This document shows positions 1 to 64,000 of a DNA stretch of 64,000 bases, piece by piece. Position 1 is the first letter of the stretch. Every line of letters starts with the position of its first letter. Below the pieces are notes generated by a model. The model searched no databases and was not told the DNA's origin. It saw only the letters and a list, made by a program, of their open reading frames with translations. The position numbers and the translations under genes are program-made. This DNA comes from a virus. Location of the stretch: positions 1 through 64,000 of IMG/VR virus record IMGVR_UViG_3300019487_000003. One strand, 5' to 3'.

Positions 1-236
1 ACGCGGCGGTCACTATGAGAAACCCCAACAATTTTCGAGGGCCCTGGACAATCGTAACACCAGATGCCGGAGGATTAACATATAAAGCCGTTATTCCATC
101 TGTTGCATCATTCTTTGGTGGGGTATTACCAAAGAAGTGGGGTTTTGTTGTCGAAAATAGAACAGGACTTGCCTTTAACGCAACTGAAGGAAACCACACT
201 AAACAGTATACCGGCATATATCTAACTTCATCATAA
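1..236 (+). CDS. C-terminal fragment of an ORF open to the window edge (function unknown, probably virion-associated)
   Basis: Frame 3 is open from nt 3 to the stop at 234-236. The true start lies upstream of the window. Confidence 0.35.
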   Translation, partial: AAVTMRNPNNFRGPWTIVTPDAGGLTYKAVIPSVASFFGGVLPKKWGFVVENRTGLAFNATEGNHTKQYTGIYLTSS

Positions 237-255
237 TCTTTCGAGGTAATGAAAA

Positions 256-3200
256 GTGAGTGCCAAGTACCCTTTTCGTAGATCATATCTAACACAACCA
301 CCTCCAGGGGTAGAAATAAACCCTGGCCACCCTCTCTCAAAGGGTCTTGTGTCCTATTGGACATTTGCTACTACTGGAAAAAGAGTATATGATCTTGGTC
401 CTGCTCAGAAACATGGCCCATTTTCTGGTGTTATATCAATAAATCGAACAAATAATCATAGAATTTCCGGAAATTGTGTTGAAACAACTAACAGTAACGG
501 AGAATTCATCAATTTTGGAACAAGCACACTTTATCCTATTGGTGCCGCAGCAAGAACCATTACTTTTTGGGTGCAACCAGATACAGATACAGCAAGAAAC
601 TGGGTAGATTATTCATCTAATACTTCAAATATCCTTAATATTGGACAAAGATTTAGAATTTATACCCAAAATGGTGCTATCAGAATGGATTTTGGTCTAC
701 ATTCTGTAAGAACACCAAACAACGTAATTCTACCTAACGAAACTTGGGCTTTCGTGGCAGTTGTTGTTCCTGTTGGTGCCACAACAACAGGACAAGTCCA
801 AATATATTTACAAGGAGTTTTACAAACTCTTACAGCTACTAGTGGAACAAGTCAAACACTCAATACCACAAATATTAACGTTCAAGTTGGAGAAGGATTT
901 GATGGGACAAATTCTGAAGGAAAACTTACAGAATTAAGAATTTATAATAGAGCATTATCAAATTCAGAAATCATTCAATTGAAGAATATGCCTTGGGCGA
1001 ACTTCACTGAACCAACTTATTTAACTGATCTTCAACCGGCACCAGCTACACAAATTATTTCTCCAACTAGTATTGCAAGTGCAGAAGCATTTGGTTCTCA
1101 TCTTGTAAATCAAAATATTTTACCAAATGCTATTCCTTCAGCAGAAGCAATAGGCCTTGCACAATTAAATCAATTTATTATTGCACCAAGTTCTATTCCT
1201 TCAGCAGAAGCGTTTGGGACAGATATAATTGTGCATGAAATTGAACCATCTTCTATTCCAAGTGGTGAAAATTTTGGGTTGCCACTTGTTATGACAAATG
1301 TTATAACAATTTTTCCTACCGGGCCGCCTTCTGAAGAAGCGTTTGGTACTCCCCTTCTTATACAACATATAAACCCTTCAAGCATCAACTCAGATGAGGC
1401 TTTAGGTACTCCAACTTTAGCATTTGGAGTGATAACACTTCTACCAGTCGGTATTACCTCACAAGAGGCGATTGGAAATCATCAAATAAATTTAGAAACA
1501 GAAGAAATTGGTATTGCCTCTGGAGAAGCCTTTGGTATACCATTAATTATTCAAACAATTATCGCTCCAACTTCTATCTCAAGTGGCGAAGCCTTCGGCA
1601 CACCCCTAATAGTTCAACACATTCATGCTATTTCAATAAATTCTCAAGAGGCTTTTGGTACTCCAACAGTTTCTACAGGATTTGTAACTATACTTCCAGA
1701 TGATATGGGTTCCGAAGAAGATTTTGGAATTCCTTTTGTAAGTTCACCATCTACTATAATTGTTCTAGGAATTCCTTCCGAAGAAGATGTAAATGAACCT
1801 ATAATTGTTCACAAAATTTTCAACTTCACACTAAACTCTGAAGAAGATTTCGGCCTTGCAAAATTTAATTCAAAAATACATAATCCGACAAGTATACCAA
1901 CAGAAGAAGTATTTGGCACACCTGAATTACTTGTAGGAAATACAAATGTTCTTCCTAGTTCTATTGCTCCTTCAGAAGCATTTGGTAATACAACATTAGT
2001 ATTGTATTTACAACCAAGTTCTATAGCTTCCGAAGAATCTGTAGGTACACCAGAACTAGATGTGATACTAGATAACTTTACTATACCATCACTCGAAAAT
2101 GTTCCACCACCAACTATAGTTACATCTGGTATTAGTGTTAGTGTTACTTCAATTGCTTCAGAGGAAGCATTTGGTACACCTCAATTAATGGTTCATATAC
2201 ACCCTATTGGGATCACTTCTCAATCAGATTTTGGTGTAATTTATATTTTATCAAAGATAGTTCCATTTTCTATTCCTTCTGAAGAAATTTTTGGTGCCAC
2301 AAAAATAAATAGCCACATTCAACCATCTGGTATAGTTTCTGGTGAGACAATTGGTTCTCATACACTTAGTTATGTTATTAAACCAAGTTCTATAGGATCT
2401 AATGAATTTTTTGGTTCTCCAACAATTGTAACTCCAATTGCACCATTGCTTCCTACAAGTATTGGTTCTCAAGAAACTTTTGGTAATACGCAAGTTAATT
2501 TAAAACTATTCACAACAGGAATACCATCCGAAGAAGCATTTGGTTCTGATAGTTTAAATGAAAATATTAAACCATCTAGCATACCTTCTACTGAAGCATT
2601 TGGAACATTAAAAATAAATCAAAATGTCTATCCTGTTTCTATATCTTCAAATGAAGTCTTTGGGACTCCTAGTGTTATTCCTGAAATAGATGAAACATCT
2701 ATACCTTCTGCTGAAGCATTTGGTTTAGCGCAACTAAACCTCAAACTGTATCAATCATCTATACCTTCTGCTGAAGCATTTGGTTTAGCAAAATTGAAAT
2801 TATATGTTGCTCCATCAAGTATAGGTTCTTCTGAAGCCTTTGGCTCACACTCTGTTGGATATAAAATAAAACCAACTGCAATACCATCTGGACAAATATT
2901 CGGTGCACCAACTATTATTCCTGGTGCAGTTAGTATAATTGTTCCTTCTATAGGTTCATCTGAAGCCTTTGGTTCACATAAGATTAATCACAAAATTAAT
3001 CCAAGTAGTATTGCCTCGGCTCAGATGTTTGGTTCATCGAATGTTACACAAGAAGTTGATAGATTTTCTATCCCTTCCGCAGAAGCATTTGGTATACCTA
3101 AAGTCAAAAAGTTTGTTCATCAAATATCTATACCTTCGGCAGAAGTTGTTCCTGCTCCTAAAGTTAACCTTAAGATTAAACCTACAGGAATTCCAAGTGA

Positions 3201-4131
3201 AGAAAGTGTTCCTAATGTTAATATAGAGGTTGGTCCTGTTTTTGTTGTTCCTCCTTCTATTCCTTCTGCGGAAGATGTTTCGACCAGTGATAGAATTAGA
3301 ATTAGAATACACTTAAATCCTGGACTTGGTATACCAACACAACAAGCATTTGGTATACCTCAATTAAACTTTATTTTGCATCCACAAGGATTCAATCAAA
3401 CAATTGTTCCTAGTCCTATTATTGTTACAGGTAACACAAATATATCTGTATTTGGATTAATTACAAGAGAACATTTTGGTACACCTAAACTTGTATTTGA
3501 AATTGATACAACTGGCATACCTTCTGCTGAAATTTTTGGATCACACTCAATTCTGAAAAAGATAAAAGTTACATCTATTTTATCGAACGAAAGTTTTGGA
3601 TCTCATAAGGTTGTAAAGATATTGGGTGTAACTGGAATTGCAACTGGGGAATCTTTTGGTTCTGTAAATGTTGTTCCTGAAATTGATCCTATAGGTATTC
3701 CTTCTGAAGAAAATGTTCCTACCATCAATCTTATTCAATCTGCCGCCCCTCTTGGGACAGTTTCTATCGGAAGCGGAGAAACATTTGGAAGTTTGAAAGT
3801 CAATCTTTCTATTATTGATGCGGGCAATATAGAATCCGGGGAAGATTTCTTAAATGCAGAAATTTTTGAAATGGGAATTGAGTCAGAAGAAGAATTTGGG
3901 CTTCCACTTCTATTAAAACAATCAGTCATATTGCCATTAGGAATTCCTTCTCAAGAACAATTCGGTGGAAACACAAGGGTATTCCAACAACTAATTACGC
4001 TTGAAGATAATCACGACGGAATCCCAACAAATGAAGGATTAGGTATTCCATGGTTAGTCAACCACAGAGACAGAGCTTTTGTAACATTGTCTGCAAGTAA
4101 AAGAAATTATAAATATCTCGTGAGAAAATAA
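256..4131 (+). CDS. Giant fibre/adhesin-like protein: N-terminal LamG/concanavalin-like domain followed by about 48 tandem ~20-aa repeats (consensus I-x-P-S-S-I-P-S-A-E-A-F-G-x-P-x-L)
   Basis: Uninterrupted 1291-aa ORF with a GTG start 8 nt after GAGG. 'GKLTELRIYNRALSNSEI' is typical of the end of LamG_3-type domains. Repeats were parsed by eye from the translation. Confidence 0.8.
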   Translation: MSAKYPFRRSYLTQPPPGVEINPGHPLSKGLVSYWTFATTGKRVYDLGPAQKHGPFSGVISINRTNNHRISGNCVETTNSNGEFINFGTSTLYPIGAAARTITFWVQPDTDTARNWVDYSSNTSNILNIGQRFRIYTQNGAIRMDFGLHSVRTPNNVILPNETWAFVAVVVPVGATTTGQVQIYLQGVLQTLTATSGTSQTLNTTNINVQVGEGFDGTNSEGKLTELRIYNRALSNSEIIQLKNMPWANFTEPTYLTDLQPAPATQIISPTSIASAEAFGSHLVNQNILPNAIPSAEAIGLAQLNQFIIAPSSIPSAEAFGTDIIVHEIEPSSIPSGENFGLPLVMTNVITIFPTGPPSEEAFGTPLLIQHINPSSINSDEALGTPTLAFGVITLLPVGITSQEAIGNHQINLETEEIGIASGEAFGIPLIIQTIIAPTSISSGEAFGTPLIVQHIHAISINSQEAFGTPTVSTGFVTILPDDMGSEEDFGIPFVSSPSTIIVLGIPSEEDVNEPIIVHKIFNFTLNSEEDFGLAKFNSKIHNPTSIPTEEVFGTPELLVGNTNVLPSSIAPSEAFGNTTLVLYLQPSSIASEESVGTPELDVILDNFTIPSLENVPPPTIVTSGISVSVTSIASEEAFGTPQLMVHIHPIGITSQSDFGVIYILSKIVPFSIPSEEIFGATKINSHIQPSGIVSGETIGSHTLSYVIKPSSIGSNEFFGSPTIVTPIAPLLPTSIGSQETFGNTQVNLKLFTTGIPSEEAFGSDSLNENIKPSSIPSTEAFGTLKINQNVYPVSISSNEVFGTPSVIPEIDETSIPSAEAFGLAQLNLKLYQSSIPSAEAFGLAKLKLYVAPSSIGSSEAFGSHSVGYKIKPTAIPSGQIFGAPTIIPGAVSIIVPSIGSSEAFGSHKINHKINPSSIASAQMFGSSNVTQEVDRFSIPSAEAFGIPKVKKFVHQISIPSAEVVPAPKVNLKIKPTGIPSEESVPNVNIEVGPVFVVPPSIPSAEDVSTSDRIRIRIHLNPGLGIPTQQAFGIPQLNFILHPQGFNQTIVPSPIIVTGNTNISVFGLITREHFGTPKLVFEIDTTGIPSAEIFGSHSILKKIKVTSILSNESFGSHKVVKILGVTGIATGESFGSVNVVPEIDPIGIPSEENVPTINLIQSAAPLGTVSIGSGETFGSLKVNLSIIDAGNIESGEDFLNAEIFEMGIESEEEFGLPLLLKQSVILPLGIPSQEQFGGNTRVFQQLITLEDNHDGIPTNEGLGIPWLVNHRDRAFVTLSASKRNYKYLVRK
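1054..4060 (+). repeat. In-frame degenerate tandem array with ~60-nt period (about 48 units)
   Basis: Recurrent 'ccttc(t/a)gc(t/a)gaagcatttgg' cores. Units starting at 2701 and 2761 share their first 29 nt exactly. Confidence 0.85.
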
Positions 4132-4161
4132 TCTTACTTCAGATTTATAGGAGAAAAGACA

Positions 4162-4569
4162 ATGGCAAATGCACTCTATGATAAAGGTCGTGAAGCATTT
4201 CTTAATGGCGATATTGACTGGCTGAATGATGACATTAGAGTTATCCTTGTCGATTTGGCCGATTATACACCTAACCTTGCTACTCATGATTTCTTGGACG
4301 ATGTTCCTGGTGCCGCTCGTGTAGCTGTATCTGGAGCTCTTGCATCTAAGACATCAACAAATGGTGTTGCCGATGCTGCTGACGTTACTTGGTCTCTTGT
4401 AACTGGTGATCAATCCGAAGCTATCGTTCTTTACAAGCACACAGGTGTTGAAGCTACTTCAAACCTTATTGCTTATATCGATACTGCTACAGGTCTTCCT
4501 GTAACACCAAACGGTGGGGATATCACTGTTCAATGGGATAACGGCGCAAACAAGATTTTCAAATTGTAA
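4162..4569 (+). CDS. Small conserved phage protein, probably structural (function unknown)
   Basis: AGGAG 7 nt upstream of the ATG. Codon choice resembles the capsid gene. No catalytic motif recognised. Confidence 0.6.
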   Translation: MANALYDKGREAFLNGDIDWLNDDIRVILVDLADYTPNLATHDFLDDVPGAARVAVSGALASKTSTNGVADAADVTWSLVTGDQSEAIVLYKHTGVEATSNLIAYIDTATGLPVTPNGGDITVQWDNGANKIFKL

Positions 4570-4592
4570 TCTAAACACGGCGCAGGTTATTA

Positions 4593-4934
4593 ATGGCCAT
4601 AGATCGCCGTCAACAGTTTACCAAACAGCCCTCCGAAAAACTACCAGTAGACCTGGATTTTGGAAGGGCTATCCCTGTCGGCTCAGACCACATTGTAGAT
4701 GCTTCCGCAACGGCTGTAAAATGGCCGCGGAAGCAGCCTACTGTTAAAACAGATGCTACCTCTGAAATACTTTTAAGCGATGTTCCAGTGATTGTTGGTG
4801 TCAGTCAAACAAAACTTAGATTGATGGTAATTGATGGATTGGATGAATTTGAGTATCAAATCAGCGTCATTTCCATATGGGATAATGGTGCGGAATTGGA
4901 AGATGAAATATATGTTAGAGTTAGGGAAGAATAA
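4593..4934 (+). CDS. Small phage protein, probably structural (function unknown)
   Basis: 113-aa ORF packed between neighbours, all-beta-looking sequence, no motif recognised. Confidence 0.5.
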   Translation: MAIDRRQQFTKQPSEKLPVDLDFGRAIPVGSDHIVDASATAVKWPRKQPTVKTDATSEILLSDVPVIVGVSQTKLRLMVIDGLDEFEYQISVISIWDNGAELEDEIYVRVREE

Positions 4935-4936
4935 TT

Positions 4937-4944
4937 TATAAATA
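4937..4944 (+). promoter_or_regulatory. T4-type late promoter TATAAATA upstream of the scaffold gene
   Basis: Perfect TATAAATA in an intergenic spacer. A gp55 late sigma is encoded in this window. The 17-nt block 4935-4951 is identical to 48272-48288. Confidence 0.6.
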
Positions 4945-4997
4945 TCTTCATCATATACAAAAATTTTTGTTGAATGACAATTTAGGAGTATTTTCAA

Positions 4998-6314
4998 ATG
5001 GCAGCAAAGAAGTCTTTCAAGGCACTTCGAGAAGATCAAAACAAATTGCTCCCTACACATCCTTCCGATGCTGGGAAACAAGTTCCAGATAAGTGGGCAG
5101 ATCGTAAAGCAACTTCCGAACAAGATAAGAGCAAGTCTTTGCTCCCTACACATTCATCTGACGCAAGCGCAGAAGTTCCAGATTCACTAGAAGGAAAAGT
5201 TGGTAAAAGAGCAGTAAAGCCATCTCAAGATGGTCAAGCTATTGCTTGGGCCGCTGGTAAGCACGGAAATGCAGAAGCAGCACAACTTCCTGAATCTGAA
5301 GATAAAGAAGATTGGGATAAGGAAGAAGTCAAGGAAGAGGAAGAAAAGGACGAGGACAAGGAAGTAAAAGAACATGATGAAAAGGGTGAAGAGGAAGAAG
5401 AACTGAAGGAAGGGGATGACTGGGAAGAAGACCTTGACAAGATGGACGAAGAAGTTGAAGACGAGTTGAAGAAGGATGAAGTGAAGGAAGAAGATGAGAA
5501 GGATGAAGACAAGGAAGAAGTGAAGGAAGACGAAGATAAAGACGCTGATAAGTCTGAGGACGATGAAGACGAAGAACTTAAGGAACATCTTGCCGCTCTT
5601 ACTGCTGGTGATTTCCTTTCTGAAGATACAAAGGGTCGCGTAAAGACTATTTTTGAAACTGCTGTTCGTTCGTCTGTTCAAAAGAAACTTTCTGGAGAAA
5701 GAAAGAAGCTCCAAGAAGCGTTTTCTAAAGTGTCAAAGCGAAAGATTCGCAAGATGCACGAAAATATGGCAGAACGTATTAATTCCTACCTCGACTACAT
5801 TGTAGAAGAATGGTTGAAGGAAAACTCTGTAGCTGTAGAAGCTGGTCTTCGCACAGAACTTGCAGAAGAATTCATGTCAAAGTTGAAGAATCTTTTGGAA
5901 GATCATTTCGTTGAAGTTCCTGAAAGCAAGAAAGATTTGCTCGGAGAACAAGCAGAAAAAATCGAAGCACTTGAAAAAGAATTGAATGATGAAATCAACA
6001 AGAATGTTGATTTGTCAAAGAAGATCAATGAGGGTGAAAAAGAAGCATTAGTCACCTCTCTTTGTGAAGGGCTTACCGCACTTGAAGCAGAAAAATTCAA
6101 AAAGCTCATTGTAGCTGTAGATTTTTCTTCAAAAGAACAGTATGGTAAGAAACTTCAAATCATCAAAGAAAGCTATTTTGGAATCAAATCCAAGGCTGGT
6201 GATGTAGCTGGAGCCCTTGTTGAGGAAGGTGGAATCGAAGCTCAAAAGAGTGGACAAATTAATGATGAGATGGATCATTATGCTGTTGCGATTTCACAAA
6301 GTTTGAAAAAGTAA
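4998..6314 (+). CDS. gp22: Prohead core scaffold protein (T4 gp22-like) with a hyper-acidic central tract
   Basis: AGGAG SD; sits directly upstream of the gp23 homologue. The C-terminal half has the gp22-like 'NSYLDYIVEEWLKEN' region and coiled coil. About 110 aa of D/E/K-rich tract. Confidence 0.7.
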   Translation: MAAKKSFKALREDQNKLLPTHPSDAGKQVPDKWADRKATSEQDKSKSLLPTHSSDASAEVPDSLEGKVGKRAVKPSQDGQAIAWAAGKHGNAEAAQLPESEDKEDWDKEEVKEEEEKDEDKEVKEHDEKGEEEEELKEGDDWEEDLDKMDEEVEDELKKDEVKEEDEKDEDKEEVKEDEDKDADKSEDDEDEELKEHLAALTAGDFLSEDTKGRVKTIFETAVRSSVQKKLSGERKKLQEAFSKVSKRKIRKMHENMAERINSYLDYIVEEWLKENSVAVEAGLRTELAEEFMSKLKNLLEDHFVEVPESKKDLLGEQAEKIEALEKELNDEINKNVDLSKKINEGEKEALVTSLCEGLTALEAEKFKKLIVAVDFSSKEQYGKKLQIIKESYFGIKSKAGDVAGALVEEGGIEAQKSGQINDEMDHYAVAISQSLKK

Positions 6315-6319
6315 TGTTT

Positions 6320-6327
6320 TATAAATA
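6320..6327 (+). promoter_or_regulatory. T4-type late promoter TATAAATA upstream of the major capsid gene
   Basis: Perfect TATAAATA in the 54-nt spacer. AAGGAG SD follows before the ATG at 6369. Confidence 0.65.
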
Positions 6328-6368
6328 AAATTTAGAACTGCATAGCTTAATAGATAAGGAGTGCTAAA

Positions 6369-7658
6369 ATGTTCAAGACTGAAGACTTACAAAAGAAATG
6401 GGAGAAGGTCCTAAATCATCCTGAACTTTCTCCTATCAGAGACGCCTATCGTAAGGCTGTCGTAACTATCCTTCTCGAAAATCAAAAGAAGGAAAACGAC
6501 AATTCTGGCACAGGCGGATACGCAACTTTGAACGAAGCTGTTCCAGCTAACGTTGCAAACGGATTCCCAAATAACGCAAACTTGAAAGGATACGATCCAG
6601 TTTTGATCGCTCTCGTTCGTAGAGCGATGCCACAATTGATCGCTTTCGATGTTTGTGGTGTTCAACCAATGGACGGTCCTACTGGATTAATCTTCGCTCT
6701 TAAGAGCCGTTACACTTCACAAAGCGGTGCAGAAGCACTTCATTTTGAAGCAGATACAGCTTTCAGCGGAACAGGAACCCATACAGATCCTCTCGATCCA
6801 ACTGGCGCTCTTACTTCTGGTTCTGGTCTTGCTACATTCGACGGCGAAAAACTCGGCACTGGCGCTCCTGAGCCTGAGTTTCCTGAAATGGCACTTAGCA
6901 TCGACAAAGTAACTGTTGAAGCTAAGACTCGTGCGTTGAAAGCAGAATACACAATGGAAATTGCACAAGACCTTAAAGCAATTCACGGTCTTGATGCTGA
7001 AAGCGAACTTGCTAACATCCTTTCTGCTGAAATTCTTGCAGAAATCAACCGTGAAGTTATCCGTGAAATCTACCGTATCGCTGAAGTCGGTGCTCAACAC
7101 GATGTTGCGACTGCGGGAACTTTCGATCTCGATGTTGATAGCAATGGTCGTTGGCTCGTTGAAAAGTTCAAGGGTCTTATGTACCAACTTGAACGTGATG
7201 CTAACCAAATCGCAAAGAGAAGCCGTCGTGGACGTGCTAACTTCTTGCTTTGTTCTTCTGACGTTGCTTCTGCTTTTGCAGTAGCAGGGTTGCTCGACAA
7301 TGCAACTTCTCTTTCAAATAGCTTGAATGTTGATGAAACAGGAAATACTTTTGCTGGTGTTCTTAACGGACGCTATAAAGTATACATCGATCCTTATGCG
7401 TTGAACAACGTAAACTTCGCAGTTCTTGGATATAAGGGTTCAAATGCTTATGATGCTGGTCTTTTCTACTGCCCATACGTTCCTCTCCAAATGGTACGTG
7501 CGGTTGGTGAAAACAGTTTCCAACCAAAAATTGGATTCAAGACACGTTACGGACTCCGTTGCAACCCATTCAGCAACCTTGCTGGTAACTCAGACGGATC
7601 GCTTGTTTCAAACACAAACGTATACTACCGTAAGATTAAGATTACAAATCTTCTCTAA
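6369..7658 (+). CDS. gp23: Major capsid protein (T4 gp23 family)
   Basis: 'LVRRAMPQLIAFDVCGVQPMDGPTGLIFALKSRY' matches the T4 gp23 segment 'MVRRAIPNLIAFDICGVQPMNSPTGQVFALRAVY'. Strong SD and a terminator downstream. Confidence 0.93.
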   Translation: MFKTEDLQKKWEKVLNHPELSPIRDAYRKAVVTILLENQKKENDNSGTGGYATLNEAVPANVANGFPNNANLKGYDPVLIALVRRAMPQLIAFDVCGVQPMDGPTGLIFALKSRYTSQSGAEALHFEADTAFSGTGTHTDPLDPTGALTSGSGLATFDGEKLGTGAPEPEFPEMALSIDKVTVEAKTRALKAEYTMEIAQDLKAIHGLDAESELANILSAEILAEINREVIREIYRIAEVGAQHDVATAGTFDLDVDSNGRWLVEKFKGLMYQLERDANQIAKRSRRGRANFLLCSSDVASAFAVAGLLDNATSLSNSLNVDETGNTFAGVLNGRYKVYIDPYALNNVNFAVLGYKGSNAYDAGLFYCPYVPLQMVRAVGENSFQPKIGFKTRYGLRCNPFSNLAGNSDGSLVSNTNVYYRKIKITNLL

Positions 7659-7680
7659 TCTGAATTAGAAAGATTAAAGA

Positions 7681-7712
7681 AAAAGAGGCGCCGTTGTAAG
7701 CGCCTCTTTTTT
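7681..7712 (+). terminator. Rho-independent terminator after the capsid gene
   Basis: AAAAGAGGCGC (7681-7691) pairs with GCGCCTCTTTT (7700-7710), 8-nt loop, T-run follows. Confidence 0.85.
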
Positions 7713-7818
7713 GGCCCTGATTCTGAGTTGTGGATAGATTTATTTTCTATCCAACTGATATTTCTTTTAATCCAAGTCTGGAATCATTCAAGTTGACTCT
7801 TTTGCTGTTATGTGTAAA

Positions 7819-7826
7819 AATAAATA
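7819..7826 (+). promoter_or_regulatory. Late-promoter-like AATAAATA (one mismatch) upstream of 7865
   Basis: Intergenic, 38 nt upstream of the ATG. Weaker than the perfect sites. Confidence 0.3.
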
Positions 7827-7864
7827 GTAATGAGAACTTTATTCCATTCACTAGTAGGTAAACA

Positions 7865-8431
7865 ATGCCATTTCAGACAGAAAATAAGAATTTTCAGTCT
7901 CAATTAAACTTTGAGTTTACCATTCATCGTATCCCAGATGTTGCCTTTAACTTGCAAAGAATTGTTTTGCCGGGTGTTGAAATTACACCGATAAAGGTTC
8001 CATCTGTAGTAAACAAATTTCATGTCCCAGGAGATGAAGTAGTTTATGGACAACTTGAGGTTGAATTTAAGGTTCAAGAAGGTATGAGAGATTGGTACGA
8101 AATCTTTCAATGGGTCACAAGTTTAGCTTTTCCTGAAACACATGATCAATATGCTAACATTCGCCGAGGCCGTTTGAAAAATCTTGATGGGAAGAATGTT
8201 CCTCTACAAGATCCAAACCCAGATGGCGGGAGAAAATTGCAAAATCTTTTCTCAGATATTACTTTACACATTTTGACAAGCAAAGAAAACCCTTATCTTG
8301 AATTTACATTCAAAGATGCCTTTCCAGTTTCATTGGGGCCACTGACTTTTAATACTACTGACGCCGATGTTAATTATCTTAGTTCCTCGATACGATTTCA
8401 ATATGACACCTACAATGTTAGAAAACCATAG
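7865..8431 (+). CDS. Tail tube / baseplate-tube family protein (T4 gp19/gp48/gp54-like fold family)
   Basis: N-terminal pattern 'F-x-F-x-I-x-R-x-P...Q-x-V-x-LPG' and later 'W' motifs resemble the gp19 family. Assignment made from memory of the family pattern. Confidence 0.5.
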   Translation: MPFQTENKNFQSQLNFEFTIHRIPDVAFNLQRIVLPGVEITPIKVPSVVNKFHVPGDEVVYGQLEVEFKVQEGMRDWYEIFQWVTSLAFPETHDQYANIRRGRLKNLDGKNVPLQDPNPDGGRKLQNLFSDITLHILTSKENPYLEFTFKDAFPVSLGPLTFNTTDADVNYLSSSIRFQYDTYNVRKP

Positions 8432-8439
8432 AGTGCTAT

Positions 8440-8823
8440 ATGAAAAATAAAGTTACTAGACGACCACGAAAGATTAAGATTAAAGACGCCGAATACAAAG
8501 TAAAGGCGAAAAAGAATTTTTATGGCTTCAAGAAGCATAAAAAAGCTCTTAAGAAAGAAAAGTTGCATGGACGAATTGACTTCAATAAAGAATTAGTTGA
8601 AGTTGAGGAAGTTCAACCAACTGACGAGATGATCGATACTGTCATTCACGAAGTAATGCATGGCATCGTCCGAGAATGGCCTATCGAAGTAGATGGAAGA
8701 AAAGAAGAAAGATTCGTTACAGAACTTGCAAACGGACTAACTTCAGTTTTCATCGATAATCCAAAACTTGTTGGTTGGATGCACGAAAGAATCCTTGCTA
8801 TACTCGCTGCTAGAAACGTCTAA
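8440..8823 (+). CDS. Small basic protein with an HExxH zincin motif (HEVMH)
   Basis: 127 aa, Lys-rich N-terminus, 'VIHEVMHGI' at aa ~69-77. Confidence 0.5.
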   Translation: MKNKVTRRPRKIKIKDAEYKVKAKKNFYGFKKHKKALKKEKLHGRIDFNKELVEVEEVQPTDEMIDTVIHEVMHGIVREWPIEVDGRKEERFVTELANGLTSVFIDNPKLVGWMHERILAILAARNV

Positions 8824-8827
8824 GCAT

Positions 8828-9073
8828 ATGGCCAGTCCACCCTGGATCTTGCAACTCAAAAAGGGAGATGAATTGCTTTTGGAGTTTCCCTTTACAGGAA
8901 ATATGAGATATGCTATCATTGTTGAGATATTAGATTGGGGAATCGTGGTCGACTATGACGACAAAAAGCACGATTATCTTGACTTTCAGAATTATAATCT
9001 TCAAGATTCTCAATGGGAGAATTGGAAAGCATATAAAGTTGAAAAAGATGCGAGTAATAATAGCAGGGACTAG
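8828..9073 (+). CDS. Hypothetical protein
   Basis: ATG at 8828 lies 5 nt after the upstream stop. The longer track ORF (8768) would overlap the preceding gene. Confidence 0.45.
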   Translation: MASPPWILQLKKGDELLLEFPFTGNMRYAIIVEILDWGIVVDYDDKKHDYLDFQNYNLQDSQWENWKAYKVEKDASNNSRD

Positions 9074-9473
9074 AACATTTACTGATTATAAGGCTTTTCA
9101 ATCAAAGCTGTTCGATCTTTTTTGTGATTATCTTTTGAAAGAACAAGAATTAAAAATTACAGAAGTTATTTCTGGTGGTGCCAGAGGTGTTGACAAGCTA
9201 GGCATGAAATATGCCAGTTTGAATAAGATTCCCTGCACATTATTCCCTGCTGAATGGAATAAACATGGTTTAGGTGCTGGTCCTATAAGAAATAAAAGAA
9301 TGGCTGAATATGGTGATTTACTTATTGCATTTTGGGATGGTAAAAGTTCTGGAACAAAAAATATGATTGAAGAAATGCAAGCATTAAATAAACCCGTTCA
9401 TATTATAGACATTCCTGTGGCGAAACCAGTCCAAAGACCCTCGTTAGGGAAACACTTGGTTGAAAAAGAATGA
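9048..9473 (+). CDS. SLOG / DUF2493-like (DprA-Smf/LOG-related Rossmannoid) protein
   Basis: 'MRVIIAGTRTF...VISGGARGVDKLGMKYA' matches the SLOG/DUF2493 signature. The internal ATG at 9048 is preferred over 8955. Confidence 0.55.
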   Translation: MRVIIAGTRTFTDYKAFQSKLFDLFCDYLLKEQELKITEVISGGARGVDKLGMKYASLNKIPCTLFPAEWNKHGLGAGPIRNKRMAEYGDLLIAFWDGKSSGTKNMIEEMQALNKPVHIIDIPVAKPVQRPSLGKHLVEKE

Positions 9474-9691
9474 ATCCTGTTGAATATAAGATTTCTCCTC
9501 TTTGCCATCATTGCAAAAAGCATTTTGTTGTTCATTGCAGTTGTGAGTTGGGAAGATGTGCATATCCTAATTGCGGAAATGTGACTGATCTCAGATTTAG
9601 TCCTATAAATGGAAACGAACACTGCACAATTCATGCTGTTGAATTTTTAGAAGGCGATAGATCGTATCTGGTGAATCATAATGAAGATTGA
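9470..9691 (+). CDS. Small Cys/His-rich (zinc-binding-like) protein
   Basis: 73 aa with CHHC...CSC...C..C and further C/H residues. ATGA overlap with the upstream gene. Confidence 0.45.
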   Translation: MNPVEYKISPLCHHCKKHFVVHCSCELGRCAYPNCGNVTDLRFSPINGNEHCTIHAVEFLEGDRSYLVNHNED

Positions 9692-10115
9692 GGAGATAGA
9701 AGACTTCTGGTCAGAAGATTCCAAAATAGATAGAACAAATCTTGATGGTGAATCACTCAAAATCCCCGAACTACATAATAAGTATTACAAAATTTACATT
9801 AGAGAAAAGGTTTTACTTTCTAAGAAACAAACCGAATTAGATGTCTTATTAAAAGACAAATGGGAATTATATACAGGGAAATTAGATAAACAAACACTTC
9901 AAGAAAGAGGTTGGGAGCAATTTGATTACGTTGTATTGAAGGGTGATATTGAAAAATATCTTGATGCTGATTCTGAATTGATTGAAAAGAAACTTGAAGT
10001 CTCTATTAATAGGGAAAAGGTTCAATATCTCCAGGATATTATTTCTGTTATTAACAACCGTTCTTTTCACATTAAGAACGCAATTGAATATTTAAAATGG
10101 ACACAAGGCGCATAA
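9681..10115 (+). CDS. uvsY: Recombination mediator UvsY
   Basis: Size and pattern match T4 UvsY, including the C-terminal 'RSFHIKNAIEYLKW' versus T4 'RGFAIKHIQDMRAF'. Adjacent to uvsW. Confidence 0.75.
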   Translation: MKIEEIEDFWSEDSKIDRTNLDGESLKIPELHNKYYKIYIREKVLLSKKQTELDVLLKDKWELYTGKLDKQTLQERGWEQFDYVVLKGDIEKYLDADSELIEKKLEVSINREKVQYLQDIISVINNRSFHIKNAIEYLKWTQGA

Positions 10116-10321
10116 ACAAAAGAATGGCTGATAGAGTTAAATTGAATAGAAGAAATACAAATCTTTTCTTATCAATTTCCTTGGTTGTGGTATTACTATT
10201 GTTAATAGCATTGTTTAGTTTGACATACAAATTCATTTCAACGAGAAAAAATGCTGTAATAAATATCCTCAGAGATTCTTATTCTGAGGTAAGTGATGTA
10301 TCGAGAACTAATCAAAGTTAA
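10097..10321 (+). CDS. Small single-pass membrane protein (tentative)
   Basis: Basic N-terminus followed by the hydrophobic stretch 'LFLSISLVVVLLLLIALFSL'. Overlaps both neighbours slightly. Confidence 0.35.
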   Translation: MDTRRINKRMADRVKLNRRNTNLFLSISLVVVLLLLIALFSLTYKFISTRKNAVINILRDSYSEVSDVSRTNQS

Positions 10322-11765
10322 AAAGCATAACGAAGTTTATGCTGTTATTTTAGCTGATTCTGGAATTCTTAAAGAATTATCAGAATATTTCAAATTTAGA
10401 GTCCCAGGATATCAATTCATGCCTAGTTATAAGTCTAGGATGTGGGATGGTTACATTCGACTTTTCAATTCTCTGACGTGCCAATTATATCTAGGTCTTG
10501 TAAAATATCTAAAAGTTTTTGCTAAAGAAAGAGAATATGATATAGAAATAGACGATGAGATTTATGAATGTGAGCAAGAAGTAACAAAAGAAAAGATAGA
10601 TTCATTCATAGAAAATTTATCTCTCCCACATAAACTTAGAGATGCACAATATCTTGCACTTCAAGAGGCTATTACAAAGGGTCGAAATCTACTATTAAGT
10701 CCTACCGCTTCAGGAAAATCCCTAATCATTTACACTCTGATTAGATGGTTTGAAACAGAAAAAGTTTTGATAATAGTTCCAACAATTGGACTAGTAACAC
10801 AGATGATTGATGATTTTAAATCATACGGATTTAATACAAAACATTGTCATGGGATTTATGAATCTCAATCTAAAGAAACAGATAAAAGAATAGTTGTATC
10901 TACATGGCAATCAATTTACAAGCTACCCAAATCTTGGTTTAAACAATTTGGTGTTGTCATTGGTGATGAAGCACACCTTTACAAAGCTGAATCTATTAAA
11001 AAGATAATGCAAAATCTTGAAACCTGTAAATATAGATTTGGCACAACTGGAACACTTGATGGAACACAAACAAATAAACTTGTATTAGAAGGTTTATTTG
11101 GTCCTGTCTTTCAAGTTACTACAACAAAAAAATTGATGGATGAGGGTCATCTTGCAAAACTTAAAATAGATTGTTTGTTATTGAAATATGATGTTGAAGA
11201 ATGTAAGAACTTGAGAGATTCAACATACAGAGATGAAGTTAAATTTATTATAGAAAATAACAAAAGAAATTCTTTCATAACAAACTTAGCAGTTAATTTA
11301 GAGAATAACACGATGGTTCTTTTTCAGTATGTTGATAAACATGGAAAAATTCTATATGAATCTATTAAAAAGAAAGCAAAGGGAAGAAAGGTCTTCTATG
11401 TTTCTGGTGAAACAGATGCAGAATCAAGAGAACAAGTCAGAAAAATAACAGAAAAAGAAAGAGGTGTTATTATTGTTGCATCTTCTGGTGTATTCAGCAC
11501 AGGCATCAATATAAGAAACTTAGATAATATCATTTTTGTCTTCCCTAGTAAATCGAGAATCAAGACATTGCAAAGCATCGGCCGCGTTTTACGTGTAGGA
11601 GATTATTCAAATAAAGCTACATTATATGATATAGTTGATGACCTCAGTTATAAAGCATACAAGAATTTTGCACTAACACATTTTTTGGAGAGAGCTAAGA
11701 TATACAACTCCGAAAAATTCGATTACAAGATTCATAAAATCGACTTTGCTTCCAAAAAGAGCTAA
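10296..11765 (+). CDS. uvsW: UvsW-type SF2 DNA helicase
   Basis: UvsW-like N-terminal domain ('FKFRVPGYQFMPSYKSRMWDGYIRLF'), Walker A 'SPTASGKS', 'GDEAH' box, helicase C motifs. Confidence 0.88.
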   Translation: MYRELIKVKKHNEVYAVILADSGILKELSEYFKFRVPGYQFMPSYKSRMWDGYIRLFNSLTCQLYLGLVKYLKVFAKEREYDIEIDDEIYECEQEVTKEKIDSFIENLSLPHKLRDAQYLALQEAITKGRNLLLSPTASGKSLIIYTLIRWFETEKVLIIVPTIGLVTQMIDDFKSYGFNTKHCHGIYESQSKETDKRIVVSTWQSIYKLPKSWFKQFGVVIGDEAHLYKAESIKKIMQNLETCKYRFGTTGTLDGTQTNKLVLEGLFGPVFQVTTTKKLMDEGHLAKLKIDCLLLKYDVEECKNLRDSTYRDEVKFIIENNKRNSFITNLAVNLENNTMVLFQYVDKHGKILYESIKKKAKGRKVFYVSGETDAESREQVRKITEKERGVIIVASSGVFSTGINIRNLDNIIFVFPSKSRIKTLQSIGRVLRVGDYSNKATLYDIVDDLSYKAYKNFALTHFLERAKIYNSEKFDYKIHKIDFASKKS

Positions 11766-11797
11766 ATATCTTTGTAGACAAAACAAAGGATATTTGG

Positions 11798-12223
11798 ATG
11801 TCAATACTCAAATTGTTCCGATTAACGAATGGAGATGACATCATTGGATTTCTTGAAGACGTTGATAAAGAAATTGTCGCCGAATTAAATGGTGATAGTG
11901 ATAAAAATGTTAACTACGATCATATTGTTTTTGTAAGAGATCCTCTAAGACTTATATGGAGCTATGATGCTTCAACAAAAGGACATCAATTGTTCTTAAC
12001 AAGATGGATGCCCTTTAGTGACGATACATTCTTTGCAATTCCAAAAGATAAGGTTGTTACGATAGCTGATCCCATGATGGAGGTTGAAAAGCACTATTAT
12101 GAAATCAGTGACGAAACATTTCTTCCTGGCCAGATAGAAAAGGAACAAGATCCTCAAAAGAAACAGTATATGGAATTCTTGAAGGGTTGGGACATCGATC
12201 CTGATAAAGAAGAACCCCATTAA
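11798..12223 (+). CDS. Hypothetical protein, distant paralogue of 27167..27508
   Basis: Both share 'RL-x-(N/S)G(D/E)(D/E)(I/L)(I/L)' and later P/L/W and 'KxV' positions (alignment by eye). Confidence 0.5.
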   Translation: MSILKLFRLTNGDDIIGFLEDVDKEIVAELNGDSDKNVNYDHIVFVRDPLRLIWSYDASTKGHQLFLTRWMPFSDDTFFAIPKDKVVTIADPMMEVEKHYYEISDETFLPGQIEKEQDPQKKQYMEFLKGWDIDPDKEEPH

Positions 12224-12355
12224 CTTTCAATCCTAAGCTGCCGCGTTGTCATGGCTGAGGTCTTTGAGTCAATTTTATATCTGACCCTATTATTACCTTA
12301 ATATTGCAATCCAACCCACTATTTTAATTTATTTTACATGGAACAAAAATAATTG

Positions 12356-12384
12356 TTGTTTTTACTTGAAATGGGTGCTATATA
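12356..12384 (+). promoter_or_regulatory. Candidate orphan promoter TTGTTT-17-TGcTATATA inside the long non-coding region
   Basis: Extended -10 context TGn. No ORF follows for about 190 nt. Confidence 0.3.
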
Positions 12385-12455
12385 TCCGTAGTCCTTCCGG
12401 TACTGACCAGTAACTAACCAGTTCTAGTATATACCAAGTCCAAAATACCAGATAC

Positions 12456-12518
12456 CAAACACCCGAACGAAGTGAGGGTGTTTGATGCGAAGCATCCAAA
12501 ACAACTTCGTTGTTTTGG
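12456..12518 (+). other. Three abutting perfect hairpins: 9-bp stem, GATGC-GAA-GCATC containing the GCGAAGC mini-hairpin, and a 10-bp stem with TTC loop
   Basis: CAAACACCC (12456-64) pairs with GGGTGTTTG (12476-84). Second hairpin 12484-12496. CCAAAACAAC (12496-12505) pairs with GTTGTTTTGG (12509-18). Confidence 0.7.
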
Positions 12519-12542
12519 GCCTAAGTCCTTTTCATGTATAAT
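12515..12542 (+). promoter_or_regulatory. Promoter candidate TTGGGC-16-TATAAT upstream of gene 55
   Basis: Perfect TATAAT at 12537-12542, 40 nt upstream of the ATG. The -35 is weak. Confidence 0.4.
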
Positions 12543-12581
12543 ATAACTTGATCTTCCTTTAAGAAGATGTTAATGTGAAAT

Positions 12582-13145
12582 ATGGCAAAGGCAGAAAAAG
12601 ATAAAATTCACTACGTGGATAATAAGGAGTTCCTCAAAGCGATGAAGGAGCACCGTAAAGCCTTTCTAAAATCCAAAAAAGAAGGGACTCCAAAACCAAG
12701 AGTTTCAGAATACATAGGTGAATGTATTTTAAAGATAGCACAGAAACTAGCCAACAAATCAAACTTCATCAATTACACATTTAGAGAAGATATGATCAAT
12801 GATGGCATAGAAAATTGTCTCATGTATATCAATAACTTCAATCCTAACAAATCAAAACAACCATTCGCATACTTCACTCAAATAGTTTACTATGCCTTCA
12901 TTAGAAGAATTGCCCGAGAAAAGAAACATCTATACACCAAATTTAAAATGATTGAACAAGCAATGACAAATGATTTCTTTGAAACAAATGAAGATTCACC
13001 TGTCAATGCTCCAACAAAATACGGTTCAGAACATTCAAATAATTACATGCATGAATTTATGGACAATTTTGAAAAGCATAAGAACGAAAAGAAAGCAAAA
13101 ACAACTAAAAAGAAAAAGAAATCCTTAGAAAAATTTCTGGAGTAA
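12582..13145 (+). CDS. gp55: Late-transcription sigma factor gp55
   Basis: 'HYVDNKEFLKAM', 'NFINYTFREDMINDGIENCL' and 'PFAYFTQIVYYAFIRRIAREKK' align with T4 gp55 ('NYVNNKELLQAI', '[21 protein letters not shown]', '[22 protein letters not shown]'). Confidence 0.9.
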   Translation: MAKAEKDKIHYVDNKEFLKAMKEHRKAFLKSKKEGTPKPRVSEYIGECILKIAQKLANKSNFINYTFREDMINDGIENCLMYINNFNPNKSKQPFAYFTQIVYYAFIRRIAREKKHLYTKFKMIEQAMTNDFFETNEDSPVNAPTKYGSEHSNNYMHEFMDNFEKHKNEKKAKTTKKKKKSLEKFLE

Positions 13146-13147
13146 TT

Positions 13148-13939
13148 ATGTCTGCATTTTCTTATAGATGGCAATACTATGTTAAGCATCCTATCCAAGT
13201 ATTAAATGATCTTGAACGTTGGATAGCGTTTCGGACATATGATAGATATAACAGGGTTGAAATCCCTACATTAGAACCCAATTATTATGATAAAGATACA
13301 ATATTGCTACATTCATGCTTTGCACTTCTAACAGAATATGTTGAACTTGAATTAGGTGGAGAACAATATTGGGCCGATAATTTTGATCATGAAAAGTTTG
13401 ATAGAAGATATGAAAAAGAGTCAGATTTGGAACGGAAGGGTAAGAAATATCAATTAGCTCTTTATAAATTCTGGAATGAATTACATTGGCCAAAATTTAT
13501 TACACGTTTAGCCCCTTATAGGGGTTCGCGGGAATTGGGATTGAAAAATCTTGATCAAAGAATAGAAGACGCCACTGATCCTAATCTTCATGAAGATGAA
13601 AAATATTTTTATCAACATCATTCTGAAATTGCAAGAGAGATGAAGGTTTTATATCTTTGGTGGCATGACATCTTTCTCAAAAGAACAGATCCGAGTGATC
13701 GTTGCGGCCTTACAAAATATGTTGACGAACTTTATAAGAAATATGGAAGGACGCATAGATTTGTCCCTACTGGAACAAATGGTAAAGCATTTGAAAGAAT
13801 TTTTAATGGAACAAAGGAAGAGGAAGAAAAATATAGTGAACTTATCAAAGAGATGTTTGATATAGAACAGGATGATAGTTTAGAAGAAACAAACATGCTA
13901 AAAAGATTAATAGACGTTAAAGACAGACTTTGGAGTTAA
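13148..13939 (+). CDS. Hypothetical protein
   Basis: 263-aa ORF tightly packed after gene 55. No motif recognised. Confidence 0.55.
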   Translation: MSAFSYRWQYYVKHPIQVLNDLERWIAFRTYDRYNRVEIPTLEPNYYDKDTILLHSCFALLTEYVELELGGEQYWADNFDHEKFDRRYEKESDLERKGKKYQLALYKFWNELHWPKFITRLAPYRGSRELGLKNLDQRIEDATDPNLHEDEKYFYQHHSEIAREMKVLYLWWHDIFLKRTDPSDRCGLTKYVDELYKKYGRTHRFVPTGTNGKAFERIFNGTKEEEEKYSELIKEMFDIEQDDSLEETNMLKRLIDVKDRLWS

Positions 13940-13940
13940 T

Positions 13941-14330
13941 ATGGTATCGAAAGAAAAAATTTTGGACAGTCTATACAGCAATTGTCAAAATCGTTCGTTG
14001 TCAACTAAAGAAGTTACAACAAAAATGATGAAAGATTTGGGTATTGTTTTGAACGATCAACAAATCAAAGACCTTCAGGATGCAATTCGTCCATATAAGA
14101 ATAGTGGAGCTGGTTTAGAAAAAACCATTCATGTTGTTGAATGTATCATCAATTCAAATACATTTGGCCACGGAAATTATTGCTATTCTCAACCCACGAG
14201 TTTAGATGCCGCAGATTTAACTTGGAATAAAATAGAATTAAACTCTATGGATAATTCTGATCTGCAATCAATCACCGACAAAATTTTTGATAATTTCTGG
14301 AAGACTTTTTTAACTTTACCAAATAATTGA
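13941..14330 (+). CDS. Hypothetical protein
   Basis: 129-aa ORF starting 2 nt after the upstream stop. Confidence 0.5.
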   Translation: MVSKEKILDSLYSNCQNRSLSTKEVTTKMMKDLGIVLNDQQIKDLQDAIRPYKNSGAGLEKTIHVVECIINSNTFGHGNYCYSQPTSLDAADLTWNKIELNSMDNSDLQSITDKIFDNFWKTFLTLPNN

Positions 14331-14343
14331 AATATGTTATAAT
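14315..14343 (+). promoter_or_regulatory. Sigma70-type promoter TTTACC-17-TGtTATAAT, 6 nt before the ATG at 14350
   Basis: Hexamers, spacer and extended -10 read directly. No SD lies between the -10 and the ATG. Confidence 0.6.
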
Positions 14344-14349
14344 CTTCCA

Positions 14350-15456
14350 ATGAAGATTGGTATAGTTACTGACAATCATGCTGGTTGTCGAAATGACAGC
14401 CCTGTTTTTGTCGAATATTGCATTTCATTTTTTGAAAAGCAGTTCATACCCTATTTGTTAGAGAACAAAATAGATTACGTCATTCATCTAGGCGACGTTT
14501 TTGATCGTCGCAAATATGTCAATTTCAATACTCTGTTTCAATGGCGCAACAGAGTTTTTGATGTCTTACAAAAACATAATATTAAAATGGATATCCTTTT
14601 GGGTAACCATGACATCTATTATAAGAATACAAACGATATTAATAGTGTTTATGAGTTACTGAGAGGATATACTAACATAACAATATATGATAAACCTTTA
14701 ACAATCGAAGTAGATAATCTTCCAATATTCTTTTTACCGTGGACTCCACAAGGGGGAGAAGAAAATACTTTTAATGCAATAAAAGAAACTAACTCAGATG
14801 TTTGTATGGGACATCTTGAGATTAAGGGTTTTGAAATGCACGCCGGACAAGTTAATAGAGAACATGGTTTTGACCATAATCTTTTTGATAAGTTCGATAT
14901 AGTTCTTAGTGGCCACTTTCATCATAAGTCGAATAAGGGTAATATTTACTATCTAGGTGCACCATATCAAATGACTTGGAATGATTGGGGTGATATAAGA
15001 GGATTTCATACATTTGATACACAAACAAGAGAATTGATTTTTATAGAGAATAAAAGACAGATTTTCACAAAACTTTTTTACAATGACGAGAATAAAACCT
15101 TTCAGCAAGTCATGAAGGAGAAATCCGCAATCACTCGTAGGAATGGAGAGCTAATAAACAATGATGATTTTTTTGAAGGTTTAAAAGAACTATATGTAAA
15201 AATCATTGTAGAAAGAAAAGACAATCCATATTGGTATGATCAGTTCCTAGATAAAGTTTATGCTTCAAGCCCTGCTGACGTTTCTATAGTTGATCAAACT
15301 TTACAATCATATTCAGAGGAAGAAATAGATAGCGCAAAAGATACATTAACAATATTAAAAGAGCATGTATCATCCTTAGGTATACCTCAGGAAGATGATT
15401 TGAACTTGTTGTTATCGAATCTTTACAACGAGGCTTTGTCATTGGATATTGAATGA
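14350..15456 (+). CDS. gp47: Mre11/SbcD-type recombination nuclease gp47
   Basis: Calcineurin-like phosphoesterase motifs 'TDNHAG', 'LGDVFD', 'GNHD', 'GHLE', 'GHFH'. Upstream of and overlapping gp46. Confidence 0.88.
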   Translation: MKIGIVTDNHAGCRNDSPVFVEYCISFFEKQFIPYLLENKIDYVIHLGDVFDRRKYVNFNTLFQWRNRVFDVLQKHNIKMDILLGNHDIYYKNTNDINSVYELLRGYTNITIYDKPLTIEVDNLPIFFLPWTPQGGEENTFNAIKETNSDVCMGHLEIKGFEMHAGQVNREHGFDHNLFDKFDIVLSGHFHHKSNKGNIYYLGAPYQMTWNDWGDIRGFHTFDTQTRELIFIENKRQIFTKLFYNDENKTFQQVMKEKSAITRRNGELINNDDFFEGLKELYVKIIVERKDNPYWYDQFLDKVYASSPADVSIVDQTLQSYSEEEIDSAKDTLTILKEHVSSLGIPQEDDLNLLLSNLYNEALSLDIE

Positions 15457-17168
15457 TAATTTTCAAGAAAATAAGTTGGAAGAACTTTCTTTCAACTGGT
15501 AACACTCCAACTGTTATAGAACTTGATAAATGTTCTACTACCATTCTTGTCGGTGAATCTGGATCAGGGAAAAGCACTTTGTTAGATGCAATAACATTTG
15601 GGCTTTTTAATAAACCATTCAGAAATATCATCAAAAATAATATGATAAATTCTATCAATCAAAAAGATTGTTTGGTAGAAGTAGAGTTTGATATTGGGTC
15701 TAAAGAGTATCTTGTCAGAAGAGGAATCAAACCAAATATTTTTGAAATATATTGTGATGGTGAATTGATTAACCAGGACTCATCTGCAAGGGATTATCAA
15801 ATATATCTTGAAAAACAGATCCTTAAATTCAACTGTCGGTCATTCACTCAAATTATAGTATTAGGTGCAAGTAACTTCACTCCATTCATGCTATTAAAGC
15901 CTGTAGATAGAAGATTGATTATTGAGGAGCTATTGGATATACAAATCTTCTCTGTAATGAACACCCTCCTAAAACAGGCGATGGCAAACAACAAAACTGC
16001 AATCCACGAAAACGAGAATTTAATTTCTTTGATGGTCGAAAAAATCAAAGTTCATGAGAAGTATATTGGTGATTTAGAAAAAGATAACCAAGAGCATATT
16101 CATGATGCTGAAAATAAAATTGCAGGTAATCATCAACAGATTAGTAGAATTGAATCAGAAATAGAAGAAATTAAACTTAAGATTTCAGAGCAGAAAGAAT
16201 TGGTTGCCTTTGAAATAGAAGTTAATGCAAAACTGAAACAGCTTCTTGAACTTGAATCCAAATTAGAGAACAAGTCTCGTAAAGAAAAGAAGGAAATTGA
16301 ATTCTATAAAAAGAACGATGATTGTCCAACTTGTAAACAACATTTAGATGACCTTTTTAAAAATTCAGAGATTGAAAAGAAAACGCAGCTATTGGAAGAA
16401 ATAGAATCTGGGATGTTAAAGATAACAGAAAATGTTCAACGTTTAGAAGAAAAGAAATTAGTAGCTAATCAAATCAATAAAAAAATTGAATCGTTTGAAG
16501 TTGATATAGCAAAGAAAAATTCTTCTATCATGGCAATCAAAACCTTTATTCGTAAACTTGAAAGAGAAGTTGATGACTTAAAGAAACCGAAAAATAAAGT
16601 TGCAGAAGAAATGGATGTGTTATCTGGATTTAAATCGGAGATAGATAATCTTGAGAGACAAAAGGAGCAGCTTATTAAGGAAAGAAATTTGCAAGACTTA
16701 GCAAATGCTTTATTGAAAGACACTGGAGTTAAAGCAAGAATCATTAAACAATATTTACCACTTATCAACAAGTATACAAATAAATATTTGAATGATATGT
16801 CCTTCTTTGTTACATTCAGTATGAATGAAAATTTTGAGGAAGCAATTAAGGCTCGTGGTCGGGATGATTATTCTTACGGAAATTTTAGCGATGGTGAAAA
16901 ACAAAGATTAGATTTGGCTCTTTTGTTTACTTGGAGAGAAATAGCAAAGGTTAAAAACTCGATTAATACAAACCTACTTATTCTGGACGAAATAGCGGAT
17001 TCATATTTGGACTTAGAGTCCACAGAGAATATTCTCCAATTGTTGACATCTGATATTTTTCGTGGTATGAATATTATAGTAATCAGTCATAAAAATACTA
17101 TTGCAGATAAGTTTCAACGTGTGTTAAGATTTAAGAAAGAGAAAAATTTCAGTCGTATATTGGTGTAA
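15453..17168 (+). CDS. gp46: Rad50/SbcC-type ATPase gp46
   Basis: Walker A 'GESGSGKST', long coiled coil with zinc hook 'CPTC', signature 'FSDGEKQRL', Walker B 'LLILDE'. Confidence 0.9.
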   Translation: MIIFKKISWKNFLSTGNTPTVIELDKCSTTILVGESGSGKSTLLDAITFGLFNKPFRNIIKNNMINSINQKDCLVEVEFDIGSKEYLVRRGIKPNIFEIYCDGELINQDSSARDYQIYLEKQILKFNCRSFTQIIVLGASNFTPFMLLKPVDRRLIIEELLDIQIFSVMNTLLKQAMANNKTAIHENENLISLMVEKIKVHEKYIGDLEKDNQEHIHDAENKIAGNHQQISRIESEIEEIKLKISEQKELVAFEIEVNAKLKQLLELESKLENKSRKEKKEIEFYKKNDDCPTCKQHLDDLFKNSEIEKKTQLLEEIESGMLKITENVQRLEEKKLVANQINKKIESFEVDIAKKNSSIMAIKTFIRKLEREVDDLKKPKNKVAEEMDVLSGFKSEIDNLERQKEQLIKERNLQDLANALLKDTGVKARIIKQYLPLINKYTNKYLNDMSFFVTFSMNENFEEAIKARGRDDYSYGNFSDGEKQRLDLALLFTWREIAKVKNSINTNLLILDEIADSYLDLESTENILQLLTSDIFRGMNIIVISHKNTIADKFQRVLRFKKEKNFSRILV

Positions 17169-17169
17169 T

Positions 17170-18858
17170 ATGGGTAAGTGGTTTTACGAAAAGAATAATG
17201 AATTGATAGACAATCCAGAAATCAATAAGAAATTTGAGGAGATTCTTTGGATGAGTCAAAATGAATTTATTGAATGGATGAGAACTATGAGAGCCTCAGT
17301 AGTCCAATTATGGGATGAAAAGGGTTTACCTCCTCGTGTAGGATTTGATGAAGCAGAAATAGTTGATCAGTTTAAGAAATTAGAGGCCTTCAATACAACA
17401 CAATTTATTGTTAAGGATGAATTGACACAGACATATGATGTAATCAGAAACAATTCTGTTCTTGGTAATGCAGCGAATCAATGGTTTCCAACCATGATGA
17501 AAACGAAGATTGCATATAATAAGAATGAGGGCCTTTCTATCTACGATCATTTTAAGGAAGAGTCTTTATTCGAGAAAACAATCACATACGCAAAAAGACA
17601 TTTCAAGCGAGACTCTTTTTATCATTATTCAAACCCCGTCAAAAGTTTGCCAAAAAATGCTTCTCAAAATGATTTGAAAAAGAATCTAATAGCATCTACC
17701 TCTGCAATAGAATGGATAGCAAAATTTGAAACACAATTCAGAAGCAAAAAATTAAACAATGTAGAATACGATTATTGGCTTGAAACAAAGGAAGAGGAAG
17801 AAAGTGTTTATACGGGCTATAATGAGGAACTGAAGAAAGCTAAGTGGCTGAAAATGAATGAGTCGGAATTTAACAGTATCAGCGATATGATACCTGATAA
17901 ATGCAAAACGAATCTTAATTGGTCGAAAGGAAAGTTTTGCCAAATTAGACTCTATGAATATGGACAACGTGTGTTTCCTTTAGGTCTTAAGGCTTTCAGA
18001 ATATCGTGGTGCCAATACGCTGTTAACTTTCCTCCTTTGACCGCAAAACATTTATATGAAGAATTCACAAAAGACTTAGTTGGGAAGCAAGATGTAATTA
18101 CATTGTGGGATCCTTCTTCTGGATGGGGTGGTCGTATATTGGGTGCAATGTCCATCAAAGAGGGACAAAAATATCATTATATTGGTACTGATCCTAATAC
18201 AGATCACAACACAGAGAAGGGTAGAACAAAGTATCATGAGTTAGCAGATTTCTATAATAAATGTTCCTATCGACAATCGCCGATTATTAATCAGTCAAAT
18301 AGCTATGAAATTTTTCAATGTGGTTCTGAAGAAATGAGAGAGCAAGAAAGATTTCATGAATATAAAGGGAAGGTTGATTTAGTCTTCACAAGTCCACCAT
18401 ATTTCTGTAAAGAAATTTATTCACAAGACGCCAATCAATCCTGTCATAAATTTAATGGGTATGAAGAATGGAGAGATGGTTTTTTAAGACCTACACTTGA
18501 AATAGCAGTTGAGTGGTTAAACAATGATAGATACCTACTCTGGAATATTGCGGACATTAAATTGGGTAAAGATATTCTTCCTCTTGAAGAAGACTCTAAG
18601 AAAATCTTAGAATCTTTGGGTATGAAGTTTATTAAGAAGATAAAGATGTGCCTCGCACAAATGCCGGGTGGTAATCGAATCGATCCTGATACAGGGGAAC
18701 CGATGGCAAAGAATTTTTGTAAGGTCCTTGATAGAGCAAATACAAAATTAATTACCTACGAAGAAGTCACCGCCGGTCAGGGGCCTAAGAAGAAAACAGA
18801 GCAATCCAAGGAAATATGGTTTAAATACGAACCAATCTTTGTTTTCCACAAAACTTGA
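17170..18858 (+). CDS. SAM-dependent methyltransferase-like protein (SPPY motif) with a ~300-aa N-terminal extension
   Basis: 'LWDPSSGWGGRILGA' (motif I-like) followed ~90 aa later by 'DLVFTSPPYF' (motif IV, (S/D/N)PP(Y/F)). Confidence 0.5.
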   Translation: MGKWFYEKNNELIDNPEINKKFEEILWMSQNEFIEWMRTMRASVVQLWDEKGLPPRVGFDEAEIVDQFKKLEAFNTTQFIVKDELTQTYDVIRNNSVLGNAANQWFPTMMKTKIAYNKNEGLSIYDHFKEESLFEKTITYAKRHFKRDSFYHYSNPVKSLPKNASQNDLKKNLIASTSAIEWIAKFETQFRSKKLNNVEYDYWLETKEEEESVYTGYNEELKKAKWLKMNESEFNSISDMIPDKCKTNLNWSKGKFCQIRLYEYGQRVFPLGLKAFRISWCQYAVNFPPLTAKHLYEEFTKDLVGKQDVITLWDPSSGWGGRILGAMSIKEGQKYHYIGTDPNTDHNTEKGRTKYHELADFYNKCSYRQSPIINQSNSYEIFQCGSEEMREQERFHEYKGKVDLVFTSPPYFCKEIYSQDANQSCHKFNGYEEWRDGFLRPTLEIAVEWLNNDRYLLWNIADIKLGKDILPLEEDSKKILESLGMKFIKKIKMCLAQMPGGNRIDPDTGEPMAKNFCKVLDRANTKLITYEEVTAGQGPKKKTEQSKEIWFKYEPIFVFHKT

Positions 18859-18878
18859 ATCCACAAATAATGGATTAT

Positions 18879-18907
18879 TTGACAACTGTTCCCCGATATG
18901 ATACAAT
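18879..18907 (+). promoter_or_regulatory. Sigma70-type promoter TTGACA-17-TGaTACAAT, 6 nt before the ATG at 18914
   Basis: Consensus -35, 17-nt spacer, extended -10. No SD before the ATG. Confidence 0.7.
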
Positions 18908-18913
18908 GTTCAT

Positions 18914-20950
18914 ATGAAGGCTGACAAACAACGACGCAAGCTGGAAATCGTGGCAAAGCTCATGGCCACAGAAAATATAGTTGTTGAGCATAGAAAAGTA
19001 TCTACAGCAGCATTTAATATTTCTCAACGGAAACTTATCCTTCCTGTCTGGAAGGAGATGAGTGAAGACCTTTATTCGATGTTAACAGCGCATGAGGTGG
19101 CCCATGCACTATACACAGAAAAAGATGTCTTCATGGAGAAGATTGTTAAACCGAAAGATTTAAGGATTAAGTCTGTCTTTAATTTGTTAGAAGATTCTCG
19201 TATAGAAAAATTAATACAAAAAAAGTTTCCTGGTCTTAAGCAGTCATTCAAAGTAGCTTACAAGGATATCTTTGAAAGAGATTTGTTAAAGACGCACGGA
19301 AAGGATATTAATAAAATCAAGTTTTTAGATAGAATTAATATCTATTACAAACTTGAATCACATGGGCTTGTAAAAGTAAATTTTTCCGAAAAAGAGTTAG
19401 AGTGGATAGATTTGATAGATAATTGCAAAACTATTAATCAAGTTATAGATTTATCTCATAAACTTTTAAAATATCTCGATGAGCAACAGGAAGAAGTTCC
19501 TGAGGATCAAGATGAAAATAATTCTGAGGAGAAATCGAGCGATGAAGAAGGCGATCCAGAAGAGATCCAAGATTCTTATGACCCAGCTCAATCAGATACC
19601 CAAGATGCACTAGATCAAGCGATAAAAAATTTACAAGATAATAATGCAAAAGATCCAGCATACCTAAATTTAGGTAAATTTGATCTTCCTAAAATTGTAA
19701 CTAATTTTAAGACAGTTCATAAAGAGATAAGAAGTCATTATGCTAGATATGCATCTGAATGGTCCGATGCCAAAAAAGCATTTGATGAATTTAAATTAAA
19801 AACGTTTCCTACTGTTAGTTATATGGCGCGTTTGTTTGAAATGAAAAAACGAGCAAAGGAAAGTTCGTTAATTAGGGTATCAAAAACTGGTATCTTAAAT
19901 ATGAACAAAATTTATAGCTACCAATATAACGATGATATATTCGAGAAGATGACAACAGCTTTAACTGGTAAAAGTCATGGACTGATAATGTATATAGATA
20001 TGTCCGCGAGCATGGAAGGTAACATGCGCGGGACAATAGAACAATTAATTTGTTTGGTTCTTTTTTGCCGAAAAGTCAAAATCCCTTTTGCTGTTTATGG
20101 TTTCAATGATATAAAATCAACAGGCAGAGAATATGGTATTTACCCTATAAGCGATTATCATAAATCTAACCTATCTGAAATATTGATTAGGAAGGGATTT
20201 GAGTTGAGAGAGTATTTTTCCTCAGAAATGACCCAAAGTGAATTATCTTTGGCATTTACAAATATGATGGCAGTTGCTTCTTTCTATGCAACAGAAAGGG
20301 GTATAGAAAGAACATGCCCTCCAACAGAAAGATTGGGTTCAACGCCCTTAAACGAAACTTTATTTTGTGCAACACAGATGGTTTCAGAATTTAAAAATAG
20401 GAACAAGATTGATATTGTCAATGTTGTTTTCTTAACAGACGGAGAGGCAACAGGTTCTTTAGTATATCAATCTGACGAAGGATATCCTAGATATGTTCAT
20501 GAACACGAACTTATATATCTTTATAGCAAAAAGAAAAAGAAAACATATTTACTCAAATCTGTTGAAGGTGGTTTCATGACAAATACTGATACCACAGAAT
20601 GTTTATTGAAAATTTTAAAAGATGTTTGTGATACAAATGTTATAGGTTTTTATATTTCATCGTCCGGTTTATCTCATTATGTTTCAAATGTAATGGATAA
20701 AGGTTCGCAGTCTTCGACAGTAAAAAATGCACAAAAAACTTTTCATGAAAATGGTGTTGTAGAACTTTCAAATGTGGGTTATGATTCCTATTTTATTATC
20801 AAGGGTGGAAAAAGTTTGAGGGCAACTGGGCATGAAATGTCTAATGATTATAGATATAAAGAATCCATATCAGATGATTTTCTTAAATACATGCAATCTA
20901 AAGTAGGAAGTAAAGGAATACTATCCAAATTCATACAAATAATTGCTTGA
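18914..20950 (+). CDS. cobT: CobT-like protein: N-terminal HExxH region, acidic linker, C-terminal vWA domain with MIDAS motif
   Basis: 'AHEVAHALYT', an acidic tract (aa ~190-230), 'MYIDMSASMEG' (DxSxS). Followed by a CobS/MoxR-like ATPase. Confidence 0.6.
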   Translation: MKADKQRRKLEIVAKLMATENIVVEHRKVSTAAFNISQRKLILPVWKEMSEDLYSMLTAHEVAHALYTEKDVFMEKIVKPKDLRIKSVFNLLEDSRIEKLIQKKFPGLKQSFKVAYKDIFERDLLKTHGKDINKIKFLDRINIYYKLESHGLVKVNFSEKELEWIDLIDNCKTINQVIDLSHKLLKYLDEQQEEVPEDQDENNSEEKSSDEEGDPEEIQDSYDPAQSDTQDALDQAIKNLQDNNAKDPAYLNLGKFDLPKIVTNFKTVHKEIRSHYARYASEWSDAKKAFDEFKLKTFPTVSYMARLFEMKKRAKESSLIRVSKTGILNMNKIYSYQYNDDIFEKMTTALTGKSHGLIMYIDMSASMEGNMRGTIEQLICLVLFCRKVKIPFAVYGFNDIKSTGREYGIYPISDYHKSNLSEILIRKGFELREYFSSEMTQSELSLAFTNMMAVASFYATERGIERTCPPTERLGSTPLNETLFCATQMVSEFKNRNKIDIVNVVFLTDGEATGSLVYQSDEGYPRYVHEHELIYLYSKKKKKTYLLKSVEGGFMTNTDTTECLLKILKDVCDTNVIGFYISSSGLSHYVSNVMDKGSQSSTVKNAQKTFHENGVVELSNVGYDSYFIIKGGKSLRATGHEMSNDYRYKESISDDFLKYMQSKVGSKGILSKFIQIIA

Positions 20951-20975
20951 AAATTTAAATTGATTGTGATAGAAT
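20947..20975 (+). promoter_or_regulatory. Sigma70-type promoter TTGAAA-17-TGaTAGAAT (21-nt leader with AGAGG SD)
   Basis: Read directly. Overlaps the stop codon of the upstream gene. Confidence 0.55.
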
Positions 20976-20996
20976 AATCCTATAACGTAGAGGTAA

Positions 20997-21947
20997 ATGG
21001 AAACGCAGTCCTTAATCCCACAACTTAATCCTTTGTATGTAAAGTTTGGTCACTTCGATGATATTAAAACAATCATTGAGTCACGAAAATTTTACCCGAT
21101 TTTTATCACAGGTTTATCTGGTAATGGTAAAACATTAATGTCCGAGCAAATTTGCGCTTTATTAAAGCGCCGATTGTTCAGAGTCAATATAACTATTGAA
21201 TCAGATGAAGATGATACCTTGGGTGGTATGAGAATGTCAAATGGCACAACGACATGGCACGATGGACCGGTTGTCCAGGCTATGGAGGGTGGTGATATTC
21301 TTTTATTAGATGAAGTTGATTTAGCCTCTACAAAAATTATGTGTTTGCAACCGATCCTCGAAGGATCGGGAATCTACTTGAAAAAGATAAACCGTTATGT
21401 AAAACCTAAAGAGGGTTTCAACATAATTGCAACTGCAAATACTAAGGGTCAAGGAACAGAAAGCGATAAGTTTGTTGGAACAAATGTTTTGAATGAGGCC
21501 TTCTTAGAAAGATTCGCAGTAACCTTTGAACAACCTTATCCTAAAGCCGCAGTAGAAAGAACGATCTTAAAAAAGGTCTTTCAAAGCAATCTTCAAGACG
21601 ACGACGAATTTATTGAATTGCTTCTACAATGGGCAGACTCTATAAGAACAACTTTTGATAAAGATGGTATTTCAGAAGTTATTTCAACCCGTAGGCTTGT
21701 TCATATAGCTAATGCTTATGCAATGTTCAAGGATAGAAAGAAAGCACTAGAACTTTGCATTAATCGTTTTGACGAAACAATAAAGACTGGATTCTTAAGT
21801 CTTTTTGAAAAGTATGAACAGACTAAGGATGTTGCTCAATCAATAGAAAAGAAGGAACCGAAACCCCACCCTAAGGGAATGGATTTAGATTCAATTTTAG
21901 CCACAAATATTGATGTGGATAAGTTGATGAGTAAAATCAAGCCTTGA
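20997..21947 (+). CDS. cobS: CobS/MoxR-type AAA+ ATPase
   Basis: Walker A 'GLSGNGKT', Walker B 'ILLLDEVD', MoxR/CobS-like length and layout. Confidence 0.7.
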   Translation: METQSLIPQLNPLYVKFGHFDDIKTIIESRKFYPIFITGLSGNGKTLMSEQICALLKRRLFRVNITIESDEDDTLGGMRMSNGTTTWHDGPVVQAMEGGDILLLDEVDLASTKIMCLQPILEGSGIYLKKINRYVKPKEGFNIIATANTKGQGTESDKFVGTNVLNEAFLERFAVTFEQPYPKAAVERTILKKVFQSNLQDDDEFIELLLQWADSIRTTFDKDGISEVISTRRLVHIANAYAMFKDRKKALELCINRFDETIKTGFLSLFEKYEQTKDVAQSIEKKEPKPHPKGMDLDSILATNIDVDKLMSKIKP

Positions 21948-21953
21948 CAAGGA

Positions 21954-21982
21954 TAAGAATTTTTGTTACAGTAAATGAGTGA
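21954..21982 (+). promoter_or_regulatory. Sigma70-type promoter TTGACA-17-TGtTACAGT
   Basis: Consensus -35, 17-nt spacer, TGn extended -10. Intergenic. Confidence 0.6.
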
Positions 21983-22024
21983 TGGTGGGAAAGTCTCATC
22001 AATATTAATAAAATGGAGAAACAT

Positions 22025-22237
22025 ATGGCAACTACACAATTGGACAAGATTGTAAATTTCTTGGTCACAGGCAATCAGCTTACAAAGACTGAGGCCCGCA
22101 AGCGTCTAGGTGTCCGCCGTTTGGCAGCTCGTATTTTTGATCTTCGCAATGAAGGTTATATCATCTATACGAATACCGGTACGGTTCGAGGACGCAAGGT
22201 AACGCAGTATCGCTTGGATAATTCGCAACAGTTCTAA
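22025..22237 (+). CDS. Small winged-helix/HTH DNA-binding-like protein
   Basis: GGAG 6 nt upstream of the ATG at 22025. 'LTKTEARKRLGVRRLAARIFDLRNEGYII' looks like an HTH plus wing. Confidence 0.5.
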   Translation: MATTQLDKIVNFLVTGNQLTKTEARKRLGVRRLAARIFDLRNEGYIIYTNTGTVRGRKVTQYRLDNSQQF

Positions 22238-22251
22238 AAAAACAGAAGTTT

Positions 22252-22310
22252 CCTGGGAGGAGGTCACCTCCTTAAACTGCGTTAAGTATTTCCTCCCAGG
22301 TTTTATTTTT
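22252..22310 (+). terminator. Rho-independent terminator with a nested inner hairpin
   Basis: CCTGGGAGGA (22252-61) pairs with TCCTCCCAGG (22291-22300). Inner hairpin GGAGG-TCA-CCTCC. TTTTATTTTT follows. Confidence 0.75.
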
Positions 22311-22324
22311 ATATAAGGCATATT

Positions 22325-22981
22325 ATGAAATTAAGTGATAATACTGTTACAATTCTCAAAAATTTTTCGACAATCAACCAATCAATTCAATTTAGAAAGG
22401 GTGATGTTTTGACAACTATTGCACCCTCTAATGCAATTCTCGGCGAAGCAAAACTTGCTGAATCACTTCCTAGGGATTTTGCAATTTATGATCTTCCTAA
22501 GTTCCTTGCAGCACACGATCTGATTGACAACCCCGATTTCACTTTCAAGGACAACCACGTTGTAATGTCTGCTGGTAAGAGACACGTTAGCGTTGTTTAT
22601 GCAGATCCTTCGGCTGTTAAATCTTTTAACAAGAAAGTTCAAATGCCTAAGGCAGAACTTGTTGTAGATTTGAATGAAAAGGATTGGTCAAGTTTGAAGA
22701 AGGCCGCAAGTGTTCTTGGTGTACCACACCTTACGATTTCTGGAAATGGAAAAAGCATTGTTTTTACTGTTCTTGATAATAAGAATACTGCTTTAGGAAA
22801 TTTCACTGTCGAATCAGAACAAGAGACAGATAAGACTTTTGAACTTGTTTTACACTTCGATAATTTGAAGATTGTTGATGGTACATACAAGATTTATATC
22901 TCAACTGAAATTGTTAATTTGAAGCATGTATCTGGGACTCTCCAATATTGGGTAGCAGCAGAAGCAAATAGCGGCATTTAA
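22325..22981 (+). CDS. gp45: Sliding clamp gp45
   Basis: 'MKLSDNTVTILKNFSTINQSI...FAIYDLPKFL' aligns with T4 gp45 'MKLSKDTTALLKNFATINSGI...VAIYDLNGFL'. Confidence 0.92.
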   Translation: MKLSDNTVTILKNFSTINQSIQFRKGDVLTTIAPSNAILGEAKLAESLPRDFAIYDLPKFLAAHDLIDNPDFTFKDNHVVMSAGKRHVSVVYADPSAVKSFNKKVQMPKAELVVDLNEKDWSSLKKAASVLGVPHLTISGNGKSIVFTVLDNKNTALGNFTVESEQETDKTFELVLHFDNLKIVDGTYKIYISTEIVNLKHVSGTLQYWVAAEANSGI

Positions 22982-23277
22982 TGAATAAAGAAGAAAAATA
23001 CGTCATCCCCGACCTACTTAAAATTTCTGAACATCCTCAGATTAAAGAGGCAGTTCTTAAAAGAGTTAGCGGAAAGATTCGTCTTTTACTTGATCCTCTT
23101 TATTACGCTTATGGTGCAGTCTCTACAATTGAAGAACACCTTAAGCATGTTAAATCTCCTAAACGAAAAGCCAAACTTGAATTCAAATTGAACCATTGGA
23201 AAAAAGTTATCCAGGTGTTAGAGGAAGACGCAAATGCCAAAAAAGACACAGAAACCAAAGAAGCAAAAGATAGTTAA
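22981..23277 (+). CDS. Hypothetical protein
   Basis: 98 aa, TAATG overlap with gp45. Confidence 0.45.
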   Translation: MNKEEKYVIPDLLKISEHPQIKEAVLKRVSGKIRLLLDPLYYAYGAVSTIEEHLKHVKSPKRKAKLEFKLNHWKKVIQVLEEDANAKKDTETKEAKDS

Positions 23278-23455
23278 GTTCACTCCAACTGAAATTAGTT
23301 TGGACTTTCTGAAATATAATGTTTATTTGCTTTTTAAGGCAACATGCGCTAATGCTGTTGTAGCTAATTCAAGCACACCGGACTTATCACCATCCGAAAT
23401 TGCAGCTAAAGCAGATATATTAGCGGCACTTTTAGATACAAACATAAAGTTGTAA
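23234..23455 (+). CDS. Hypothetical small protein (start uncertain)
   Basis: 73-aa ORF overlapping the upstream ORF by 44 nt. Fills the gap before gp44. Confidence 0.35.
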   Translation: MPKKTQKPKKQKIVKFTPTEISLDFLKYNVYLLFKATCANAVVANSSTPDLSPSEIAAKADILAALLDTNIKL

Positions 23456-23456
23456 T

Positions 23457-24401
23457 ATGTCAGAACGTGAGCATTTTCTTTGGGTTGAAAAATATCGTCC
23501 ACGTGATATTGAGTCCTGTATTCTTCCAGAAATAACAAAACAAATATTTAAGGGTATGGTTAAAGAACAGAGAGTTAACCATCTTCTTTTAACTGGTGGT
23601 GCCGGCCAGGGTAAAACAACTGTTGCAAGAGCATTGTGCCATGAGGTTAATGCCGATTATCTTTTTGTAAACGGATCTGACGAAAGAGGGATCGATACTT
23701 TAAGAACAAAGATTAAGGGATATGCTTCATCACTTTCAGTTCTTGGTGGACAAAAAGTTATCATCATTGATGAGGCCGATTATTTAACACCAGAAGCACA
23801 AGCAGCTTTGCGTGGTGTAATGGAAGAATTTGCTAAGAACTGTTCTTTCATTTTTACCTGTAACTTCAAAAACAAAATTATTGATGCTTTACATTCAAGA
23901 TGTGGTGTTGTTGAGTTTAGAATTCCTAAAGAAGACAAATCAAAACTTATTGAATCAGCTTATAAGAGAATATCTGAAATTCTTAAGTTAGAGGATGTAA
24001 AGTTTGAACCAAAAGTAGTTGGACAATTGATTGTTCAATTTTTTCCTGATTATCGCAGAACGATTAATGAACTGCAAAAGTATGCAAAGATTAATGGTGA
24101 AATTAATGAGGGTGTGCTTTCTCAGGCATTTGAAATTGATATTGTTTCGCTTTTCTCATCTCTTAAGGATAAAGACTTTGAAAAGGTTCGTCAATGGGTC
24201 ATATCAAATTTAGATAATGATCAAGCAAAGATTTATCGCAAAATTTATGATGCACTGAGGGGAAGAATGGTTCCCGAAAGTGTTCCTCAAGCTATTTTAC
24301 ACTTAGCTGATTATCAATATAAAAGCGCGATGAGTGCTGACCCAGAAATTTGCTTGTTGGCGTGTCTCGTGCAACTCATGATCGACTGTCAATGGAAGTA
24401 A
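23457..24401 (+). CDS. gp44: Clamp loader large subunit gp44 (RFC-like AAA+)
   Basis: 'WVEKYRP', Walker A 'GGAGQGKTT', Walker B 'IIIDEAD', 'SRC' box 'LHSRCGVVEF'. Confidence 0.92.
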   Translation: MSEREHFLWVEKYRPRDIESCILPEITKQIFKGMVKEQRVNHLLLTGGAGQGKTTVARALCHEVNADYLFVNGSDERGIDTLRTKIKGYASSLSVLGGQKVIIIDEADYLTPEAQAALRGVMEEFAKNCSFIFTCNFKNKIIDALHSRCGVVEFRIPKEDKSKLIESAYKRISEILKLEDVKFEPKVVGQLIVQFFPDYRRTINELQKYAKINGEINEGVLSQAFEIDIVSLFSSLKDKDFEKVRQWVISNLDNDQAKIYRKIYDALRGRMVPESVPQAILHLADYQYKSAMSADPEICLLACLVQLMIDCQWK

Positions 24402-24805
24402 AAGAACGTAAATCCTATTTGTTCGATTTTTTAAATTCTATCTCATTCAACAAAGACAATCTTTTAGATTCTTTGGAAGAGAAGGAATATAATGCCTATA
24501 TGATCAATAGGTATCTATCTTTTGAACCCGATACTTTGATGTATGCCCAAGAAATGAATCAAAGATATTATCTGCCGCAGATGATTCAATTCGATTTTTT
24601 GAGATTCGGAATCAGAAAGAAAAAGAGATTTTTCAAATATATCAAAAAAGAAAAAGAAGAAAACATCAATATTGTTAAAGAATATTATGGATATTCAAAC
24701 AAAACAGCAAGAGAAGCACTGGAAATTCTTTCTGAAGATGAACTAGCATATATGCAATCAAGAATGGAAAAAGGGGGCAAGAAGGGTAAGAAAGACGTGG
24801 AATAA
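24392..24805 (+). CDS. gp62: Clamp loader small subunit gp62 (by position and size)
   Basis: ATG at 24392 overlaps the end of gp44. Sits in the T4 44-62-regA position. Sequence similarity not verifiable by eye. Confidence 0.55.
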   Translation: MEVKERKSYLFDFLNSISFNKDNLLDSLEEKEYNAYMINRYLSFEPDTLMYAQEMNQRYYLPQMIQFDFLRFGIRKKKRFFKYIKKEKEENINIVKEYYGYSNKTAREALEILSEDELAYMQSRMEKGGKKGKKDVE

Positions 24806-24832
24806 GATTAAAGCTATCAAGACTTCGAGGAA

Positions 24833-24840
24833 TATAAATA
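24833..24840 (+). promoter_or_regulatory. Perfect TATAAATA upstream of regA
   Basis: Intergenic, 17 nt upstream of the ATG at 24858. Confidence 0.4.
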
Positions 24841-24857
24841 TTTCTGAGAACTAAAGT

Positions 24858-25274
24858 ATGAAGGATAATATGGATATACTTGATAGCTTAATTGAAGTTA
24901 CGCTTAAAAAACCCGACGATTTTCTCAAGATTCGTGAAACATTAACACGTATAGGTGTTGCATCCCGTCACGAAAAAGTCTTGTATCAATCTTGCCATAT
25001 CTTACATAAAAGACAAAGATATTACCTTGTTCATTTCAAAGAATTGTTTAAGTTAGATGGTAAACCTTCTTCATTAAGTGAAGATGATTTAGCAAGAAGA
25101 AATACAATAGCAAACGTATTAGCGGAATGGGGCCTTTTAAATCTTGTTGATGCAAAGAAAAGTGAATCTCCTGTATGCGCTATAGGGCAAATAAAAATTC
25201 TTCCTTTCAAAGAAAAGAAAGAATGGAAGTTAGAAGCGAAGTATAATATTGGAGCAAAGAAACAAGTATTCTAA
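24858..25274 (+). CDS. regA: Translational repressor RegA
   Basis: 'IEVTLKKPDDFLKIRETLTRIGVA...KVLYQSCHILHKR..YYLVHFKELF' aligns with T4 RegA 'IEITLKKPEDFLKVKETLTRMGIA...KVLYQSCHILQKKGLYYIVHFKEML'. Alternative start at 24870 after AAGGA. Confidence 0.92.
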   Translation: MKDNMDILDSLIEVTLKKPDDFLKIRETLTRIGVASRHEKVLYQSCHILHKRQRYYLVHFKELFKLDGKPSSLSEDDLARRNTIANVLAEWGLLNLVDAKKSESPVCAIGQIKILPFKEKKEWKLEAKYNIGAKKQVF

Positions 25275-25281
25275 AATTATT

Positions 25282-25734
25282 ATGAAACCTGTGCTTAAAG
25301 TTTATCGTGAAACTCACGATGCAATTCTTCCAAAATATTCTACAGAAAGTTCGGCATGTTTTGATATTCATGCCTATCTTCCATTTGCTCCAAAATCTCT
25401 ATTGTTGCGTCTTGAAAGTAGAGTTTTAGTTCCGACTGGTTTGATATTCGATATACCCTCTGGATATTCATTACGTTTGCATCCCCGTTCTGGCCTTGCA
25501 TTAAAACAGGGCATAACTCTCGTAAACGCAGAAGGTGTGGTTGATGAAGATTATACACAACCAGTTAGTGTAATTTTGTTAAATACATCTAAAGAAGATG
25601 TTGTGATAAATCATGGAGACAGAATATGCCAAGCGGAACTTGTTCTTGATACTCGTTGCACAATAGAAGAAATACAATCACAACCAAAAATCAAAACGAA
25701 TAGAACAGGCGGGTTTGGCTCAACTGGCAAATAG
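25282..25734 (+). CDS. dut: dUTPase (trimeric type)
   Basis: Motifs 'SACFDI', 'HPRSGLALK', 'GVVDEDY', 'RICQ', C-terminal 'RTGGFGSTG'. Confidence 0.9.
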   Translation: MKPVLKVYRETHDAILPKYSTESSACFDIHAYLPFAPKSLLLRLESRVLVPTGLIFDIPSGYSLRLHPRSGLALKQGITLVNAEGVVDEDYTQPVSVILLNTSKEDVVINHGDRICQAELVLDTRCTIEEIQSQPKIKTNRTGGFGSTGK

Positions 25735-25737
25735 ACC

Positions 25738-25935
25738 TTGTGGGCTGATAAAAAACAAGATACCGTTACTGTAACGATTAATATAGAAATCGTGGAATAT
25801 ATCGATAATCCTGTTCCATGCTTCCAAGCATCGTGCGAAAAGTTCAATATTACCGCTATTGGAAAAAGTCCTTGCGAAGCCAAGCAAAAGATGATACAAT
25901 TGATAGAGAGCACTGAATTTTTGCAGAAAAGATAA
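25738..25935 (+). CDS. Small protein with a HicB/UPF0150-like pattern (tentative); TTG start
   Basis: 'FQASCEKFNITAIGKSPCEAKQKMIQLIE' resembles the 'vA.vPdlpGc.a.G.T.eEA' core of HicB-fold proteins. Weak evidence. Confidence 0.3.
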   Translation: MWADKKQDTVTVTINIEIVEYIDNPVPCFQASCEKFNITAIGKSPCEAKQKMIQLIESTEFLQKR

Positions 25936-25936
25936 T

Positions 25937-26614
25937 ATGAGACTAGTTTGTTTTTCAGATACGCACACGTATCACAATTCTATAACTGATAAGCTACCTG
26001 AAGCTGACGTCCTACTTTTTTCTGGAGATTCTTGTGGCAGAGGCTCACTTTTTGAGGTAGAGGATTTTGGACTTTGGTTGAGCAGTATTTCTTCTCGATA
26101 CAAAAAAATTCTTGTGATTGCAGGTAATCATGATTGGGCCTTCGAGCGCAATCCTACACAAGCAAAAGAACTTATAGAAATCGAAAGTAACATAACATAC
26201 CTAAGAGATGAAGCTATAACATTTGAAGGTGTAAATTTTTACGGAAGCCCCTGGCAACCGGAATTTTGTAATTGGGCATTTAATGTCCCGAGAGGCCCCC
26301 GACTGGCCGAAATCTGGAGTAAAATTCCAGATAATACCGATGTTCTGATTACTCATGGTCCAGTTTATGGTGTTTGTGATTTTACAGAATACGATAAAAT
26401 CAATGTTGGTTGTCAAGACCTCCTAGAACGTGTAAATGTGATTAAACCACTTCTACACCTTTTTGGTCATATACATGAAGGTTATGGAATTGTTGAGAAG
26501 GATGGTGTAGTTTATGCAAATGCATCTATTTGCACCCTTCGATACAAACCAATAAACGATCCTTTTGTATTCGACCTTGACATCAAGGAAAGAAAACTTA
26601 CCAAAGTTTCATAG
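25937..26614 (+). CDS. Metallophosphoesterase (calcineurin-like)
   Basis: 'FSDTH', 'SGD', 'GNHD', 'THGP', 'GHIHEG'. Confidence 0.8.
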   Translation: MRLVCFSDTHTYHNSITDKLPEADVLLFSGDSCGRGSLFEVEDFGLWLSSISSRYKKILVIAGNHDWAFERNPTQAKELIEIESNITYLRDEAITFEGVNFYGSPWQPEFCNWAFNVPRGPRLAEIWSKIPDNTDVLITHGPVYGVCDFTEYDKINVGCQDLLERVNVIKPLLHLFGHIHEGYGIVEKDGVVYANASICTLRYKPINDPFVFDLDIKERKLTKVS

Positions 26615-26631
26615 CTTCTAATCATTTGTGC

Positions 26632-26639
26632 AATAAATA
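26632..26639 (+). promoter_or_regulatory. Late-promoter-like AATAAATA upstream of the lysozyme gene
   Basis: One mismatch to TATAAATA. Intergenic, 28 nt before the ATG, with an AGGAG SD between. Confidence 0.35.
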
Positions 26640-26667
26640 GTTGCATAAATGTATTAGGAGTTAACAA

Positions 26668-27120
26668 ATGAAAACAAGTTCTCAAGGAATCGATTTAATT
26701 AAACAATTCGAGGGGTGTGAACTAGATGCTTATTTGGATGCAGTTGGTGTTCCAACAATAGGTTACGGAACAACACTCATTGGAGGAAAGCCAGTCCCAA
26801 TGGGTCTATCTATTACAGAACAGCAGGCCGAAGAATATCTTGCATTTGATTTAGTGAAATTTGAAAAGGCGATTAACAATCTTGTAAAAGTAAACTTGAC
26901 ACAAGAGATGTTCGATGCTTTAGTTTGTTTCACATATAATCTTGGAGTTGGAGCTTTTGGGGGTTCCACTTTATTGAAACTTTTAAATAATGGGGAATAC
27001 GAAAAAGTTCCAGCACAATTTCTACGTTGGTCCAAGGCTAAAGGAAAAGTTCTTCCCGGTCTTGTTCGTAGAAGACGTGCCGAGGCAGAATTATTTCGTT
27101 CTGGAATAGCAAACTTGTAA
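26668..27120 (+). CDS. Endolysin, GH24 lysozyme
   Basis: 'GIDLIKQFEGCELDAYLDAVGVPTIGYGTT' carries the E-x8-D-x5-T catalytic pattern of phage GH24 lysozymes. Confidence 0.9.
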   Translation: MKTSSQGIDLIKQFEGCELDAYLDAVGVPTIGYGTTLIGGKPVPMGLSITEQQAEEYLAFDLVKFEKAINNLVKVNLTQEMFDALVCFTYNLGVGAFGGSTLLKLLNNGEYEKVPAQFLRWSKAKGKVLPGLVRRRRAEAELFRSGIANL

Positions 27121-27149
27121 TTGCTATTTTTGAATAGTTTTGTTATAAT
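27121..27149 (+). promoter_or_regulatory. Sigma70-type promoter TTGCTA-17-TGtTATAAT
   Basis: Read directly. Followed by an AAGGAG SD and the ATG at 27167. Confidence 0.6.
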
Positions 27150-27166
27150 GAGTGAAGGAGATTGTT

Positions 27167-27508
27167 ATGGGATTTAATGAAGACAAAGTTTATATCGTTC
27201 GTTTAGTTTCTGGTGAAGAACTTCTGGCATTAGTTGAAACAGTTGGTGAAGGAATAGAAAAGGTTCATAATATTGAAGCACCATTTTTTGTATCACTTAA
27301 CCCAGGACCAAGTGGTGCCCCGCAAGTTCATCTTCAACCATTTCTTTTTATGCTTGATGAAGAAGATGAGACCAAACCTCTTCAACTCCCTGATAAAATT
27401 GTTGCTTTTAAATATCGTCCAGCAAAGGACATAAGAAGTAAATATAACGAAATTTATGTTAAAGCAACCACAGGACTTATCCTCCCGTCCACGAATCTAA
27501 AAATTTGA
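27167..27508 (+). CDS. Hypothetical protein, distant paralogue of 11798..12223
   Basis: The ATG after AAGGAG is preferred over the GTG at 27152. Pattern shared with 11798. Confidence 0.5.
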   Translation: MGFNEDKVYIVRLVSGEELLALVETVGEGIEKVHNIEAPFFVSLNPGPSGAPQVHLQPFLFMLDEEDETKPLQLPDKIVAFKYRPAKDIRSKYNEIYVKATTGLILPSTNLKI

Positions 27509-27533
27509 CAACAGATTTTAATTCTGTTATCAT
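27505..27533 (+). promoter_or_regulatory. Sigma70-type promoter TTGACA-17-TGtTATCAT, 6 nt before the ATG at 27540
   Basis: Consensus -35 overlapping the upstream stop codon, extended -10, no SD. Confidence 0.65.
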
Positions 27534-27539
27534 GGTGTT

Positions 27540-28988
27540 ATGAGTCAAGAGTTTTATACTAACTGCGTAACAGTTGGAAATAGAGTTTTATACCGAGGAT
27601 ATAAAAATGGTTCTCGTGTTCATCGTTCTATAGAATACAAACCTTCACTTTTCATATCCTCAAACAAATCTAGTAAATTTAAAACCCTTGAAGGTAAATC
27701 TGTTGAGAAAATAGAATTCTCTGGTATAGAGGATGCAAGAGAGTTTCTTAAGAAATACGAGAGTATAGACAATTTCACAGTATATGGTAATACAAATTAT
27801 CATTATTGTTATTTGTCAGATACATTTACTGGACAAGTAGATTATGATCCTAATCAGGTCAAAGTAATGTTTCTTGATATTGAAACCTCATATGAAGATG
27901 GTTTTCCTAATCCTCAATCTGTTCAAGAGCCAGTTATCGCTATTACAATTAAACTTAAAGACAAATTCTATGTCTATGGCACAAAAGAGTTTAAAACAGA
28001 AGACAAAAATGTATTTTATTTTAAGTGTGATGACGAAAAAGATTTGCTATCTCGTTTCGTGCAAAAATGGCAAGAACTAGACCCTGATATTATCAGTGGT
28101 TGGAATATTGAGGAGTTTGATATACCATATCTGATCAATCGTATCTCTCGTGTCCTTTCTGAAAAGGACTCTAATTCTTTATCTCCCTGGAAAAGACTTA
28201 GAACAAGGAAGGTTAAGTTACAGGGAAGAGAATATGATAATTTTGAATTGATAGGAATTTCGACACTTGATTATCTCCAGATGTATCGAAAGTTTGTTGG
28301 CACTGCTGAAAACTATAAATTGAACACTATCGCACAAATGGAATTGGGTGAAGGAAAGGTTCAGGGTGATATGAGAGATATGTATCACAATGATCACCAA
28401 AAGTTCATAGAATATAACATTCAGGACGTTGCACTTGTTGCAAAGATAGATCAAAAGATGGGACTCATTCAGATGCTTTGTGCAATTGCTTATGATGCCA
28501 AAGTGAATATTGTTGACACTTTTGCTCAAGTAAGATTATGGGATACTATTATCTTCAATGATTTTCGTCCCAAACATCTTGTAATGCCACAGAAAGCAAA
28601 ACACGATAAGGAAACTAGATATGCAGGAGCCTTCGTAAAAGAGCCTAAAGTTGGAATGCATAAATGGGTTGCATCATTTGACTTAGATTCTCTGTATCCT
28701 CATTTGCTTGCACAATATAATATATCTCCAGAAATGTTAGTTCCAGGAGCATTTAAAACAACTGATCTTGACAAACTCTTGAAAAAGGAATATGATTTGT
28801 CCTATTTGAAAGAAAGGGGTTTAACAATGGCAGCAAACGGACATCATTTTAAAACAGATAAAGAGGGGTTTCTCCCAGCTATCTTAATGAGAATGTATCA
28901 AGATAGAAAGGTTTACAAGAATAAGATGTTAGATTCACAGAATGAACTTGAAAGGGTCGAAGCTGAATTTAAAAGACGAGGGCTATAG
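27540..28988 (+). CDS. gp43: DNA polymerase (family B, gp43) N-terminal cistron: exonuclease domain and palm motif A
   Basis: Exo I 'FLDIET', Exo II 'GWNIEEFDIPYL', Exo III 'YNIQDVALV', motif A 'SFDLDSLYPH'. Ends with TAG about 85 aa after motif A. Confidence 0.92.
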   Translation: MSQEFYTNCVTVGNRVLYRGYKNGSRVHRSIEYKPSLFISSNKSSKFKTLEGKSVEKIEFSGIEDAREFLKKYESIDNFTVYGNTNYHYCYLSDTFTGQVDYDPNQVKVMFLDIETSYEDGFPNPQSVQEPVIAITIKLKDKFYVYGTKEFKTEDKNVFYFKCDDEKDLLSRFVQKWQELDPDIISGWNIEEFDIPYLINRISRVLSEKDSNSLSPWKRLRTRKVKLQGREYDNFELIGISTLDYLQMYRKFVGTAENYKLNTIAQMELGEGKVQGDMRDMYHNDHQKFIEYNIQDVALVAKIDQKMGLIQMLCAIAYDAKVNIVDTFAQVRLWDTIIFNDFRPKHLVMPQKAKHDKETRYAGAFVKEPKVGMHKWVASFDLDSLYPHLLAQYNISPEMLVPGAFKTTDLDKLLKKEYDLSYLKERGLTMAANGHHFKTDKEGFLPAILMRMYQDRKVYKNKMLDSQNELERVEAEFKRRGL

Positions 28989-28991
28989 TGT

Positions 28992-29369
28992 ATGCCAAAA
29001 TCAAATAAAGCTAAGGAGTTTGTAAAGAAAATGGATAAGCTCCGAAATAAGAAACCCGGTGAAGTTGATTATGTTGAGGTCCTAGAAAACATTCTAATTT
29101 CTGAGGAGCCTCTTGATACTCTTGTAAGATTACCTTTTGGACAATTGATTAATGTTGGTCTGGATAAACTTTTACAGAATCTTTCTGTTTTAGCAATCGG
29201 AACAGATGACGATGGCCAATTCAAAATCGATAAGTTGGGAGTAGAACTTGCAGGAGTTGTAGATCAAGATATAGTTTTTAGAGTTACAGGAACACTTCAA
29301 AAATATAAGGTCGAGCATAAAAAATTGCCTGCGATAAAGAAATCAAAGAAGAAAAAGAAGGCCTCTTGA
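28992..29369 (+). CDS. Hypothetical protein encoded inside the split polymerase gene
   Basis: 125 aa, Lys-rich termini. Starts 3 nt after the stop of the polymerase N-cistron. No nuclease or intein motif seen. Confidence 0.55.
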   Translation: MPKSNKAKEFVKKMDKLRNKKPGEVDYVEVLENILISEEPLDTLVRLPFGQLINVGLDKLLQNLSVLAIGTDDDGQFKIDKLGVELAGVVDQDIVFRVTGTLQKYKVEHKKLPAIKKSKKKKKAS

Positions 29370-29854
29370 AAAGAACAGATTATATAAGTTGGGATCAGTA
29401 TTTCATGTCTGTTGCACTTCTTTCGGCGCAACGTAGTAAGGATCCAAGCACACAAGTTGGTGCATGTATAGTTTCTCCAAGTAAAAGAGTAGTTGGTGTT
29501 GGATACAATGGTTTCCCAAATAAATGTCCAGATGATCAATTACCTTGGGGAAAAGATTCTGAGGACGAAAACGAAACCAAATATCCCTATTGCGTTCATG
29601 CAGAACTAAATGCAATCTTAAATACAACACAAATGGGCTTGAAGAATTGCACAATTTATGTTACACTCTTCCCTTGTTCTGATTGCACTAAGGCGATCAT
29701 TCAATCTGGAATTACACACGTTATCTATTTAAATGAAATAATTAAACCAAGATACTTGCACAGTATGGAAGCATCTAAAAGAATGTTAGACCTTGCTAGT
29801 ATACCTTATTCAAAATTTGAAAAGACTGGTAGATATATCTGCCTTGAATTATGA
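29366..29854 (+). CDS. cd: dCMP deaminase
   Basis: 'WDQYFMSVALLSAQRSKDP', zinc motifs 'CVHAELNAI' and 'PCSDCTKAI'. TTG start in a TTGA overlap with the upstream stop. Confidence 0.88.
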   Translation: MKRTDYISWDQYFMSVALLSAQRSKDPSTQVGACIVSPSKRVVGVGYNGFPNKCPDDQLPWGKDSEDENETKYPYCVHAELNAILNTTQMGLKNCTIYVTLFPCSDCTKAIIQSGITHVIYLNEIIKPRYLHSMEASKRMLDLASIPYSKFEKTGRYICLEL

Positions 29855-30963
29855 TTGACCTTACAAAATTGTCAGATAAAGAATTAGTTGCATACAAGCA
29901 AAAGATTTCATTTGATGCTTCAAAATACAAGAATCTTCAGCTTGCCAAAAAAGTTCAATTAAACGCCGCCTATGGTGCTCTTGGTAATGAATACTTTCGA
30001 TTCTTTGATGTGCGTCAAGCTGAGGCAGTTACTATTTCAGGACAATTTGCCATTCGTTGGATTGAAAGAGATTTGAATTTATACCTAAACAAGGTTTTGA
30101 AGACAGAGAATGTTGATTATGTCATAGCGGCCGATACAGATTCAGTCTATTTAAATTTATCTTTTATAGTAGATGCTGGCTTTGGAGACAAGCCACAAGA
30201 GCCACAAAAGGTTGTTGATTTTCTTGATAAGTTTTCTAATCAGGGATTGCAAAAAGAAATTGAGCGTTCTTATAATGCTCTTGCAGATTACGTTAATGCA
30301 TTTTCACAAAAGATGAGAATGAAAAGAGAATCAATTGCAGATAGAGGTATTTGGACATCTAAGAAGCGTTATATAATGAATGTTTATGATGCTGAAGGTG
30401 TTAGATATACAACACCCAAACTTAAGATTATGGGAATCGAAGCAATCAAATCTTCAACTCCACAATATTGTCGAGACAAGATTAAGGAAGCAATTAAACT
30501 TATCCTGAACAAATCCGAAACAGATTTACATTCATATATCCAAGATGTAGAAAAGGAATTTAAAAATCTCCCTCCGGAAGAAGTTTCCTTTCCTCGTTCA
30601 TGTAATGGACTCATGAAATATTTTGATCATCAAAATGTTGCAAAATCTGGAACACCTATTCATGTTAGGGGTTCTTTGATATATAACAAGCTAGTAAAAG
30701 AAAAGAAACTCACTAAGAAATATCCATTGATACAAGATGGGAACAAAATCAGATTTTTATATTTGAAGGAACCCAATCCTGTCCAAAGTCATGTTCTTTC
30801 TATTGTCGATGGACTTCCTGAGGAGTTTTCACTTGAAAAGTATATCGATTATGATATACAATTCGATAAGGCATTTAAAGAGCCTCTTCGGAGCATATTG
30901 GATGCTATAGGGTGGGGAACAGAAAAGAAAAGAGATTTGTCGTCATTTTTCATTGATGGGTAA
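29851..30963 (+). CDS. gp43: DNA polymerase (family B, gp43) C-terminal cistron: motif B, motif C and thumb
   Basis: Motif B 'KKVQLNAAYGALG', motif C 'VIAADTDSVY', 'KKRY'. ATGA overlap with the cd stop codon. Confidence 0.92.
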   Translation: MIDLTKLSDKELVAYKQKISFDASKYKNLQLAKKVQLNAAYGALGNEYFRFFDVRQAEAVTISGQFAIRWIERDLNLYLNKVLKTENVDYVIAADTDSVYLNLSFIVDAGFGDKPQEPQKVVDFLDKFSNQGLQKEIERSYNALADYVNAFSQKMRMKRESIADRGIWTSKKRYIMNVYDAEGVRYTTPKLKIMGIEAIKSSTPQYCRDKIKEAIKLILNKSETDLHSYIQDVEKEFKNLPPEEVSFPRSCNGLMKYFDHQNVAKSGTPIHVRGSLIYNKLVKEKKLTKKYPLIQDGNKIRFLYLKEPNPVQSHVLSIVDGLPEEFSLEKYIDYDIQFDKAFKEPLRSILDAIGWGTEKKRDLSSFFIDG

Positions 30964-30964
30964 T

Positions 30965-32035
30965 ATGGCTAAAAAAGATAATGCATTTAAAGATATTCTT
31001 GGTTTAATTGAAAATGATTATGCGTCTGTTGTTTCAGATGGAACATACTCAGATGTTTCAGGATACATCGATACTGGATCATATACACTTAATGCGCTTC
31101 TATCGGGAAGTATTTTTAAGGGTTTGCCAAACAATAAGATTACAGCATTTGCGGGAGAACCTGCAACAGGAAAAACATATTTTGCTTTATCAATTCTTAA
31201 ACACTTTTTGAATAGTAACCCCAGTGGACTCGGAATTATTTTTGAAAGTGAAGGTGCACTTGATAAGCAGATGCTAGAACAAAGAGGATTAGATTTGAAA
31301 AGAATCTTGATTGTTCCTGTAGAAACAGTTCAACAGTTTAAAACACAAGCAATTAGAATTATCGAAAACTACTTGAAGAAGGATGAAACAGAGAAGCGTC
31401 CTATTTTTCTAATGTTAGATTCCTTGGGTATGCTTTCAACAACAAAAGAAATGGGTGATAGTGAAAGCGGTAAAGAAGTGAAAGATATGACTAGAACCCA
31501 GGAAATTAAGGCAGCATTTCGTGTTGTAACACTAAAGTTAAGTAAAGCAAAACTTCCCCTCCTGGTTACAAACCATGTTTATCAAACAATGGGAATGTTC
31601 CCAACAAAAGAGATGGCTGGTGGTGGTGGATTAAAATATGCAGCAAGTAGCATTATTGCTCTTGGTAAAAGTAAAGATAAAGATAGCGAAGGGAATTTAA
31701 CTGGTGCAATCATTAGATGCAAGAACAGCAAAGGCCGGTTGACTCGTGAGGGTGCAGAAGCAACAACTTTGCTTTCTCAGAAAGCTGGCTTAGATCGCTA
31801 TTATGGTCTTGTAGATTTGGCAGTTGAACATGGAATTTTTAAGAAGGTATCAACAAAGATAGAACTTCCAGATGGAAAGGCTGTCTTTGAAAAACACATT
31901 ACAAATAATCCTGAAAAATATTTTACAGATGAAGTTCTATCTTTGTTAGATGTTGCTGCAAATAAAGAATATTTGTATGGTATCTCAGATGCAGAAGATA
32001 CAGTTGAGGAATTGCTAAATGAGTCCGACTCCTAA
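30965..32035 (+). CDS. uvsX: RecA-family recombinase UvsX
   Basis: Walker A 'GEPATGKT', RecA/UvsX layout 'ENDYASVVSDG...TGSYTLNALLSG'. In-frame alternative starts at 30953 and 30956. Confidence 0.88.
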   Translation: MAKKDNAFKDILGLIENDYASVVSDGTYSDVSGYIDTGSYTLNALLSGSIFKGLPNNKITAFAGEPATGKTYFALSILKHFLNSNPSGLGIIFESEGALDKQMLEQRGLDLKRILIVPVETVQQFKTQAIRIIENYLKKDETEKRPIFLMLDSLGMLSTTKEMGDSESGKEVKDMTRTQEIKAAFRVVTLKLSKAKLPLLVTNHVYQTMGMFPTKEMAGGGGLKYAASSIIALGKSKDKDSEGNLTGAIIRCKNSKGRLTREGAEATTLLSQKAGLDRYYGLVDLAVEHGIFKKVSTKIELPDGKAVFEKHITNNPEKYFTDEVLSLLDVAANKEYLYGISDAEDTVEELLNESDS

Positions 32036-32351
32036 GAAGCCCAAGAGGGCATTAGCAAAATATTACGAGTTGGTTGCAGATCCTAATGATGAGGATCAGT
32101 GGCTTGTTAGATTAAAGAAAAAGCCATGGGCTGGAGTGACATATAAGTATCTAGGATTTAAATTAAAGGAAGATGCCCCAAACGATCAATTGATTTGCAC
32201 ATTTAATTATGACATCATAACTGTTCCTCCAGAATTAAAAGATGTTATTTTTCCAGATGAAATGGGTAAAGAATTTGTTGACTTAATTGGTGGTATCGCG
32301 TTAGAATTGTTAGAAGATACAATAGAAACACGATATGATGTTAACGGATAG
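32019..32351 (+). CDS. Hypothetical protein
   Basis: 110-aa ORF between uvsX and gene 41, overlapping both ends. Confidence 0.45.
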   Translation: MSPTPKKPKRALAKYYELVADPNDEDQWLVRLKKKPWAGVTYKYLGFKLKEDAPNDQLICTFNYDIITVPPELKDVIFPDEMGKEFVDLIGGIALELLEDTIETRYDVNG

Positions 32352-33768
32352 ATTGGAAAGACTCATTCTCAGTGGTTTACTGAGTAGTGATAGTTATACT
32401 CGAAAAGTTCTTCCAATACTACAACCAGATTTTTTTCAAGATAATTCCGAAAAAATTGTTTTCTCGCAGATACAATTATTCATAACAAAATACAATAATC
32501 TTCCTACCAAAGAATCACTTCTAATACAGGTTAGTCAAATCAATGGATTGAAACCTGAAGTCTTTAAAGAAGTTTCCGAAATTATTTCTCATCTCTCTTA
32601 TGAGAAGCCTGTTAATGAAGAATTTTTATTAGAGCAAACAGATAATTTTGCAAAGGGCAGTGCTTTCTTTGGTGCTCTTAAAAAGAGTGTTCTTTTAGCA
32701 GAAGAATTTCAACAGACAAAATCTCCTCAGAGTTTAGGTCAAGCAACAAAATATTTTCAAGATGCGTTATCAATATCTCTTGATCCTAAAGTTGGTCATT
32801 CATATACAGAAGATTACCACGAAAGATACGAATACATGCACCGAAAGATTGAAAAGGTGCCATTCGATTTAACATACTTGAATAAGATAACAGGTGGTGG
32901 GACAGAAAAGGGAACACTTAATATCATCCTAGCAGGAACAGGTGTCGGAAAAACTCTTGCAATGTGCCACCTTGCTGCGGCAGCGTTCATGGATGGTAAG
33001 AATGTATTATACATTACTCTTGAAATGTCCGAAGAAAAAATCCTTCAAAGAATAGATGCAAACCTTTTAAATGTTGCTATTGATGAACTTGATAAACTTC
33101 CTGAAGATATATGGCAAAAGAAAGTAGAAGGTGTTAAAAATAAGACCTTAGGAAAATTACAAGTAAAAGAATATCCTACAGCACAAGCTGGAGTAAATCA
33201 TTTTAGACATTTGATAACAGAACTGGCATTAAAGAAAAAATTTGTTCCAGATATTATATTTGTGGATTATCTGAATATAGCTATTAGCTCAAGAATTAAA
33301 CCTGGGACAAGAACAAATAGTTATGAATATGTTAAAGCTATTGCAGAAGAATTAAGAGGCCTTGCCTGCGAAGCGGGAGTCCCATTGTGGAGCGCAACTC
33401 AAACAAATAGAGCAGGATTCAATTCAAGTGATGTTGGATTGGATGATACCTCTGAAAGTTTTGGTGTTCCTATGACTGCGGATTTAATGATTGCATTGAC
33501 AAGAACAGAGGAACTTGATAAAATAGGACAGATGGCAATAACTCAGTTAAAGAATCGTTATGGAGATTTGGCCTATTATCGTCGTTTTATTATTGGTGTG
33601 GATAGGTCCAAGATGCGTCTTTTTGATGTTGAGCAAAAAGCACAAGAAGGACTGATCGACGCGGGCCATGATAAAGAAGACAAGCCAGCATTTGATGTTT
33701 CTCGTTTTGGTAAAGGTATGACTGCTGAGAAAAAAGATTTCAGTGCTATCAAATTTTCGGATGATTAA
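32335..33768 (+). CDS. gp41: Replicative DnaB-family helicase gp41
   Basis: Walker A 'AGTGVGKT', 'IFVDYLN', DnaB-type C-terminal domain. T4-like position next to uvsX. Confidence 0.88.
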   Translation: MMLTDRLERLILSGLLSSDSYTRKVLPILQPDFFQDNSEKIVFSQIQLFITKYNNLPTKESLLIQVSQINGLKPEVFKEVSEIISHLSYEKPVNEEFLLEQTDNFAKGSAFFGALKKSVLLAEEFQQTKSPQSLGQATKYFQDALSISLDPKVGHSYTEDYHERYEYMHRKIEKVPFDLTYLNKITGGGTEKGTLNIILAGTGVGKTLAMCHLAAAAFMDGKNVLYITLEMSEEKILQRIDANLLNVAIDELDKLPEDIWQKKVEGVKNKTLGKLQVKEYPTAQAGVNHFRHLITELALKKKFVPDIIFVDYLNIAISSRIKPGTRTNSYEYVKAIAEELRGLACEAGVPLWSATQTNRAGFNSSDVGLDDTSESFGVPMTADLMIALTRTEELDKIGQMAITQLKNRYGDLAYYRRFIIGVDRSKMRLFDVEQKAQEGLIDAGHDKEDKPAFDVSRFGKGMTAEKKDFSAIKFSDD

Positions 33769-34744
33769 AAACACAATTCTATTAGGCGATTGCCGATTAA
33801 GATTAAAAGATATTCCTAATAGCACTATTGATGCTGTTGTAACAGATCCTCCTTATGAACTTGGGTTTATGGCAAAGAGTTGGGATGCTTCTGGTGTTGC
33901 CTATAATATTTCTGTTTGGGAAGAAATTTTAAGAGTTTTAAAACCTGGTGGACATTTACTTTCTTTTGGGGGAACAAGAACCTACCATAGAATGGTTTGT
34001 GCTGTTGAAGATGCTGGATTCGAGATAAGAGATCAGTTGCAATGGCTTTACGGTCAAGGATTCCCAAAGAACATGGACATTTCAAAAGCAATTGATAGTA
34101 AACTTGGAGCAACAATAGAAGATCAAGCAAAAAAGTGGGAAGGCTGGGGGACTGCGTTGAAACCTGCTAATGAACCAATCGTATTAGCAAGAAAGCCGAT
34201 TTCTGAAAAGACAATAGCTGAAAATGTTTTAAAATATGGAACAGGTGGTATCAATATTAATGATACCCGAATCAACTTACAGTATGATTCTGAAGATGAC
34301 AGGTGCCGATGGCCAGCTAACATTATATTAGATGAGGAAGCTGGAGCAATCTTGGATTCGCAACAAGAAGGCACTTCCCGATTCTTCTATTGTGCTAAAC
34401 CTAGTAAGAAAGAAAAAGATGCAGGCCTTGAGAATAGGGTCAAAAAGAACGTAAATGACGGTAGACAGACATCCATTGATAACCCATATCAAAGGGGTGA
34501 TACAGAAAGATTAAACACTCATCCAACCGTTAAACCGATAATGTTGATGGAATATTTGATAACTCTTATTACTCCATCGAATGGTATCGTATTAGACCCT
34601 TTCGCCGGGAGCGGAACCACTCTTATTGCTGCCAAAAATCTAGGGTTTGACTATCTTGGTATAGAGATGGACCCTGAGTTTGTAGATATTGCAAATCTTA
34701 GATTGAATAGTGCTAAGAGTTTAAATAAGTTTTTAACAGAATAA
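33761..34744 (+). CDS. Beta-class DNA N6-adenine/N4-cytosine methyltransferase
   Basis: Motif IV 'VVTDPPYE' near the N-terminus and motif I 'LDPFAGSGTT' near the C-terminus. ATG at 33761 overlaps the gp41 stop. Confidence 0.85.
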   Translation: MIKNTILLGDCRLRLKDIPNSTIDAVVTDPPYELGFMAKSWDASGVAYNISVWEEILRVLKPGGHLLSFGGTRTYHRMVCAVEDAGFEIRDQLQWLYGQGFPKNMDISKAIDSKLGATIEDQAKKWEGWGTALKPANEPIVLARKPISEKTIAENVLKYGTGGININDTRINLQYDSEDDRCRWPANIILDEEAGAILDSQQEGTSRFFYCAKPSKKEKDAGLENRVKKNVNDGRQTSIDNPYQRGDTERLNTHPTVKPIMLMEYLITLITPSNGIVLDPFAGSGTTLIAAKNLGFDYLGIEMDPEFVDIANLRLNSAKSLNKFLTE

Positions 34745-34773
34745 ATATGATTTAGCTTCACTTAAAGGTTCAA

Positions 34774-35679
34774 ATGGCTTCAAACACCGATCTTGCAGAT
34801 ATTAACGAAATATTGCTCGGATATTATCTGAATGGTCAAGAATGGTATGATAATGATGCAAAGAAGCAATATGAGAAAAAGAAAAAGGTTGCCACTGAGC
34901 AAGAGCTATTAGCACAGGATAGACGTGCTTCAGCAATGGCCGATGAAGTTATCAAATGGGCTAAAGCTAATGGCTTTTCTGGAAAAGTTTCAATGGTATG
35001 GTGGACAGCCCGTCCGGGTGTTTTAGCAAATGCAGTTGGTAAAGACGTTGACTCACGAAAAAATCCAACAGACATTTTAATCAAATTTTCAGATAAGAAG
35101 TTTTTGGGTGTCTCGGCCAAATCAACAAAAGGTAAGGGAGATATTGGATTTAAAAATCCTGGGATGGGAACAATAGAAAAAAGTTTGAAAATAGATTTGA
35201 AATCTGTATATCAAAAGTTTGAAGCAGATGCGATTAAGAAATATAAACTTCCTTCTTCTACTTCAGAACGAAAATCAAAAATTAGAAAAGACCCAGCACT
35301 TCAATCTAAAACTCAAGCATTGGGATCGAAAGCATTAGAATCTATTAGAGATGCGATGTTTAAGAAATTAAATTCAATGTCTCAAAATGACATTAAGAAA
35401 TATATTATGACTGACTGGATGGATTCATCTCAGGGTCTTTATCCACCTTATATCAAGGCAACAGGAATGGGAAACAAAGAACCATTTACAGCTAAGATTG
35501 ACGATCCTCTTAATAACGATAAACTTAAATCTCTCCAAAAATCGCAGATAAAACTAGAAAAGATTGGGAATGAATCGATTGGAGTTTCCGCTGGTGGCAA
35601 AAAGATTATGAAAATGAGAGCAAAGTTTGAATCAGAAAAACTTGCAAGTTCAATAAAATTTAGTGGCGATCCCTGGTAA
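34774..35679 (+). CDS. Hypothetical protein with a possible degenerate PD-(D/E)xK-like nuclease core
   Basis: 'NPTDILIKFSDKKFLGVSAKSTKGKG' (D-x14-S-x-K). Sits directly downstream of the methyltransferase. Weak, pattern-level evidence only. Confidence 0.3.
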   Translation: MASNTDLADINEILLGYYLNGQEWYDNDAKKQYEKKKKVATEQELLAQDRRASAMADEVIKWAKANGFSGKVSMVWWTARPGVLANAVGKDVDSRKNPTDILIKFSDKKFLGVSAKSTKGKGDIGFKNPGMGTIEKSLKIDLKSVYQKFEADAIKKYKLPSSTSERKSKIRKDPALQSKTQALGSKALESIRDAMFKKLNSMSQNDIKKYIMTDWMDSSQGLYPPYIKATGMGNKEPFTAKIDDPLNNDKLKSLQKSQIKLEKIGNESIGVSAGGKKIMKMRAKFESEKLASSIKFSGDPW

Positions 35680-36896
35680 TGAGAAACTTTAAACAACATT
35701 TAGCTGAAAGCAAGAATATTCACCTTGAACATATAGAAGATGAAATATTCAATAGGGGCGCTATAGGTTTAAGAGAAGCTATCAATTTTCTTTTGAGTTT
35801 GCGTAACATGCTTTTGGGTCATAGTAATTCGCGTGTTAATGTCACTGTAAAATGGGATGGTGCTCCAGCTATAGTTGTTGGGACTGATCCTCAATCAAAG
35901 AAATTTTTTGTTGCAACAAAAAGTGCTTTCAACAAAAATCCAAAAGTAAATTATTCAACCTCAGACATCTATAAAAATCATTCGGGGCCTTTAGCAGATA
36001 AATTGGCAACAGTATTCACATTGTTAAAACCATTAAACATTAAAGAAATTTTACAAGGGGATCTTTTATATCTTGCTGAAGATTTAAAGACTGTAGTTAT
36101 AGATGGTGAGAAGTGTATTGCCTTCCGACCAAATACAATAACATATGCAGTGCCACTAGAAAGCGATTTGGGTAAAAAAATTGCAAGAACAAAACTGGGC
36201 GTAGTGTTTCATACAACATACACTGGAGACTCTATTAAAGATTTGAAAGCATCCTTTGGTGCCAATGTTAACAAGTATAAAAATGCTTCAAATTCATTAT
36301 GGATCAATGATGCTTATTATAAAGATGAAAGCGGAACAGCTACTTTAACTGCCGATGAGAGCGCACAAGTTACAGCCCTATTATCTCTAGCAGGACATCT
36401 ATTTCAGGCTATTGATTCTAGCTTTCTAAATAGTTTAGCTAGAGATGAGACATTACGAAATCTCATCAAAACTTTTAACAATTCCAAAGTTAAAGCTGGG
36501 CAACCTATTGGGAATGTTAAAAGTCATGTTACTGAATTGTTAGCTTTTATTGATCAAAAGTTTCAATCAGAAATAGATGCACTGAAGACAGAAAAGGGAA
36601 AGCAGTCAAGAGAAGATAAACTAAAATCTATCAAATCTTTCATTAGAAAATCTCGGGGAGCTTTCTTGGGTGTGTTTGAAATGTATAATTTGTTAACACA
36701 AACAAAAAACATTATCATTCGGAAGTTGCAATCTGTTAAAAGTCTAGGCACATTTATAGAAACCTCAGATGGTTTTAGAGTAACAACTCCCGAAGGGTTT
36801 GTTGCTGTTGATAATATTAGTGGCAAGGCAGTCAAATTAGTTGATAGATTAGAATTCAGTTACGCAAACTTTACTGTTGCAAAAGATTGGAGTTAA
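35679..36896 (+). CDS. KxDG nucleotidyltransferase (ligase/capping-enzyme superfamily)-like protein
   Basis: Candidate motif I 'VKWDGAPA', III 'LQGDLLY', IV 'PEGFVAVD', V 'GKAVKLVDR'. No OB domain after motif V. ATG overlaps the upstream TAA by 1 nt. Confidence 0.4.
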   Translation: MRNFKQHLAESKNIHLEHIEDEIFNRGAIGLREAINFLLSLRNMLLGHSNSRVNVTVKWDGAPAIVVGTDPQSKKFFVATKSAFNKNPKVNYSTSDIYKNHSGPLADKLATVFTLLKPLNIKEILQGDLLYLAEDLKTVVIDGEKCIAFRPNTITYAVPLESDLGKKIARTKLGVVFHTTYTGDSIKDLKASFGANVNKYKNASNSLWINDAYYKDESGTATLTADESAQVTALLSLAGHLFQAIDSSFLNSLARDETLRNLIKTFNNSKVKAGQPIGNVKSHVTELLAFIDQKFQSEIDALKTEKGKQSREDKLKSIKSFIRKSRGAFLGVFEMYNLLTQTKNIIIRKLQSVKSLGTFIETSDGFRVTTPEGFVAVDNISGKAVKLVDRLEFSYANFTVAKDWS

Positions 36897-36897
36897 G

Positions 36898-37923
36898 ATG
36901 AAATCAGTTTTTGATATATTTGAGGGGGTAAGAGGTAAGAAGGCGGTGTTCACGTTTGGTAGATTTAATCCTCCGACCAAGGGGCATGAACTTCTTGTGA
37001 ATAAGGTGTTAAATTACGCTCGTGCTGAAGGTGCAACCCCATTTATTTTTGTATCACATTCACAAGATAGTAAAAAAAATCCTCTTTCGTTTAGCGATAA
37101 AGTCAAATATATTGAATTGGGTATAGATGGTGCAAAAGGCCTTGTCCAAAAAGATCCTTCTGTTAGAACACCATTTGATGCAGTAGAAAAGTTGGGTAGG
37201 GCTGGATTCACAGATGTTATTATGGTTGTTGGATCTGATAGAGTAGCAGAATTTCAAACAACAATTTCAAAGTATATAGGACATCCAGATCCGAATAAAC
37301 GATTATCCATTGAAAGATTTTATGTTGTTTCAGCCGGTGAAAGAGATCCAGATTCAGATACGTTATCAGGTTTAAGCGCATCAAAAATGCGAGATGCTGC
37401 CTTGAGAAAGGATTTATCTTTATTCATGTTGGGTGCACCTTCAAAGTTATCAGCAAGATTTGGTAAAGAGATGTTTGATAAAGTCAGACAAGAACTTACC
37501 GAACAGGTCGCTGATTCAGGAAGTGGACTTAGTTATACTCGCGAAGAAATGCCACAAATACAGGCTGATTATGTAGATGAGTTTATCGATCTGTTAGTTT
37601 CTCAGGGAGTAAAAGTTGTTTCACAAGAGTTATCAATTGACTTACTTAAACCAACCCAATCCGAAATCAATACAGATAAGGTAGATCAAAAATTTGATGA
37701 TTTAGTTGCAGGAAATGTAGCAAGCAATTTTATTCCGTTCATTACATCAAATGACTATAGAATCATCGATAGACATCACCAGCTTTTTGCTTTAAAGAAA
37801 TGGGCTCCAGGAATGAAAGTTCCTGCCTTTGTTATCGACTTAGATATTCATGATTTGTTGGATAAAGCAAAATGGTTTTCCAAAACTACCTATAAAGATA
37901 TTGATGGAAACTCTATTAAATAA
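36898..37923 (+). CDS. Fusion of a NadM/archaeal-type NMNAT-like cytidylyltransferase-fold domain and a ParB/Srx-like (ParBc_2-like) domain
   Basis: 'FTFGRFNPPTKGHELL' ((H/T)xGH) and 'LSASKMRDA' (ISSTxxR-like) in the N-terminal half. 'LLKPTQSEIN' and 'IIDRHHQLFAL' in the C-terminal part. GGAG SD. Confidence 0.55.
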   Translation: MKSVFDIFEGVRGKKAVFTFGRFNPPTKGHELLVNKVLNYARAEGATPFIFVSHSQDSKKNPLSFSDKVKYIELGIDGAKGLVQKDPSVRTPFDAVEKLGRAGFTDVIMVVGSDRVAEFQTTISKYIGHPDPNKRLSIERFYVVSAGERDPDSDTLSGLSASKMRDAALRKDLSLFMLGAPSKLSARFGKEMFDKVRQELTEQVADSGSGLSYTREEMPQIQADYVDEFIDLLVSQGVKVVSQELSIDLLKPTQSEINTDKVDQKFDDLVAGNVASNFIPFITSNDYRIIDRHHQLFALKKWAPGMKVPAFVIDLDIHDLLDKAKWFSKTTYKDIDGNSIK

Positions 37924-37930
37924 ATAATAT

Positions 37931-38257
37931 ATGGTCAAGAGTTTCAAAAATTACATTTCCGAAGAACCAGCTAAGAAGACTGATAAACCACCCACAGAAG
38001 TCGATAGGGTTCGTTCAAGACAAAAGCAATTGAAGAAAGATACGAAAGCAAAAGAAACTTCTGAATTGAAAAGAGCGAGAGAAATAGATTTCCAGCGTTC
38101 TGAGGCAGAGAAAGAACGTAAGATGAAACAAGGAGAGGCAGAAAAGAGAGCAAAAGAAGCGTCAACATCTGAGAGTTTGGAACTTCAAACCGAAGTTTTA
38201 GAGGTTGGCACAGAAACAACGGTTAGAAACTATAGAGAGAAAGTACCAGGGCAGTAA
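37931..38257 (+). CDS. Highly charged K/E/R-rich small protein
   Basis: 108-aa ORF, low complexity. Confidence 0.4.
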   Translation: MVKSFKNYISEEPAKKTDKPPTEVDRVRSRQKQLKKDTKAKETSELKRAREIDFQRSEAEKERKMKQGEAEKRAKEASTSESLELQTEVLEVGTETTVRNYREKVPGQ

Positions 38258-38272
38258 TGGAAGTCTGGGATG

Positions 38273-38280
38273 TATAAATA
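38273..38280 (+). promoter_or_regulatory. T4-type late promoter TATAAATA upstream of the fibre module
   Basis: Perfect match, intergenic, 51 nt before the GTG at 38332. Confidence 0.55.
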
Positions 38281-38331
38281 ACCATACCAAATTTTTGATT
38301 GCTTCTTAATGGATATTGATTGGAGTGAATT

Positions 38332-38592
38332 GTGAGCGGCACACAATACATAAGGCCTTTAGTAATACGCCATGTCGAAAATGAACTTCCGACAGGTTTA
38401 ATTGATGGATTGAATAGTTCCTATTCAACCGAATTTAAATTTCAGGCTGGAACCTTGAAGGTGTATCTAAATGGATTGAGACTAGTGTCCGGAATTGGAA
38501 ACGATTACACAATTACTGACAATCAGAATTTTGTTATGAATTATACTCCCTTAACTGGGGATATGTTATTGGTTGATTACTTAAGACAATAA
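38332..38592 (+). CDS. Stand-alone copy of the C-terminal domain of the adjacent fibre protein
   Basis: GTG start after GGAGTG. 'VYLNGLRLVSGIGNDYTITDN...TGDMLLVDY' parallels 'VFLNGLLQNAGGGNDYTISGD...TGDILLVSY' at the end of 38624..39940. Confidence 0.6.
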   Translation: MSGTQYIRPLVIRHVENELPTGLIDGLNSSYSTEFKFQAGTLKVYLNGLRLVSGIGNDYTITDNQNFVMNYTPLTGDMLLVDYLRQ

Positions 38593-38623
38593 ATACGGTA
38601 AGTAACTTTAAAGGAAAAATAAA

Positions 38624-39940
38624 ATGGCTGTTACAAAAATTCGTGGCAATACACAAATTATTGCCGGAACAATCACAAACACTGAAATCGCTGCTTCTGC
38701 GAATATCGCAACCAGCAAATTAGCTGATGGTGCATTGTTTATTAAGTCTGATGGATCTGTTGCATTTGCGGCCGATCAATCAATGGGAAACTTTAAGCTG
38801 ACTAACTTGGCTGCGCCTGTTTCTGCTAACGATGCTGCAAGACTTGCAGATGTTCAAGCAGCAACAGCAGGTCTTGATGTCAAGGCTTCTGTTCGTGTTG
38901 CTTCAACAGCAAACCTCGATCCTTCTACAGATTTGGAAGACGGGGACACTGTTGACGGAGTGCTTCTTGCAACTGGAGATCGTGTTCTTTTGAAAGATCA
39001 AACAGATGCAAGTGAAAATGGTATCTATGTTGTTCCTGCTTCAGGTGCAGCATCCCGTGCCGCTGACTTTGTTAACCCATATGTATCACCAAATGCTTTT
39101 GTGTTTGTTGAAGAAGGAACTGCAAACGCTGATAGCGGTTGGGTTCTTATCACAGACGGATCAATTGATGTTGGTACAGATGACCTCGACTTTACTGCTT
39201 TCTTCGGTTCAGGTGCAAGCGTAACAGCTTCTAACTTGGGCGGAGGAGCACAAGTGTTCAAGCAAAAGGTTGCAAATGATTTGCAATTCCGTTCCTTGTC
39301 ACAAGGTTCTGGTAAGGTAACTGTTACTCAAAACGCAAACGATATTTCGTTTGATATTGGTGCAGGTACTCTTGTTAACGCAGACATCAATGCTTCTGCC
39401 GCGATTGCTCGTAGCAAATTAGCTGCTGGTTCTGCAAACCATGTTGTAATCAATGACGGTTCTGGTAACTTCAGCTCTGAAGCTCAACTAGCAGTAAGCC
39501 GTGGTGGTACAAATAGTGGTGCTGCTCTTAACAACAACCGCGTAATGGTTTCATCTGGTGGTGCAATTGTTGAAGCTGCCGCAATTACTGCTGCTCGTGC
39601 TTTGATTTCCGATGCAAACGGAATTCCAACTCACTCTGCTGTAACTGCAACAGAACTTGGATACCTTTCTGGTGTAACAAGTGCTATTCAAACACAGTTG
39701 GATGCTCGTGTAGAAGAAAGCAAATATATTCGACGTGAAGTACCAAGTGGAGCAATCAACGGTTCTAACGTAACCTTCACACTTGCTAACACACCTCTTG
39801 CTGGTAAAGAAGATGTTTTCTTGAACGGTCTTCTGCAAAATGCTGGTGGTGGTAACGACTATACTATTTCTGGAGACACAATTACATATAACAGTGCTCC
39901 GCAAACTGGCGACATTTTGCTAGTTTCTTACATTTACTAA
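38624..39940 (+). CDS. Tail fibre-like protein
   Basis: Fibre-type N-terminus 'ITNTEIAASANIATSKLADG', repeated at 'INASAAIARSKLAAG'. Gly/Ala/Ser-rich. Terminator downstream. Confidence 0.7.
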   Translation: MAVTKIRGNTQIIAGTITNTEIAASANIATSKLADGALFIKSDGSVAFAADQSMGNFKLTNLAAPVSANDAARLADVQAATAGLDVKASVRVASTANLDPSTDLEDGDTVDGVLLATGDRVLLKDQTDASENGIYVVPASGAASRAADFVNPYVSPNAFVFVEEGTANADSGWVLITDGSIDVGTDDLDFTAFFGSGASVTASNLGGGAQVFKQKVANDLQFRSLSQGSGKVTVTQNANDISFDIGAGTLVNADINASAAIARSKLAAGSANHVVINDGSGNFSSEAQLAVSRGGTNSGAALNNNRVMVSSGGAIVEAAAITAARALISDANGIPTHSAVTATELGYLSGVTSAIQTQLDARVEESKYIRREVPSGAINGSNVTFTLANTPLAGKEDVFLNGLLQNAGGGNDYTISGDTITYNSAPQTGDILLVSYIY

Positions 39941-39956
39941 TTTGTAAATGTGAAAT

Positions 39957-39991
39957 GGGTGAGGGAGAAATCCCTCACCCATCTATTTTTG
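39957..39991 (+). terminator. Rho-independent terminator with GAAA tetraloop
   Basis: GGGTGAGGGA (39957-66) pairs with TCCCTCACCC (39971-80). A T-rich tail follows. Confidence 0.8.
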
Positions 39992-40007
39992 TTACTATTG
40001 GATTATT

Positions 40008-40541
40008 ATGTCAAGAACTGAAGTTACTAGTGGTCAAATTAAAGATGGAGAGGTCAAACGATCCGACCTCAATATTGCTACTTCTGGTTCTGCTGTTATT
40101 ACTCGTCTTCTTGCCGGCTCAGGCATCTCAATCGATAGTTCAACTGGTGCTGATTCTGGAACAGGTGATGTAACTATTTCTGCTCCTGGTGGAGCAACAG
40201 TTGTTAGTCAAACAACAACAAACGCAACTCCAACACTTTTAACTTCTCTTACTCCTGCCGGAAGTTCTGTAACTTGGTTTAAACTTTTTCTTGCTGCTCG
40301 ATTAGATGATACTGGTACAAATAAAAGTTATTGGGCAGAGGTTGTTGGTGCTGTAAGAAGAAACAATAACGGAACCGCAGTATTAGTTGGCCAAACATTA
40401 ATTTTTGATGATCATGAAAACGCTTCTGGATATGCTGTTACAGTCTCGGTTTCTGGAAATGATTTACAAATTTTTGTTACTGGAGCAGCCTCAGAAACAG
40501 TTCATTGGAATGGAAGTTTGTCTTATCAATCAGCAGTTTAA
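40008..40541 (+). CDS. Small fibre-like / structural protein
   Basis: 'SGQIKDGEVKRSDL' fibre-like N-terminus, Ser/Thr/Gly-rich. Confidence 0.5.
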   Translation: MSRTEVTSGQIKDGEVKRSDLNIATSGSAVITRLLAGSGISIDSSTGADSGTGDVTISAPGGATVVSQTTTNATPTLLTSLTPAGSSVTWFKLFLAARLDDTGTNKSYWAEVVGAVRRNNNGTAVLVGQTLIFDDHENASGYAVTVSVSGNDLQIFVTGAASETVHWNGSLSYQSAV

Positions 40542-40544
40542 TGA

Positions 40545-40572
40545 TTGACATTATTTTATAAAGTGATACAAT
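40545..40572 (+). promoter_or_regulatory. Sigma70-type promoter TTGACA-16-TGaTACAAT
   Basis: Read directly. GGAGTG SD and the ATG at 40593 follow. Confidence 0.6.
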
Positions 40573-40592
40573 ATGAATTGGAGTGAATAATT

Positions 40593-40883
40593 ATGTCCGA
40601 ACAAACAGAACAACAAGCCCCAACTGTAGAAACAACTCCTGTTGAGCAAAAGGAGATCCGTATTAATGTTGATGATATGAGTCAACAAGATAGGTTGGTA
40701 GTTCTCCAACATCTTTATGGATTTTTCTCATCTTTTGATAGAGTCCCAGGAGCACTTGCTAAACAATGGGGTTCTTCCCTTGATGCTCTTGCCGCTGTAG
40801 CAAATTCTATCAATTCTGAAATTGCTGCTAGTGCAAAGTCAAAGGCCAGTAAGAAGAAGTTGGCCGACAAGAAAAAGAAATAA
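40593..40883 (+). CDS. Hypothetical protein
   Basis: 96 aa, SD GGAGTG, Lys-rich tail. Confidence 0.5.
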   Translation: MSEQTEQQAPTVETTPVEQKEIRINVDDMSQQDRLVVLQHLYGFFSSFDRVPGALAKQWGSSLDALAAVANSINSEIAASAKSKASKKKLADKKKK

Positions 40884-40890
40884 TCCCTTC

Positions 40891-40898
40891 TATAAATA
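40891..40898 (+). promoter_or_regulatory. Perfect TATAAATA 6 nt before the ATG at 40905
   Basis: Intergenic. No SD can fit between the motif and the ATG. Confidence 0.5.
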
Positions 40899-40904
40899 AC
40901 TTAT

Positions 40905-41093
40905 ATGGCTCTTTATGAGTATCAATGTAAGTTATGTGGAATAATTGAAGTTCATCAAAAGATAGATGAGCCTCATTTAAAATCTTGTCCAAAGTGTCAA
41001 GGACATGATTTAATTAAACTCATATCACGATCAAGTTTTGTCTTGAAAGGGCCAGGATTTTACCAAACAGATTACAAGAAAAAAGTAATATGA
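40905..41093 (+). CDS. FmdB-family zinc-ribbon protein
   Basis: 'YEYQCKLCG...LKSCPKCQG' followed by 'GPGFY', typical of the CxxC-x(n)-CxxC FmdB family. Confidence 0.65.
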   Translation: MALYEYQCKLCGIIEVHQKIDEPHLKSCPKCQGHDLIKLISRSSFVLKGPGFYQTDYKKKVI

Positions 41094-41998
41094 GTTTGAT
41101 CGCGGCCAAGTTTTTTCCAGAAAAGGGGTGGGTTCTTGTCAAGAATAGAGACAGGGCATACAAACCCAAGATTAGATTACGGAAATCATTTCGTAAAGGT
41201 GTTGAAAGATTATACGCCTGGGACGACTTTACAAAGTATTCTGAAGGTATCAATGAATTTGGTGTTGCTATCATTTCATGCGATATTACAACCAAAGACG
41301 ATGATCTTGAGGGTGCAAAACAAGCAAGAGAAGATACAGAAGTTCAAAAGGAAATTCGTCGATTCTATTCACCTATTGGTCTAAGAATTAGAAAAGCATT
41401 GTTTGAGAAAACAATATATGATGTATGCAATAAACTTGTTGAATTGGAAGTAATAGGAAATACATTAATTGCTGATCGTAGAACTTGTTTCCTTCTTGAG
41501 GGTGCATACATCAAATCTGAAGAAGGTGAAGAATACGTTTACAAAATCAAAGAAGTTCCTACAAGCAAAGTTGTTGTAAGAACAAATCATGGAATTTTAT
41601 TACCTTGGACAGGATATTCTTTAGAAAATCCAGAAGAAAAAGAGGATAGATTAAGTTCTGAGGCACGATTCGCCAAGGCACTTGAACTTGTCAAAGCAGC
41701 TAAAGACCCCGATCAATTGCTCGATGCTTGTTCCGACAAGAGCAATGAAGATCCACAAATGAACCCATTACGGATGGATGATAATAAGAACGTAATGCGA
41801 ACAACAGGCCAAATTATAGTTGTTCCTAAGGATATGACTCTTTATTATCGTCCAATATGGTGTGAGACGCTATTCAACCTCGAAACCCTAAATAAACAAG
41901 ACGAAAAAACATTCTTTGAAATCATAAGTAGTCGCAAGCTCTTAAAGATGAAGGATGTTATGGAAATGCGAAATTTCAGACAGTTTCTAGGAGCTTAA
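41090..41998 (+). CDS. Hypothetical protein
   Basis: 302-aa ORF, ATGA overlap upstream. No secure motif. Confidence 0.5.
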   Translation: MSLIAAKFFPEKGWVLVKNRDRAYKPKIRLRKSFRKGVERLYAWDDFTKYSEGINEFGVAIISCDITTKDDDLEGAKQAREDTEVQKEIRRFYSPIGLRIRKALFEKTIYDVCNKLVELEVIGNTLIADRRTCFLLEGAYIKSEEGEEYVYKIKEVPTSKVVVRTNHGILLPWTGYSLENPEEKEDRLSSEARFAKALELVKAAKDPDQLLDACSDKSNEDPQMNPLRMDDNKNVMRTTGQIIVVPKDMTLYYRPIWCETLFNLETLNKQDEKTFFEIISSRKLLKMKDVMEMRNFRQFLGA

Positions 41999-41999
41999 G

Positions 42000-42662
42000 A
42001 TGTCTTTTAAAGATATACCACAAGGGTTGGTTGATGCAGTTAATGAGGTTGTGTTAACAGAAGATGACATGCCCAATGATGGTGTTTATCACAAAGATGG
42101 TAATGAAGATGGTCCTAAGAAGCAAGAATTAGATGACGATTGCGGACTCCTTCCAGGAGAACGCGAAACAATGGGAGAGTCCGCTCCACCAGATCCTAAA
42201 ATCGAACAGTGGATTAAAGACAATAAAGATAATTTTAAAAATGAATATGGTGAAGAAAAGGGAGAAGAAGTTCTTTACGCAAAGGCATGGGATATGTATA
42301 ACAAAAAAGAATCAGTAAACGAAAACATAGCAATTCCTCCTAGTGAATTAGCAAACCCTGAACCACGTTCAGCTATAGGTCAAAGAACATCTGCACCACC
42401 TAAGCATGTTGATGTTGTTCAAGAAGACGATTTTCGTCCTACTTCTGCTGAAGGCCTTCATTCAACTGGATACAGATTGTTGATTCAATATTCTACAAAT
42501 GAAAGACCAGAATTTTGGCCACCATTAAGTTTACCCGCTGCACCAACTCTTGAGGCTCTTGGAGCTATGTGTCCTGGTGATGTAGAATGTTCCGAAGCGT
42601 TAGCTCGTGCAGCTTCCCGCCCATGTAATGATCCTCATTTCAAGGGCAATGATCGTAAATAA
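42000..42662 (+). CDS. Hypothetical acidic protein
   Basis: 220-aa ORF starting 2 nt after the upstream stop. Confidence 0.45.
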   Translation: MSFKDIPQGLVDAVNEVVLTEDDMPNDGVYHKDGNEDGPKKQELDDDCGLLPGERETMGESAPPDPKIEQWIKDNKDNFKNEYGEEKGEEVLYAKAWDMYNKKESVNENIAIPPSELANPEPRSAIGQRTSAPPKHVDVVQEDDFRPTSAEGLHSTGYRLLIQYSTNERPEFWPPLSLPAAPTLEALGAMCPGDVECSEALARAASRPCNDPHFKGNDRK

Positions 42663-42665
42663 TGA

Positions 42666-43223
42666 ATGACAAAAACATTTAAGCAATTCATTGTAGAAGA
42701 AAAATTACCAACCATCTATTGTGACATGGATGGTGTCCTTGCAGACTTCGAGCGCGGAGCAAATCAAACTCTAATTGGATTTGGATATCCTGATTGGTTT
42801 TCTAACCATTGGAAAGAATATCCACAAGAAAAGGCAGATGAGTTACGCTGGGAGATCATAAAAAAGAAAAAATTTTTCTGGCGAGACCTACCTCCAATGG
42901 GTGACGCATTAGCCTTGTGGAGATTCATTCAAAAGTATAATCCTCACATTTTAAGTCATGCTATTAAATACATGCCAACTGCCAAGCCCGAAAAAACACA
43001 ATGGCTTAAAAGGGTAGTAGGACTAAATAATCCAAGCGTTACACATCTTGTTGATAACAGGGGCGACAAACGAAAATATGCCACTTATAATGGCCACCCA
43101 AATATTTTGATTGATGATTATGGTAAGAATTGTGCAGAGTGGAAAGACGCAGGCGGGATTGCAATTCATCATACAAGTGCTGTTAAAACAATAAGTGAAC
43201 TAAAAAGTTTGGGATTTAAATAA
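42666..43223 (+). CDS. 5'(3')-deoxyribonucleotidase-like HAD phosphatase (NT5C family)
   Basis: HAD motif I 'IYCDMDGVLADF'. Size and 'LIDD' motif are consistent with NT5C. Confidence 0.7.
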   Translation: MTKTFKQFIVEEKLPTIYCDMDGVLADFERGANQTLIGFGYPDWFSNHWKEYPQEKADELRWEIIKKKKFFWRDLPPMGDALALWRFIQKYNPHILSHAIKYMPTAKPEKTQWLKRVVGLNNPSVTHLVDNRGDKRKYATYNGHPNILIDDYGKNCAEWKDAGGIAIHHTSAVKTISELKSLGFK

Positions 43224-43233
43224 GGAGAAACAT

Positions 43234-43740
43234 ATGGGACTTTGGGACTTAAATAATCCACCTCGATTCAAAAACCCTAAGGGTAAGGATCTAGTTGCTA
43301 CAACAAAAGGATGGGAAGATCCAGATACGGGAGAAGTTCTAGTTGCTATTGGACAACTCACATCGAAAGCTGGAGCAGCGGATGTTCTTGCTTGCGAATT
43401 CGGAGAATCAGAATATCTTCGCCTTGATCCTATTTCAGTAATTGTTCGATTCAATGAAAGAGTAGATGTTACAGTTGGTGCATCTATTGAAGTTTCTTGG
43501 TCTGGTATGGCCGGCAACTTTACTCTTAATGCTGCCGCACAATTAAATACACATGAAGTTGTATTCGATAAGCAATCAGATAATACTACACCTGAAGTAG
43601 TTCCTAACGAAGCCGGGGATCTTTCACTTGCAGCGCAATCAATTCTAGGAACAGTTAAAGATGCTGGAACACTTGTTTCGTCAAACTTAGCTGTTAGTGG
43701 TGATGCCGCAGCATTAGCCGGCGTTATTGAAGTAGCGTAA
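43234..43740 (+). CDS. Structural-like protein; N-terminus paralogous to 62368..62607
   Basis: 'MGLWDLNNPPRF...ATTKGWEDPDTGEVLVAIGQL' versus 'MSLWGLNKKPTF...ATARGWVDPSTGEIVVAISQL'. AGGAG SD. Confidence 0.55.
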   Translation: MGLWDLNNPPRFKNPKGKDLVATTKGWEDPDTGEVLVAIGQLTSKAGAADVLACEFGESEYLRLDPISVIVRFNERVDVTVGASIEVSWSGMAGNFTLNAAAQLNTHEVVFDKQSDNTTPEVVPNEAGDLSLAAQSILGTVKDAGTLVSSNLAVSGDAAALAGVIEVA

Positions 43741-43754
43741 GCGACAACTTTATT

Positions 43755-44183
43755 ATGTTACAATTGAGTATGGCAGAAAAGTTCAGAATATCTGAATCAA
43801 ATTTTACGATCTATGCAATGCGGAACTACGAAAATCCGCATTGTATAGATCAAAAAGAATTTCAAGATGACATTAAGCGCATCAAATATATTAAACGATT
43901 ATTGAATCGTTTCGCCGCAACAGGCGATTTAAAAGAAAGACTATTACTAAATCACATCATTCTCTTATATAACGTCTTTGGATGCGAAGCAGCTACAAGG
44001 ATGTTATTTTACAAAATAGATACCAATCTTTGGCCATCTCTAAAAACATTTCTAATATTTCTTGGATATATGCCCGAGAGAGTTTCGGGTGTCTTAGAGG
44101 AAGATATTATCTCAACAAATATCCCCATAAATATGAAAGTGGCAGATGCTTTGAGAAATATCAAAAATGTCCAACAAAACTAA
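43755..44183 (+). CDS. Hypothetical protein
   Basis: 142-aa ORF, no motif. Confidence 0.45.
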   Translation: MLQLSMAEKFRISESNFTIYAMRNYENPHCIDQKEFQDDIKRIKYIKRLLNRFAATGDLKERLLLNHIILLYNVFGCEAATRMLFYKIDTNLWPSLKTFLIFLGYMPERVSGVLEEDIISTNIPINMKVADALRNIKNVQQN

Positions 44184-44790
44184 AAATATATTCTTAACAG
44201 AGTCAGTTATTTTCGACTCGTTTCTGCTTTATCAGTTCCTAAAGAAACTGACCACACCTTTCAAAGATACAGAAGCATTTAAATTAGGGATCATCGATGC
44301 CGAAGGAAAGGTTCTTCGTAAAAGAAGTTCTCTAAAAAAGCCCGAAGAAAAATCCGCATATACTATCTTTGATACAGTTATTTTTAATATCAAAAAATTG
44401 ATTCAAAAACTCCCAGCAGGTAAATCTATGCTTGCATCTTATCTTGCTGCATTACTTCTTTTGAAAGAACAAAAAGAAATTCATTTATACGAAGATGAAG
44501 ATTTAACATATGAACTATTTCACGATTTTGTAGACGCAATTTCTACTGATAAAAAGAGTGCTCAATCGATTTCAAAATTCTTAAAAGAAGACACATCAAT
44601 TTTGGAAGACGATGAACAAACACTACAAGAGTTAGCCGCCGAATTATCAATAACGCTTTCAAAAGATGTTGTTGAGGATGTTCCAGCAAATACATCTGGT
44701 GGAGGTGGAATAGCAGGTCTACAAGGCGATCCTCCAATTCATTTGAGAAAGAAAAAGAAAAAGAAGGATTTCGAAGACTTTCACTATTAG
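44167..44790 (+). CDS. Hypothetical protein
   Basis: 207-aa ORF, no motif. Confidence 0.45.
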   Translation: MSNKTKNIFLTESVIFDSFLLYQFLKKLTTPFKDTEAFKLGIIDAEGKVLRKRSSLKKPEEKSAYTIFDTVIFNIKKLIQKLPAGKSMLASYLAALLLLKEQKEIHLYEDEDLTYELFHDFVDAISTDKKSAQSISKFLKEDTSILEDDEQTLQELAAELSITLSKDVVEDVPANTSGGGGIAGLQGDPPIHLRKKKKKKDFEDFHY

Positions 44791-44819
44791 TTGACAGAAT
44801 CTAAATACGTGTATATCAT
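44791..44819 (+). promoter_or_regulatory. Sigma70-type promoter TTGACA-17-TATCAT
   Basis: Starts immediately after the upstream stop codon. ATG at 44838 downstream. Confidence 0.55.
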
Positions 44820-44837
44820 ATAATATGAGTGATTAAT

Positions 44838-45884
44838 ATGAAAAAAGTTTTGTTTGTAATTATCACAATTTTTGTTCTAGCTTGTGGATCTGGTGGTGGT
44901 TCAGGTGATGAAGCAGAATCTTTTCCGACAAGACTTCAAAATCCTGTTTTTGAAAATATTAGTCCAATAGGACTCTCATCATTTTCTCTTGGCGTTCCAG
45001 ATAAATTTCCTTTTGAAGACGCACAACAAACACCAGAGGGTATCGGTTTTAAAACAGTTGCTCGTTCTGTTAGACATATAGCCACAAACGAATTGTTTAA
45101 CTTTCCTGAGCCTGCAAGTAAACTTCAAGTTGAAGCATATCTTAAATCTTTTGTTGACGCTGGGCATATAGTTACCCATGAAATACACATTTTAAACGGC
45201 CCCGGAATGCGTAAAGAAGGGGATGAATATGTTAATGCGTTTTATGGTAAAAATATAGGTGATAAAAAGTTTGTCGCAGATTTGCCACACAATGCAGGTC
45301 TCCAAGAATATATCCGAAAAAGATTTGTGGAGGCAGTAGAACATGCTAGAGTTTTGGAGAGTTATGGTATTCAAGTTTTGATTTGTCCAGAGTTAGAAGA
45401 TAATCACGATGCTGATACGGAATCAAAAAATGCTAAACTAACTTCTTATGGGATATTAATTAAGTTTTTAACAGATGCGGGTTGGTCGCGCCAAAGTATT
45501 GTTAGAAATGGTGGTAAAATTCATGCAATCCCAGACATAAGATACGAAAGACACCCAGGCCAACCTAAGGATGCAAACTCTGTTTTAGCAGGTTTGCGCC
45601 CAGGTGATGTATTCAATATGGATGGTGTATCATTTCGTTTTGATGACGAGTCAGGAAAGGAATGTATCTATTCAGAAGATCAGGTCAGAAAAATAAGAGA
45701 CGAGGCAATGAATCGAGGAATTATATTCTACATCTGGCATTCCGATCTACAAGGATTATATTATAATGGGTGTGCATATAAACACGTACCCCATAGAAAT
45801 AACCGTATCTATACTTTAGTGAAACCAATTCGTTTCATTAGTATATTATTGGGAATACGTCCCGAAGAAGTTGTGATTGAATAA
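44838..45884 (+). CDS. Predicted lipoprotein (function unknown)
   Basis: 'MKKVLFVIITIFVLACGSGGG' is a signal peptide with a lipobox-like VLAC followed by a Gly/Ser linker. Confidence 0.6.
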   Translation: MKKVLFVIITIFVLACGSGGGSGDEAESFPTRLQNPVFENISPIGLSSFSLGVPDKFPFEDAQQTPEGIGFKTVARSVRHIATNELFNFPEPASKLQVEAYLKSFVDAGHIVTHEIHILNGPGMRKEGDEYVNAFYGKNIGDKKFVADLPHNAGLQEYIRKRFVEAVEHARVLESYGIQVLICPELEDNHDADTESKNAKLTSYGILIKFLTDAGWSRQSIVRNGGKIHAIPDIRYERHPGQPKDANSVLAGLRPGDVFNMDGVSFRFDDESGKECIYSEDQVRKIRDEAMNRGIIFYIWHSDLQGLYYNGCAYKHVPHRNNRIYTLVKPIRFISILLGIRPEEVVIE

Positions 45885-45897
45885 ATAATGGTGTAAT

Positions 45898-46212
45898 ATG
45901 AGCGACCCAAAAACTCTTGATGATCTTGGATTAGAAGTAGGTTCAACTGAAGTAGAAGTTGGACAAACATATCCTCTTTTAGGATTGATAACAAAATTAA
46001 TTAAAGATGAGCCAGGGAATTTAGTTGTTGAGTTTAATCATAATATTGAATTGACTTTGATTGTTTCTAGTCAAGAATCTATAGATATTGTTAAATCAAG
46101 AGCTTTTGAAACAGGAATTTTTATAACAGAAATTTTAGAAGTTTCTCCTGTAATCAAGGGTGTTTGTAGAGCAATTATATTTGGAAGGAAACAAACGGGA
46201 CAAATGCAGTGA
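45898..46212 (+). CDS. Hypothetical protein
   Basis: 104-aa ORF. Confidence 0.4.
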   Translation: MSDPKTLDDLGLEVGSTEVEVGQTYPLLGLITKLIKDEPGNLVVEFNHNIELTLIVSSQESIDIVKSRAFETGIFITEILEVSPVIKGVCRAIIFGRKQTGQMQ

Positions 46213-46571
46213 AAGATGCGATTCAAAAAGAAGTTGTTAAGACTGTGATCGCCGATTATTGTAACGCATTAGAAATTGTGTTACAAAATATTGCATTTAC
46301 TTATGAAAAGAATGAATCCAAATTGCCCAGCCCTCAAAAAGAAGTAATCGTTGCCAGAATCAAAAATTACATAGAAGTTCAAGGAAAAGTTAAAGATATT
46401 TCTTTGGACATAGACAAAGTAATGGAACAAGACTCTCGTGGAGAATTATTGCGCCTATGTAATTTGATATTAAAATATCACTCTTTTATCAAAGAAGATT
46501 CACAACATCTAATCCAATATATTAAAACTGGAATCAGTTCTGATTCATATCAAAAAGATACTTTACATTAA
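46209..46571 (+). CDS. Hypothetical protein (GTG start in a GTGA overlap)
   Basis: 120-aa ORF, coupled to the upstream ORF. Confidence 0.4.
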   Translation: MKDAIQKEVVKTVIADYCNALEIVLQNIAFTYEKNESKLPSPQKEVIVARIKNYIEVQGKVKDISLDIDKVMEQDSRGELLRLCNLILKYHSFIKEDSQHLIQYIKTGISSDSYQKDTLH

Positions 46572-46590
46572 ATTTCCTTTGTGCTACAAT
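46562..46590 (+). promoter_or_regulatory. Sigma70-type promoter TTTACA-17-TGcTACAAT
   Basis: Read directly. GGAG SD at 46617-20 precedes the ATG at 46628. Confidence 0.55.
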
Positions 46591-46627
46591 TGAGCTGAAA
46601 TATTATTTCTTATAATGGAGAATTATT

Positions 46628-48220
46628 ATGTGTAGAAATATAGTGTATCTGTGTTGTCTTCTTTGTTGCTGTTGCGTGTTTGCAACTCCAGCATTTGCTT
46701 GGCATCCTGCGGTAAAGTCAGTATGTAAGCAACAAGATGGTTCACAGAAAGTTGTTTTCGATTGGTTCGGTGATGGAAATACTTATAAGATTTCAGCCGG
46801 AAATACAGGAACAACTGGGAGCCCAAATTGCTTGAAGAATAATTCCTCTGATTGGAATAGTTCTGATTGCAAAAATTACTTTAGTCCAGATCCTAAATCT
46901 CGACCAAATCAACCCACGACATTTCCCTCAGGGAATGTTGGTTCCTTCTTCACTACTACCTTCACAGGAAATAGTTTAGCATGGCGTGTTGGCCCTTCAA
47001 CTGCAACTGTATATAAGACAGAAACTTTGTGTCCAGTACCAGATTGTAAGGGTGTTCTTAATGGCCCAAACAAGTTAGATTTGTGTGGAGTTTGTGATTC
47101 AAATTCTTACAATGATAACAGCACTTGTAAAGATTGTGCTGGAACCCCTAATGGTCAAGCTGTAAAAGATGAATGTGGTGTTTGTAACGGCGATGGATCG
47201 TCTTGTAAAGATTGCGCTGGAGTTACGAATGGTAAATCTGAAGTAGACCTTTGTGGTATCTGCGGTGGAGATAATTCATCTTGTAAAGATTGTGCTGGAA
47301 CCCCTAACGGTCAAGCATATCTTGATCAGTGCGGAGTTTGTAACGGTGATGGTTCAACCTGTGCTGGTTGCGATGGTGTTCCTAATTCTGAAAAAGAATA
47401 CGATCAGTGCGAAGTTTGTGGTGGAGATGGATCGTCTTGCCAAGACTGTGCTGGAATTCCTAATGGTCAATCAGTAATTGATGCCTGCGGTGTTTGCGGT
47501 GGAGATTCTTCTACTTGTAAAGATTGCGCCGGAACTCCTAACGGAGAAGCAAGACTTGACGAATGTGGTGTTTGTAACGGCGATGGTTCGTCCTGTAAAT
47601 GCCCTGTTGTTGCTGTTGATTACGATGTTTTGACTCTTGTTACACAATTGAAAACAATTGCTAATGAAAAGACAATCGAATATTACAGTAAGGGACACAA
47701 GTGCCGACATAAGAAACTTGCAAAGAAAATTTCTTCAGCACTAAAGAGCTTGGATAAAGCTAATAAGAGTGTTCTTAAGGCAGTTGCATCTTTGGATAAA
47801 GCAGTCTTGAGTGGTAATGCTAAGAAGATTGCGAAGGCCCAAAAGGCGTTAGTAAAAGCACAAGCAAAGGTTGCGAAATATCTTGCAGCTTTAGCAGCTC
47901 TGTATGCACAAGACGGGGAAGCTGAAAGTAAGATTGTTATTGTTCAATCTTTGTTGACTGAATACATTGAATTGGCAAACTCTCTACCATTTATTGTAGA
48001 AGTATGCCCTGGCGAATGTATCGATGAAAAGAACAAGCCAACTCTGGATCGAATGTCAGAAATTGTAGAATTAGTTTATGACTACGCTTCAGATGCTCAA
48101 CACTCTTACAGAGGATTTTGTAAAGTGAGTGGTAAGGGCAACAAGGGTACCCGTCCTTTAGCTGATAAGTTGAAGACGGATATTGATTCTTGTCACGGCA
48201 AAGATAAAGTTTGTCGATAA
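46628..48220 (+). CDS. Secreted Cys-rich protein with seven tandem 'C-x-D-C-A-G-x-P-N-G-x(5-6)-D-x-C-G-V-C-x-G-D-x-S-x-C' modules and an Ala/Lys-rich helical C-terminal region
   Basis: Signal peptide 'CLLCCCCVFATPAFA|W'. Repeats lie at aa ~139-324. Confidence 0.75.
   Translation: MCRNIVYLCCLLCCCCVFATPAFAWHPAVKSVCKQQDGSQKVVFDWFGDGNTYKISAGNTGTTGSPNCLKNNSSDWNSSDCKNYFSPDPKSRPNQPTTFPSGNVGSFFTTTFTGNSLAWRVGPSTATVYKTETLCPVPDCKGVLNGPNKLDLCGVCDSNSYNDNSTCKDCAGTPNGQAVKDECGVCNGDGSSCKDCAGVTNGKSEVDLCGICGGDNSSCKDCAGTPNGQAYLDQCGVCNGDGSTCAGCDGVPNSEKEYDQCEVCGGDGSSCQDCAGIPNGQSVIDACGVCGGDSSTCKDCAGTPNGEARLDECGVCNGDGSSCKCPVVAVDYDVLTLVTQLKTIANEKTIEYYSKGHKCRHKKLAKKISSALKSLDKANKSVLKAVASLDKAVLSGNAKKIAKAQKALVKAQAKVAKYLAALAALYAQDGEAESKIVIVQSLLTEYIELANSLPFIVEVCPGECIDEKNKPTLDRMSEIVELVYDYASDAQHSYRGFCKVSGKGNKGTRPLADKLKTDIDSCHGKDKVCR
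47042..47599 (+). repeat. Seven in-frame ~75-84-nt repeats encoding the Cys-rich module
   Basis: 'tgtaaagattg(t/c)gctggaac(c/t)cctaa(t/c)gg' recurs at about 47125, 47281 and 47515. Confidence 0.8.
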
Positions 48221-48243
48221 GATAAATTCACATGGATGTGTCG

Positions 48244-48274
48244 AAGGGGAGCTTTATGCTCCCCTTTTTGTTTT
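48244..48274 (+). terminator. Rho-independent terminator
   Basis: AAGGGGAGC (48244-52) pairs with GCTCCCCTT (48258-66). TTTTTGTTTT tail. Confidence 0.8.
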
Positions 48275-48281
48275 ATAAATA
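48274..48281 (+). promoter_or_regulatory. Perfect TATAAATA 5 nt before the ATG at 48287
   Basis: Follows the terminator directly. Lies in a 17-nt block identical to 4935-4951. Confidence 0.55.
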
Positions 48282-48286
48282 TCTTC

Positions 48287-48697
48287 ATGAGGACAGTTTT
48301 CATACTCAACAATTTAAAAGTTAATCCTTTCATTTTGAACGATGCTCCTCTCCCAGGGTTTGATTTATTAGCTTGGGAGCATGAATGTTCTGTTAAAGGA
48401 ACATTATGGGATATAGGATATGATGCTGGATATACATTCATAGGCAATACAGACGTAAAAGGTCAATTATGGATTGCTGAAACTGTTAGTGCTGTTAAAG
48501 AACTGGAAGAATTTGTTGGTGTTAATTCTGGATTAACTGAACCGATGAAAGTCAAAGTTGAAATTACTCCAGAGCCTTTAATAAAGGAAGTTGTGGATGC
48601 TGTTGTTTATAAGTTGACAAAAATAAAGAATGAGTATAAAATAGTCCATACTGGTAATTGGATGTTGAAAAGAACCCAAGATAAATTTGTGTTATAA
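48287..48697 (+). CDS. Gamma-glutamyl cyclotransferase (AIG2/GGACT)-fold-like protein (tentative)
   Basis: 'VKGTLWDIGYDAGYTFIGNTDVKGQLWIAE' resembles the 'G.LyDlG.yPal....V.GeL' core. The canonical N-terminal YGTL is not intact. Start moved to 48287 because 48236-48286 covers the terminator. Confidence 0.35.
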   Translation: MRTVFILNNLKVNPFILNDAPLPGFDLLAWEHECSVKGTLWDIGYDAGYTFIGNTDVKGQLWIAETVSAVKELEEFVGVNSGLTEPMKVKVEITPEPLIKEVVDAVVYKLTKIKNEYKIVHTGNWMLKRTQDKFVL

Positions 48698-48698
48698 T

Positions 48699-49121
48699 AT
48701 GTTTGCTCCATTTTTCTCTTATATCGCAACGAATAAGTATATTATTGGTGCTGTATTATTGGTAACAGTTTTTACAAGTGCGTATATATATTATTTAAGA
48801 ACCTCTTCAAAGATTGAAAAATTGGAGCATGATAATCAAATCTTGCAATTAGAAAATGACTCCCTCAAACAGGCCATTGTCCAAATTCAAAAAGACTACC
48901 AAGCAATTATTGAAGCTAAAGAATCTCTTTCTGAAAGAACCGCAGAACTTGAGAAGCAAACGAAAAACATTAAAGACACACTATACAGAGAAAACCAAAA
49001 GAAAAAATCATTGGAAGAGCTGGCGATCAAAAAGACATCCTTAATACAGAAGAAAGTTAATGATGCAACAGGAAAAGTATTAGAGTGTTTTGAAACATTA
49101 AGTAAAGGTGGAGATTGTTAA
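48699..49121 (+). CDS. Type II membrane protein with a coiled-coil ectodomain (i-spanin candidate)
   Basis: N-terminal TM 'YIIGAVLLVTVFTSAYIYYL' followed by heptad-like 'LEHDNQILQLENDSLKQAIVQIQ'. A lipoprotein gene follows immediately. Confidence 0.4.
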   Translation: MFAPFFSYIATNKYIIGAVLLVTVFTSAYIYYLRTSSKIEKLEHDNQILQLENDSLKQAIVQIQKDYQAIIEAKESLSERTAELEKQTKNIKDTLYRENQKKKSLEELAIKKTSLIQKKVNDATGKVLECFETLSKGGDC

Positions 49122-49122
49122 A

Positions 49123-49539
49123 ATGAAATATTTGATTTTGTTATGTATGATGTTGTGTTCTTGTTCTGCAACAACTTCCTTAATTAGTAAACCATTAGAT
49201 AGACCCCCATTGAATCTTGCTGATCCCGAAGCACTTGATTTGCAAGACGTAAAATTTGTTGTCATTCATGAGGATAATGCAACGAAAGTTTTTGCTGACT
49301 TGAAAGCAAGGGGAGTTGAGCCTGTTGTGTTTGCTTTATCAGGAGACGATTATAAAGCATTGGCAACCAACATTCAAGATATTAAGACATATATAAAGTT
49401 ACAGAAACACATCCTCTTACTATATAGGAATTACTATGAGCCAGGAAAAGAAGAAAAGAAAGAAGAAGGAAAAGGAAGCAACGGTAACAGTATCTTCGCA
49501 CCCCAGCGAACCTGGTTCGAAAGACTTCTCGGATTATAA
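49123..49539 (+). CDS. Lipoprotein (o-spanin candidate, unusually long)
   Basis: 'MKYLILLCMMLCSCSATT' is a signal peptide with an L-C-S-C lipobox-like site and a Pro-containing segment after the Cys. Confidence 0.4.
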   Translation: MKYLILLCMMLCSCSATTSLISKPLDRPPLNLADPEALDLQDVKFVVIHEDNATKVFADLKARGVEPVVFALSGDDYKALATNIQDIKTYIKLQKHILLLYRNYYEPGKEEKKEEGKGSNGNSIFAPQRTWFERLLGL

Positions 49540-49750
49540 GTTTGTCCCAGCGACAGAATTTGATTCTACAAAACCTATTGTAGTTAATACTCCATTCTTC
49601 CCTAAGGTATTAAAGGCTAAACGCTCGAAAAGAGCACAGCCTGTTACTCCCGGGACAGAGCCGGCGAAAACTATTAGGTTCAATCCTAGATTGATACTTG
49701 AAAAACTTTCAGAGCTTGAAGCAAGAATCAAAAAACTTGAAGAAAAATAG
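49436..49750 (+). CDS. Basic hypothetical protein overlapping the upstream gene by 104 nt (start uncertain)
   Basis: The ORF fills the otherwise empty 49540-49750. C-terminal coiled coil 'LEKLSELEARIKKLEEK'. Confidence 0.35.
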   Translation: MSQEKKKRKKKEKEATVTVSSHPSEPGSKDFSDYKFVPATEFDSTKPIVVNTPFFPKVLKAKRSKRAQPVTPGTEPAKTIRFNPRLILEKLSELEARIKKLEEK

Positions 49751-49765
49751 TATTCATGTTATACT
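49737..49765 (+). promoter_or_regulatory. Sigma70-type promoter TTGAAG-17-TGtTATACT, 6 nt before the ATG at 49772
   Basis: Read directly. No SD. Confidence 0.6.
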
Positions 49766-49771
49766 ATTAAC

Positions 49772-50791
49772 ATGAGTTTTTATAATGATGTTACTTACAT
49801 TTGTCTTCTTTCTGGTTCTCTAAGGAACTTTAAAAGAAAGAAGGACGATCTCTTTAATTGCTCCTGCCCTTATTGCGGCGATAGTCAAAAGGATAAACAT
49901 AAAGCACGAGGCTACTTCTTTAAGCAAGGAGATAGCATGATTTACAAGTGTCATAATTGCGGCCAGTCTGCAAGCACCGCAAATGTATTAAAGTTTCTGA
50001 ACCCACAACTTTATCAAGAATATATCTTTCATCGTTATAAGGAAAATGCAAACACTCCTGAAAAGGAAACAAATTCTCTAAAAGAAAATGTTACACAAAC
50101 TATAAAGTTTAAATCAGTAGATTTGCCATCTATCAAAGATTTGCCCGATGAGCACTATGCAAAAAAGTATATTCTTGCTCGAAAAATTCCTTCCAATAAG
50201 TTAGATAGACTATTCTTCGCAGATAGGTGGGGACAATGGGTTGAGAAGTATATTGATAAGAAATATTCAAACGAACCTCAAGATCATAGAATTGTAATGC
50301 CTTTCTTTGATGAAAAGGGAAATCTTGTTGGTGCTCAAGGAAGATCACTTTCTGCCGACAAAAGGATGCGGTACCTATCTGCTAAAGCAACAGATGTTTT
50401 ACATATGACATTTGGTTTAGAAAGATGGAACAAATTTGAAAAGACTTATGTAGTTGAAGGTCCTATTGATAGCCTGTTCTTACCAAATGCTTTAGCAGCA
50501 TCTACCTCAGATTTACATTCTGTGATTGATCGTGTCCCAGAATTGAACAAAGAAAATACAATCTTTGTTTTTGATAATGAACCACATTCAAAGGAAATTG
50601 GGGAATTGATGAGGAAAGTTATTGATGATGGATATAAAATTACTTTCTGGCCAAAAACTTTGAAAGAGAAGGATGTCAATGATATGGTTTTATCTGGGTT
50701 GACTCTTGAAAAGATTATTGATATAATCGAGTCTGGGACAAAATCTGGTTTAAGAGCAGAGATAGAATTTGCTTCCTGGAAGAAATATTAA
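49772..50791 (+). CDS. gp61: DNA primase gp61 (zinc ribbon plus TOPRIM)
   Basis: 'CSCPYCGDS...YKCHNCG' zinc ribbon. TOPRIM 'YVVEGPIDSLFL' and 'FVFDNEP'. Confidence 0.88.
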   Translation: MSFYNDVTYICLLSGSLRNFKRKKDDLFNCSCPYCGDSQKDKHKARGYFFKQGDSMIYKCHNCGQSASTANVLKFLNPQLYQEYIFHRYKENANTPEKETNSLKENVTQTIKFKSVDLPSIKDLPDEHYAKKYILARKIPSNKLDRLFFADRWGQWVEKYIDKKYSNEPQDHRIVMPFFDEKGNLVGAQGRSLSADKRMRYLSAKATDVLHMTFGLERWNKFEKTYVVEGPIDSLFLPNALAASTSDLHSVIDRVPELNKENTIFVFDNEPHSKEIGELMRKVIDDGYKITFWPKTLKEKDVNDMVLSGLTLEKIIDIIESGTKSGLRAEIEFASWKKY

Positions 50792-50792
50792 T

Positions 50793-51026
50793 ATGGAATG
50801 GAAATATGGTCAAGATATGGCAGTAATTAATTTAGATGATATTTTATTGATCAATTTCAAAAATGTTTCTTCTATAGAAAAGGCATTTAGTCCAACATCT
50901 CCTGATCCTAGATGGTGTATTATTATTCGAGAAGTTGGTGTTGAAGAAAAAAGAACTTTAGAATTTGAATCTGAGGAGTTAGCAACGAACGTTTGGGTTG
51001 CCATTAAGTCAGTTTACGGCCTATGA
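50793..51026 (+). CDS. Hypothetical small protein
   Basis: ATG 2 nt after the primase stop. Confidence 0.4.
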   Translation: MEWKYGQDMAVINLDDILLINFKNVSSIEKAFSPTSPDPRWCIIIREVGVEEKRTLEFESEELATNVWVAIKSVYGL

Positions 51027-51244
51027 ATTTGCTCCAGCTTAATCCTCCAATATGGTTAACGACTCCTTTGGGCCCTGCAATTTGCTATGTTCTTATTGAT
51101 TATGGTGCCGATTACAATCTAGTCTGGGTTTGTTTTTTGGAAGAAAATGGTGAGTGTTGGTCTTTCGACAATACAGAAGTAACATTGCAGGAAAATAAAA
51201 CATTAGGAAGGAATTATGCAAAAAGAAATAAAAGTTCTCGATAG
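51023..51244 (+). CDS. Hypothetical small protein
   Basis: 73-aa ORF, ATGA overlap upstream. Confidence 0.4.
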   Translation: MNLLQLNPPIWLTTPLGPAICYVLIDYGADYNLVWVCFLEENGECWSFDNTEVTLQENKTLGRNYAKRNKSSR

Positions 51245-52133
51245 GGGTTTTGTTCGTCTTGTAGATAGTATGGGTGATGATTCATCAATCGTCCAAGCGG
51301 CCCGTGTTTCCTATGGTAAAGGAACAAAGAAAACATCCGAAGATGAGGCACTAATTCGTTATTTGTTACGAAACAAACACACAACACCATTTGAAATGGT
51401 AGAATTCAAGTTTCACATTAAAGCACCGATCTTTGTTTTCAGACAGTGGCACAGACATAGAATGTGGAGTTATAATGAATACTCAGGACGTTATTCAGAA
51501 ATGAAGGATGAGTTTTATAGTCCAACAGATAGTTTGTTTACAAAACAAAATCCCACCAACAAACAAGGTGGAACTAATGAAGCAATTCCTTGGAATGACT
51601 TTAGAAGTGATTATCGCTCATGGGAAGAACAATTTAGAAATCAACAAGCCCGGGCACGTCAAGACTACGAAGTATATCTTGCAACAGGTGTGCGTAAAGA
51701 ACTTGCACGAATAAATCTTCCCCTTTCTCAATATTCAGAGATGTATGCAAAGGTTGATCTTCATAATCTATTTCATTTTCTGAAATTGCGTATGGATGCT
51801 CATGCACAATATGAAATTAGGGTTTATGGTGATGCTATAGCTGAAATAGTGAAAAATGTTGTTCCTATTGCGTATAAGGCATTTGAAGATTATATCCTTG
51901 GATCTACCACATTTAATTTCAAGGAACTTAAAAGTATCTATCTCATCTTTGATATATTTCGTTCTTCAAGACCTGTAGATAAAGAGTGGTGGGAACAAGA
52001 TGACATTCAAAGTCTTGTAGAGAAAGAAGCTAACAGAGTCTTTTCAAACAAAAGAGAAAGAGAAGAATTTCTACAAAAAGTTCTTCCTCTATTCGTTTAC
52101 GAATTTGGGAACAAAAAGTTTCCTGGTGCGTAA
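51216..52133 (+). CDS. thyX: FAD-dependent thymidylate synthase ThyX
   Basis: ThyX signature 'RHRMWSYNEYSGRY' (RHR-x7-S). 'VLDRGFVRLVD' N-terminus. Confidence 0.92.
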   Translation: MQKEIKVLDRGFVRLVDSMGDDSSIVQAARVSYGKGTKKTSEDEALIRYLLRNKHTTPFEMVEFKFHIKAPIFVFRQWHRHRMWSYNEYSGRYSEMKDEFYSPTDSLFTKQNPTNKQGGTNEAIPWNDFRSDYRSWEEQFRNQQARARQDYEVYLATGVRKELARINLPLSQYSEMYAKVDLHNLFHFLKLRMDAHAQYEIRVYGDAIAEIVKNVVPIAYKAFEDYILGSTTFNFKELKSIYLIFDIFRSSRPVDKEWWEQDDIQSLVEKEANRVFSNKREREEFLQKVLPLFVYEFGNKKFPGA

Positions 52134-52191
52134 GAAAAATTTCTAAATATCTCACACGTCATTGATCCGAGTTTGTTATTAGGAGGGAATT

Positions 52192-54117
52192 ATGCCGGCC
52201 AATCTTCCAAGTGTCTATCAGCAATACATTCATCTTTCAAGATATTCAAGATGGTTACCTGAGGAAAAAAGACGAGAGACTTGGACCGAAACAGTTGGAA
52301 GATATTTTGATTTCTTTGAGGAACATCTTAAAGAAACTCTTAACTACAAACTATCAAAAGATTTGCGAAGGGAATTGGAAACAGCAGTTCTTAATCTTGA
52401 AATCATGCCATCAATGCGGTGCCTAATGACCGCAGGACCAGCACTTAAAAGAGAAAACTTGGCCGGATTCAATTGTTCTTTTGTAGCAGTTGATTCAGTT
52501 CGTGCATTTGATGAAATCCTTTATGTTCTTATGAATGGAACGGGAGTTGGGTTTTCAGTTGAAAGACAATTCATTAACGAATTGCCCGTTATCTCAGAAG
52601 AAATGTATGAAACATCCTCAACAATTGTTGTTGATGATTCTAAAATTGGGTGGGCAAAAGCACTTAAAGAACTTGTTAGCATGTTGTATGTCGGACAAAT
52701 TCCAAAATGGGACCTAAGCAAGGTACGCCCTGCTGGAGCGATTTTAAAAACGTTCGGTGGTAGAGCTAGTGGTCCAGAACCATTGAATCAGTTATTTCAT
52801 TTTACAGTTGCAAAATTCCGCGAAGCAGCGGGAAGAAAATTAAATTCTTTGGAATGTCATGATATTATTTGTAAGATTGCAGATGTTGTAGTTGTTGGTG
52901 GAGTTAGACGTTCAGCATTGATAAGTTTGAGTAATTTGTCAGACGAAAGAATGAGACAAGCAAAATCTGGTCAATGGTGGTTAGAAAATGCCCAGAGAGC
53001 ACTTGCAAATAATTCAGCTTGTTATACAGAAAAACCTGACATGGGAATATTCATGTCAGAATGGAAAGCACTTTATGATTCTAAATCTGGTGAAAGAGGT
53101 GTCTTTAATAGAATTGCAGCTTTAGAACATTCAAAGAAATATGGAAGAAGAAATATAGATCATCATTTCGGAACAAACCCATGTGGAGAAATCATCCTTC
53201 GATCATTGGGTTTGTGCAACCTATCAGAAGTTGTTATTAAACCACATGATGAGCCAGATGATCTTAAAAGAAAAATAAGACTGGCAACGATACTTGGGAC
53301 ATTTCAGTCAACATTGGTTAATTACAAGTATGTAAGAAAGGCTTGGTATAACAATGCTATTGAAGAATCTCTTTTGGGAGTATCTCTTACAGGTATAATG
53401 GATAACTCTCTTTTGAACCAGGCATCTTGCGGTAAACAACTTCCCTTGGGAATTCTCTTGGAAGATTTGAGAGAGGTTGCGGTTAAAACAAATAAGGAGT
53501 GGGCAAAGAAATTAGATATTAATGAAAGTGTAGCAATCACAACTGTTAAACCATCCGGGACTGTATCTCAGCTTGTAGATTGTGCTTCTGGTATTCATGC
53601 AAGACATTCTGAATATTACATAAGAACAGTTAGAGCCGATAACAAAGATCCGCTTTGTATAATGATGAAAGAGATGGGTTTTCCTAATGAGCCAGATGTA
53701 ACAAAACCAGAACATACAACTGTCTTTAGTTTTCCTATAAAGTCTCCTCCCAATTCTACTTTAAGGTGCGACTTAACTGCTGTAGATCAACTTGAATTTT
53801 GGAAGGTTTATCGAAATCATTATTGCGAACACAACCCATCAATAACAGTGAGTGTTAAAGAAAATGAATGGTTAGAAGTCGCCGCATGGGCCTATAAACA
53901 TTTCAATGAAATTGGTGGAGTTTCTTTCTTACCATTCAGTGATTATGTTTATAGACAAGCACCATATCAAGAATGTTCCAAAGAAGAATACGAAAAATTG
54001 TTAGAACAAATTCCAAAGGATGTTGACTGGTCACAACTTTCCAACTACGAAAAAGAAGATATGACATCTGGAATGCAGGAACTTTCTTGTGTTGCTGGGA
54101 CCTGTGAGATTATCTAA
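52192..54117 (+). CDS. nrdJ: Ribonucleotide reductase, class II (adenosylcobalamin-type, NrdJ-like)
   Basis: Active-site 'TNPCGEI', single-chain 641 aa, C-terminal Cys pair 'CVAGTCEII'. No NrdB-like gene in the window. Confidence 0.8.
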   Translation: MPANLPSVYQQYIHLSRYSRWLPEEKRRETWTETVGRYFDFFEEHLKETLNYKLSKDLRRELETAVLNLEIMPSMRCLMTAGPALKRENLAGFNCSFVAVDSVRAFDEILYVLMNGTGVGFSVERQFINELPVISEEMYETSSTIVVDDSKIGWAKALKELVSMLYVGQIPKWDLSKVRPAGAILKTFGGRASGPEPLNQLFHFTVAKFREAAGRKLNSLECHDIICKIADVVVVGGVRRSALISLSNLSDERMRQAKSGQWWLENAQRALANNSACYTEKPDMGIFMSEWKALYDSKSGERGVFNRIAALEHSKKYGRRNIDHHFGTNPCGEIILRSLGLCNLSEVVIKPHDEPDDLKRKIRLATILGTFQSTLVNYKYVRKAWYNNAIEESLLGVSLTGIMDNSLLNQASCGKQLPLGILLEDLREVAVKTNKEWAKKLDINESVAITTVKPSGTVSQLVDCASGIHARHSEYYIRTVRADNKDPLCIMMKEMGFPNEPDVTKPEHTTVFSFPIKSPPNSTLRCDLTAVDQLEFWKVYRNHYCEHNPSITVSVKENEWLEVAAWAYKHFNEIGGVSFLPFSDYVYRQAPYQECSKEEYEKLLEQIPKDVDWSQLSNYEKEDMTSGMQELSCVAGTCEII

Positions 54118-54150
54118 GCTATATAGCCATAGTGCAAATGCACCTATACT

Positions 54151-54384
54151 ATGGAGAAAATGATGCGTAAAAAGAAAGTTGATTTGACTTGTGATTCATG
54201 TGATCTATCTTTTAGTGTCCAACATTCAACTAAAGAGCCAGTTTTATTTTGCACATTTTGTGGAGAAGAATTAACAATCAATAAGGCACATGAACGGCCT
54301 TTGTTAGATTCTTTTGAAGAATTGGATGAATTTGATGAAGAAACTTATATCGATGACGATGAAGATTATTCTGAGGAGGAATAA
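54151..54384 (+). CDS. Zinc-ribbon protein with an acidic tail
   Basis: 'CDSCDLSF...CTFCGEEL' followed by a D/E-rich C-terminus. Alternative starts at 54160 and 54163. Confidence 0.5.
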   Translation: MEKMMRKKKVDLTCDSCDLSFSVQHSTKEPVLFCTFCGEELTINKAHERPLLDSFEELDEFDEETYIDDDEDYSEEE

Positions 54385-55025
54385 TGGTAATTGTTGGCAT
54401 CGATTACTCAATGAGTTGTCCTGCTCTAACTATTCATTTGGGTGAGAAATGGAGTTTTGATAATTGCAAATTTTGTTTTCTGACTCATAAGAAAAAATAT
54501 CTCGATTCGTCTTTACCAAATATTTTAATAGGTCAATACCATTCAAGCCAAAAATTTTATATTGATCGATTTGAAGATTATCTTTCTGAAGAAGATAGAT
54601 TTTATAGATTAGCAAGACAGACACACGAATTTTTTACAAATTGGGCAAACATTGCCAACTCAGCCGTATTCATAGAAGGCTATTCATTTGGCTCTAAAGG
54701 AAAGGTTTTTGAAATTGGTGAGGCCTGCGGAGCATTGAAATCAAGGATATGGGAAGCAGGATACGAATATCAAACTGTTCCACCAACAGTTGTTAAAAAG
54801 TTTGCGTCGGGAAAGGGAAACGCAAAGAAAGACATGATGCACGAATCATTTCTGAAAGAAACACAATTTGATATTTCAGAATATTTTGGATGTGGAATTG
54901 GAAAGAGTCCCGGTTCAGATATAGTGGATTCGTATTATATAGCAAAGTATGGATTCTATTTGAAAAATGACTTACTTTCTGAAACAGTCAATAAAAGACA
55001 GTCTAAGTCAAAGAAAGAACAATAA
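54384..55025 (+). CDS. RuvC-like Holliday junction resolvase
   Basis: 'VIVGIDYS', 'FIEGYSFGSKG', 'VPPTVVKKFASGKGNAKK' and 'SDIVDSYYIA' follow the RuvC-fold acidic-residue layout. Confidence 0.7.
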   Translation: MVIVGIDYSMSCPALTIHLGEKWSFDNCKFCFLTHKKKYLDSSLPNILIGQYHSSQKFYIDRFEDYLSEEDRFYRLARQTHEFFTNWANIANSAVFIEGYSFGSKGKVFEIGEACGALKSRIWEAGYEYQTVPPTVVKKFASGKGNAKKDMMHESFLKETQFDISEYFGCGIGKSPGSDIVDSYYIAKYGFYLKNDLLSETVNKRQSKSKKEQ

Positions 55026-55061
55026 AACCCCGTATAGCTCGTTTTTGGGGGTCCTATGCGC

Positions 55062-55090
55062 TTTACAAGTGCTGTTAGGTTTGCTATAAT
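55062..55090 (+). promoter_or_regulatory. Sigma70-type promoter TTTACA-17-TGcTATAAT
   Basis: Read directly. An ATG (55098) 7 nt downstream opens only a 17-codon ORF. The main ATG is at 55132. Confidence 0.55.
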
Positions 55091-55131
55091 GAATCTAATG
55101 CAGCTTATCAATCCATTGACAGATCCACACG

Positions 55132-56256
55132 ATGTCCCGAAAACGTATTAGAAATTCCTATGGTTCGCCAGGGGAACCCAAGTATGATCCAAATAATCAA
55201 GATGAGTTTCATTTTTCTCATGTCTTGAATTGGTATTCACAAAATAGATCCTCAAAAGATGCGAAGAAGTATCTTATCGAATACTTAGAAAGTATCGGCA
55301 CAAGCAACGATCAAATTAAACATATTAAAAAGGTATCCGAGAAATCTCTAGTAAACACTGCTGGGTGGTTGTCTCGAATTCATACCCGCTCTGGTACATT
55401 ACCAGAAAATGGAATTCAACATCTCAACAAATATGTTTCAGATGCCTTAGCTCAAGATATTGATGTTGATTCAGATGAAGAAAGTTCTGAACCAAAGATT
55501 GGTGTTCAAGAAAGAATAAAATTACAAGTTGCCACATATGTTGGTGAAATAGATGAGCACATAGATTTGTTCATAGAGAAAATAACTAAGAGTATCAACC
55601 CAGTTGGAATGTTTGATTCTTATTCCTTTTTAAAAGAAAAATATATACTACCAATTCAAACCACTCGAATAATCGAACACTATGAAACAACTATTTTAAA
55701 GGAATTGAAGGACGCCCGTTCCGGCAAGTGTCCACAATTAAAAGAGGCCTATTCATATTTGAAAAAGATCCAACTAGAATACTTCATAACATTCATAGAA
55801 GGAATTATTGAGGGCGCTCAAAAATGGTATGATGAAGTTAGACACGAAACAAAAGCAACTAGAAAGCCCCGCAAGAGAAAGATTAAAACTCCCGAACAAC
55901 TTGTTTCTAAAATAAAGATTCAAAACGAATATCCAGAATATGATCTAAAGAGTTTGAATCCAACGAAACTTGTTGGTGCAAATCAACTTTGGGTCTTTAA
56001 TACAAAGACAAGATTTTTGGGAATATATGTTTGCAACAATCCTCATGGACTTTCAATCAAAGGAACAACCTTGTTAAATTTCGACGAAAAGGAATCTTTT
56101 TCAAAAAAGGTTAGGAAACCAAAAGAAGTTCTTCCAAAAATACTTCAGGGTGGAAAAATCGCATGTAAAAAGATGCTATCCCAAATCAAGGCAAAGGAAA
56201 AATACTTGAATGGACGTTTAAATTCTGATACAATACTACTAAAGGTGATACAATGA
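55132..56256 (+). CDS. Hypothetical protein
   Basis: 374-aa ORF, no motif recognised. Confidence 0.55.
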   Translation: MSRKRIRNSYGSPGEPKYDPNNQDEFHFSHVLNWYSQNRSSKDAKKYLIEYLESIGTSNDQIKHIKKVSEKSLVNTAGWLSRIHTRSGTLPENGIQHLNKYVSDALAQDIDVDSDEESSEPKIGVQERIKLQVATYVGEIDEHIDLFIEKITKSINPVGMFDSYSFLKEKYILPIQTTRIIEHYETTILKELKDARSGKCPQLKEAYSYLKKIQLEYFITFIEGIIEGAQKWYDEVRHETKATRKPRKRKIKTPEQLVSKIKIQNEYPEYDLKSLNPTKLVGANQLWVFNTKTRFLGIYVCNNPHGLSIKGTTLLNFDEKESFSKKVRKPKEVLPKILQGGKIACKKMLSQIKAKEKYLNGRLNSDTILLKVIQ

Positions 56257-57629
56257 GCAGATTAGTTATTTTCGATTTAGAAACTTCCGAAAGATATGCA
56301 TTAGGCCAAATTTTGAATTTGGCAGCTATTGCAGTTAATGAAAACTTTGAAGTTGTAGATAAGTTGGCGTTGGACGTAAAGATTTCCAGAACACAACTCC
56401 CTAGCCCTGAAGCATTGTTGGTTAACAAAGTAAACCCTATAGAACAACAAAGCAAAGCAAAGCTAAATGAGCGCCAAGCGATCACTAAACTTTTTGAGTT
56501 TGTTGACAAGCAAAGAAATGATAATAGGGCAGGAAAGGTTATTGTTGGTGGACAAAATACAGCCAAATTTGACTTAGAGTTTTTGAGAAGTAATTCTTTA
56601 CGCTCAGGAATCTATCCTTACTTCCCTAAGGATGTTGTTTATACAGATTTGATCTTCCTAAGCAAAAAGTTAGTTGTCAGTGATCCAAGTGTTCGTAAAA
56701 TCTTAACAAAGGAAAATGGTGACATTTCTGTTAGTTTAGAATGGTTAACTAATGCTTTAGGAATCTCAAAGAGTAAACAAACTCACGATTCTTTAGGTGA
56801 TGTTCTTTTAACGCTAGATGTTTTCAAACATTACATAAAAGAATATGATTTGAATGTATTCAGTTATAATTCATATGAAGTTGATAGATTTAAACCAAAG
56901 TATGGAGATGTATATCGAGTTGTAAATCTGGAAAACTATAAACTAGTCGAAAGACTATATGCACTTCACTGGCATGATTCAAAGTATGCTTTGTGGTTGA
57001 ATGTTACAGATTTTGATCCTGCAAAGGGGAAAAGAAATTTGTGGTGGAAGACCAAAAAGAATAGTGCTTTCTTTACAGTAGAAAAGGTCACTGATCCTAA
57101 CACTATCAATTTAGCACAAGATATGCTCGATCATCCAGATATTGTAAATGTGGATGTCAATAGTTATTTTGATGTTCCTGATTGTGATGCTGAATTGCAT
57201 GTTACAACTGTTAAATATGATAACATGCAAGCGGCATTGGATTATATGAATAATGGTAGTGAGGTTTTGATTCAACATCTATCAAACCGCGACACGGCAT
57301 CATATAATAATATGTTAGAATATATAAAGCGTTACACAATGCTTTATAAGAAGGGTCAATTCCCCGATAAACTTTTTAAGAAGTATTGCTTGGAAAGATA
57401 TTCGGGAAAATTTAAGACAGAAAAGAATATTTTTGGTGAGGATCCAGATTACGCTAACAGGCCTAATAAAGAAGTATATCATCCTTCTCTGAAACAAAGA
57501 TTGCAAACTATTGAAGAAAAATTAGTAGAGAAGAAAGATCCAGTTGATCAAAGTGTTTTACTAGCTCTCAAGGAATATATTTTGACATCTGAAGTTGTAA
57601 AAACTTGCCCTGAGTTATTGAATGAGTGA
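56253..57629 (+). CDS. DEDDh 3'-5' exonuclease (exonuclease I / SbcB-like architecture)
   Basis: Exo I 'VIFDLETSE', Exo II 'GGQNTAKFDLEFL', Exo III 'THDSLGDVLLT'. A ~250-aa C-terminal extension as in ExoI. Confidence 0.7.
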   Translation: MSRLVIFDLETSERYALGQILNLAAIAVNENFEVVDKLALDVKISRTQLPSPEALLVNKVNPIEQQSKAKLNERQAITKLFEFVDKQRNDNRAGKVIVGGQNTAKFDLEFLRSNSLRSGIYPYFPKDVVYTDLIFLSKKLVVSDPSVRKILTKENGDISVSLEWLTNALGISKSKQTHDSLGDVLLTLDVFKHYIKEYDLNVFSYNSYEVDRFKPKYGDVYRVVNLENYKLVERLYALHWHDSKYALWLNVTDFDPAKGKRNLWWKTKKNSAFFTVEKVTDPNTINLAQDMLDHPDIVNVDVNSYFDVPDCDAELHVTTVKYDNMQAALDYMNNGSEVLIQHLSNRDTASYNNMLEYIKRYTMLYKKGQFPDKLFKKYCLERYSGKFKTEKNIFGEDPDYANRPNKEVYHPSLKQRLQTIEEKLVEKKDPVDQSVLLALKEYILTSEVVKTCPELLNE

Positions 57630-57888
57630 TAAGATTGTTGTTAAAAAGCAACCAGCGGAGTCAGTTGATCCTTTTGACTACGTTATAAGTGTATTAGAAT
57701 ACGCCAAATTTGATCTATCATATCAACGACGACTGACAGAACAAAGAGTTGTTGTTCCTTTAACTGAAGCCGAAAAAGAATATTTTGCAGATATTGTTGC
57801 TCATTTGGGTAACGCTCAAGAGGTTCTTATTGTTTTGAAAGAAAAGCATAATTCTAAAAAAAGAAAATGGTTTTTTGGTTTATTCTAA
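57622..57888 (+). CDS. Hypothetical small protein
   Basis: 88-aa ORF overlapping the upstream stop. Confidence 0.4.
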   Translation: MSDKIVVKKQPAESVDPFDYVISVLEYAKFDLSYQRRLTEQRVVVPLTEAEKEYFADIVAHLGNAQEVLIVLKEKHNSKKRKWFFGLF

Positions 57889-57965
57889 CTTCGTTTATTG
57901 TTGGATTTTTGTTGGGTTACCGCAAATGTCGTAATGATATGGTCAGAGTCAAACTAAAGAGATAG
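57867..57965 (+). CDS. 32-aa single-pass membrane peptide (below the ORF-track cutoff)
   Basis: Manual translation gives MVFWFILTSFIVGFLLGYRKCRNDMVRVKLKR. It fills the 57889-57967 gap. Confidence 0.35.
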   Translation: MVFWFILTSFIVGFLLGYRKCRNDMVRVKLKR

Positions 57966-57967
57966 TT

Positions 57968-58600
57968 ATGACTTGGGAAGATGTTCTAAAGGAAGAGGTT
58001 GAAAAGCCTTACTTTAAAAAACTTGGAGAAAGAGTCAAGAATGATCGCAAGGTCAACACAGTCTTTCCAGAAACAGCGAACATTTTAAGGGCCTTTGAAT
58101 TGACTCCATTTGAGAAAATTAAGGTAGTAATACTTGGTCAAGATCCTTATCATGGTGAAGGTCAAGCCCACGGACTGTCATTTTCTGTTACTGAAGGAAA
58201 TAAATTGCCACCATCTTTGAGAAATATTTTCAAAGAGCTAAAAGACGATTTGGGTATAGAAAATACTATAGGAGATTTGACACCTTGGGCGAAGCAAGGT
58301 GTGTTTTTGTTAAATGCTATTTTGACAGTTGCGAAAAATAAACCAGGCTCTCACTCTAATTTGGGGTGGGAAAATTTCACATCATTTGTCATTAAACAAA
58401 TTTCTGATAAAAGAGATAGAGTAGTTTTTGTTTTGTGGGGAAAATTTGCTAAGTCCAAAAAGGTACACATAGACACCAAGAAACATTTAGTTTTGGAATC
58501 TTCTCACCCTTCTCCATTTTCAGCAGCGGAAGGATTCTTCGGAAGCAAACCCTTTTCAAAAATAAACGAAATTTACAACATCGATTGGAAGACAAACTAA
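57968..58600 (+). CDS. ung: Uracil-DNA glycosylase, family 1 (Ung)
   Basis: 'VVILGQDPYHGEGQAHGLSFSV', 'GVFLLNAILTV', 'ESSHPSPFSA'. Confidence 0.9.
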   Translation: MTWEDVLKEEVEKPYFKKLGERVKNDRKVNTVFPETANILRAFELTPFEKIKVVILGQDPYHGEGQAHGLSFSVTEGNKLPPSLRNIFKELKDDLGIENTIGDLTPWAKQGVFLLNAILTVAKNKPGSHSNLGWENFTSFVIKQISDKRDRVVFVLWGKFAKSKKVHIDTKKHLVLESSHPSPFSAAEGFFGSKPFSKINEIYNIDWKTN

Positions 58601-58602
58601 AT

Positions 58603-58803
58603 ATGACTGAAGCTAAACAAATTAGAAAATGCAGAAGATTAGTTTCTGAATATTTTAATGGGTGTAAGTGGAAATGTGAATTGTGGTTTAAAACACCCAA
58701 TCCTATGTTAGGTGAAATATCTCCAAATAGTATGATCAAAATGGGAAGAGTCAAAAAATTATTAGAATTTATACAGGATGCTCGACATGGCAATACCCCA
58801 TAA
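58603..58803 (+). CDS. Stand-alone DUF2384-like domain (C-terminal toxin-binding domain of Xre/MbcA/ParS antitoxins)
   Basis: 'ELWFKTPNPMLGEISPNSMIKMGRVKKLLEFIQDARHG' fits the 'W..tPnpaLGG.sP.e......G...V..lL.ri..G' signature. No HTH domain attached. Confidence 0.5.
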   Translation: MTEAKQIRKCRRLVSEYFNGCKWKCELWFKTPNPMLGEISPNSMIKMGRVKKLLEFIQDARHGNTP

Positions 58804-59194
58804 ATGTCCAGTCTGTGAAGGGTCTGGGAAATTATTTCAATCTGACGTAGCAAGTTCTCCATTTACAATACCCACAACAGCACCTCTCCCAACTTATTAT
58901 AAGTCTTGCAATAGTTGCAATGGAACAGGAATTGTATGGGAGCCAGAACATCTTGTTGTGGGCCCAAGTTACCCATGGCCTCAATTAATACCTGATAGTC
59001 CAGATGTAGAACATATACCAAACGCACCACAATTTTTTCCATTTGATCCAGTTGCGCCACTTATTTTTGATGAAAAGGAAATACCAAAAAAAGTTCGGGA
59101 AAATAGTAGAAAGCAACTGATTCAAACATTGAAAAAGTGGATTTCAGATTTAAGTAAAGATGAAGATAAAGATGAGGAAGAATTTTGTGACTAA
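58787..59194 (+). CDS. Protein with two DnaJ-type CxxCxGxG zinc-finger motifs
   Basis: 'CPVCEGSG' and 'CNSCNGTG', with an acidic tail. Confidence 0.5.
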   Translation: MAIPHKCPVCEGSGKLFQSDVASSPFTIPTTAPLPTYYKSCNSCNGTGIVWEPEHLVVGPSYPWPQLIPDSPDVEHIPNAPQFFPFDPVAPLIFDEKEIPKKVRENSRKQLIQTLKKWISDLSKDEDKDEEEFCD

Positions 59195-59363
59195 AAATAT
59201 AGTCGTAATTCAAAAAGAATACACTGACGAATCATTATTAGATGTTGACCAAGACATCATTTTTGCTGTTGATGAGATGGATGCGCCCGATGAGAAAGAT
59301 GAGAATGGTTTCTATCGCGGGCACTTTGAATTGAGTTTAATATACGTTCCGAAGAAAAAATAA
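59160..59363 (+). CDS. Hypothetical small acidic protein (start uncertain)
   Basis: 67-aa ORF. TAATG junction with the next gene. Confidence 0.35.
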   Translation: MKIKMRKNFVTKNIVVIQKEYTDESLLDVDQDIIFAVDEMDAPDEKDENGFYRGHFELSLIYVPKKK

Positions 59364-59926
59364 TGGCAACATTCTTTACTGCTGATACACATTTTGGTCA
59401 TGGTAATATTGTAAACTACTGCGATAGACCTTTTCAAAATTTAGAAGAACATAACAGATGTCTAATAGAAAATTGGAACAGTATTGTTGGGCCCAAAGAT
59501 CATGTTTATCATTTGGGTGATTTTGGCTGGGGCCCTATTGACGAACTAACAAAACTTGCCGGGAAACTTAGAGGAAAAATTCACCTAATAGCAGGGAATC
59601 ATGATCCTAATGTAAAGAGACCACCTCTTTCCGGAAGATTTAGTTTCATTAAAGACGTTCATTACTATAAAGGTTATAATGGTGACGAAAAGGTAGAAAT
59701 CTTTTTGTCTCATTATCCTCATCGTTCATGGCTTCATTCTTTTCATGGTTCTTTTCATTTGTTCGGTCATACACATTCTCGATTAGGACCACATGGACTT
59801 TCTTTCGATGTTGGTGTGGACAACATCTACAAACTTTTTGGTGCTTATAGACCAATTTCATTAAGAGAAGTTTGCCAAGTTATGGATACCTTGAGAAAGG
59901 ATTTTGATCCAGAGAAAATAAGATAG
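59363..59926 (+). CDS. Metallophosphoesterase
   Basis: 'FFTADTHFGH', 'LGDFG', 'GNHD', 'GHTH'. Confidence 0.8.
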   Translation: MATFFTADTHFGHGNIVNYCDRPFQNLEEHNRCLIENWNSIVGPKDHVYHLGDFGWGPIDELTKLAGKLRGKIHLIAGNHDPNVKRPPLSGRFSFIKDVHYYKGYNGDEKVEIFLSHYPHRSWLHSFHGSFHLFGHTHSRLGPHGLSFDVGVDNIYKLFGAYRPISLREVCQVMDTLRKDFDPEKIR

Positions 59927-59927
59927 C

Positions 59928-59956
59928 TTTACATATTTTCGATTTTGTTATAGAAT
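59928..59956 (+). promoter_or_regulatory. Sigma70-type promoter TTTACA-17-TAGAAT, 6 nt before the ATG at 59963
   Basis: Read directly. No SD. Confidence 0.6.
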
Positions 59957-59962
59957 AGATAA

Positions 59963-60835
59963 ATGATCGTCGTTGACTTTAACCAAACCCTTATTTCTAG
60001 TTTGATGAGCCAAATTGGTTCAAACCCAAACAAAGAACTTTCAGAAAATCTTATCAGACACATGGTATTGTCTGCTATTCTATCATACAAGAAAAAATTC
60101 GGGGCCGAATTTGGGCAACTTGTGTTTGCTGCCGATGACAAAAATTATTGGAGAAAGGATATTTTTCCTTACTATAAGGCAGGGCGAAAGAAGATGAGAG
60201 AGGAGTCAGGTTTTGACTGGAAACTTATCTTCAATACTCTTAACAAGATTCGTGACGAAATCAAGGAATACTTTCCTTATAAGGTTATCCAGGTAGACAA
60301 GGCAGAAGCAGATGATATTATTGCCACACTTTGCAAACATGCTCCAGTTAAACGTGTAGGATTGTTTGAACAAGAAGAACCTATCCTAATTGTATCAGGA
60401 GACAAAGACTTTCTCCAATTACACAAGTATAGTAACGTAAAACAATATTCACCTATCCTGAAAAAGTATCTTTATACAGATTCACCAGAAAAATATTTAA
60501 AGGAACATATTCTCAAGGGTGACAGAGGAGATGGAATACCAAACTTCTTGTGTGAAGATTCGAGAATAGTTGATGGAATAAAACAGACTGGAATTTCAGA
60601 AAAGAAATTATTTGTTTGGGTGCAACAAAATCCAGAAGATTTTTGTAACGAAGCTCAATTAAGGAACTATAATCGTAACAAACAATTAGTTGATCTTACA
60701 TATATACCAGAGAACATTGAGAAACAAATATTGGAAAAGTTTGCGGAAGAACCAAAGGGTGCAAAAAGCAAACTGTTCAATTATTTTGTGAGCAATGGAT
60801 TGAAACATTTAATGGAGAATTTGGCGGACTTTTAA
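59963..60835 (+). CDS. rnh: RNase H / 5'-3' flap exonuclease (T4 rnh)
   Basis: 'YWRKDIFPYYKAGRK', 'KAEADDIIA' and 'SGDKDFLQLHKYSNVKQYSP' align with T4 RNase H 'YWRRDFAYYYKKNRG', 'KYEADDHIA' and 'SSDGDFTQLHKYPNVKQWSP'. Confidence 0.92.
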   Translation: MIVVDFNQTLISSLMSQIGSNPNKELSENLIRHMVLSAILSYKKKFGAEFGQLVFAADDKNYWRKDIFPYYKAGRKKMREESGFDWKLIFNTLNKIRDEIKEYFPYKVIQVDKAEADDIIATLCKHAPVKRVGLFEQEEPILIVSGDKDFLQLHKYSNVKQYSPILKKYLYTDSPEKYLKEHILKGDRGDGIPNFLCEDSRIVDGIKQTGISEKKLFVWVQQNPEDFCNEAQLRNYNRNKQLVDLTYIPENIEKQILEKFAEEPKGAKSKLFNYFVSNGLKHLMENLADF

Positions 60836-60836
60836 T

Positions 60837-61442
60837 ATGACAACACAACCCCTTCGATACAATTCAAAACTAACAGTTGCAGAAATTTTCAACCTTGTTA
60901 GAGTAGCTGAAACTGATAAAGATAAAATTCAAGTTTTAGAAGTATACAAAAGAAGCGAAGCACTAAAGAGTATAATTCGTTTACAGTTTGATTCTCGTTT
61001 TAAGTTTGCATTACCAGAGGGGACTCCGCCTAATGTAAAACCCAATGTCACACCAGCAGGCCTTGGTGAAGAAGGTCTTCATCGTGCTTATAAGAAACTT
61101 TATGTTTTTATCGAAGGTGCATCTAATTTGAAACAATCAAAGAGGGAACTTTTGTTTGTTGGATTACTAGAAACACTAGATAAAGATGAGGCAGAATTAC
61201 TTAAGACTGTCAAGGATAAAAAGTTAAGTGTTGGATTGACGAAAGAAGTTATTGATCATGTTTATCCTGGACTTATTCCTGTGGAACATTTTGGTGGTGA
61301 AAAGTCGGAGGCAGAAGCCGAAGTTGTAACACCAAAAGCTCCAAAAGTAAAAAAGCCGCGTTCAAAATCTCTTAAGGCAAAAGATTCTAACGATGAAAAA
61401 GGACAGGGGCAAAAAACAGTCGGCGGCGATTCGGGTCTATAA
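60837..61442 (+). CDS. Hypothetical protein with a basic C-terminus
   Basis: 201-aa ORF starting 2 nt after the rnh stop. Confidence 0.5.
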   Translation: MTTQPLRYNSKLTVAEIFNLVRVAETDKDKIQVLEVYKRSEALKSIIRLQFDSRFKFALPEGTPPNVKPNVTPAGLGEEGLHRAYKKLYVFIEGASNLKQSKRELLFVGLLETLDKDEAELLKTVKDKKLSVGLTKEVIDHVYPGLIPVEHFGGEKSEAEAEVVTPKAPKVKKPRSKSLKAKDSNDEKGQGQKTVGGDSGL

Positions 61443-61638
61443 TATCGTCCTGACTTACGATACAAAGAGAAAAGATTCAGAACTAGAACAATATAGTATA
61501 GAACTTATTTCTTATATCAACAAAGTCCTTAGAGAGCACCTTCCTGCTGATCTTCCCCAATTTAGTATAGAAATTGGGCAAAATGAGAAATTAAAAATAG
61601 GGATTCGTCCTCATGACGAGGATGAAGTCGTAGAATAG
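61393..61638 (+). CDS. Hypothetical small protein (doubtful start; 50-nt overlap)
   Basis: It is the only ORF covering 61443-61638. Confidence 0.3.
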   Translation: MKKDRGKKQSAAIRVYNIVLTYDTKRKDSELEQYSIELISYINKVLREHLPADLPQFSIEIGQNEKLKIGIRPHDEDEVVE

Positions 61639-61691
61639 CAATCCACGATCCTTCAGTTCGCTAAATAAATTAGCAACATAAGGATCATCAA

Positions 61692-62363
61692 ATGCCAAGA
61701 AAAAAGCAGTCAACCTTAATAGCCTCGTTGTGGAAATTTTGTTATGTCTGTCTTAATTTGTTCTTTTGGAGTTTGCCCACATTTGTTCTATTATTTCTAA
61801 TTAACTCGGGCACAATTGAAGTGCCCGGGCCATATCCCGTTGTCAAACATAGTTCTCCTGATAATATTCATGAACTTTTACCAAACACTCATTGGGGTAG
61901 TTTGAAACCATGTGGTGTATTATTTGACGAGAAACTAGAATTTGAATTAGCATTACAATGTGTTAATGAAAAGGTATGGCCAGAATCACCTTTGCCTATG
62001 GACCAGGAGGAATTTCCTATTCCTAGATGCTACATTGTCAGTGCTGAAAGTCCAGATGTTTTCGGAAATGAAGTTTTTAATTTTGTTCCTGTTGTAACTG
62101 TTTTTGGAACTGGTGCTGTTCTAGGATTTTATCAACCAGAATCAAAAACAGTTTTCATAGTCGAAAATGTTGATGCTGCAATGATCTATAGACATGAGTT
62201 GCAACACTTATTTTTACACCTTCATGATCCAGAAACAAGAGGGATGGGACATGATCAAGATATATGGTACAAGTGTGAAGCACCAAGATATACACCTTCT
62301 GTTAGTGCTGAAGTTATTGGATCATTAATGAACGATATTCGAACCCACGGACAAGATAAATAA
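61692..62363 (+). CDS. Membrane-anchored protein with an HExxH motif
   Basis: N-terminal TM 'FCYVCLNLFFWSLPTFVLLFLI'. 'YRHELQHLFLHLHD' near the C-terminus. AAGGA SD. Confidence 0.5.
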   Translation: MPRKKQSTLIASLWKFCYVCLNLFFWSLPTFVLLFLINSGTIEVPGPYPVVKHSSPDNIHELLPNTHWGSLKPCGVLFDEKLEFELALQCVNEKVWPESPLPMDQEEFPIPRCYIVSAESPDVFGNEVFNFVPVVTVFGTGAVLGFYQPESKTVFIVENVDAAMIYRHELQHLFLHLHDPETRGMGHDQDIWYKCEAPRYTPSVSAEVIGSLMNDIRTHGQDK

Positions 62364-62367
62364 ACGC

Positions 62368-62607
62368 ATGTCACTTTGGGGATTAAATAAAAAACCAACA
62401 TTTTTGCCAAATGCTATTGCAACAGCAAGAGGCTGGGTCGATCCTTCAACAGGAGAAATTGTTGTAGCTATTAGTCAATTAGAAGAAAAGAGACACGATT
62501 TTCTTGACGATTCAGCAGAAAATTTATTGTTAGAAGATGGTGGATTGTTTTTGCTTGAACCAAATATTGGTGATGAAGGCCCTGACTTTTTAGTTTTAGA
62601 TTTATAG
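62368..62607 (+). CDS. Small protein paralogous to the N-terminus of 43234..43740
   Basis: See 43234. GATAAATA lies 5 nt upstream of the ATG. Confidence 0.5.
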   Translation: MSLWGLNKKPTFLPNAIATARGWVDPSTGEIVVAISQLEEKRHDFLDDSAENLLLEDGGLFLLEPNIGDEGPDFLVLDL

Positions 62608-62616
62608 TAGGAATTT

Positions 62617-64000
62617 ATGGCAGATAAGAAAATTAGCGAATTAACAGCAGCAGGACCATTATCAGGAACAGAAGTGGTTCCTGTAGTTCAATCAGGTGTA
62701 ACAAAGAAAACAACTGCCGCAGACATCGCAGCACTAGGTGGCGGCGGTGGTGCTGTATCGAGTGTTAATGGTGAAATGGGGGCAGTTGTTCTTGATGCGC
62801 TAGAAATAGATGTAGCATCATTAGTTCCTAGTGAATATACGCCCGCTGATTCATCTGTAGAAGGACATTTGTCTGGTATAGATACTGCATTTTCTAATTT
62901 AAGTGATGTTGCATTTTCAGGAGATTATAGTGATTTGTTAAATCTTCCAACCTTAGGTACTGCCGCGGATAATGATGAAGGTGATTTTGCAACTTCAGGA
63001 CAAGGAACGCTTGCTGATAGTGCTGTTCAACCAGAGGATATGATTTATGATAATGTTTATTATGTTGCCAAGCACGGAAGCGATTCAAATCCGGATGGTT
63101 CTTTTTCAGCACCATTTTTAACAATTCAGAAGGCAGCAGATTTTATAGGTTCTGCATCAAACTCATCTGAATTCAACGATTCATCATTGAGATTTTTTAG
63201 AGTAAATGTTGGGCCTGGAGTATATACTGAAAACGTTACTTTTGGGACTCGTCCACATATCGTTTTAGACTTAGGTGATGCATTGGTTGTGGGTGATATA
63301 ACAGCTCAATATGATCAAGGGGGAACGTTTGGTGGCACTTTTCAAGCAACCCATCTTTCAATCTTAGGTTCAAATCTTAGAAGCTATACTGCCTCAACTA
63401 TACCTAGACTTGGTGTTGAAGGTCAAGTTATTTTAGAGAGTATAGGTAGTGGTAGCTCTTTGTTTATGCTATTGAGTCTAATCAATACCGGAGTTAGCTC
63501 TAACATTCGTAAAAGACTTGGCTCTGGTGGAGGAACTTTTACTGGACAAGTTTTCATAGATAGCACAAATGTCGGCGGATCAGTTATCAATGAAGTTGGA
63601 TCAGGAAGCACCACTTTATATGCTGCAAATTCTGATACATCTTCAACACAAGCAATCGGCGGAGTTAGTGGAGCTGTAAATTTAAATTCTATTAGAAATG
63701 TTCGTTTTAATGGCGCTGTTGTCGTAAACTCTGCCCACGGAAGATGGTTTAACGTAGAATTTAAATCGGGCCAGGCCCATGATTTCACTGGTTCTTCTGG
63801 TGCAATTTCTGTAGATGCTAATTCTTACGCAAGCTATTTCAATAATGTCCCAACAAAGGGATCAGAAACGTTTACTTTTTTGGATGAAGCAAGGGGAATT
63901 AAGACCGCAGTTACAGCAACAAATTATTCTGCTGGAAGTGATAACTTGAAAACTCACCTTGAGGGCGTTGATACTGCTTTAGGATTACGTGCAAGACGTG
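62617..64000 (+). CDS. Tail fibre / tailspike, 5' part (runs off the window; absent from the ORF track because no stop is reached)
   Basis: Manual translation gives MADKKISELTAAGPLSGTEVVPVVQSGVTKKTTAADIA... (a common fibre N-terminus). 'YYVAKHGSDSNPDGSFSAPFLTIQKAADFIG' is typical of the N-cap of a right-handed beta-helix. Frame 1 is open to nt 63999. Confidence 0.7.
   Translation, partial: MADKKISELTAAGPLSGTEVVPVVQSGVTKKTTAADIAALGGGGGAVSSVNGEMGAVVLDALEIDVASLVPSEYTPADSSVEGHLSGIDTAFSNLSDVAFSGDYSDLLNLPTLGTAADNDEGDFATSGQGTLADSAVQPEDMIYDNVYYVAKHGSDSNPDGSFSAPFLTIQKAADFIGSASNSSEFNDSSLRFFRVNVGPGVYTENVTFGTRPHIVLDLGDALVVGDITAQYDQGGTFGGTFQATHLSILGSNLRSYTASTIPRLGVEGQVILESIGSGSSLFMLLSLINTGVSSNIRKRLGSGGGTFTGQVFIDSTNVGGSVINEVGSGSTTLYAANSDTSSTQAIGGVSGAVNLNSIRNVRFNGAVVVNSAHGRWFNVEFKSGQAHDFTGSSGAISVDANSYASYFNNVPTKGSETFTFLDEARGIKTAVTATNYSAGSDNLKTHLEGVDTALGLRARR

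Follow-up and report, generated by a model that had tools for sequence, protein, structure and literature searches.

Why should the replicative DNA polymerase gene of a T4-like phage be divided in two, and are the two genes that lie between its halves the cause of the division or its beneficiaries? The locus was encountered in a 64,000-nucleotide stretch of viral DNA, referred to here in its entirety as the window. Four tightly chained cistrons make up the locus: 43A (482 aa), an ORF of 125 aa, a dCMP deaminase gene, cd (162 aa, TTG start), and 43B (370 aa) (Table 1). Their junctions read, in order, TAG-tgt-ATG, which leaves a 3-nt spacer, cTTGA, in which the TTG start overlaps the TGA stop, and ATGA; the ORF coordinates and the junction letters agree with the chaining that a first-pass annotation of the sequence had described. 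The gene order is T4-like, 45-44-62-regA...43A..43B-uvsX-41, with the T4-like replication module (45, 44, 62, regA, uvsX, 41) present around the split gene. A sigma-70-like promoter match is found directly upstream of 43A, although the count of promoter-like sites in the region does not exceed the shuffle expectation. Because no terminator-like site was detected on the + strand between the cistrons (the sole + strand match in the region, 28152-28169, is inside 43A) and because of the 3-nt, TTGA and ATGA junctions, we infer that the four cistrons are co-transcribed and translationally coupled.

Table 1. Features of the split polymerase locus in window coordinates.
Feature	Position	Strand	Basis or remark
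sigma-70-like promoter match TTGACA-17-TATCAT with TG	27505..27533	+	directly 5' of 43A; consensus match only
43A, N-terminal polymerase subunit, 482 aa, TAG stop	27540..28988	+	RB69 gp43 alignment, Pfam
first long fingers helix, 43A residues 444-479	28869..28976	+	AF2 model of joined halves
125-aa orphan gene, ATG start	28992..29369	+	homologues, genomic contexts, codon-position test, charge, structure model
cd, dCMP deaminase, 162 aa, TTG start	29366..29854	+	PF00383, human DCTD 2W4L match, zinc motifs
43B, C-terminal polymerase subunit, 370 aa, ATG start	29851..30963	+	RB69 gp43 alignment, Pfam
second long fingers helix, 43B residues 9-44, motif B KKVQLNAAYGALG included	29875..29982	+	AF2 model of joined halves

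The first-pass annotation regarded 43A and 43B as parts of a single family-B DNA polymerase of the gp43 type, and the evidence supports a genuine split. In alignments with RB69 gp43, 43A covers residues 2-498 (E 3e-83) and 43B residues 554-901 (E 1e-65). The N half matches DNA_pol_B_exo1 (3e-28) and positions 16-148 of the Pfam DNA_pol_B profile, and the C half matches positions 146-237 of that profile; the two matches are therefore complementary. 43A contains the N-terminal domain, the 3'-5' exonuclease, palm motif A and the first fingers helix, and 43B contains the second fingers helix with motif B, palm motif C, the KKRY motif and the thumb, ending in an LSSFF tail that appears to be of the clamp-binding type. 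Motif A (SFDLDSLYPH) was located in the translated N half, and motif B (KKVQLNAAYGALG, 29947-29985) and motif C (AADTDS, 30127-30144) in the translated C half, as originally assigned. When the halves were joined in silico, the AF2 monomer model (pLDDT 90.3, pTM 0.81) matched RB69 gp43 structures with TM scores of 0.90-0.93 and E about 1e-80. The Exo, A, B, C and KKRY motifs are all intact, and in both 43A and 43B identity is highest at codon position 2, then 1, then 3, which points to purifying selection. The split polymerase is apparently functional. No second family-B polymerase gene, which the first-pass annotation had named as potential counter-evidence, was found within the 64-kb window of the ~168-kb genome. 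The assertion that the halves must associate in trans is supported by these findings, and 43A and 43B would associate non-covalently into one enzyme, as do gp43A and gp43B of Aeromonas phage 25, reported in PMC2988022 to co-purify and to be active, and the halves of split Pfu polymerase. Annotation pipelines should treat 43A and 43B as one enzyme.

In the joined model the junction is a low-confidence loop bordered by helices 444-479 and 491-526. This puts the break before motif B, at the fingertip that connects the two long fingers helices, with the Pfam profile edges at 148 and 146. The 43A stop falls 3 residues after the end of the first fingers helix; 43A would end right after that helix, and 43B would start right before the second helix with motif B. 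In a MAFFT alignment the break is no more than 4 columns from the annotated 43A/43B junctions of phages 44RR2.8t and 133. Because this is the position of the published 44RR2.8t and 133 splits, the kind of split seen here is already known, and the proposal that it represents a different event has to be given up. The arrangement is also common in metagenomes. Gene 43 is indeed split in some Aeromonas phages, as the first-pass annotation had stated: a bicistronic gp43 in Aeromonas phages 44RR2.8t, 31, 25 and 65 is ascribed to Petrov et al. 2006, 2010 (PMC3061061, PMC2988022, PMC2677866). According to the account in PMC3061061, natural gp43 splits sit at the fingertip, the cistrons being 2 bp to 3 kb apart.

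As portrayed in those papers, the Aeromonas 43A/43B enzymes resemble that of the window in being T4-type family-B polymerases cut at the fingertip between the fingers helices, with their own stop and start codons, and in a common T4-like replication-gene synteny. They differ in what separates the cistrons, which is described for the Aeromonas phages as a short untranslated spacer or a single seg-like homing endonuclease gene (HEG), whereas the window has two genes, neither of them an HEG. Polymerase identity between the window and 44RR is probably low, as inferred from the 30% N-half identity to the sister split phage 133; the window clade also has a shorter fingertip than the Aeromonas split phages. 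Acinetobacter phage 133 also has a fingertip split with a multi-gene insert, 2.9 kb long and annotated with 8 ORFs, a tk.4 phosphatase among them, and is a precedent for metabolic or uncharacterised passenger genes in the gap; an insertion of cd plus an ORF is not the separate kind of event that had been supposed. However, the cargo of phage 133 is unrelated, with neither cd nor a member of the 125-aa family. In the T4 topoisomerase genes 39/60 with mobA and in nrdA of Aeromonas phage Aeh1 with mobE, a free-standing homing endonuclease has broken an essential enzyme of replication or nucleotide metabolism, which is put together again from separate polypeptides (PMC2988022, PMC3045599). A Seg-like HEG is likewise kept in the gap by relatives of the window, but the enzyme is a different one and the window itself has no HEG. 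Engineered Pfu polymerase tolerates a fingertip split at full activity, with a junction that is also ATGA-coupled (PMC3061061), although the enzyme is archaeal and the split artificial; the natural junction peptides could help in the design of engineered split polymerases. The split PolB of Methanothermobacter thermautotrophicus differs in being cut in the palm, with the genes 85 kb apart.

Most of the closest metagenome homologues of the polymerase are of split length. Among the best 120 N-half clusters about 81, with the top 34 all among them, measure 469-503 aa; of the best 120 C-half clusters, nearly all are ~363-390 aa, and NCBI gives one the name 'DNA polymerase subunit B'. These lengths indicate that among environmental T4-like phages the split is far commoner than the small number of cultured examples would lead one to expect. 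The gap is a cargo site and behaves as a gene-insertion hot spot: in relatives it holds nothing, a Seg-type GIY-YIG HEG, an IMPDH/GMP-reductase gene, a T5orf172-like ORF plus cd, or other ORFs. An identical break occurs without any insert (loci L092 and L085), with an IMPDH-like gene (L012) and with a Seg-like HEG (L010 and L094); an endonuclease ORF is in the gap of L010, L094, L100, L101, L105, L107 and L109. Since the identical break is found with no insert or with other cargo, the split is older than the cargo, and given the varied gap contents cd and the 125-aa gene were not its cause. The original reading, that the polymerase had been split by these two genes, therefore fails.

The two genes in the gap of the window were correctly recognized as a dCMP deaminase gene and an ORF without a recognisable family; Pfam matches the former and has no match for the latter. 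The cd product matches dCMP_cyt_deam_1 (PF00383) at 3e-28 with 98 bits (cut-off 25), and has both zinc motifs, H-A-E (VHAELNAI) and P-C-x-x-C (FPCSDC). Its residues 2-152 align with human dCMP deaminase DCTD (2W4L) from residue 5 (E 3e-51), and the TTG start is supported because the alignment begins at cd residue 2. By homology, cd is a eukaryote-like dCMP deaminase of the cd/DCTD type. Such an enzyme yields dUMP for thymidylate synthesis.

The 125-aa ORF has no match in Pfam, PHROGs, NCBIfam or PADLOC, and none in IMG/VR by a peptide-pattern scan; a scan of JGI metagenomes gave a single sibling contig. Its AF2 model (pLDDT 69) matches nothing in PDB or BFVD at better than E 0.04, and its dodecin, MscS-beta and Rpb7-like resemblances are weak. 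The protein comprises an acidic to neutral folded core (~residues 30-110) and lysine-rich disordered tails, and across the family the tails have a net charge of +4 to +12 and the core of -6 to +2. The exception is the 84-aa outlier P0013, with short tails and a net charge of only +1. Matches from exhaustive profile searches to P0008, a 3251-aa repeat protein, and to P0012, which has low-complexity repeats, were judged spurious, and a 210-aa ORF of L090, the HEGs and the gap ORFs of phage 133 are unrelated to the family. Family members occur in 8 lineages, always in the 43A-43B gap and nowhere else among 111 loci, and in a neighbor-joining tree the bearers form one clade. Identity of the 125-aa protein tracks that of the polymerase (0.59 vs 0.59; 0.50 vs 0.52), and codon position identities of.81/.62/.40 suggest purifying selection.

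It is very unlikely that the insertion of cd and the 125-aa ORF made the split here, separately from the events in the Aeromonas and Acinetobacter phages. The cargo is unlike that of any isolate phage, and GenBank phages have no match to the window DNA, the locus region included, by megablast, or to the 125-aa ORF by tblastn (E <= 10). However, the junction pattern ...ELERxxxExKRRGL / MxDLxxLSxxEL... is found in relatives with no or different inserts, cd is missing from the nearest relatives that bear the 125-aa ORF (L098, L002, L110 and L003), and the break column coincides with those of 44RR and 133. That the halves are later joined into one polypeptide, by split-intein trans-splicing, an intron, ribosomal bypass or TAG read-through, is suggested by 43A and the 125-aa ORF being in the same frame with only TAG-TGT between them, and by recoding that seems to occur elsewhere in 43B of some relatives. 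We consider this highly improbable. L002 and L003 do not share the same-frame arrangement, cd and 43B occupy the other two frames, and 6 of 61 long ORFs use TAG as an ordinary stop under a standard code that gives 88.6% coding coverage, which argues against read-through or an alternative code. An intein, already discounted in the first-pass annotation, has no Hint or other intein domain match in Pfam to support it; only 10 and ~27 residues beside the break extend beyond the RB69-alignable parts, flanks far too short for split-intein halves, and 43B starts with MIDL. Splicing had been raised as a possible objection to the split, but no Rfam family, group I and II introns included, matches in 27000-31500 at E <= 1, and the interval is filled by two selected ORFs. 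Nothing beyond the interruption itself favors a decaying pseudogene or an assembly artefact, and this reading can practically be dismissed. The first-pass annotation had likewise noted that it does not resemble a pseudogene. Every catalytic motif is intact, and both halves have kept their full length and show purifying selection; the same architecture recurs in dozens of diverged clusters, and exact proteins are encoded on several independently assembled contigs. The arrangement is not an assembly accident because the exact 125-aa protein is present on 7 contigs (JGI, NCBI, ENA, Logan) and relatives share the arrangement.

A further alternative concerns not the split but the 125-aa protein, which might be an assembly factor, as the first-pass annotation had proposed, or a third subunit of the polymerase, docking at or near the severed fingertip or binding DNA through its lysine-rich tails. 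Its invariable position between 43A and 43B in 8 lineages, its retention where other cargo (cd, a 147-aa ORF) is gained and lost, its polymerase-like evolutionary rate under purifying selection, its basic tails and its linkage to the polymerase cistrons through overlaps or short spacers all speak for this idea. Because it is confined to the gap, tightly coupled and conserved like the polymerase, the ORF could be more than a passenger, and a direct role with the polymerase is possible. Nevertheless, most split gp43 lineages lack the ORF and presumably work (L092, L085, L090, L094 and others), and gp43A/B of phage 25, in the account given in PMC2988022, is active without such a partner. Neither homology nor a fold match to a polymerase accessory protein was detected for it, and since the bearers form one clade, vertical inheritance of a passenger accounts for the co-location. 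A third subunit or assembly factor is accordingly unlikely, and so, to the same degree, is a clade-specific accessory subunit at the severed fingertip that stabilises 43A-43B or contacts DNA; if true, it would make a three-polypeptide family-B polymerase core. The 125-aa protein is most likely a nucleic-acid-binding passenger expressed with the replication genes.

The locus very probably encodes, then, a bicistronic 43A/43B T4-type replicative polymerase of an uncultured ~168-kb T4-like phage, broken at the fingertip, with a gap that holds passengers. The split is old and common to a large group of environmental T4-like phages. Going by the relatives, a Seg-type GIY-YIG homing endonuclease, which is still in the gap of some of them, probably gave rise to it or spread it. 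In the window, domain searches recovered no endonuclease ORF and no endonuclease remnant, in keeping with the first-pass annotation, and a resident homing endonuclease between the halves was rejected. After the split, the intercistronic gap would have become a permissive landing site for passenger genes, which in the window phage are the dCMP deaminase gene and the gene for the clade-specific, basic-tailed 125-aa protein that is always in the gap. The finding extends the published set of fingertip-split gp43 enzymes by one uncultured lineage with new cargo, namely a eukaryote-like cd and an orphan basic protein; its value in itself is modest.

A separate observation was made in relatives only, where polymerase motif B holds a 6-9 nt stop-containing insert that is bordered by matched codons and is linked to a Seg-type endonuclease. 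The stretch reads CTT TAG CTC in 43B of L100 and L094 and GGT TGA GGA in 43B of L002. Such a mini-insert would have to be recoded, and it is a candidate for a natural 'stop-hop', a class of event that a 2016 review gave as not known in nature (PMC5009743). The combination of an HEG with the motif-B insert parallels T4 mobA and the gene 60 bypass cassette. The motif-B inserts may supply natural 'stop-hops', which would be of greater value than the split itself.

The polymerase of the window is a further case of the already known, common fingertip-split form of gp43, the T4-type family-B DNA polymerase. An ORF and junction check upheld the first-pass annotation's coordinates and junctions for all four cistrons, namely the N half (43A), a 125-aa orphan gene (small ORF), the dCMP deaminase gene (cd) and the C half (43B). 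In Pfam, 43A matches DNA_pol_B_exo1 and positions 16-148 of the DNA_pol_B profile, 43B matches positions 146-237 of the latter, and the third ORF matches dCMP_cyt_deam_1. Residues 2-152 of the cd product match human dCMP deaminase 2W4L from its residue 5, and because this alignment begins at cd residue 2 the TTG start is real; the protein is far nearer to the human enzyme (E 3e-51) than to T4 cd (1VQ2, E 3e-14). The window belongs to a JGI metagenome contig of 167.6 kb, on which the gene order is T4-like: gp45, gp44, gp62, regA, dUTPase, phosphoesterase, lysozyme, ORF, 43A, ORF, cd, 43B, UvsX/RecA-like gene, ORF and gp41-like helicase. An assembly artefact is ruled out by the identical 125-aa protein on seven contigs from four sources. 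Directly upstream of 43A, at 27152-27508, is a 118-aa ORF whose sole match is PHROG 527 (unknown function, E 7e-6); the relatives examined have an ORF of about 100-115 aa in the same place.

Cistrons of the window, contents of the 43A-43B gap in relatives, and stop-containing inserts in motif B of relatives (L-numbers, contigs or loci of relatives)
Feature	Contig or locus	Coordinates	Description
43A	window	27540-28988	482 aa, stop TAG
Small ORF	window	28992-29369	125 aa, 3-nt spacer after 43A
cd	window	29366-29854	162 aa, TTG start overlaps TGA stop of small ORF
43B	window	29851-30963	370 aa, ATG start overlaps TGA stop of cd
Gap	L092/L093, L085		empty (4-nt spacer or overlap)
Gap	L002, L003, L005/L098, L110		small ORF alone
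Gap	L007/L008, L009		small ORF, gap only partly visible on short contigs
Gap	L111		147-aa Cys-rich ORF and small ORF
Gap	L090/L091		210-aa ORF (weakly T5orf172-like) and cd 50% identical to the window's
Gap	L010, L094 and others		SegE/SegH-like GIY-YIG endonuclease
Gap	L012		IMPDH/GMP-reductase gene (Pfam 2e-82)
Gap	L028		90-aa ORF
Insert	L094/L095, L100-L105	L094, 7271-7330; L095, 6744-6800	CTT TAG CTC/CTA/CTT GGN
Insert	L002, L099	L002, 8449-8500	GGT TGA GGA
Insert	L106		CTA GGC TAG CTA GGC
Insert	L109		CTT GGT TAG TTA GGA
Insert	L010, L107, L108	L010, 4645-4700	GGA TAG TTT GGC/GGT

The break lies at the tip of the fingers. 43A aligns with residues 2-498 of RB69 gp43 and 43B with residues 554-901. 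When the halves are joined directly and modelled with AlphaFold2 from an alignment of 57 sequences, the model has a mean pLDDT of 90.3 and a pTM of 0.81, and matches RB69 gp43 crystal structures with TM 0.90-0.93 (E about 1e-80). In this model 36-residue helices (444-479 and 491-526) bracket a low-confidence junction loop, residues 480-490, which places the cut in the fingertip loop, so that the first fingers helix comes wholly from 43A and the second, with motif B, from 43B. Nothing interrupts motif B of the window (29947-29985). Aligned with MAFFT, the break is no more than four columns away from the 43A-43B junctions annotated in Aeromonas phage 44RR2.8t and in Acinetobacter phage 133, and the fingertip of split forms is about 25 residues longer than in contiguous relatives. 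The first-pass annotation's proposal of a working split polymerase appears right, as judged from sequence and model.

Three reports (PMC3061061, PMC2988022, PMC2677866) describe natural gp43 fingertip splits in T4-like phages 133, 44RR, 31, 25 and 65, where 2 bp to 3 kb separate the cistrons; phage 25 has a seg-like endonuclease in the gap, and its halves co-purify and are active. Pfu polymerase engineered with a fingertip split retains full activity (same reports). The 2.9-kb gap of phage 133 holds eight annotated ORFs. Among the best 120 clusters per half in a 5.8-billion-protein collection, the N half is 469-503 aa long in all 34 closest clusters and in about 81 of the 120, and the C half is about 363-390 aa long in nearly all; one C-half cluster bears the name 'DNA polymerase subunit B [uncultured Caudovirales phage]'. 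GenBank phage isolates include only distant relatives (at most 56% identity), the best matches being contiguous cyanophage polymerases.

The first-pass annotation had regarded the insertion of cd and an unknown ORF as a separate splitting event. This was mistaken: the junction peptides of relatives share one pattern (...ELERxxxExKRRGL before the break, MxDLxxLSxxEL... after it), with gaps that are empty or differ in content. In a rough neighbor-joining tree of the N half, split and contiguous forms are intermixed and the bearers of the small ORF form a single clade. The gap is a cargo site, and the split is older than both cd and the 125-aa gene. On the simplest reading, a homing endonuclease probably made or spread the old split and would later have been lost from the gap, after which passenger genes would have moved in. 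It is likely that cd joined the window lineage late, because the nearest small-ORF relatives lack it. In many relatives with contiguous gp43, cd is found outside gene 43, at a distance of 1-3 kb upstream.

A promoter-like site lies directly upstream of 43A, and there are no plus-strand terminator-like sites between the cistrons, the sole plus-strand match in the region (28152-28169) being inside 43A. The 3-nt, TTGA and ATGA junctions would fit translational coupling. As for joining of the halves, no Rfam family matches the polymerase region, which argues against an intron, and no intein domain is present there, bearing out the first-pass annotation on that point. At 28986-28994, only TAG-TGT separates 43A from the small ORF, which shares its frame, and read-through would give a 609-aa fusion. 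The shared frame is probably a coincidence, because relatives do not conserve it and the window uses TAG as a normal stop: 6 of its 61 long ORFs end in TAG, and coding coverage under the standard code is 88.6%. The 64-kb window contains no second PolB; about 104 kb of the genome lie outside it.

The 125-aa protein defines a small orphan family, with five 90%-identity clusters from a word search, nine representatives (two apparently spurious) from 1.84 billion proteins searched exhaustively with a profile, and one more JGI contig beyond both searches. All members with readable context, in eight lineages including the window, sit in the 43A-43B gap, and none was found outside it in 111 fetched loci. 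The small ORF is a real gene, since from lineage to lineage its amino acid identity goes in step with the polymerase's (0.59 versus 0.59; 0.50 versus 0.52) and its codon-position identity follows the gradient position 2 (.81), position 1 (.62), position 3 (.40). About 75-85 aa make up a conserved core, for which beta-strands and helices are predicted (pLDDT 75-91). The variable tails are lysine-rich, with a net charge of +4 to +12 against -6 to +2 for the core, which suggests nucleic-acid binding; the exception is the 84-aa member P0013, whose short tails carry just +1. Searches for related families, defence systems and folds gave no match. That the protein is a polymerase-accessory factor is improbable: although the small ORF is constant and tightly coupled to the polymerase cistrons, it is absent from most split gp43 lineages, and vertical inheritance in one clade can account for its co-location. 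This orphan gap protein merits its own follow-up.

The lead most worth separate follow-up is the endonuclease-linked stop inserts of relatives. In at least 14 contigs (L002, L010, L094/L095 and L099-L109; the window is not among them), the invariant motif B of 43B (...NSAYGALGN...) is interrupted around codon 47-50 by a 6- or 9-nt in-frame insert with a genuine stop. Synonymous codons precede and follow the stop in every case, as 'take-off' and 'landing', and skipping restores exactly YGALGN. About 320 codons past the stop are open to the natural ...FF C-terminus, with no start codon near. They are under purifying selection between lineages 46-78% identical (for example,.75,.65 and.41 at codon positions 2, 1 and 3) and must therefore be translated. 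A reassigned genetic code is disfavoured, because both TAG and TGA are used. The 43A-43B gap of seven insert-bearing contigs holds a full-length Seg-like GIY-YIG endonuclease, that of L095, L104 and L106 holds truncated remnants, and in L002, L099 and L108 no Seg-like endonuclease is left. The insert is a candidate for a naturally occurring stop-hop, or mini-bypass, which may immunise the endonuclease target. The arrangement resembles that of T4 mobA and gene 60, a cassette in which an insert after codon 46, which the ribosome has to bypass, protects the phage genome against the endonuclease that it encodes (bioRxiv 10.1101/2022.08.31.505936). According to a 2016 review, no natural in-frame stop-hops were known, and it had long been anticipated that bypasses like that of gene 60 would exist in shorter form, with take-off and landing codons that match (PMC5009743). 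Our literature search found no report of a polymerase motif-B stop-hop. Mobile elements appear to colonise the replication genes of this phage group heavily.

Other interrupted genes were seen in relatives. The uvsX/RecA-like gene of L002 (9472-11908) is broken after the Walker A region: a 95-aa N-terminal piece ending ...GEESTGKCARGS is followed by a 300-aa ORF and then by a 418-aa ORF. The latter opens with ~130 aa that resemble the C-terminal portion of an intein (...IIHHNT), after which it continues as RecA. An intein that contains another ORF, or is split by one, may explain this. In L101 (oriented, 5255-5980), a stretch of ~725 nt that contains no long ORF breaks 43A itself upstream of the ExoIII motif, and no Rfam family matches the locus. 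The contiguous-type gp43 of L011 (3150-3260) has one in-frame TAG for a conserved Gln codon (FRFYDIK*AEAIT), which could reflect a sequencing error or else a stop that is suppressed or recoded. The DnaB/gp41-like helicase of L095 (10616-11446) has a faint Intein_splicing match.

Follow-up and report, generated by a model that had tools for sequence, protein, structure and literature searches.

A nucleotidyltransferase–ParB/Srx fusion protein of an uncultured T4-like myovirus and its DUF6267 partner: candidates for capsid-delivered enzymes

The gene analyzed here lies in a 64,000-nucleotide stretch of viral DNA (the window) and encodes a 341-residue fusion protein. Residues ~14–204 fold like NadD/NMNAT and form a HIGH-superfamily nucleotidyltransferase whose (T)xGH...SxxxxR active-site signature is intact; residues ~205–341 are a ParBc_2-type ParB/Srx domain. 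The source is an uncultured T4-like myovirus, and the protein is one variant of the widespread "cyanophage cytidyltransferase" family, in which the N-terminal domain (N-domain) serves as a constant head with interchangeable C-terminal effector domains—the ParB-like domain being one choice. The DUF6267 gene and the N-domain gene form an obligate pair. We propose, at even chances, that the fusion protein works together with DUF6267 as a capsid-delivered two-enzyme effector.

36898..37923, plus strand: target coding sequence, 341 aa (leader, HIGH nucleotidyltransferase and ParB/Srx-like domain; ORF translation)
36889..36892, plus strand: GGAG ribosome-binding site of the target, read directly from the sequence

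The open reading frame runs exactly from the ATG at 36898 to the stop at 37923. The upstream DUF6267 gene ends with TAA at 36894–36896, leaving a 1-nt gap before the target ATG, and the GGAG overlaps the end of this gene; hence, translational coupling is likely. All motifs quoted in an earlier, sequence-only reading of this DNA are found in the translation: GRFNPPTKGH at residues 21–30, SASKMR at 160–165, LLKPTQSEIN at 249–258, and IIDRHHQLFAL at 289–299. The identical protein occurs on seven metagenomic contigs of ~167.7 kb each. A megablast search with 12 kb around the target found no match among cultured phages; the source phage has no close cultured relative. At E ≤ 1, Pfam reports only CTP_transf_like and ParBc_2 on the target and no polyvalent-specific ParB model; a PADLOC scan of the target and its neighbor genes gave no match. 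The AlphaFold2 model of the target has a mean pLDDT of 91, with low values (56) for residues 1–10.

36937..37509, plus strand: HIGH-superfamily (Rossmann) nucleotidyltransferase domain with NadD/NMNAT-like fold (Pfam PF01467, PHROGs, Foldseek)
36958–36987, plus strand: motif GRFNPPTKGH
37072–37089, plus strand: motif KKNPLS
37168–37185, plus strand: motif TPFDAV
37231–37242, plus strand: motif GSDR
37330–37353, plus strand: motif SAGERDPD
37375–37392, plus strand: motif SASKMR

An NMNAT-like N-terminal domain had been proposed from the sequence, and Pfam, PHROGs, and AlphaFold2/Foldseek support it. CTP_transf_like (PF01467) matches residues 19–120 over its cut-off (E 8e-5) and is also found in 47 of the 49 full-length homologues; phrog_3041 and phrog_395, both annotated as cytidyltransferase, match the target at E 7e-49 and 3e-40. 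The sequence-only reading had named a predicted structure without the Rossmann (H/T)xGH fold as evidence against itself; fold and motif are both present in the AlphaFold2 model, with GRFNPPTKGH directly behind the strand E14–21, and SASKMR provides the KMSKS-equivalent phosphate-binding motif ISxxxxR. Invariant among the 49 homologues are G21, R22, P25, H30, N61, P62, L63, K68, G112, D114, G147, R149, S160, and R165—the last two being the ends of SASKMR. When the model is searched against the PDB with Foldseek, ranks 1–23 are all NadD/NMNAT structures (E 3e-6 to 3e-4, target-normalised TM ~0.55, identity 11–18%), with FAD synthetase and TmcAL as the next neighbors of the N-domain. PDB sequence searches with the whole protein and with the family profile returned nothing significant and no NMNAT, so that the kinship to NMNATs is taken from the fold search alone. 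Similarly, the target scores 17 bits against the NadD equivalog TIGR00482 (cut-off 112.45) and 14 bits against the NadM-Nudix model NF003786 (cut-off 397), phmmer against Bacillus subtilis NadD (1kam) gives E 0.46, and none of the PHROGs annotated as NMNAT matches.

A first proposal, often found as an annotation in cyanophage papers, is an auxiliary metabolic gene (AMG) for cell-envelope precursors that encodes a cytoplasmic, TagD-like cytidylyltransferase for glycerol-3-phosphate or another sugar phosphate. The CTP_transf_like match and the annotation carried by several cyanophage genome papers point this way; yet, the top 50 Foldseek matches contain neither TagD nor any sugar-phosphate cytidylyltransferase—NadD/NMNAT, FADS, and TmcAL are found instead—no NCBIfam TagD model matched, and the association with virions, the partnership with DUF6267, and the fusion partners of the conflict type described below do not fit envelope biosynthesis. 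We regard this view as highly improbable and, given the structural neighbors and the gene context, reject it.

The second proposal, NAD+ salvage, was already made by the sequence-only reading. Hereby, the N-domain would act as a genuine adenylyltransferase for NMN/NaMN and restore NAD+ against defenses that deplete it, the ParB/Srx domain could be a kinase converting nicotinamide riboside to NMN (NadR/NARP3-like), and DUF6267 could supply NMN. The exclusively NadD/NMNAT top ranks in Foldseek speak for it, as do NadD and NadM-Nudix being the sole subthreshold NCBIfam matches and the NadD-like GxFxPxTxGH, TPFDAV, GSDR, and SxxxxR motifs of the target—with SYTxDT and GADS presumably the NadD counterparts of TPFDAV and GSDR. 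The authors of the S-CREM2 study also name the cytidyltransferase an NMNAT homologue. On the contrary, the likeness stays at the level of the fold, given the low identity, the NadD score far below its cut-off, and the family profile that retrieves no NMNAT from the PDB. A salvage partner was not found either: the genes called in 84 kb—the window together with 10 kb to its left and right—include none of the Pfam families for Nampt, PnuC, Nudix, or PRPP synthetase (Prs), whereas in known phage NAD pathways the adenylyltransferase is always paired with such an NMN-supplying partner. Of the phage Nampt genes, 94% are accompanied by an Nmnat gene (NARP2), and NARP3 requires PnuC. The conserved partner here is DUF6267 and not an NAD gene, and the near-universal presence of the target family in T4-like cyanophages contrasts with NARP2, which is found in about 1.1% of phages. 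Together with the fusion partners considered further below, this makes NAD+ salvage appear rather unlikely.

37510..37923, plus strand: ParBc_2-type ParB/Srx domain (Pfam PF08857, Foldseek, BFVD)
37540–37560, plus strand: motif REEMPQI
37642–37671, plus strand: motif LLKPTQSEIN
37762–37794, plus strand: motif IIDRHHQLFAL

The ParB-like (ParBc_2/Srx) C-terminal domain (C-domain) of the sequence-only reading is likewise supported by Pfam, Foldseek, and BFVD. ParBc_2 covers residues 244–326 of the target at E 6e-4 (20.4 bits versus a cut-off of 23.6) and matches 42 of the 49 full-length homologues at E < 0.1, with a best E of 5e-6. With Foldseek, the C-terminal part finds the N-domain of pNOB8 ParB, 5k5d (E 3.6e-4, rmsd 3.1 Å over 92 columns) and, with it, 5k5a (the two spanning E 3.6e-4 to 1e-3); its BFVD neighbors, at rmsd 1.4–2.7 Å, are annotated as ParB/Sulfiredoxin. 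The PDB matches of the C-domain profile have E 0.1–0.4 and cover ~20 residues—weak matches of profile A3 to 1VK1 and the free serine kinase SerK fall on the DGHHR motif. An exhaustive HMMER search yielded 1264 cluster representatives with C-domain homologues; a word-indexed search had given none, which was an index miss. Within the domain, the two adjacent His, the PTQ motif, and R215 do not vary. Its active-site loop reads DRHHQ in the target, DGHHQ in the subfamily, and DGHHR in 108 of the 150 best representatives; both the Gly of DGHHR and the usual Arg of the superfamily are replaced in the target, and hence its ParB/Srx activity might be altered. The ParB/Srx fold binds NTPs, and its characterised relatives are kinases (SerK, SbnI, Srx) or a nicking nuclease.

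Among the same 150 best cluster representatives, 70 are solo C-domain proteins of ~140 aa and 12 carry the N-domain as well. At the other extreme, the domain occurs in giant DarB-like proteins of Bcep22-like phages, including Bcep22 gp75, and C-domain proteins reach 2559 aa, with InPase, Zeta kinase, and PolyA_pol as co-occurring domains. A solo homologue of phage Marzo is annotated as virion-associated through homology to Vi01_117c.

The sequence-only reading did not recognise this combination of domains. The domain-architecture searches that it suggested confirm the nucleotidyltransferase–ParB/Srx fusion and show that others exist: the two-domain architecture recurs in about 46 full-length relatives at 42–58% identity, one of which is the UniProt/BFVD entry A0A6J5M804 (45% identity, E 1.7e-43). 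More generally, the N-domain heads proteins of 231–1878 aa. Across 80 N-domain proteins, DUF5824 is the C-terminal partner in 18, a Zeta_toxin/AAA_33 kinase in 13 (the second most common partner), and RimK ATP-grasp plus Zn_protease in five; SET, PAP2, SutA-RBD, and HNH are each carried by one or two proteins, and ART-PolyVal by P0068. The protein P0295 joins N-domain and ParB-like domain to a PolyA_pol/CCA-adding head domain. In favor of NAD+ salvage, the P-loop kinases and the kinase members of the ParBc_2 clan, such as SerK, parallel NadR/NARP3, and the ART fused to the N-domain in one relative is NAD+-consuming; against it, SET, RimK, and DUF5824 are without NAD logic. The cytidyltransferase gene is near-universal in T4-like cyanophages. 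Among cultured members, only metaG-MbCM1 aligned beyond the N-domain (query residues 9–305), and the C-domain model detected no ParB-like domain in it. No papers were found under the names DUF6267 or "cytitidyltransferase".

34740–34747, upstream of the 301-aa gene: late-promoter-like AATAAATA, one mismatch
34774..35679, plus strand: 301-aa protein, heading the co-directional run 301-aa gene–DUF6267–target
35679..36896, plus strand: DUF6267 gene, 405 aa (Pfam PF19782, E 4e-114)
35850–35861, plus strand: KWDG of DUF6267, ligase-like at motif level only
36054–36062, plus strand: QGD of DUF6267, ligase-like at motif level only
36792–36809, plus strand: EGFVAV of DUF6267, ligase-like at motif level only
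36834–36848, plus strand: KLVDR of DUF6267, ligase-like at motif level only
37931..38257, plus strand: 108-aa highly charged protein with leader MVKSFKNYISE, candidate internal head protein
42666..43223, plus strand: 185-aa HAD 5'(3')-deoxyribonucleotidase-like protein with leader MTKTFKQFIVE (phrog_2643, E 1e-26)

A link to the upstream "KxDG" gene had been suspected from the sequence, and the gene neighborhoods bear it out. In 70 of the 75 assessable IMG/VR loci, the N-domain gene is preceded by DUF6267 on the same strand; DUF6267 is also upstream in S-ShM2, Melnitz, and S-SZBM1. At least four proteins fuse the two (L049, L063, the 728-aa protein of metaG-MbCM1, and P0281, a triple fusion of DUF6267, nucleotidyltransferase, and ParB-like domain), and phrog_455 spans both window genes. 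The remaining neighborhood is more variable: homologues of the 108-aa protein follow the fusion gene in two further loci (L007 and L008), 11 other loci have a HAD nucleotidase-like homologue close to the N-domain gene (12 in all), and the 301-aa protein, which has no Pfam, PHROG, or PADLOC match, is conserved upstream of DUF6267 in two loci only. Upstream of the gene pair, the exact T4 late-promoter consensus is absent, and only one-mismatch AATAAATA sites are found, which counts against the packaging proposed below.

A third proposal, close to the second hypothesis of the sequence-only reading, is a nucleic-acid end-healing, sealing, or modification module that would repair defense-damaged tRNA or DNA like T4 Pnkp and Rnl1. 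DUF6267 would be a divergent lysine-nucleotidyltransferase of the ligase/capping type, 5' ends would be processed, or nucleic acid bound, by the ParB/Srx domain or the sister Zeta/AAA_33 kinases, the nearby HAD phosphatase would heal 3' ends, and the HIGH nucleotidyltransferase would activate or modify the end or supply a cofactor. K58-W-D-G, Q126-G-D, E372-G, and K386 are invariant in DUF6267, sit on predicted β-strands, and are ordered and spaced like the ligase motifs I, III, IV, and V. Phage ParB/Srx domains have been reported as nicking DNases (PMC5512222), and the PolyA_pol/CCA-adding fusion, the second rank of PNK-class P-loop kinases among the N-domain partners, and the HAD gene in 12 loci point in the same direction. 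As for DUF6267 as a ligase-type KxDG enzyme, the evidence ends with the motifs: 38 DUF6267 proteins contain no ligase, capping, or RNA-ligase Pfam family at E ≤ 10, a PDB profile search gave no ligase, and Foldseek on the AlphaFold2 model gave nothing with E < 0.07—the best ligase-like match, 9qw7, is at rank 41 with E 3.3. The C-terminal strands bearing "motifs IV and V" have pLDDT below 50. We hence rejected the ligase assignment and keep it as a motif-level lead. Moreover, small molecules are the usual substrates of Zeta-type kinases, and we know of no RNA-repair system with a HIGH nucleotidyltransferase. Overall, end repair seems unlikely.

The capsid-delivered two-enzyme effector that we favor draws on the domains, the gene pair with its fusions, and the swappable C-termini, whose repertoire overlaps that of the capsid-packaged polyvalent proteins (PMC5512222), as well as on virion association and the N-termini.

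35679..35708, plus strand: DUF6267 leader MRNFKQHLAE, T4-type capsid-targeting-sequence look-alike
36898..36924, plus strand: target leader MKSVFDIFE, (L/I)xE at residues 7–9, candidate capsid-targeting and prohead-protease cleavage leader

The pattern M-x(1-8)-[FYW]-x-x-[FYWHLIM]-[LI]-x-E, in which E is residue 9 or 10, matches 116 of 120 DUF6267 proteins at a shuffled-sequence rate of 0.15%; this putative capsid-targeting leader of DUF6267 is a new finding of the present analysis. The leaders read M-K-T/N-F-x-E/Q-Y/F-L/I-T-E followed by S or A, and MKTFxxYLTE is a near-copy of the N-terminus of T4 IPII and IPIII, MKTYQEFIAE. In the window, three of 75 genes match the strict pattern, among them that of the HAD deoxyribonucleotidase-like protein, and all three are inside 7.5 kb around the target. 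A prohead protease of the gp21 type (Peptidase_S77, 216 aa) is encoded just upstream of the window, and T4_CASP (gp22-type core) and Gp23 are both encoded within it; gp23 of the source phage carries an LNE|A site, which we take to be the counterpart of the LTE|A cleavage site of T4 gp23. For targeting to the T4 head, the first 10 residues suffice, of which residues 4 and 7 target and residues 8 and 10 set the cleavage (PMC9026906).

For the target, the leader is a looser match and, taken alone, weak as a capsid-targeting signal. L7 and E9 reach a conservation of at least 90% in the fusion family (49 members, consensus MKTLxE), and (L/I)xE lies within the first 14 residues of 73 of 120 N-domain proteins, as compared to 10 of 75 window genes (13% background); in 46 of the 120, no (L/I)xE is present in the first 16 residues. 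Published proteomes add to this. In CsCl-purified virions, S-SZBM1_140 was detected (PMC9146016), a protein homologous to the N-domain (E 3e-46), and so was the cytidyltransferase homologue S-CREM2 ORF154 in purified virions. The cytidyltransferase was seen with only 2–3 peptides, however, and the S-CREM2 authors warn of carry-over of abundant soluble protein. Also against packaging, DUF6267 is absent from the proteins detected in both virion proteomes. In our reading, the target is probably packaged in the head and enters the cell by injection.

In the mechanism that we propose, DUF6267 and probably the target would be loaded into the prohead core via their short N-terminal leaders, as T4 internal proteins and Alt are, and the gp21-type protease would trim these leaders after Glu. 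Both proteins would then be ejected with the DNA and act at the very start of infection. The N-domain might take an NMP from an NTP and transfer it to a phosphorylated acceptor, for which the fold makes NMN or NaMN the best single guess. The ParB/Srx domain might add a further step that depends on an NTP, in which the acceptor is phosphorylated or nucleic acid is bound and nicked; DUF6267 would be the obligate partner in the scheme. In a more far-reaching version, T4-like marine and freshwater phages would use a T4-type leader to preload the capsid with an unrecognised two-enzyme pathway for NAD+/dinucleotide reconstitution or nucleic-acid end repair, made up of DUF6267 and of the nucleotidyltransferase with NMNAT fold and kinase or ParB add-ons; this version is doubtful at present.

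Both "cytidyltransferase" and DUF6267 are near-core in T4-like cyanophages and in related phages that come from freshwater or infect heterotrophs, with thousands of metagenomic homologues each. With the gene pair, the combinatorial N-domain, and the DUF6267 leader, the annotation now leads to predictions that can be tested: the leaders should be cleaved behind Glu9 or Glu10, and the proteins should be found in heads and be ejected into the host. If these hold, T4 internal-protein delivery would extend to large enzymes of ecologically dominant ocean phages, and a class of injected effectors beyond the catalogued polyvalent proteins would emerge. NMNAT-like chemistry, if present, would bear on the picture of the NAD+ arms race (NARP1–3). 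A preloaded pathway would mean that an enzymatic pathway, rather than a single inhibitor, is protein cargo before phage gene expression, and might provide a fourth route of NAD+ or dinucleotide reconstitution.

Adenylyltransferases fused to a second nucleotide-using domain are known from NadR (kinase) and NadM (Nudix). The target shares the fold and the ATP-binding motifs (H/T)xGH and SxxxxR with NadD/NMNAT enzymes (bacterial NadD, human NMNAT1, NadM-Nudix, NadR); yet, its second domain is ParB/Srx and neither a P-loop RNK nor Nudix. Compared to NARP2 (Nampt and Nmnat) and NARP3 (PnuC and NadR), the conserved partner is DUF6267, and none of their partners is found in the 84 kb. With the ParBc_2 branch (P. 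furiosus 1VK1; archaeal SerK, 5X0B/E/J), the target has in common the fold and the LxPTQ and S-x-D-x-x-I-x-D-G-H-H motifs, although its own loop is DRHHQ and the SerK alignment lacks the family-specific N-terminal R-x-x-M-P-Q-I. Some phage homologues of the C-domain are small and virion-linked, such as the solo "virion-associated" ParB-like proteins of Vi01-like, Menderavirus, and Aeromonas T4-like phages; others are modules within giant DarB-like proteins.

The closest known family is the cyanophage "cytidyltransferase"/"cytitidyltransferase" (T4-GC 190; S-PM2 Q5GQJ8, S-ShM2 gp181, S-SZBM1_140), whose members are 36–43% identical to the target N-domain at rmsd 1.3–2 Å and are likewise placed behind gp41 helicase and DUF6267; unlike the target, the cultured members bear other C-terminal extensions or none. 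Polyvalent proteins occur in phages and conjugative elements, and their packaging and injection have been predicted or shown (Iyer et al. 2017, PMC5512222). Like the N-domain family, they are multidomain and combinatorial, and ART-PolyVal, InPase, Zeta-toxin kinase, and ParB-like domains are common to both. A HIGH/NMNAT-like nucleotidyltransferase, DUF6267, and cyanophages go unmentioned in the 2017 survey (PMC5512222). Here, the constant module is the nucleotidyltransferase, the target has two domains only, and the presumed packaging signal is a T4-type leader in place of a MuF or MPTase module. The T4 internal cargo (IPI–III and Alt) shows, like DUF6267, an aromatic residue at positions 4 and 7, L/I at 8, E at 10, and a small residue next, and involves, as here, a gp21-type protease and diverse bodies behind a conserved leader. 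In contrast to the T4 internal proteins, these bodies are large enzymes rather than small basic proteins—as is, within T4 itself, the 76-kDa enzyme Alt.

The fusion gene joins a nucleotidyltransferase domain of the HIGH superfamily (N-domain, NTase) to a ParB-like domain of the ParBc_2 type (C-domain). A single base separates the TAA of its upstream neighbor—the DUF6267 gene—from its ATG in the sequence, so that both genes are probably translationally coupled.

Features around the fusion gene (window coordinates)
35679-36896, + strand: DUF6267 gene (Pfam, E 4e-114)
36889-36892, + strand: GGAG upstream of the start of the fusion gene, read from the sequence
36898-37923, + strand: fusion gene, ATG at 36898 to stop at 37923, 341 aa
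37931-38257, + strand: 108-aa, highly charged (K/E/R-rich) protein immediately downstream of the fusion gene, leader MVKSFKNYISE
42666-43223, + strand: 185-aa HAD 5'(3')-deoxyribonucleotidase-like protein (phrog_2643, E 1e-26)

A two-domain fusion had been proposed by the sequence-only reading, and the motifs it quoted are all found in the protein: GRFNPPTKGH (21-30), SASKMR (160-165), LLKPTQSEIN (249-258), and IIDRHHQLFAL (289-299). The observation is confirmed by Pfam, PHROGs, an AlphaFold2 model, and Foldseek. Pfam matches CTP_transf_like at residues 19-120 (E 8e-5, exceeding the cut-off) and ParBc_2 at residues 244-326 (E 6e-4, slightly under the cut-off); among 49 full-length homologues, these matches recur in 47/49 and 42/49, respectively. 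The N-terminal part hits two PHROGs 'cytidyltransferase' families (E 7e-49 and 3e-40). The AlphaFold2 model—calculated from a 49-sequence alignment—has a mean pLDDT of 91, and its Foldseek search against the PDB returns NadD/NMNAT structures at ranks 1-23 (best E 3e-6), next FAD synthetase and TmcAL, and the N-terminal domain of pNOB8 ParB for the C-terminal part. We hold both domain calls with very high confidence. Within the C-domain, the protein and its closest homologue P0002 (58% identity) carry DRHHQ instead of DGHHR, a change that removes the Gly and also the Arg typical of the superfamily.

The N-domain belongs to a large family. A tblastn search with the whole protein retrieves 666 phage records, mostly Synechococcus and Prochlorococcus myoviruses, whose homologous gene is annotated 'cytidyltransferase' or 'cytitidyltransferase' and has solely the N-domain in common with the fusion protein. 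About 46 proteins of a large protein collection share the same two-domain architecture (326-341 aa, 42-58% identity), and A0A6J5M804 (UniProt/BFVD) is one such relative (E 1.7e-43). Hence, the NTase-ParB fusion is a minor yet recurrent architecture and, in itself, ordinary within its family. Across 80 IMG/VR loci, N-domain proteins range from 231 to 1878 aa and bear a variety of further domains.

Partner domains of the N-domain (proteins of the 80 IMG/VR loci, except ART-PolyVal)
DUF5824: 18 proteins
Zeta_toxin/AAA_33 P-loop kinases: 13 proteins
RimK-type ATP-grasp with Zn_protease: 5 proteins
HNH: 2 proteins
SET: 1 protein
PAP2: 1 protein
SutA-RBD: 1 protein
ART-PolyVal: 1 protein (P0068, not among the 80 loci)

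These kinase fusions of sister proteins recall NadR and the phage pathway NARP3, and thereby touch on the earlier proposal of NAD+ salvage, in which the fusion protein would carry out a specific NAD chemistry. The link of the N-domain to NMNATs is at fold level only, even though its nearest folds are NMNATs throughout: the NadD model gives 17 bits vs a cut-off of 112, and a sequence search found no NMNAT in the PDB. On the side of the C-domain, the ParBc_2 clan includes small-molecule kinases, and the DGHHR motif gives the family profile weak matches to SerK and 1VK1. However, the adenylyltransferase of known phage NAD pathways is always accompanied by an NMN supplier, whereas genes for Nampt, PnuC, Nudix, or Prs are missing from the 84 kb covered (the window and 10 kb on each side). 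The low score and the lack of an NMN-supplying partner gene in that stretch speak against the salvage proposal, and a specific NAD chemistry appears rather unlikely.

A tie to the upstream gene—suspected in the sequence-only reading, where it is called the KxDG enzyme—is well founded. HMM scans for DUF6267 and both domains of the fusion protein were run on the 80 loci, of which 75 have upstream sequence long enough to judge. In 70 of these, DUF6267 precedes the N-domain gene in the same orientation, including two (L049 and L063) in which both are fused. The order of the window recurs in S-ShM2, Melnitz, and S-SZBM1, and S-PM2 is another cultured relative with the gene pair; metaG-MbCM1 encodes a DUF6267-NTase fusion of 728 aa, and in the metagenomic protein P0281 (733 aa), DUF6267, NTase, and ParB-like domain form one chain, which corresponds to both window genes joined. 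A single family, phrog_455, covers both window genes. Conserved order and fusions strongly indicate a joint function of both products, and we are nearly certain of the gene pair as such. Five loci (L044, L046, L059, L069, and L071) lack a DUF6267 gene within 2-6 kb upstream; their N-domain proteins are long (725-1267 aa) and might reveal what replaces DUF6267.

DUF6267 itself bears many invariant polar residues. K58-W-D-G, Q126-G-D, E372-G, and K386 follow the same order as ligase motifs I, III, IV, and V; no ligase signal was found by Pfam at E<=10, PDB profile search, or Foldseek, and the C-terminal strands are poorly modeled. Directly after its N-terminal leader, an almost invariant acidic/His motif, N-x-H-L-E-H-(L/I)-E-D-E, is found (window 35715-35745, residues ~13-23), which could be a metal-binding or second processing site.

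By gene content, the phage is a T4-like myovirus. Seven metagenomic contigs of ~167.7 kb carry the identical fusion protein (e.g., JGI 3300019458 Ga0187892_10000170 and NCBI GCA_974707335.1, contig CDEPVG010000079.1), and no close cultured phage was matched at the DNA level. The phage encodes a portal (Portal_T4), a gp21-type protease (Peptidase_S77), a gp22-type scaffold, and gp23; UvsY, UvsW, and gp46/47; gp45, gp44/62, and RegA; UvsX and a gp41-type helicase; as well as ThyX, class II RNR, RNase H, PhoH, and a MazG-like protein. Its gp43-type DNA polymerase (27540-30963, + strand) is split into a 482-aa ORF with the exo and N-terminal pol parts and a 370-aa ORF with the C-terminal pol part, separated by a gene for dCMP deaminase and an ORF of 125 aa. 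Inside the head-morphogenesis cluster, a 1291-aa ORF without Pfam match (256-4131, + strand) is flanked by the gp21-type protease and gp22-type scaffold genes.

The exact T4 late-promoter consensus TATAAATA occurs at seven sites, all on the + strand (4108, 4937, 6320, 24833, 38273, 40891, and 48274) and mostly shortly upstream of head/structural genes, with a total count not above chance. One-mismatch AATAAATA sites on the + strand lie at 34740, ahead of the 301-aa gene heading the DUF6267-NTase run, and at 37919, ahead of the 108-aa gene. The first convincing terminator 3' of this run is a strong intrinsic-terminator-like hairpin (39955-39982, + strand; 12-bp stem, 7 G-C pairs, T-run) directly 3' of a 438-aa head-decoration or fibre-like gene.

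The N-terminus of DUF6267 and, more loosely, that of the fusion protein may point to the capsid. The internal proteins IPII and IPIII of T4 start with MKTYQEFIAE, and their ten N-terminal residues are enough for prohead cargo loading, whereby positions 4 and 7 set targeting and positions 8 and 10 set cleavage by the prohead protease gp21, as a review states (PMC9026906). DUF6267 of the window starts with MRNFKQHLAE followed by S; the leader pattern is present in 116/120 DUF6267 proteins (shuffled-sequence rate 0.15%) with the consensus M-K-T/N-F-x-E/Q-Y/F-L/I-T-E then S or A, Glu being at 9 or 10. Only 3 of the 75 window genes show this pattern—DUF6267, the 108-aa charged protein, and the 185-aa HAD protein—and they lie within 7.5 kb. 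The 108-aa protein, which resembles an internal head protein of T4 type, is kept directly after the fusion gene in two other loci (L007 and L008). The HAD protein bears a near-perfect leader of the T4 capsid-targeting type (MTKTFKQFIVE), and in 11 other loci a homologue follows the NTase gene at a distance of a few kb. Such leaders on DUF6267 and its neighbors are new in this analysis. The fusion protein starts with MKSVFDIFE (IxE at residues 7-9), its subfamily has the consensus MKTLxE, in which conservation of L and E reaches 90% or more, and more distant members start with MKTYKSFMTE or MKNFRQLMDE. Since 13% of the window genes share the looser pattern of the fusion protein, the leader of the fusion protein taken alone is weak evidence. 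The phage encodes the gp21-type protease that leader cleavage would require, and its gp23 has LNE|A at the position equivalent to LTE|A, the cleavage site of T4 gp23.

Proteomics provides a further view. S-SZBM1_140—an N-domain homologue (E 3e-46) adjoining the DUF6267 protein S-SZBM1_141—was detected in the virion with 2 peptides and 13.5% coverage (PMC9146016). ORF154, the homologue in S-CREM2, was detected in the virion with 3 peptides, with the authors warning of possible contamination (PMC10665884). DUF6267 is absent from the proteins detected in both virion proteomes. In phage Marzo, a solo C-domain homologue is annotated as virion-associated via homology to Vi01_117c, and its gene adjoins ADP-ribosyltransferase and baseplate genes. 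The best explanation is that the fusion protein would be a two-module enzyme, delivered via the capsid and acting together with DUF6267 as infection begins; for packaging itself, we lean only slightly toward yes. Both for its leaders and for its chemistry, the NTase-DUF6267 pair makes a good experimental target.

The C-domain, on its own, behaves as a mobile module. Exhaustive HMMER searches yield 1264 cluster representatives, of which the best 150 were sorted by setting.

Settings of the C-domain (best 150 of 1264 representatives)
Solo proteins of ~140 aa: 70/150
Within larger proteins (up to 2559 aa), N-domain absent: 64/150
Together with the N-domain: 12/150
Tandem C-domains: 4/150

It is also found in giant DarB-like proteins of Bcep22-like phages, with a HIGH NTase and a PolyA_pol/CCA-adding head domain in P0295 (870 aa), and fused to InPase pyrophosphatase (P0277) or Zeta_toxin/AAA_33 kinases (P0253/P0256/P0292). 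The main text of a survey from 2025 on fusions of the ParB-CTPase fold names no nucleotidyltransferase partner (PMC12704722), and the work on polyvalent proteins—for which capsid packaging and injection are predicted or shown—refers neither to HIGH nucleotidyltransferases nor to DUF6267 or cyanophages (PMC5512222). The partner vocabulary of the C-domain overlaps that of polyvalent proteins (PMC5512222). On the best explanation, the fusion protein would belong with kinds already known: T4 capsid-targeted cargo and polyvalent-type effectors.
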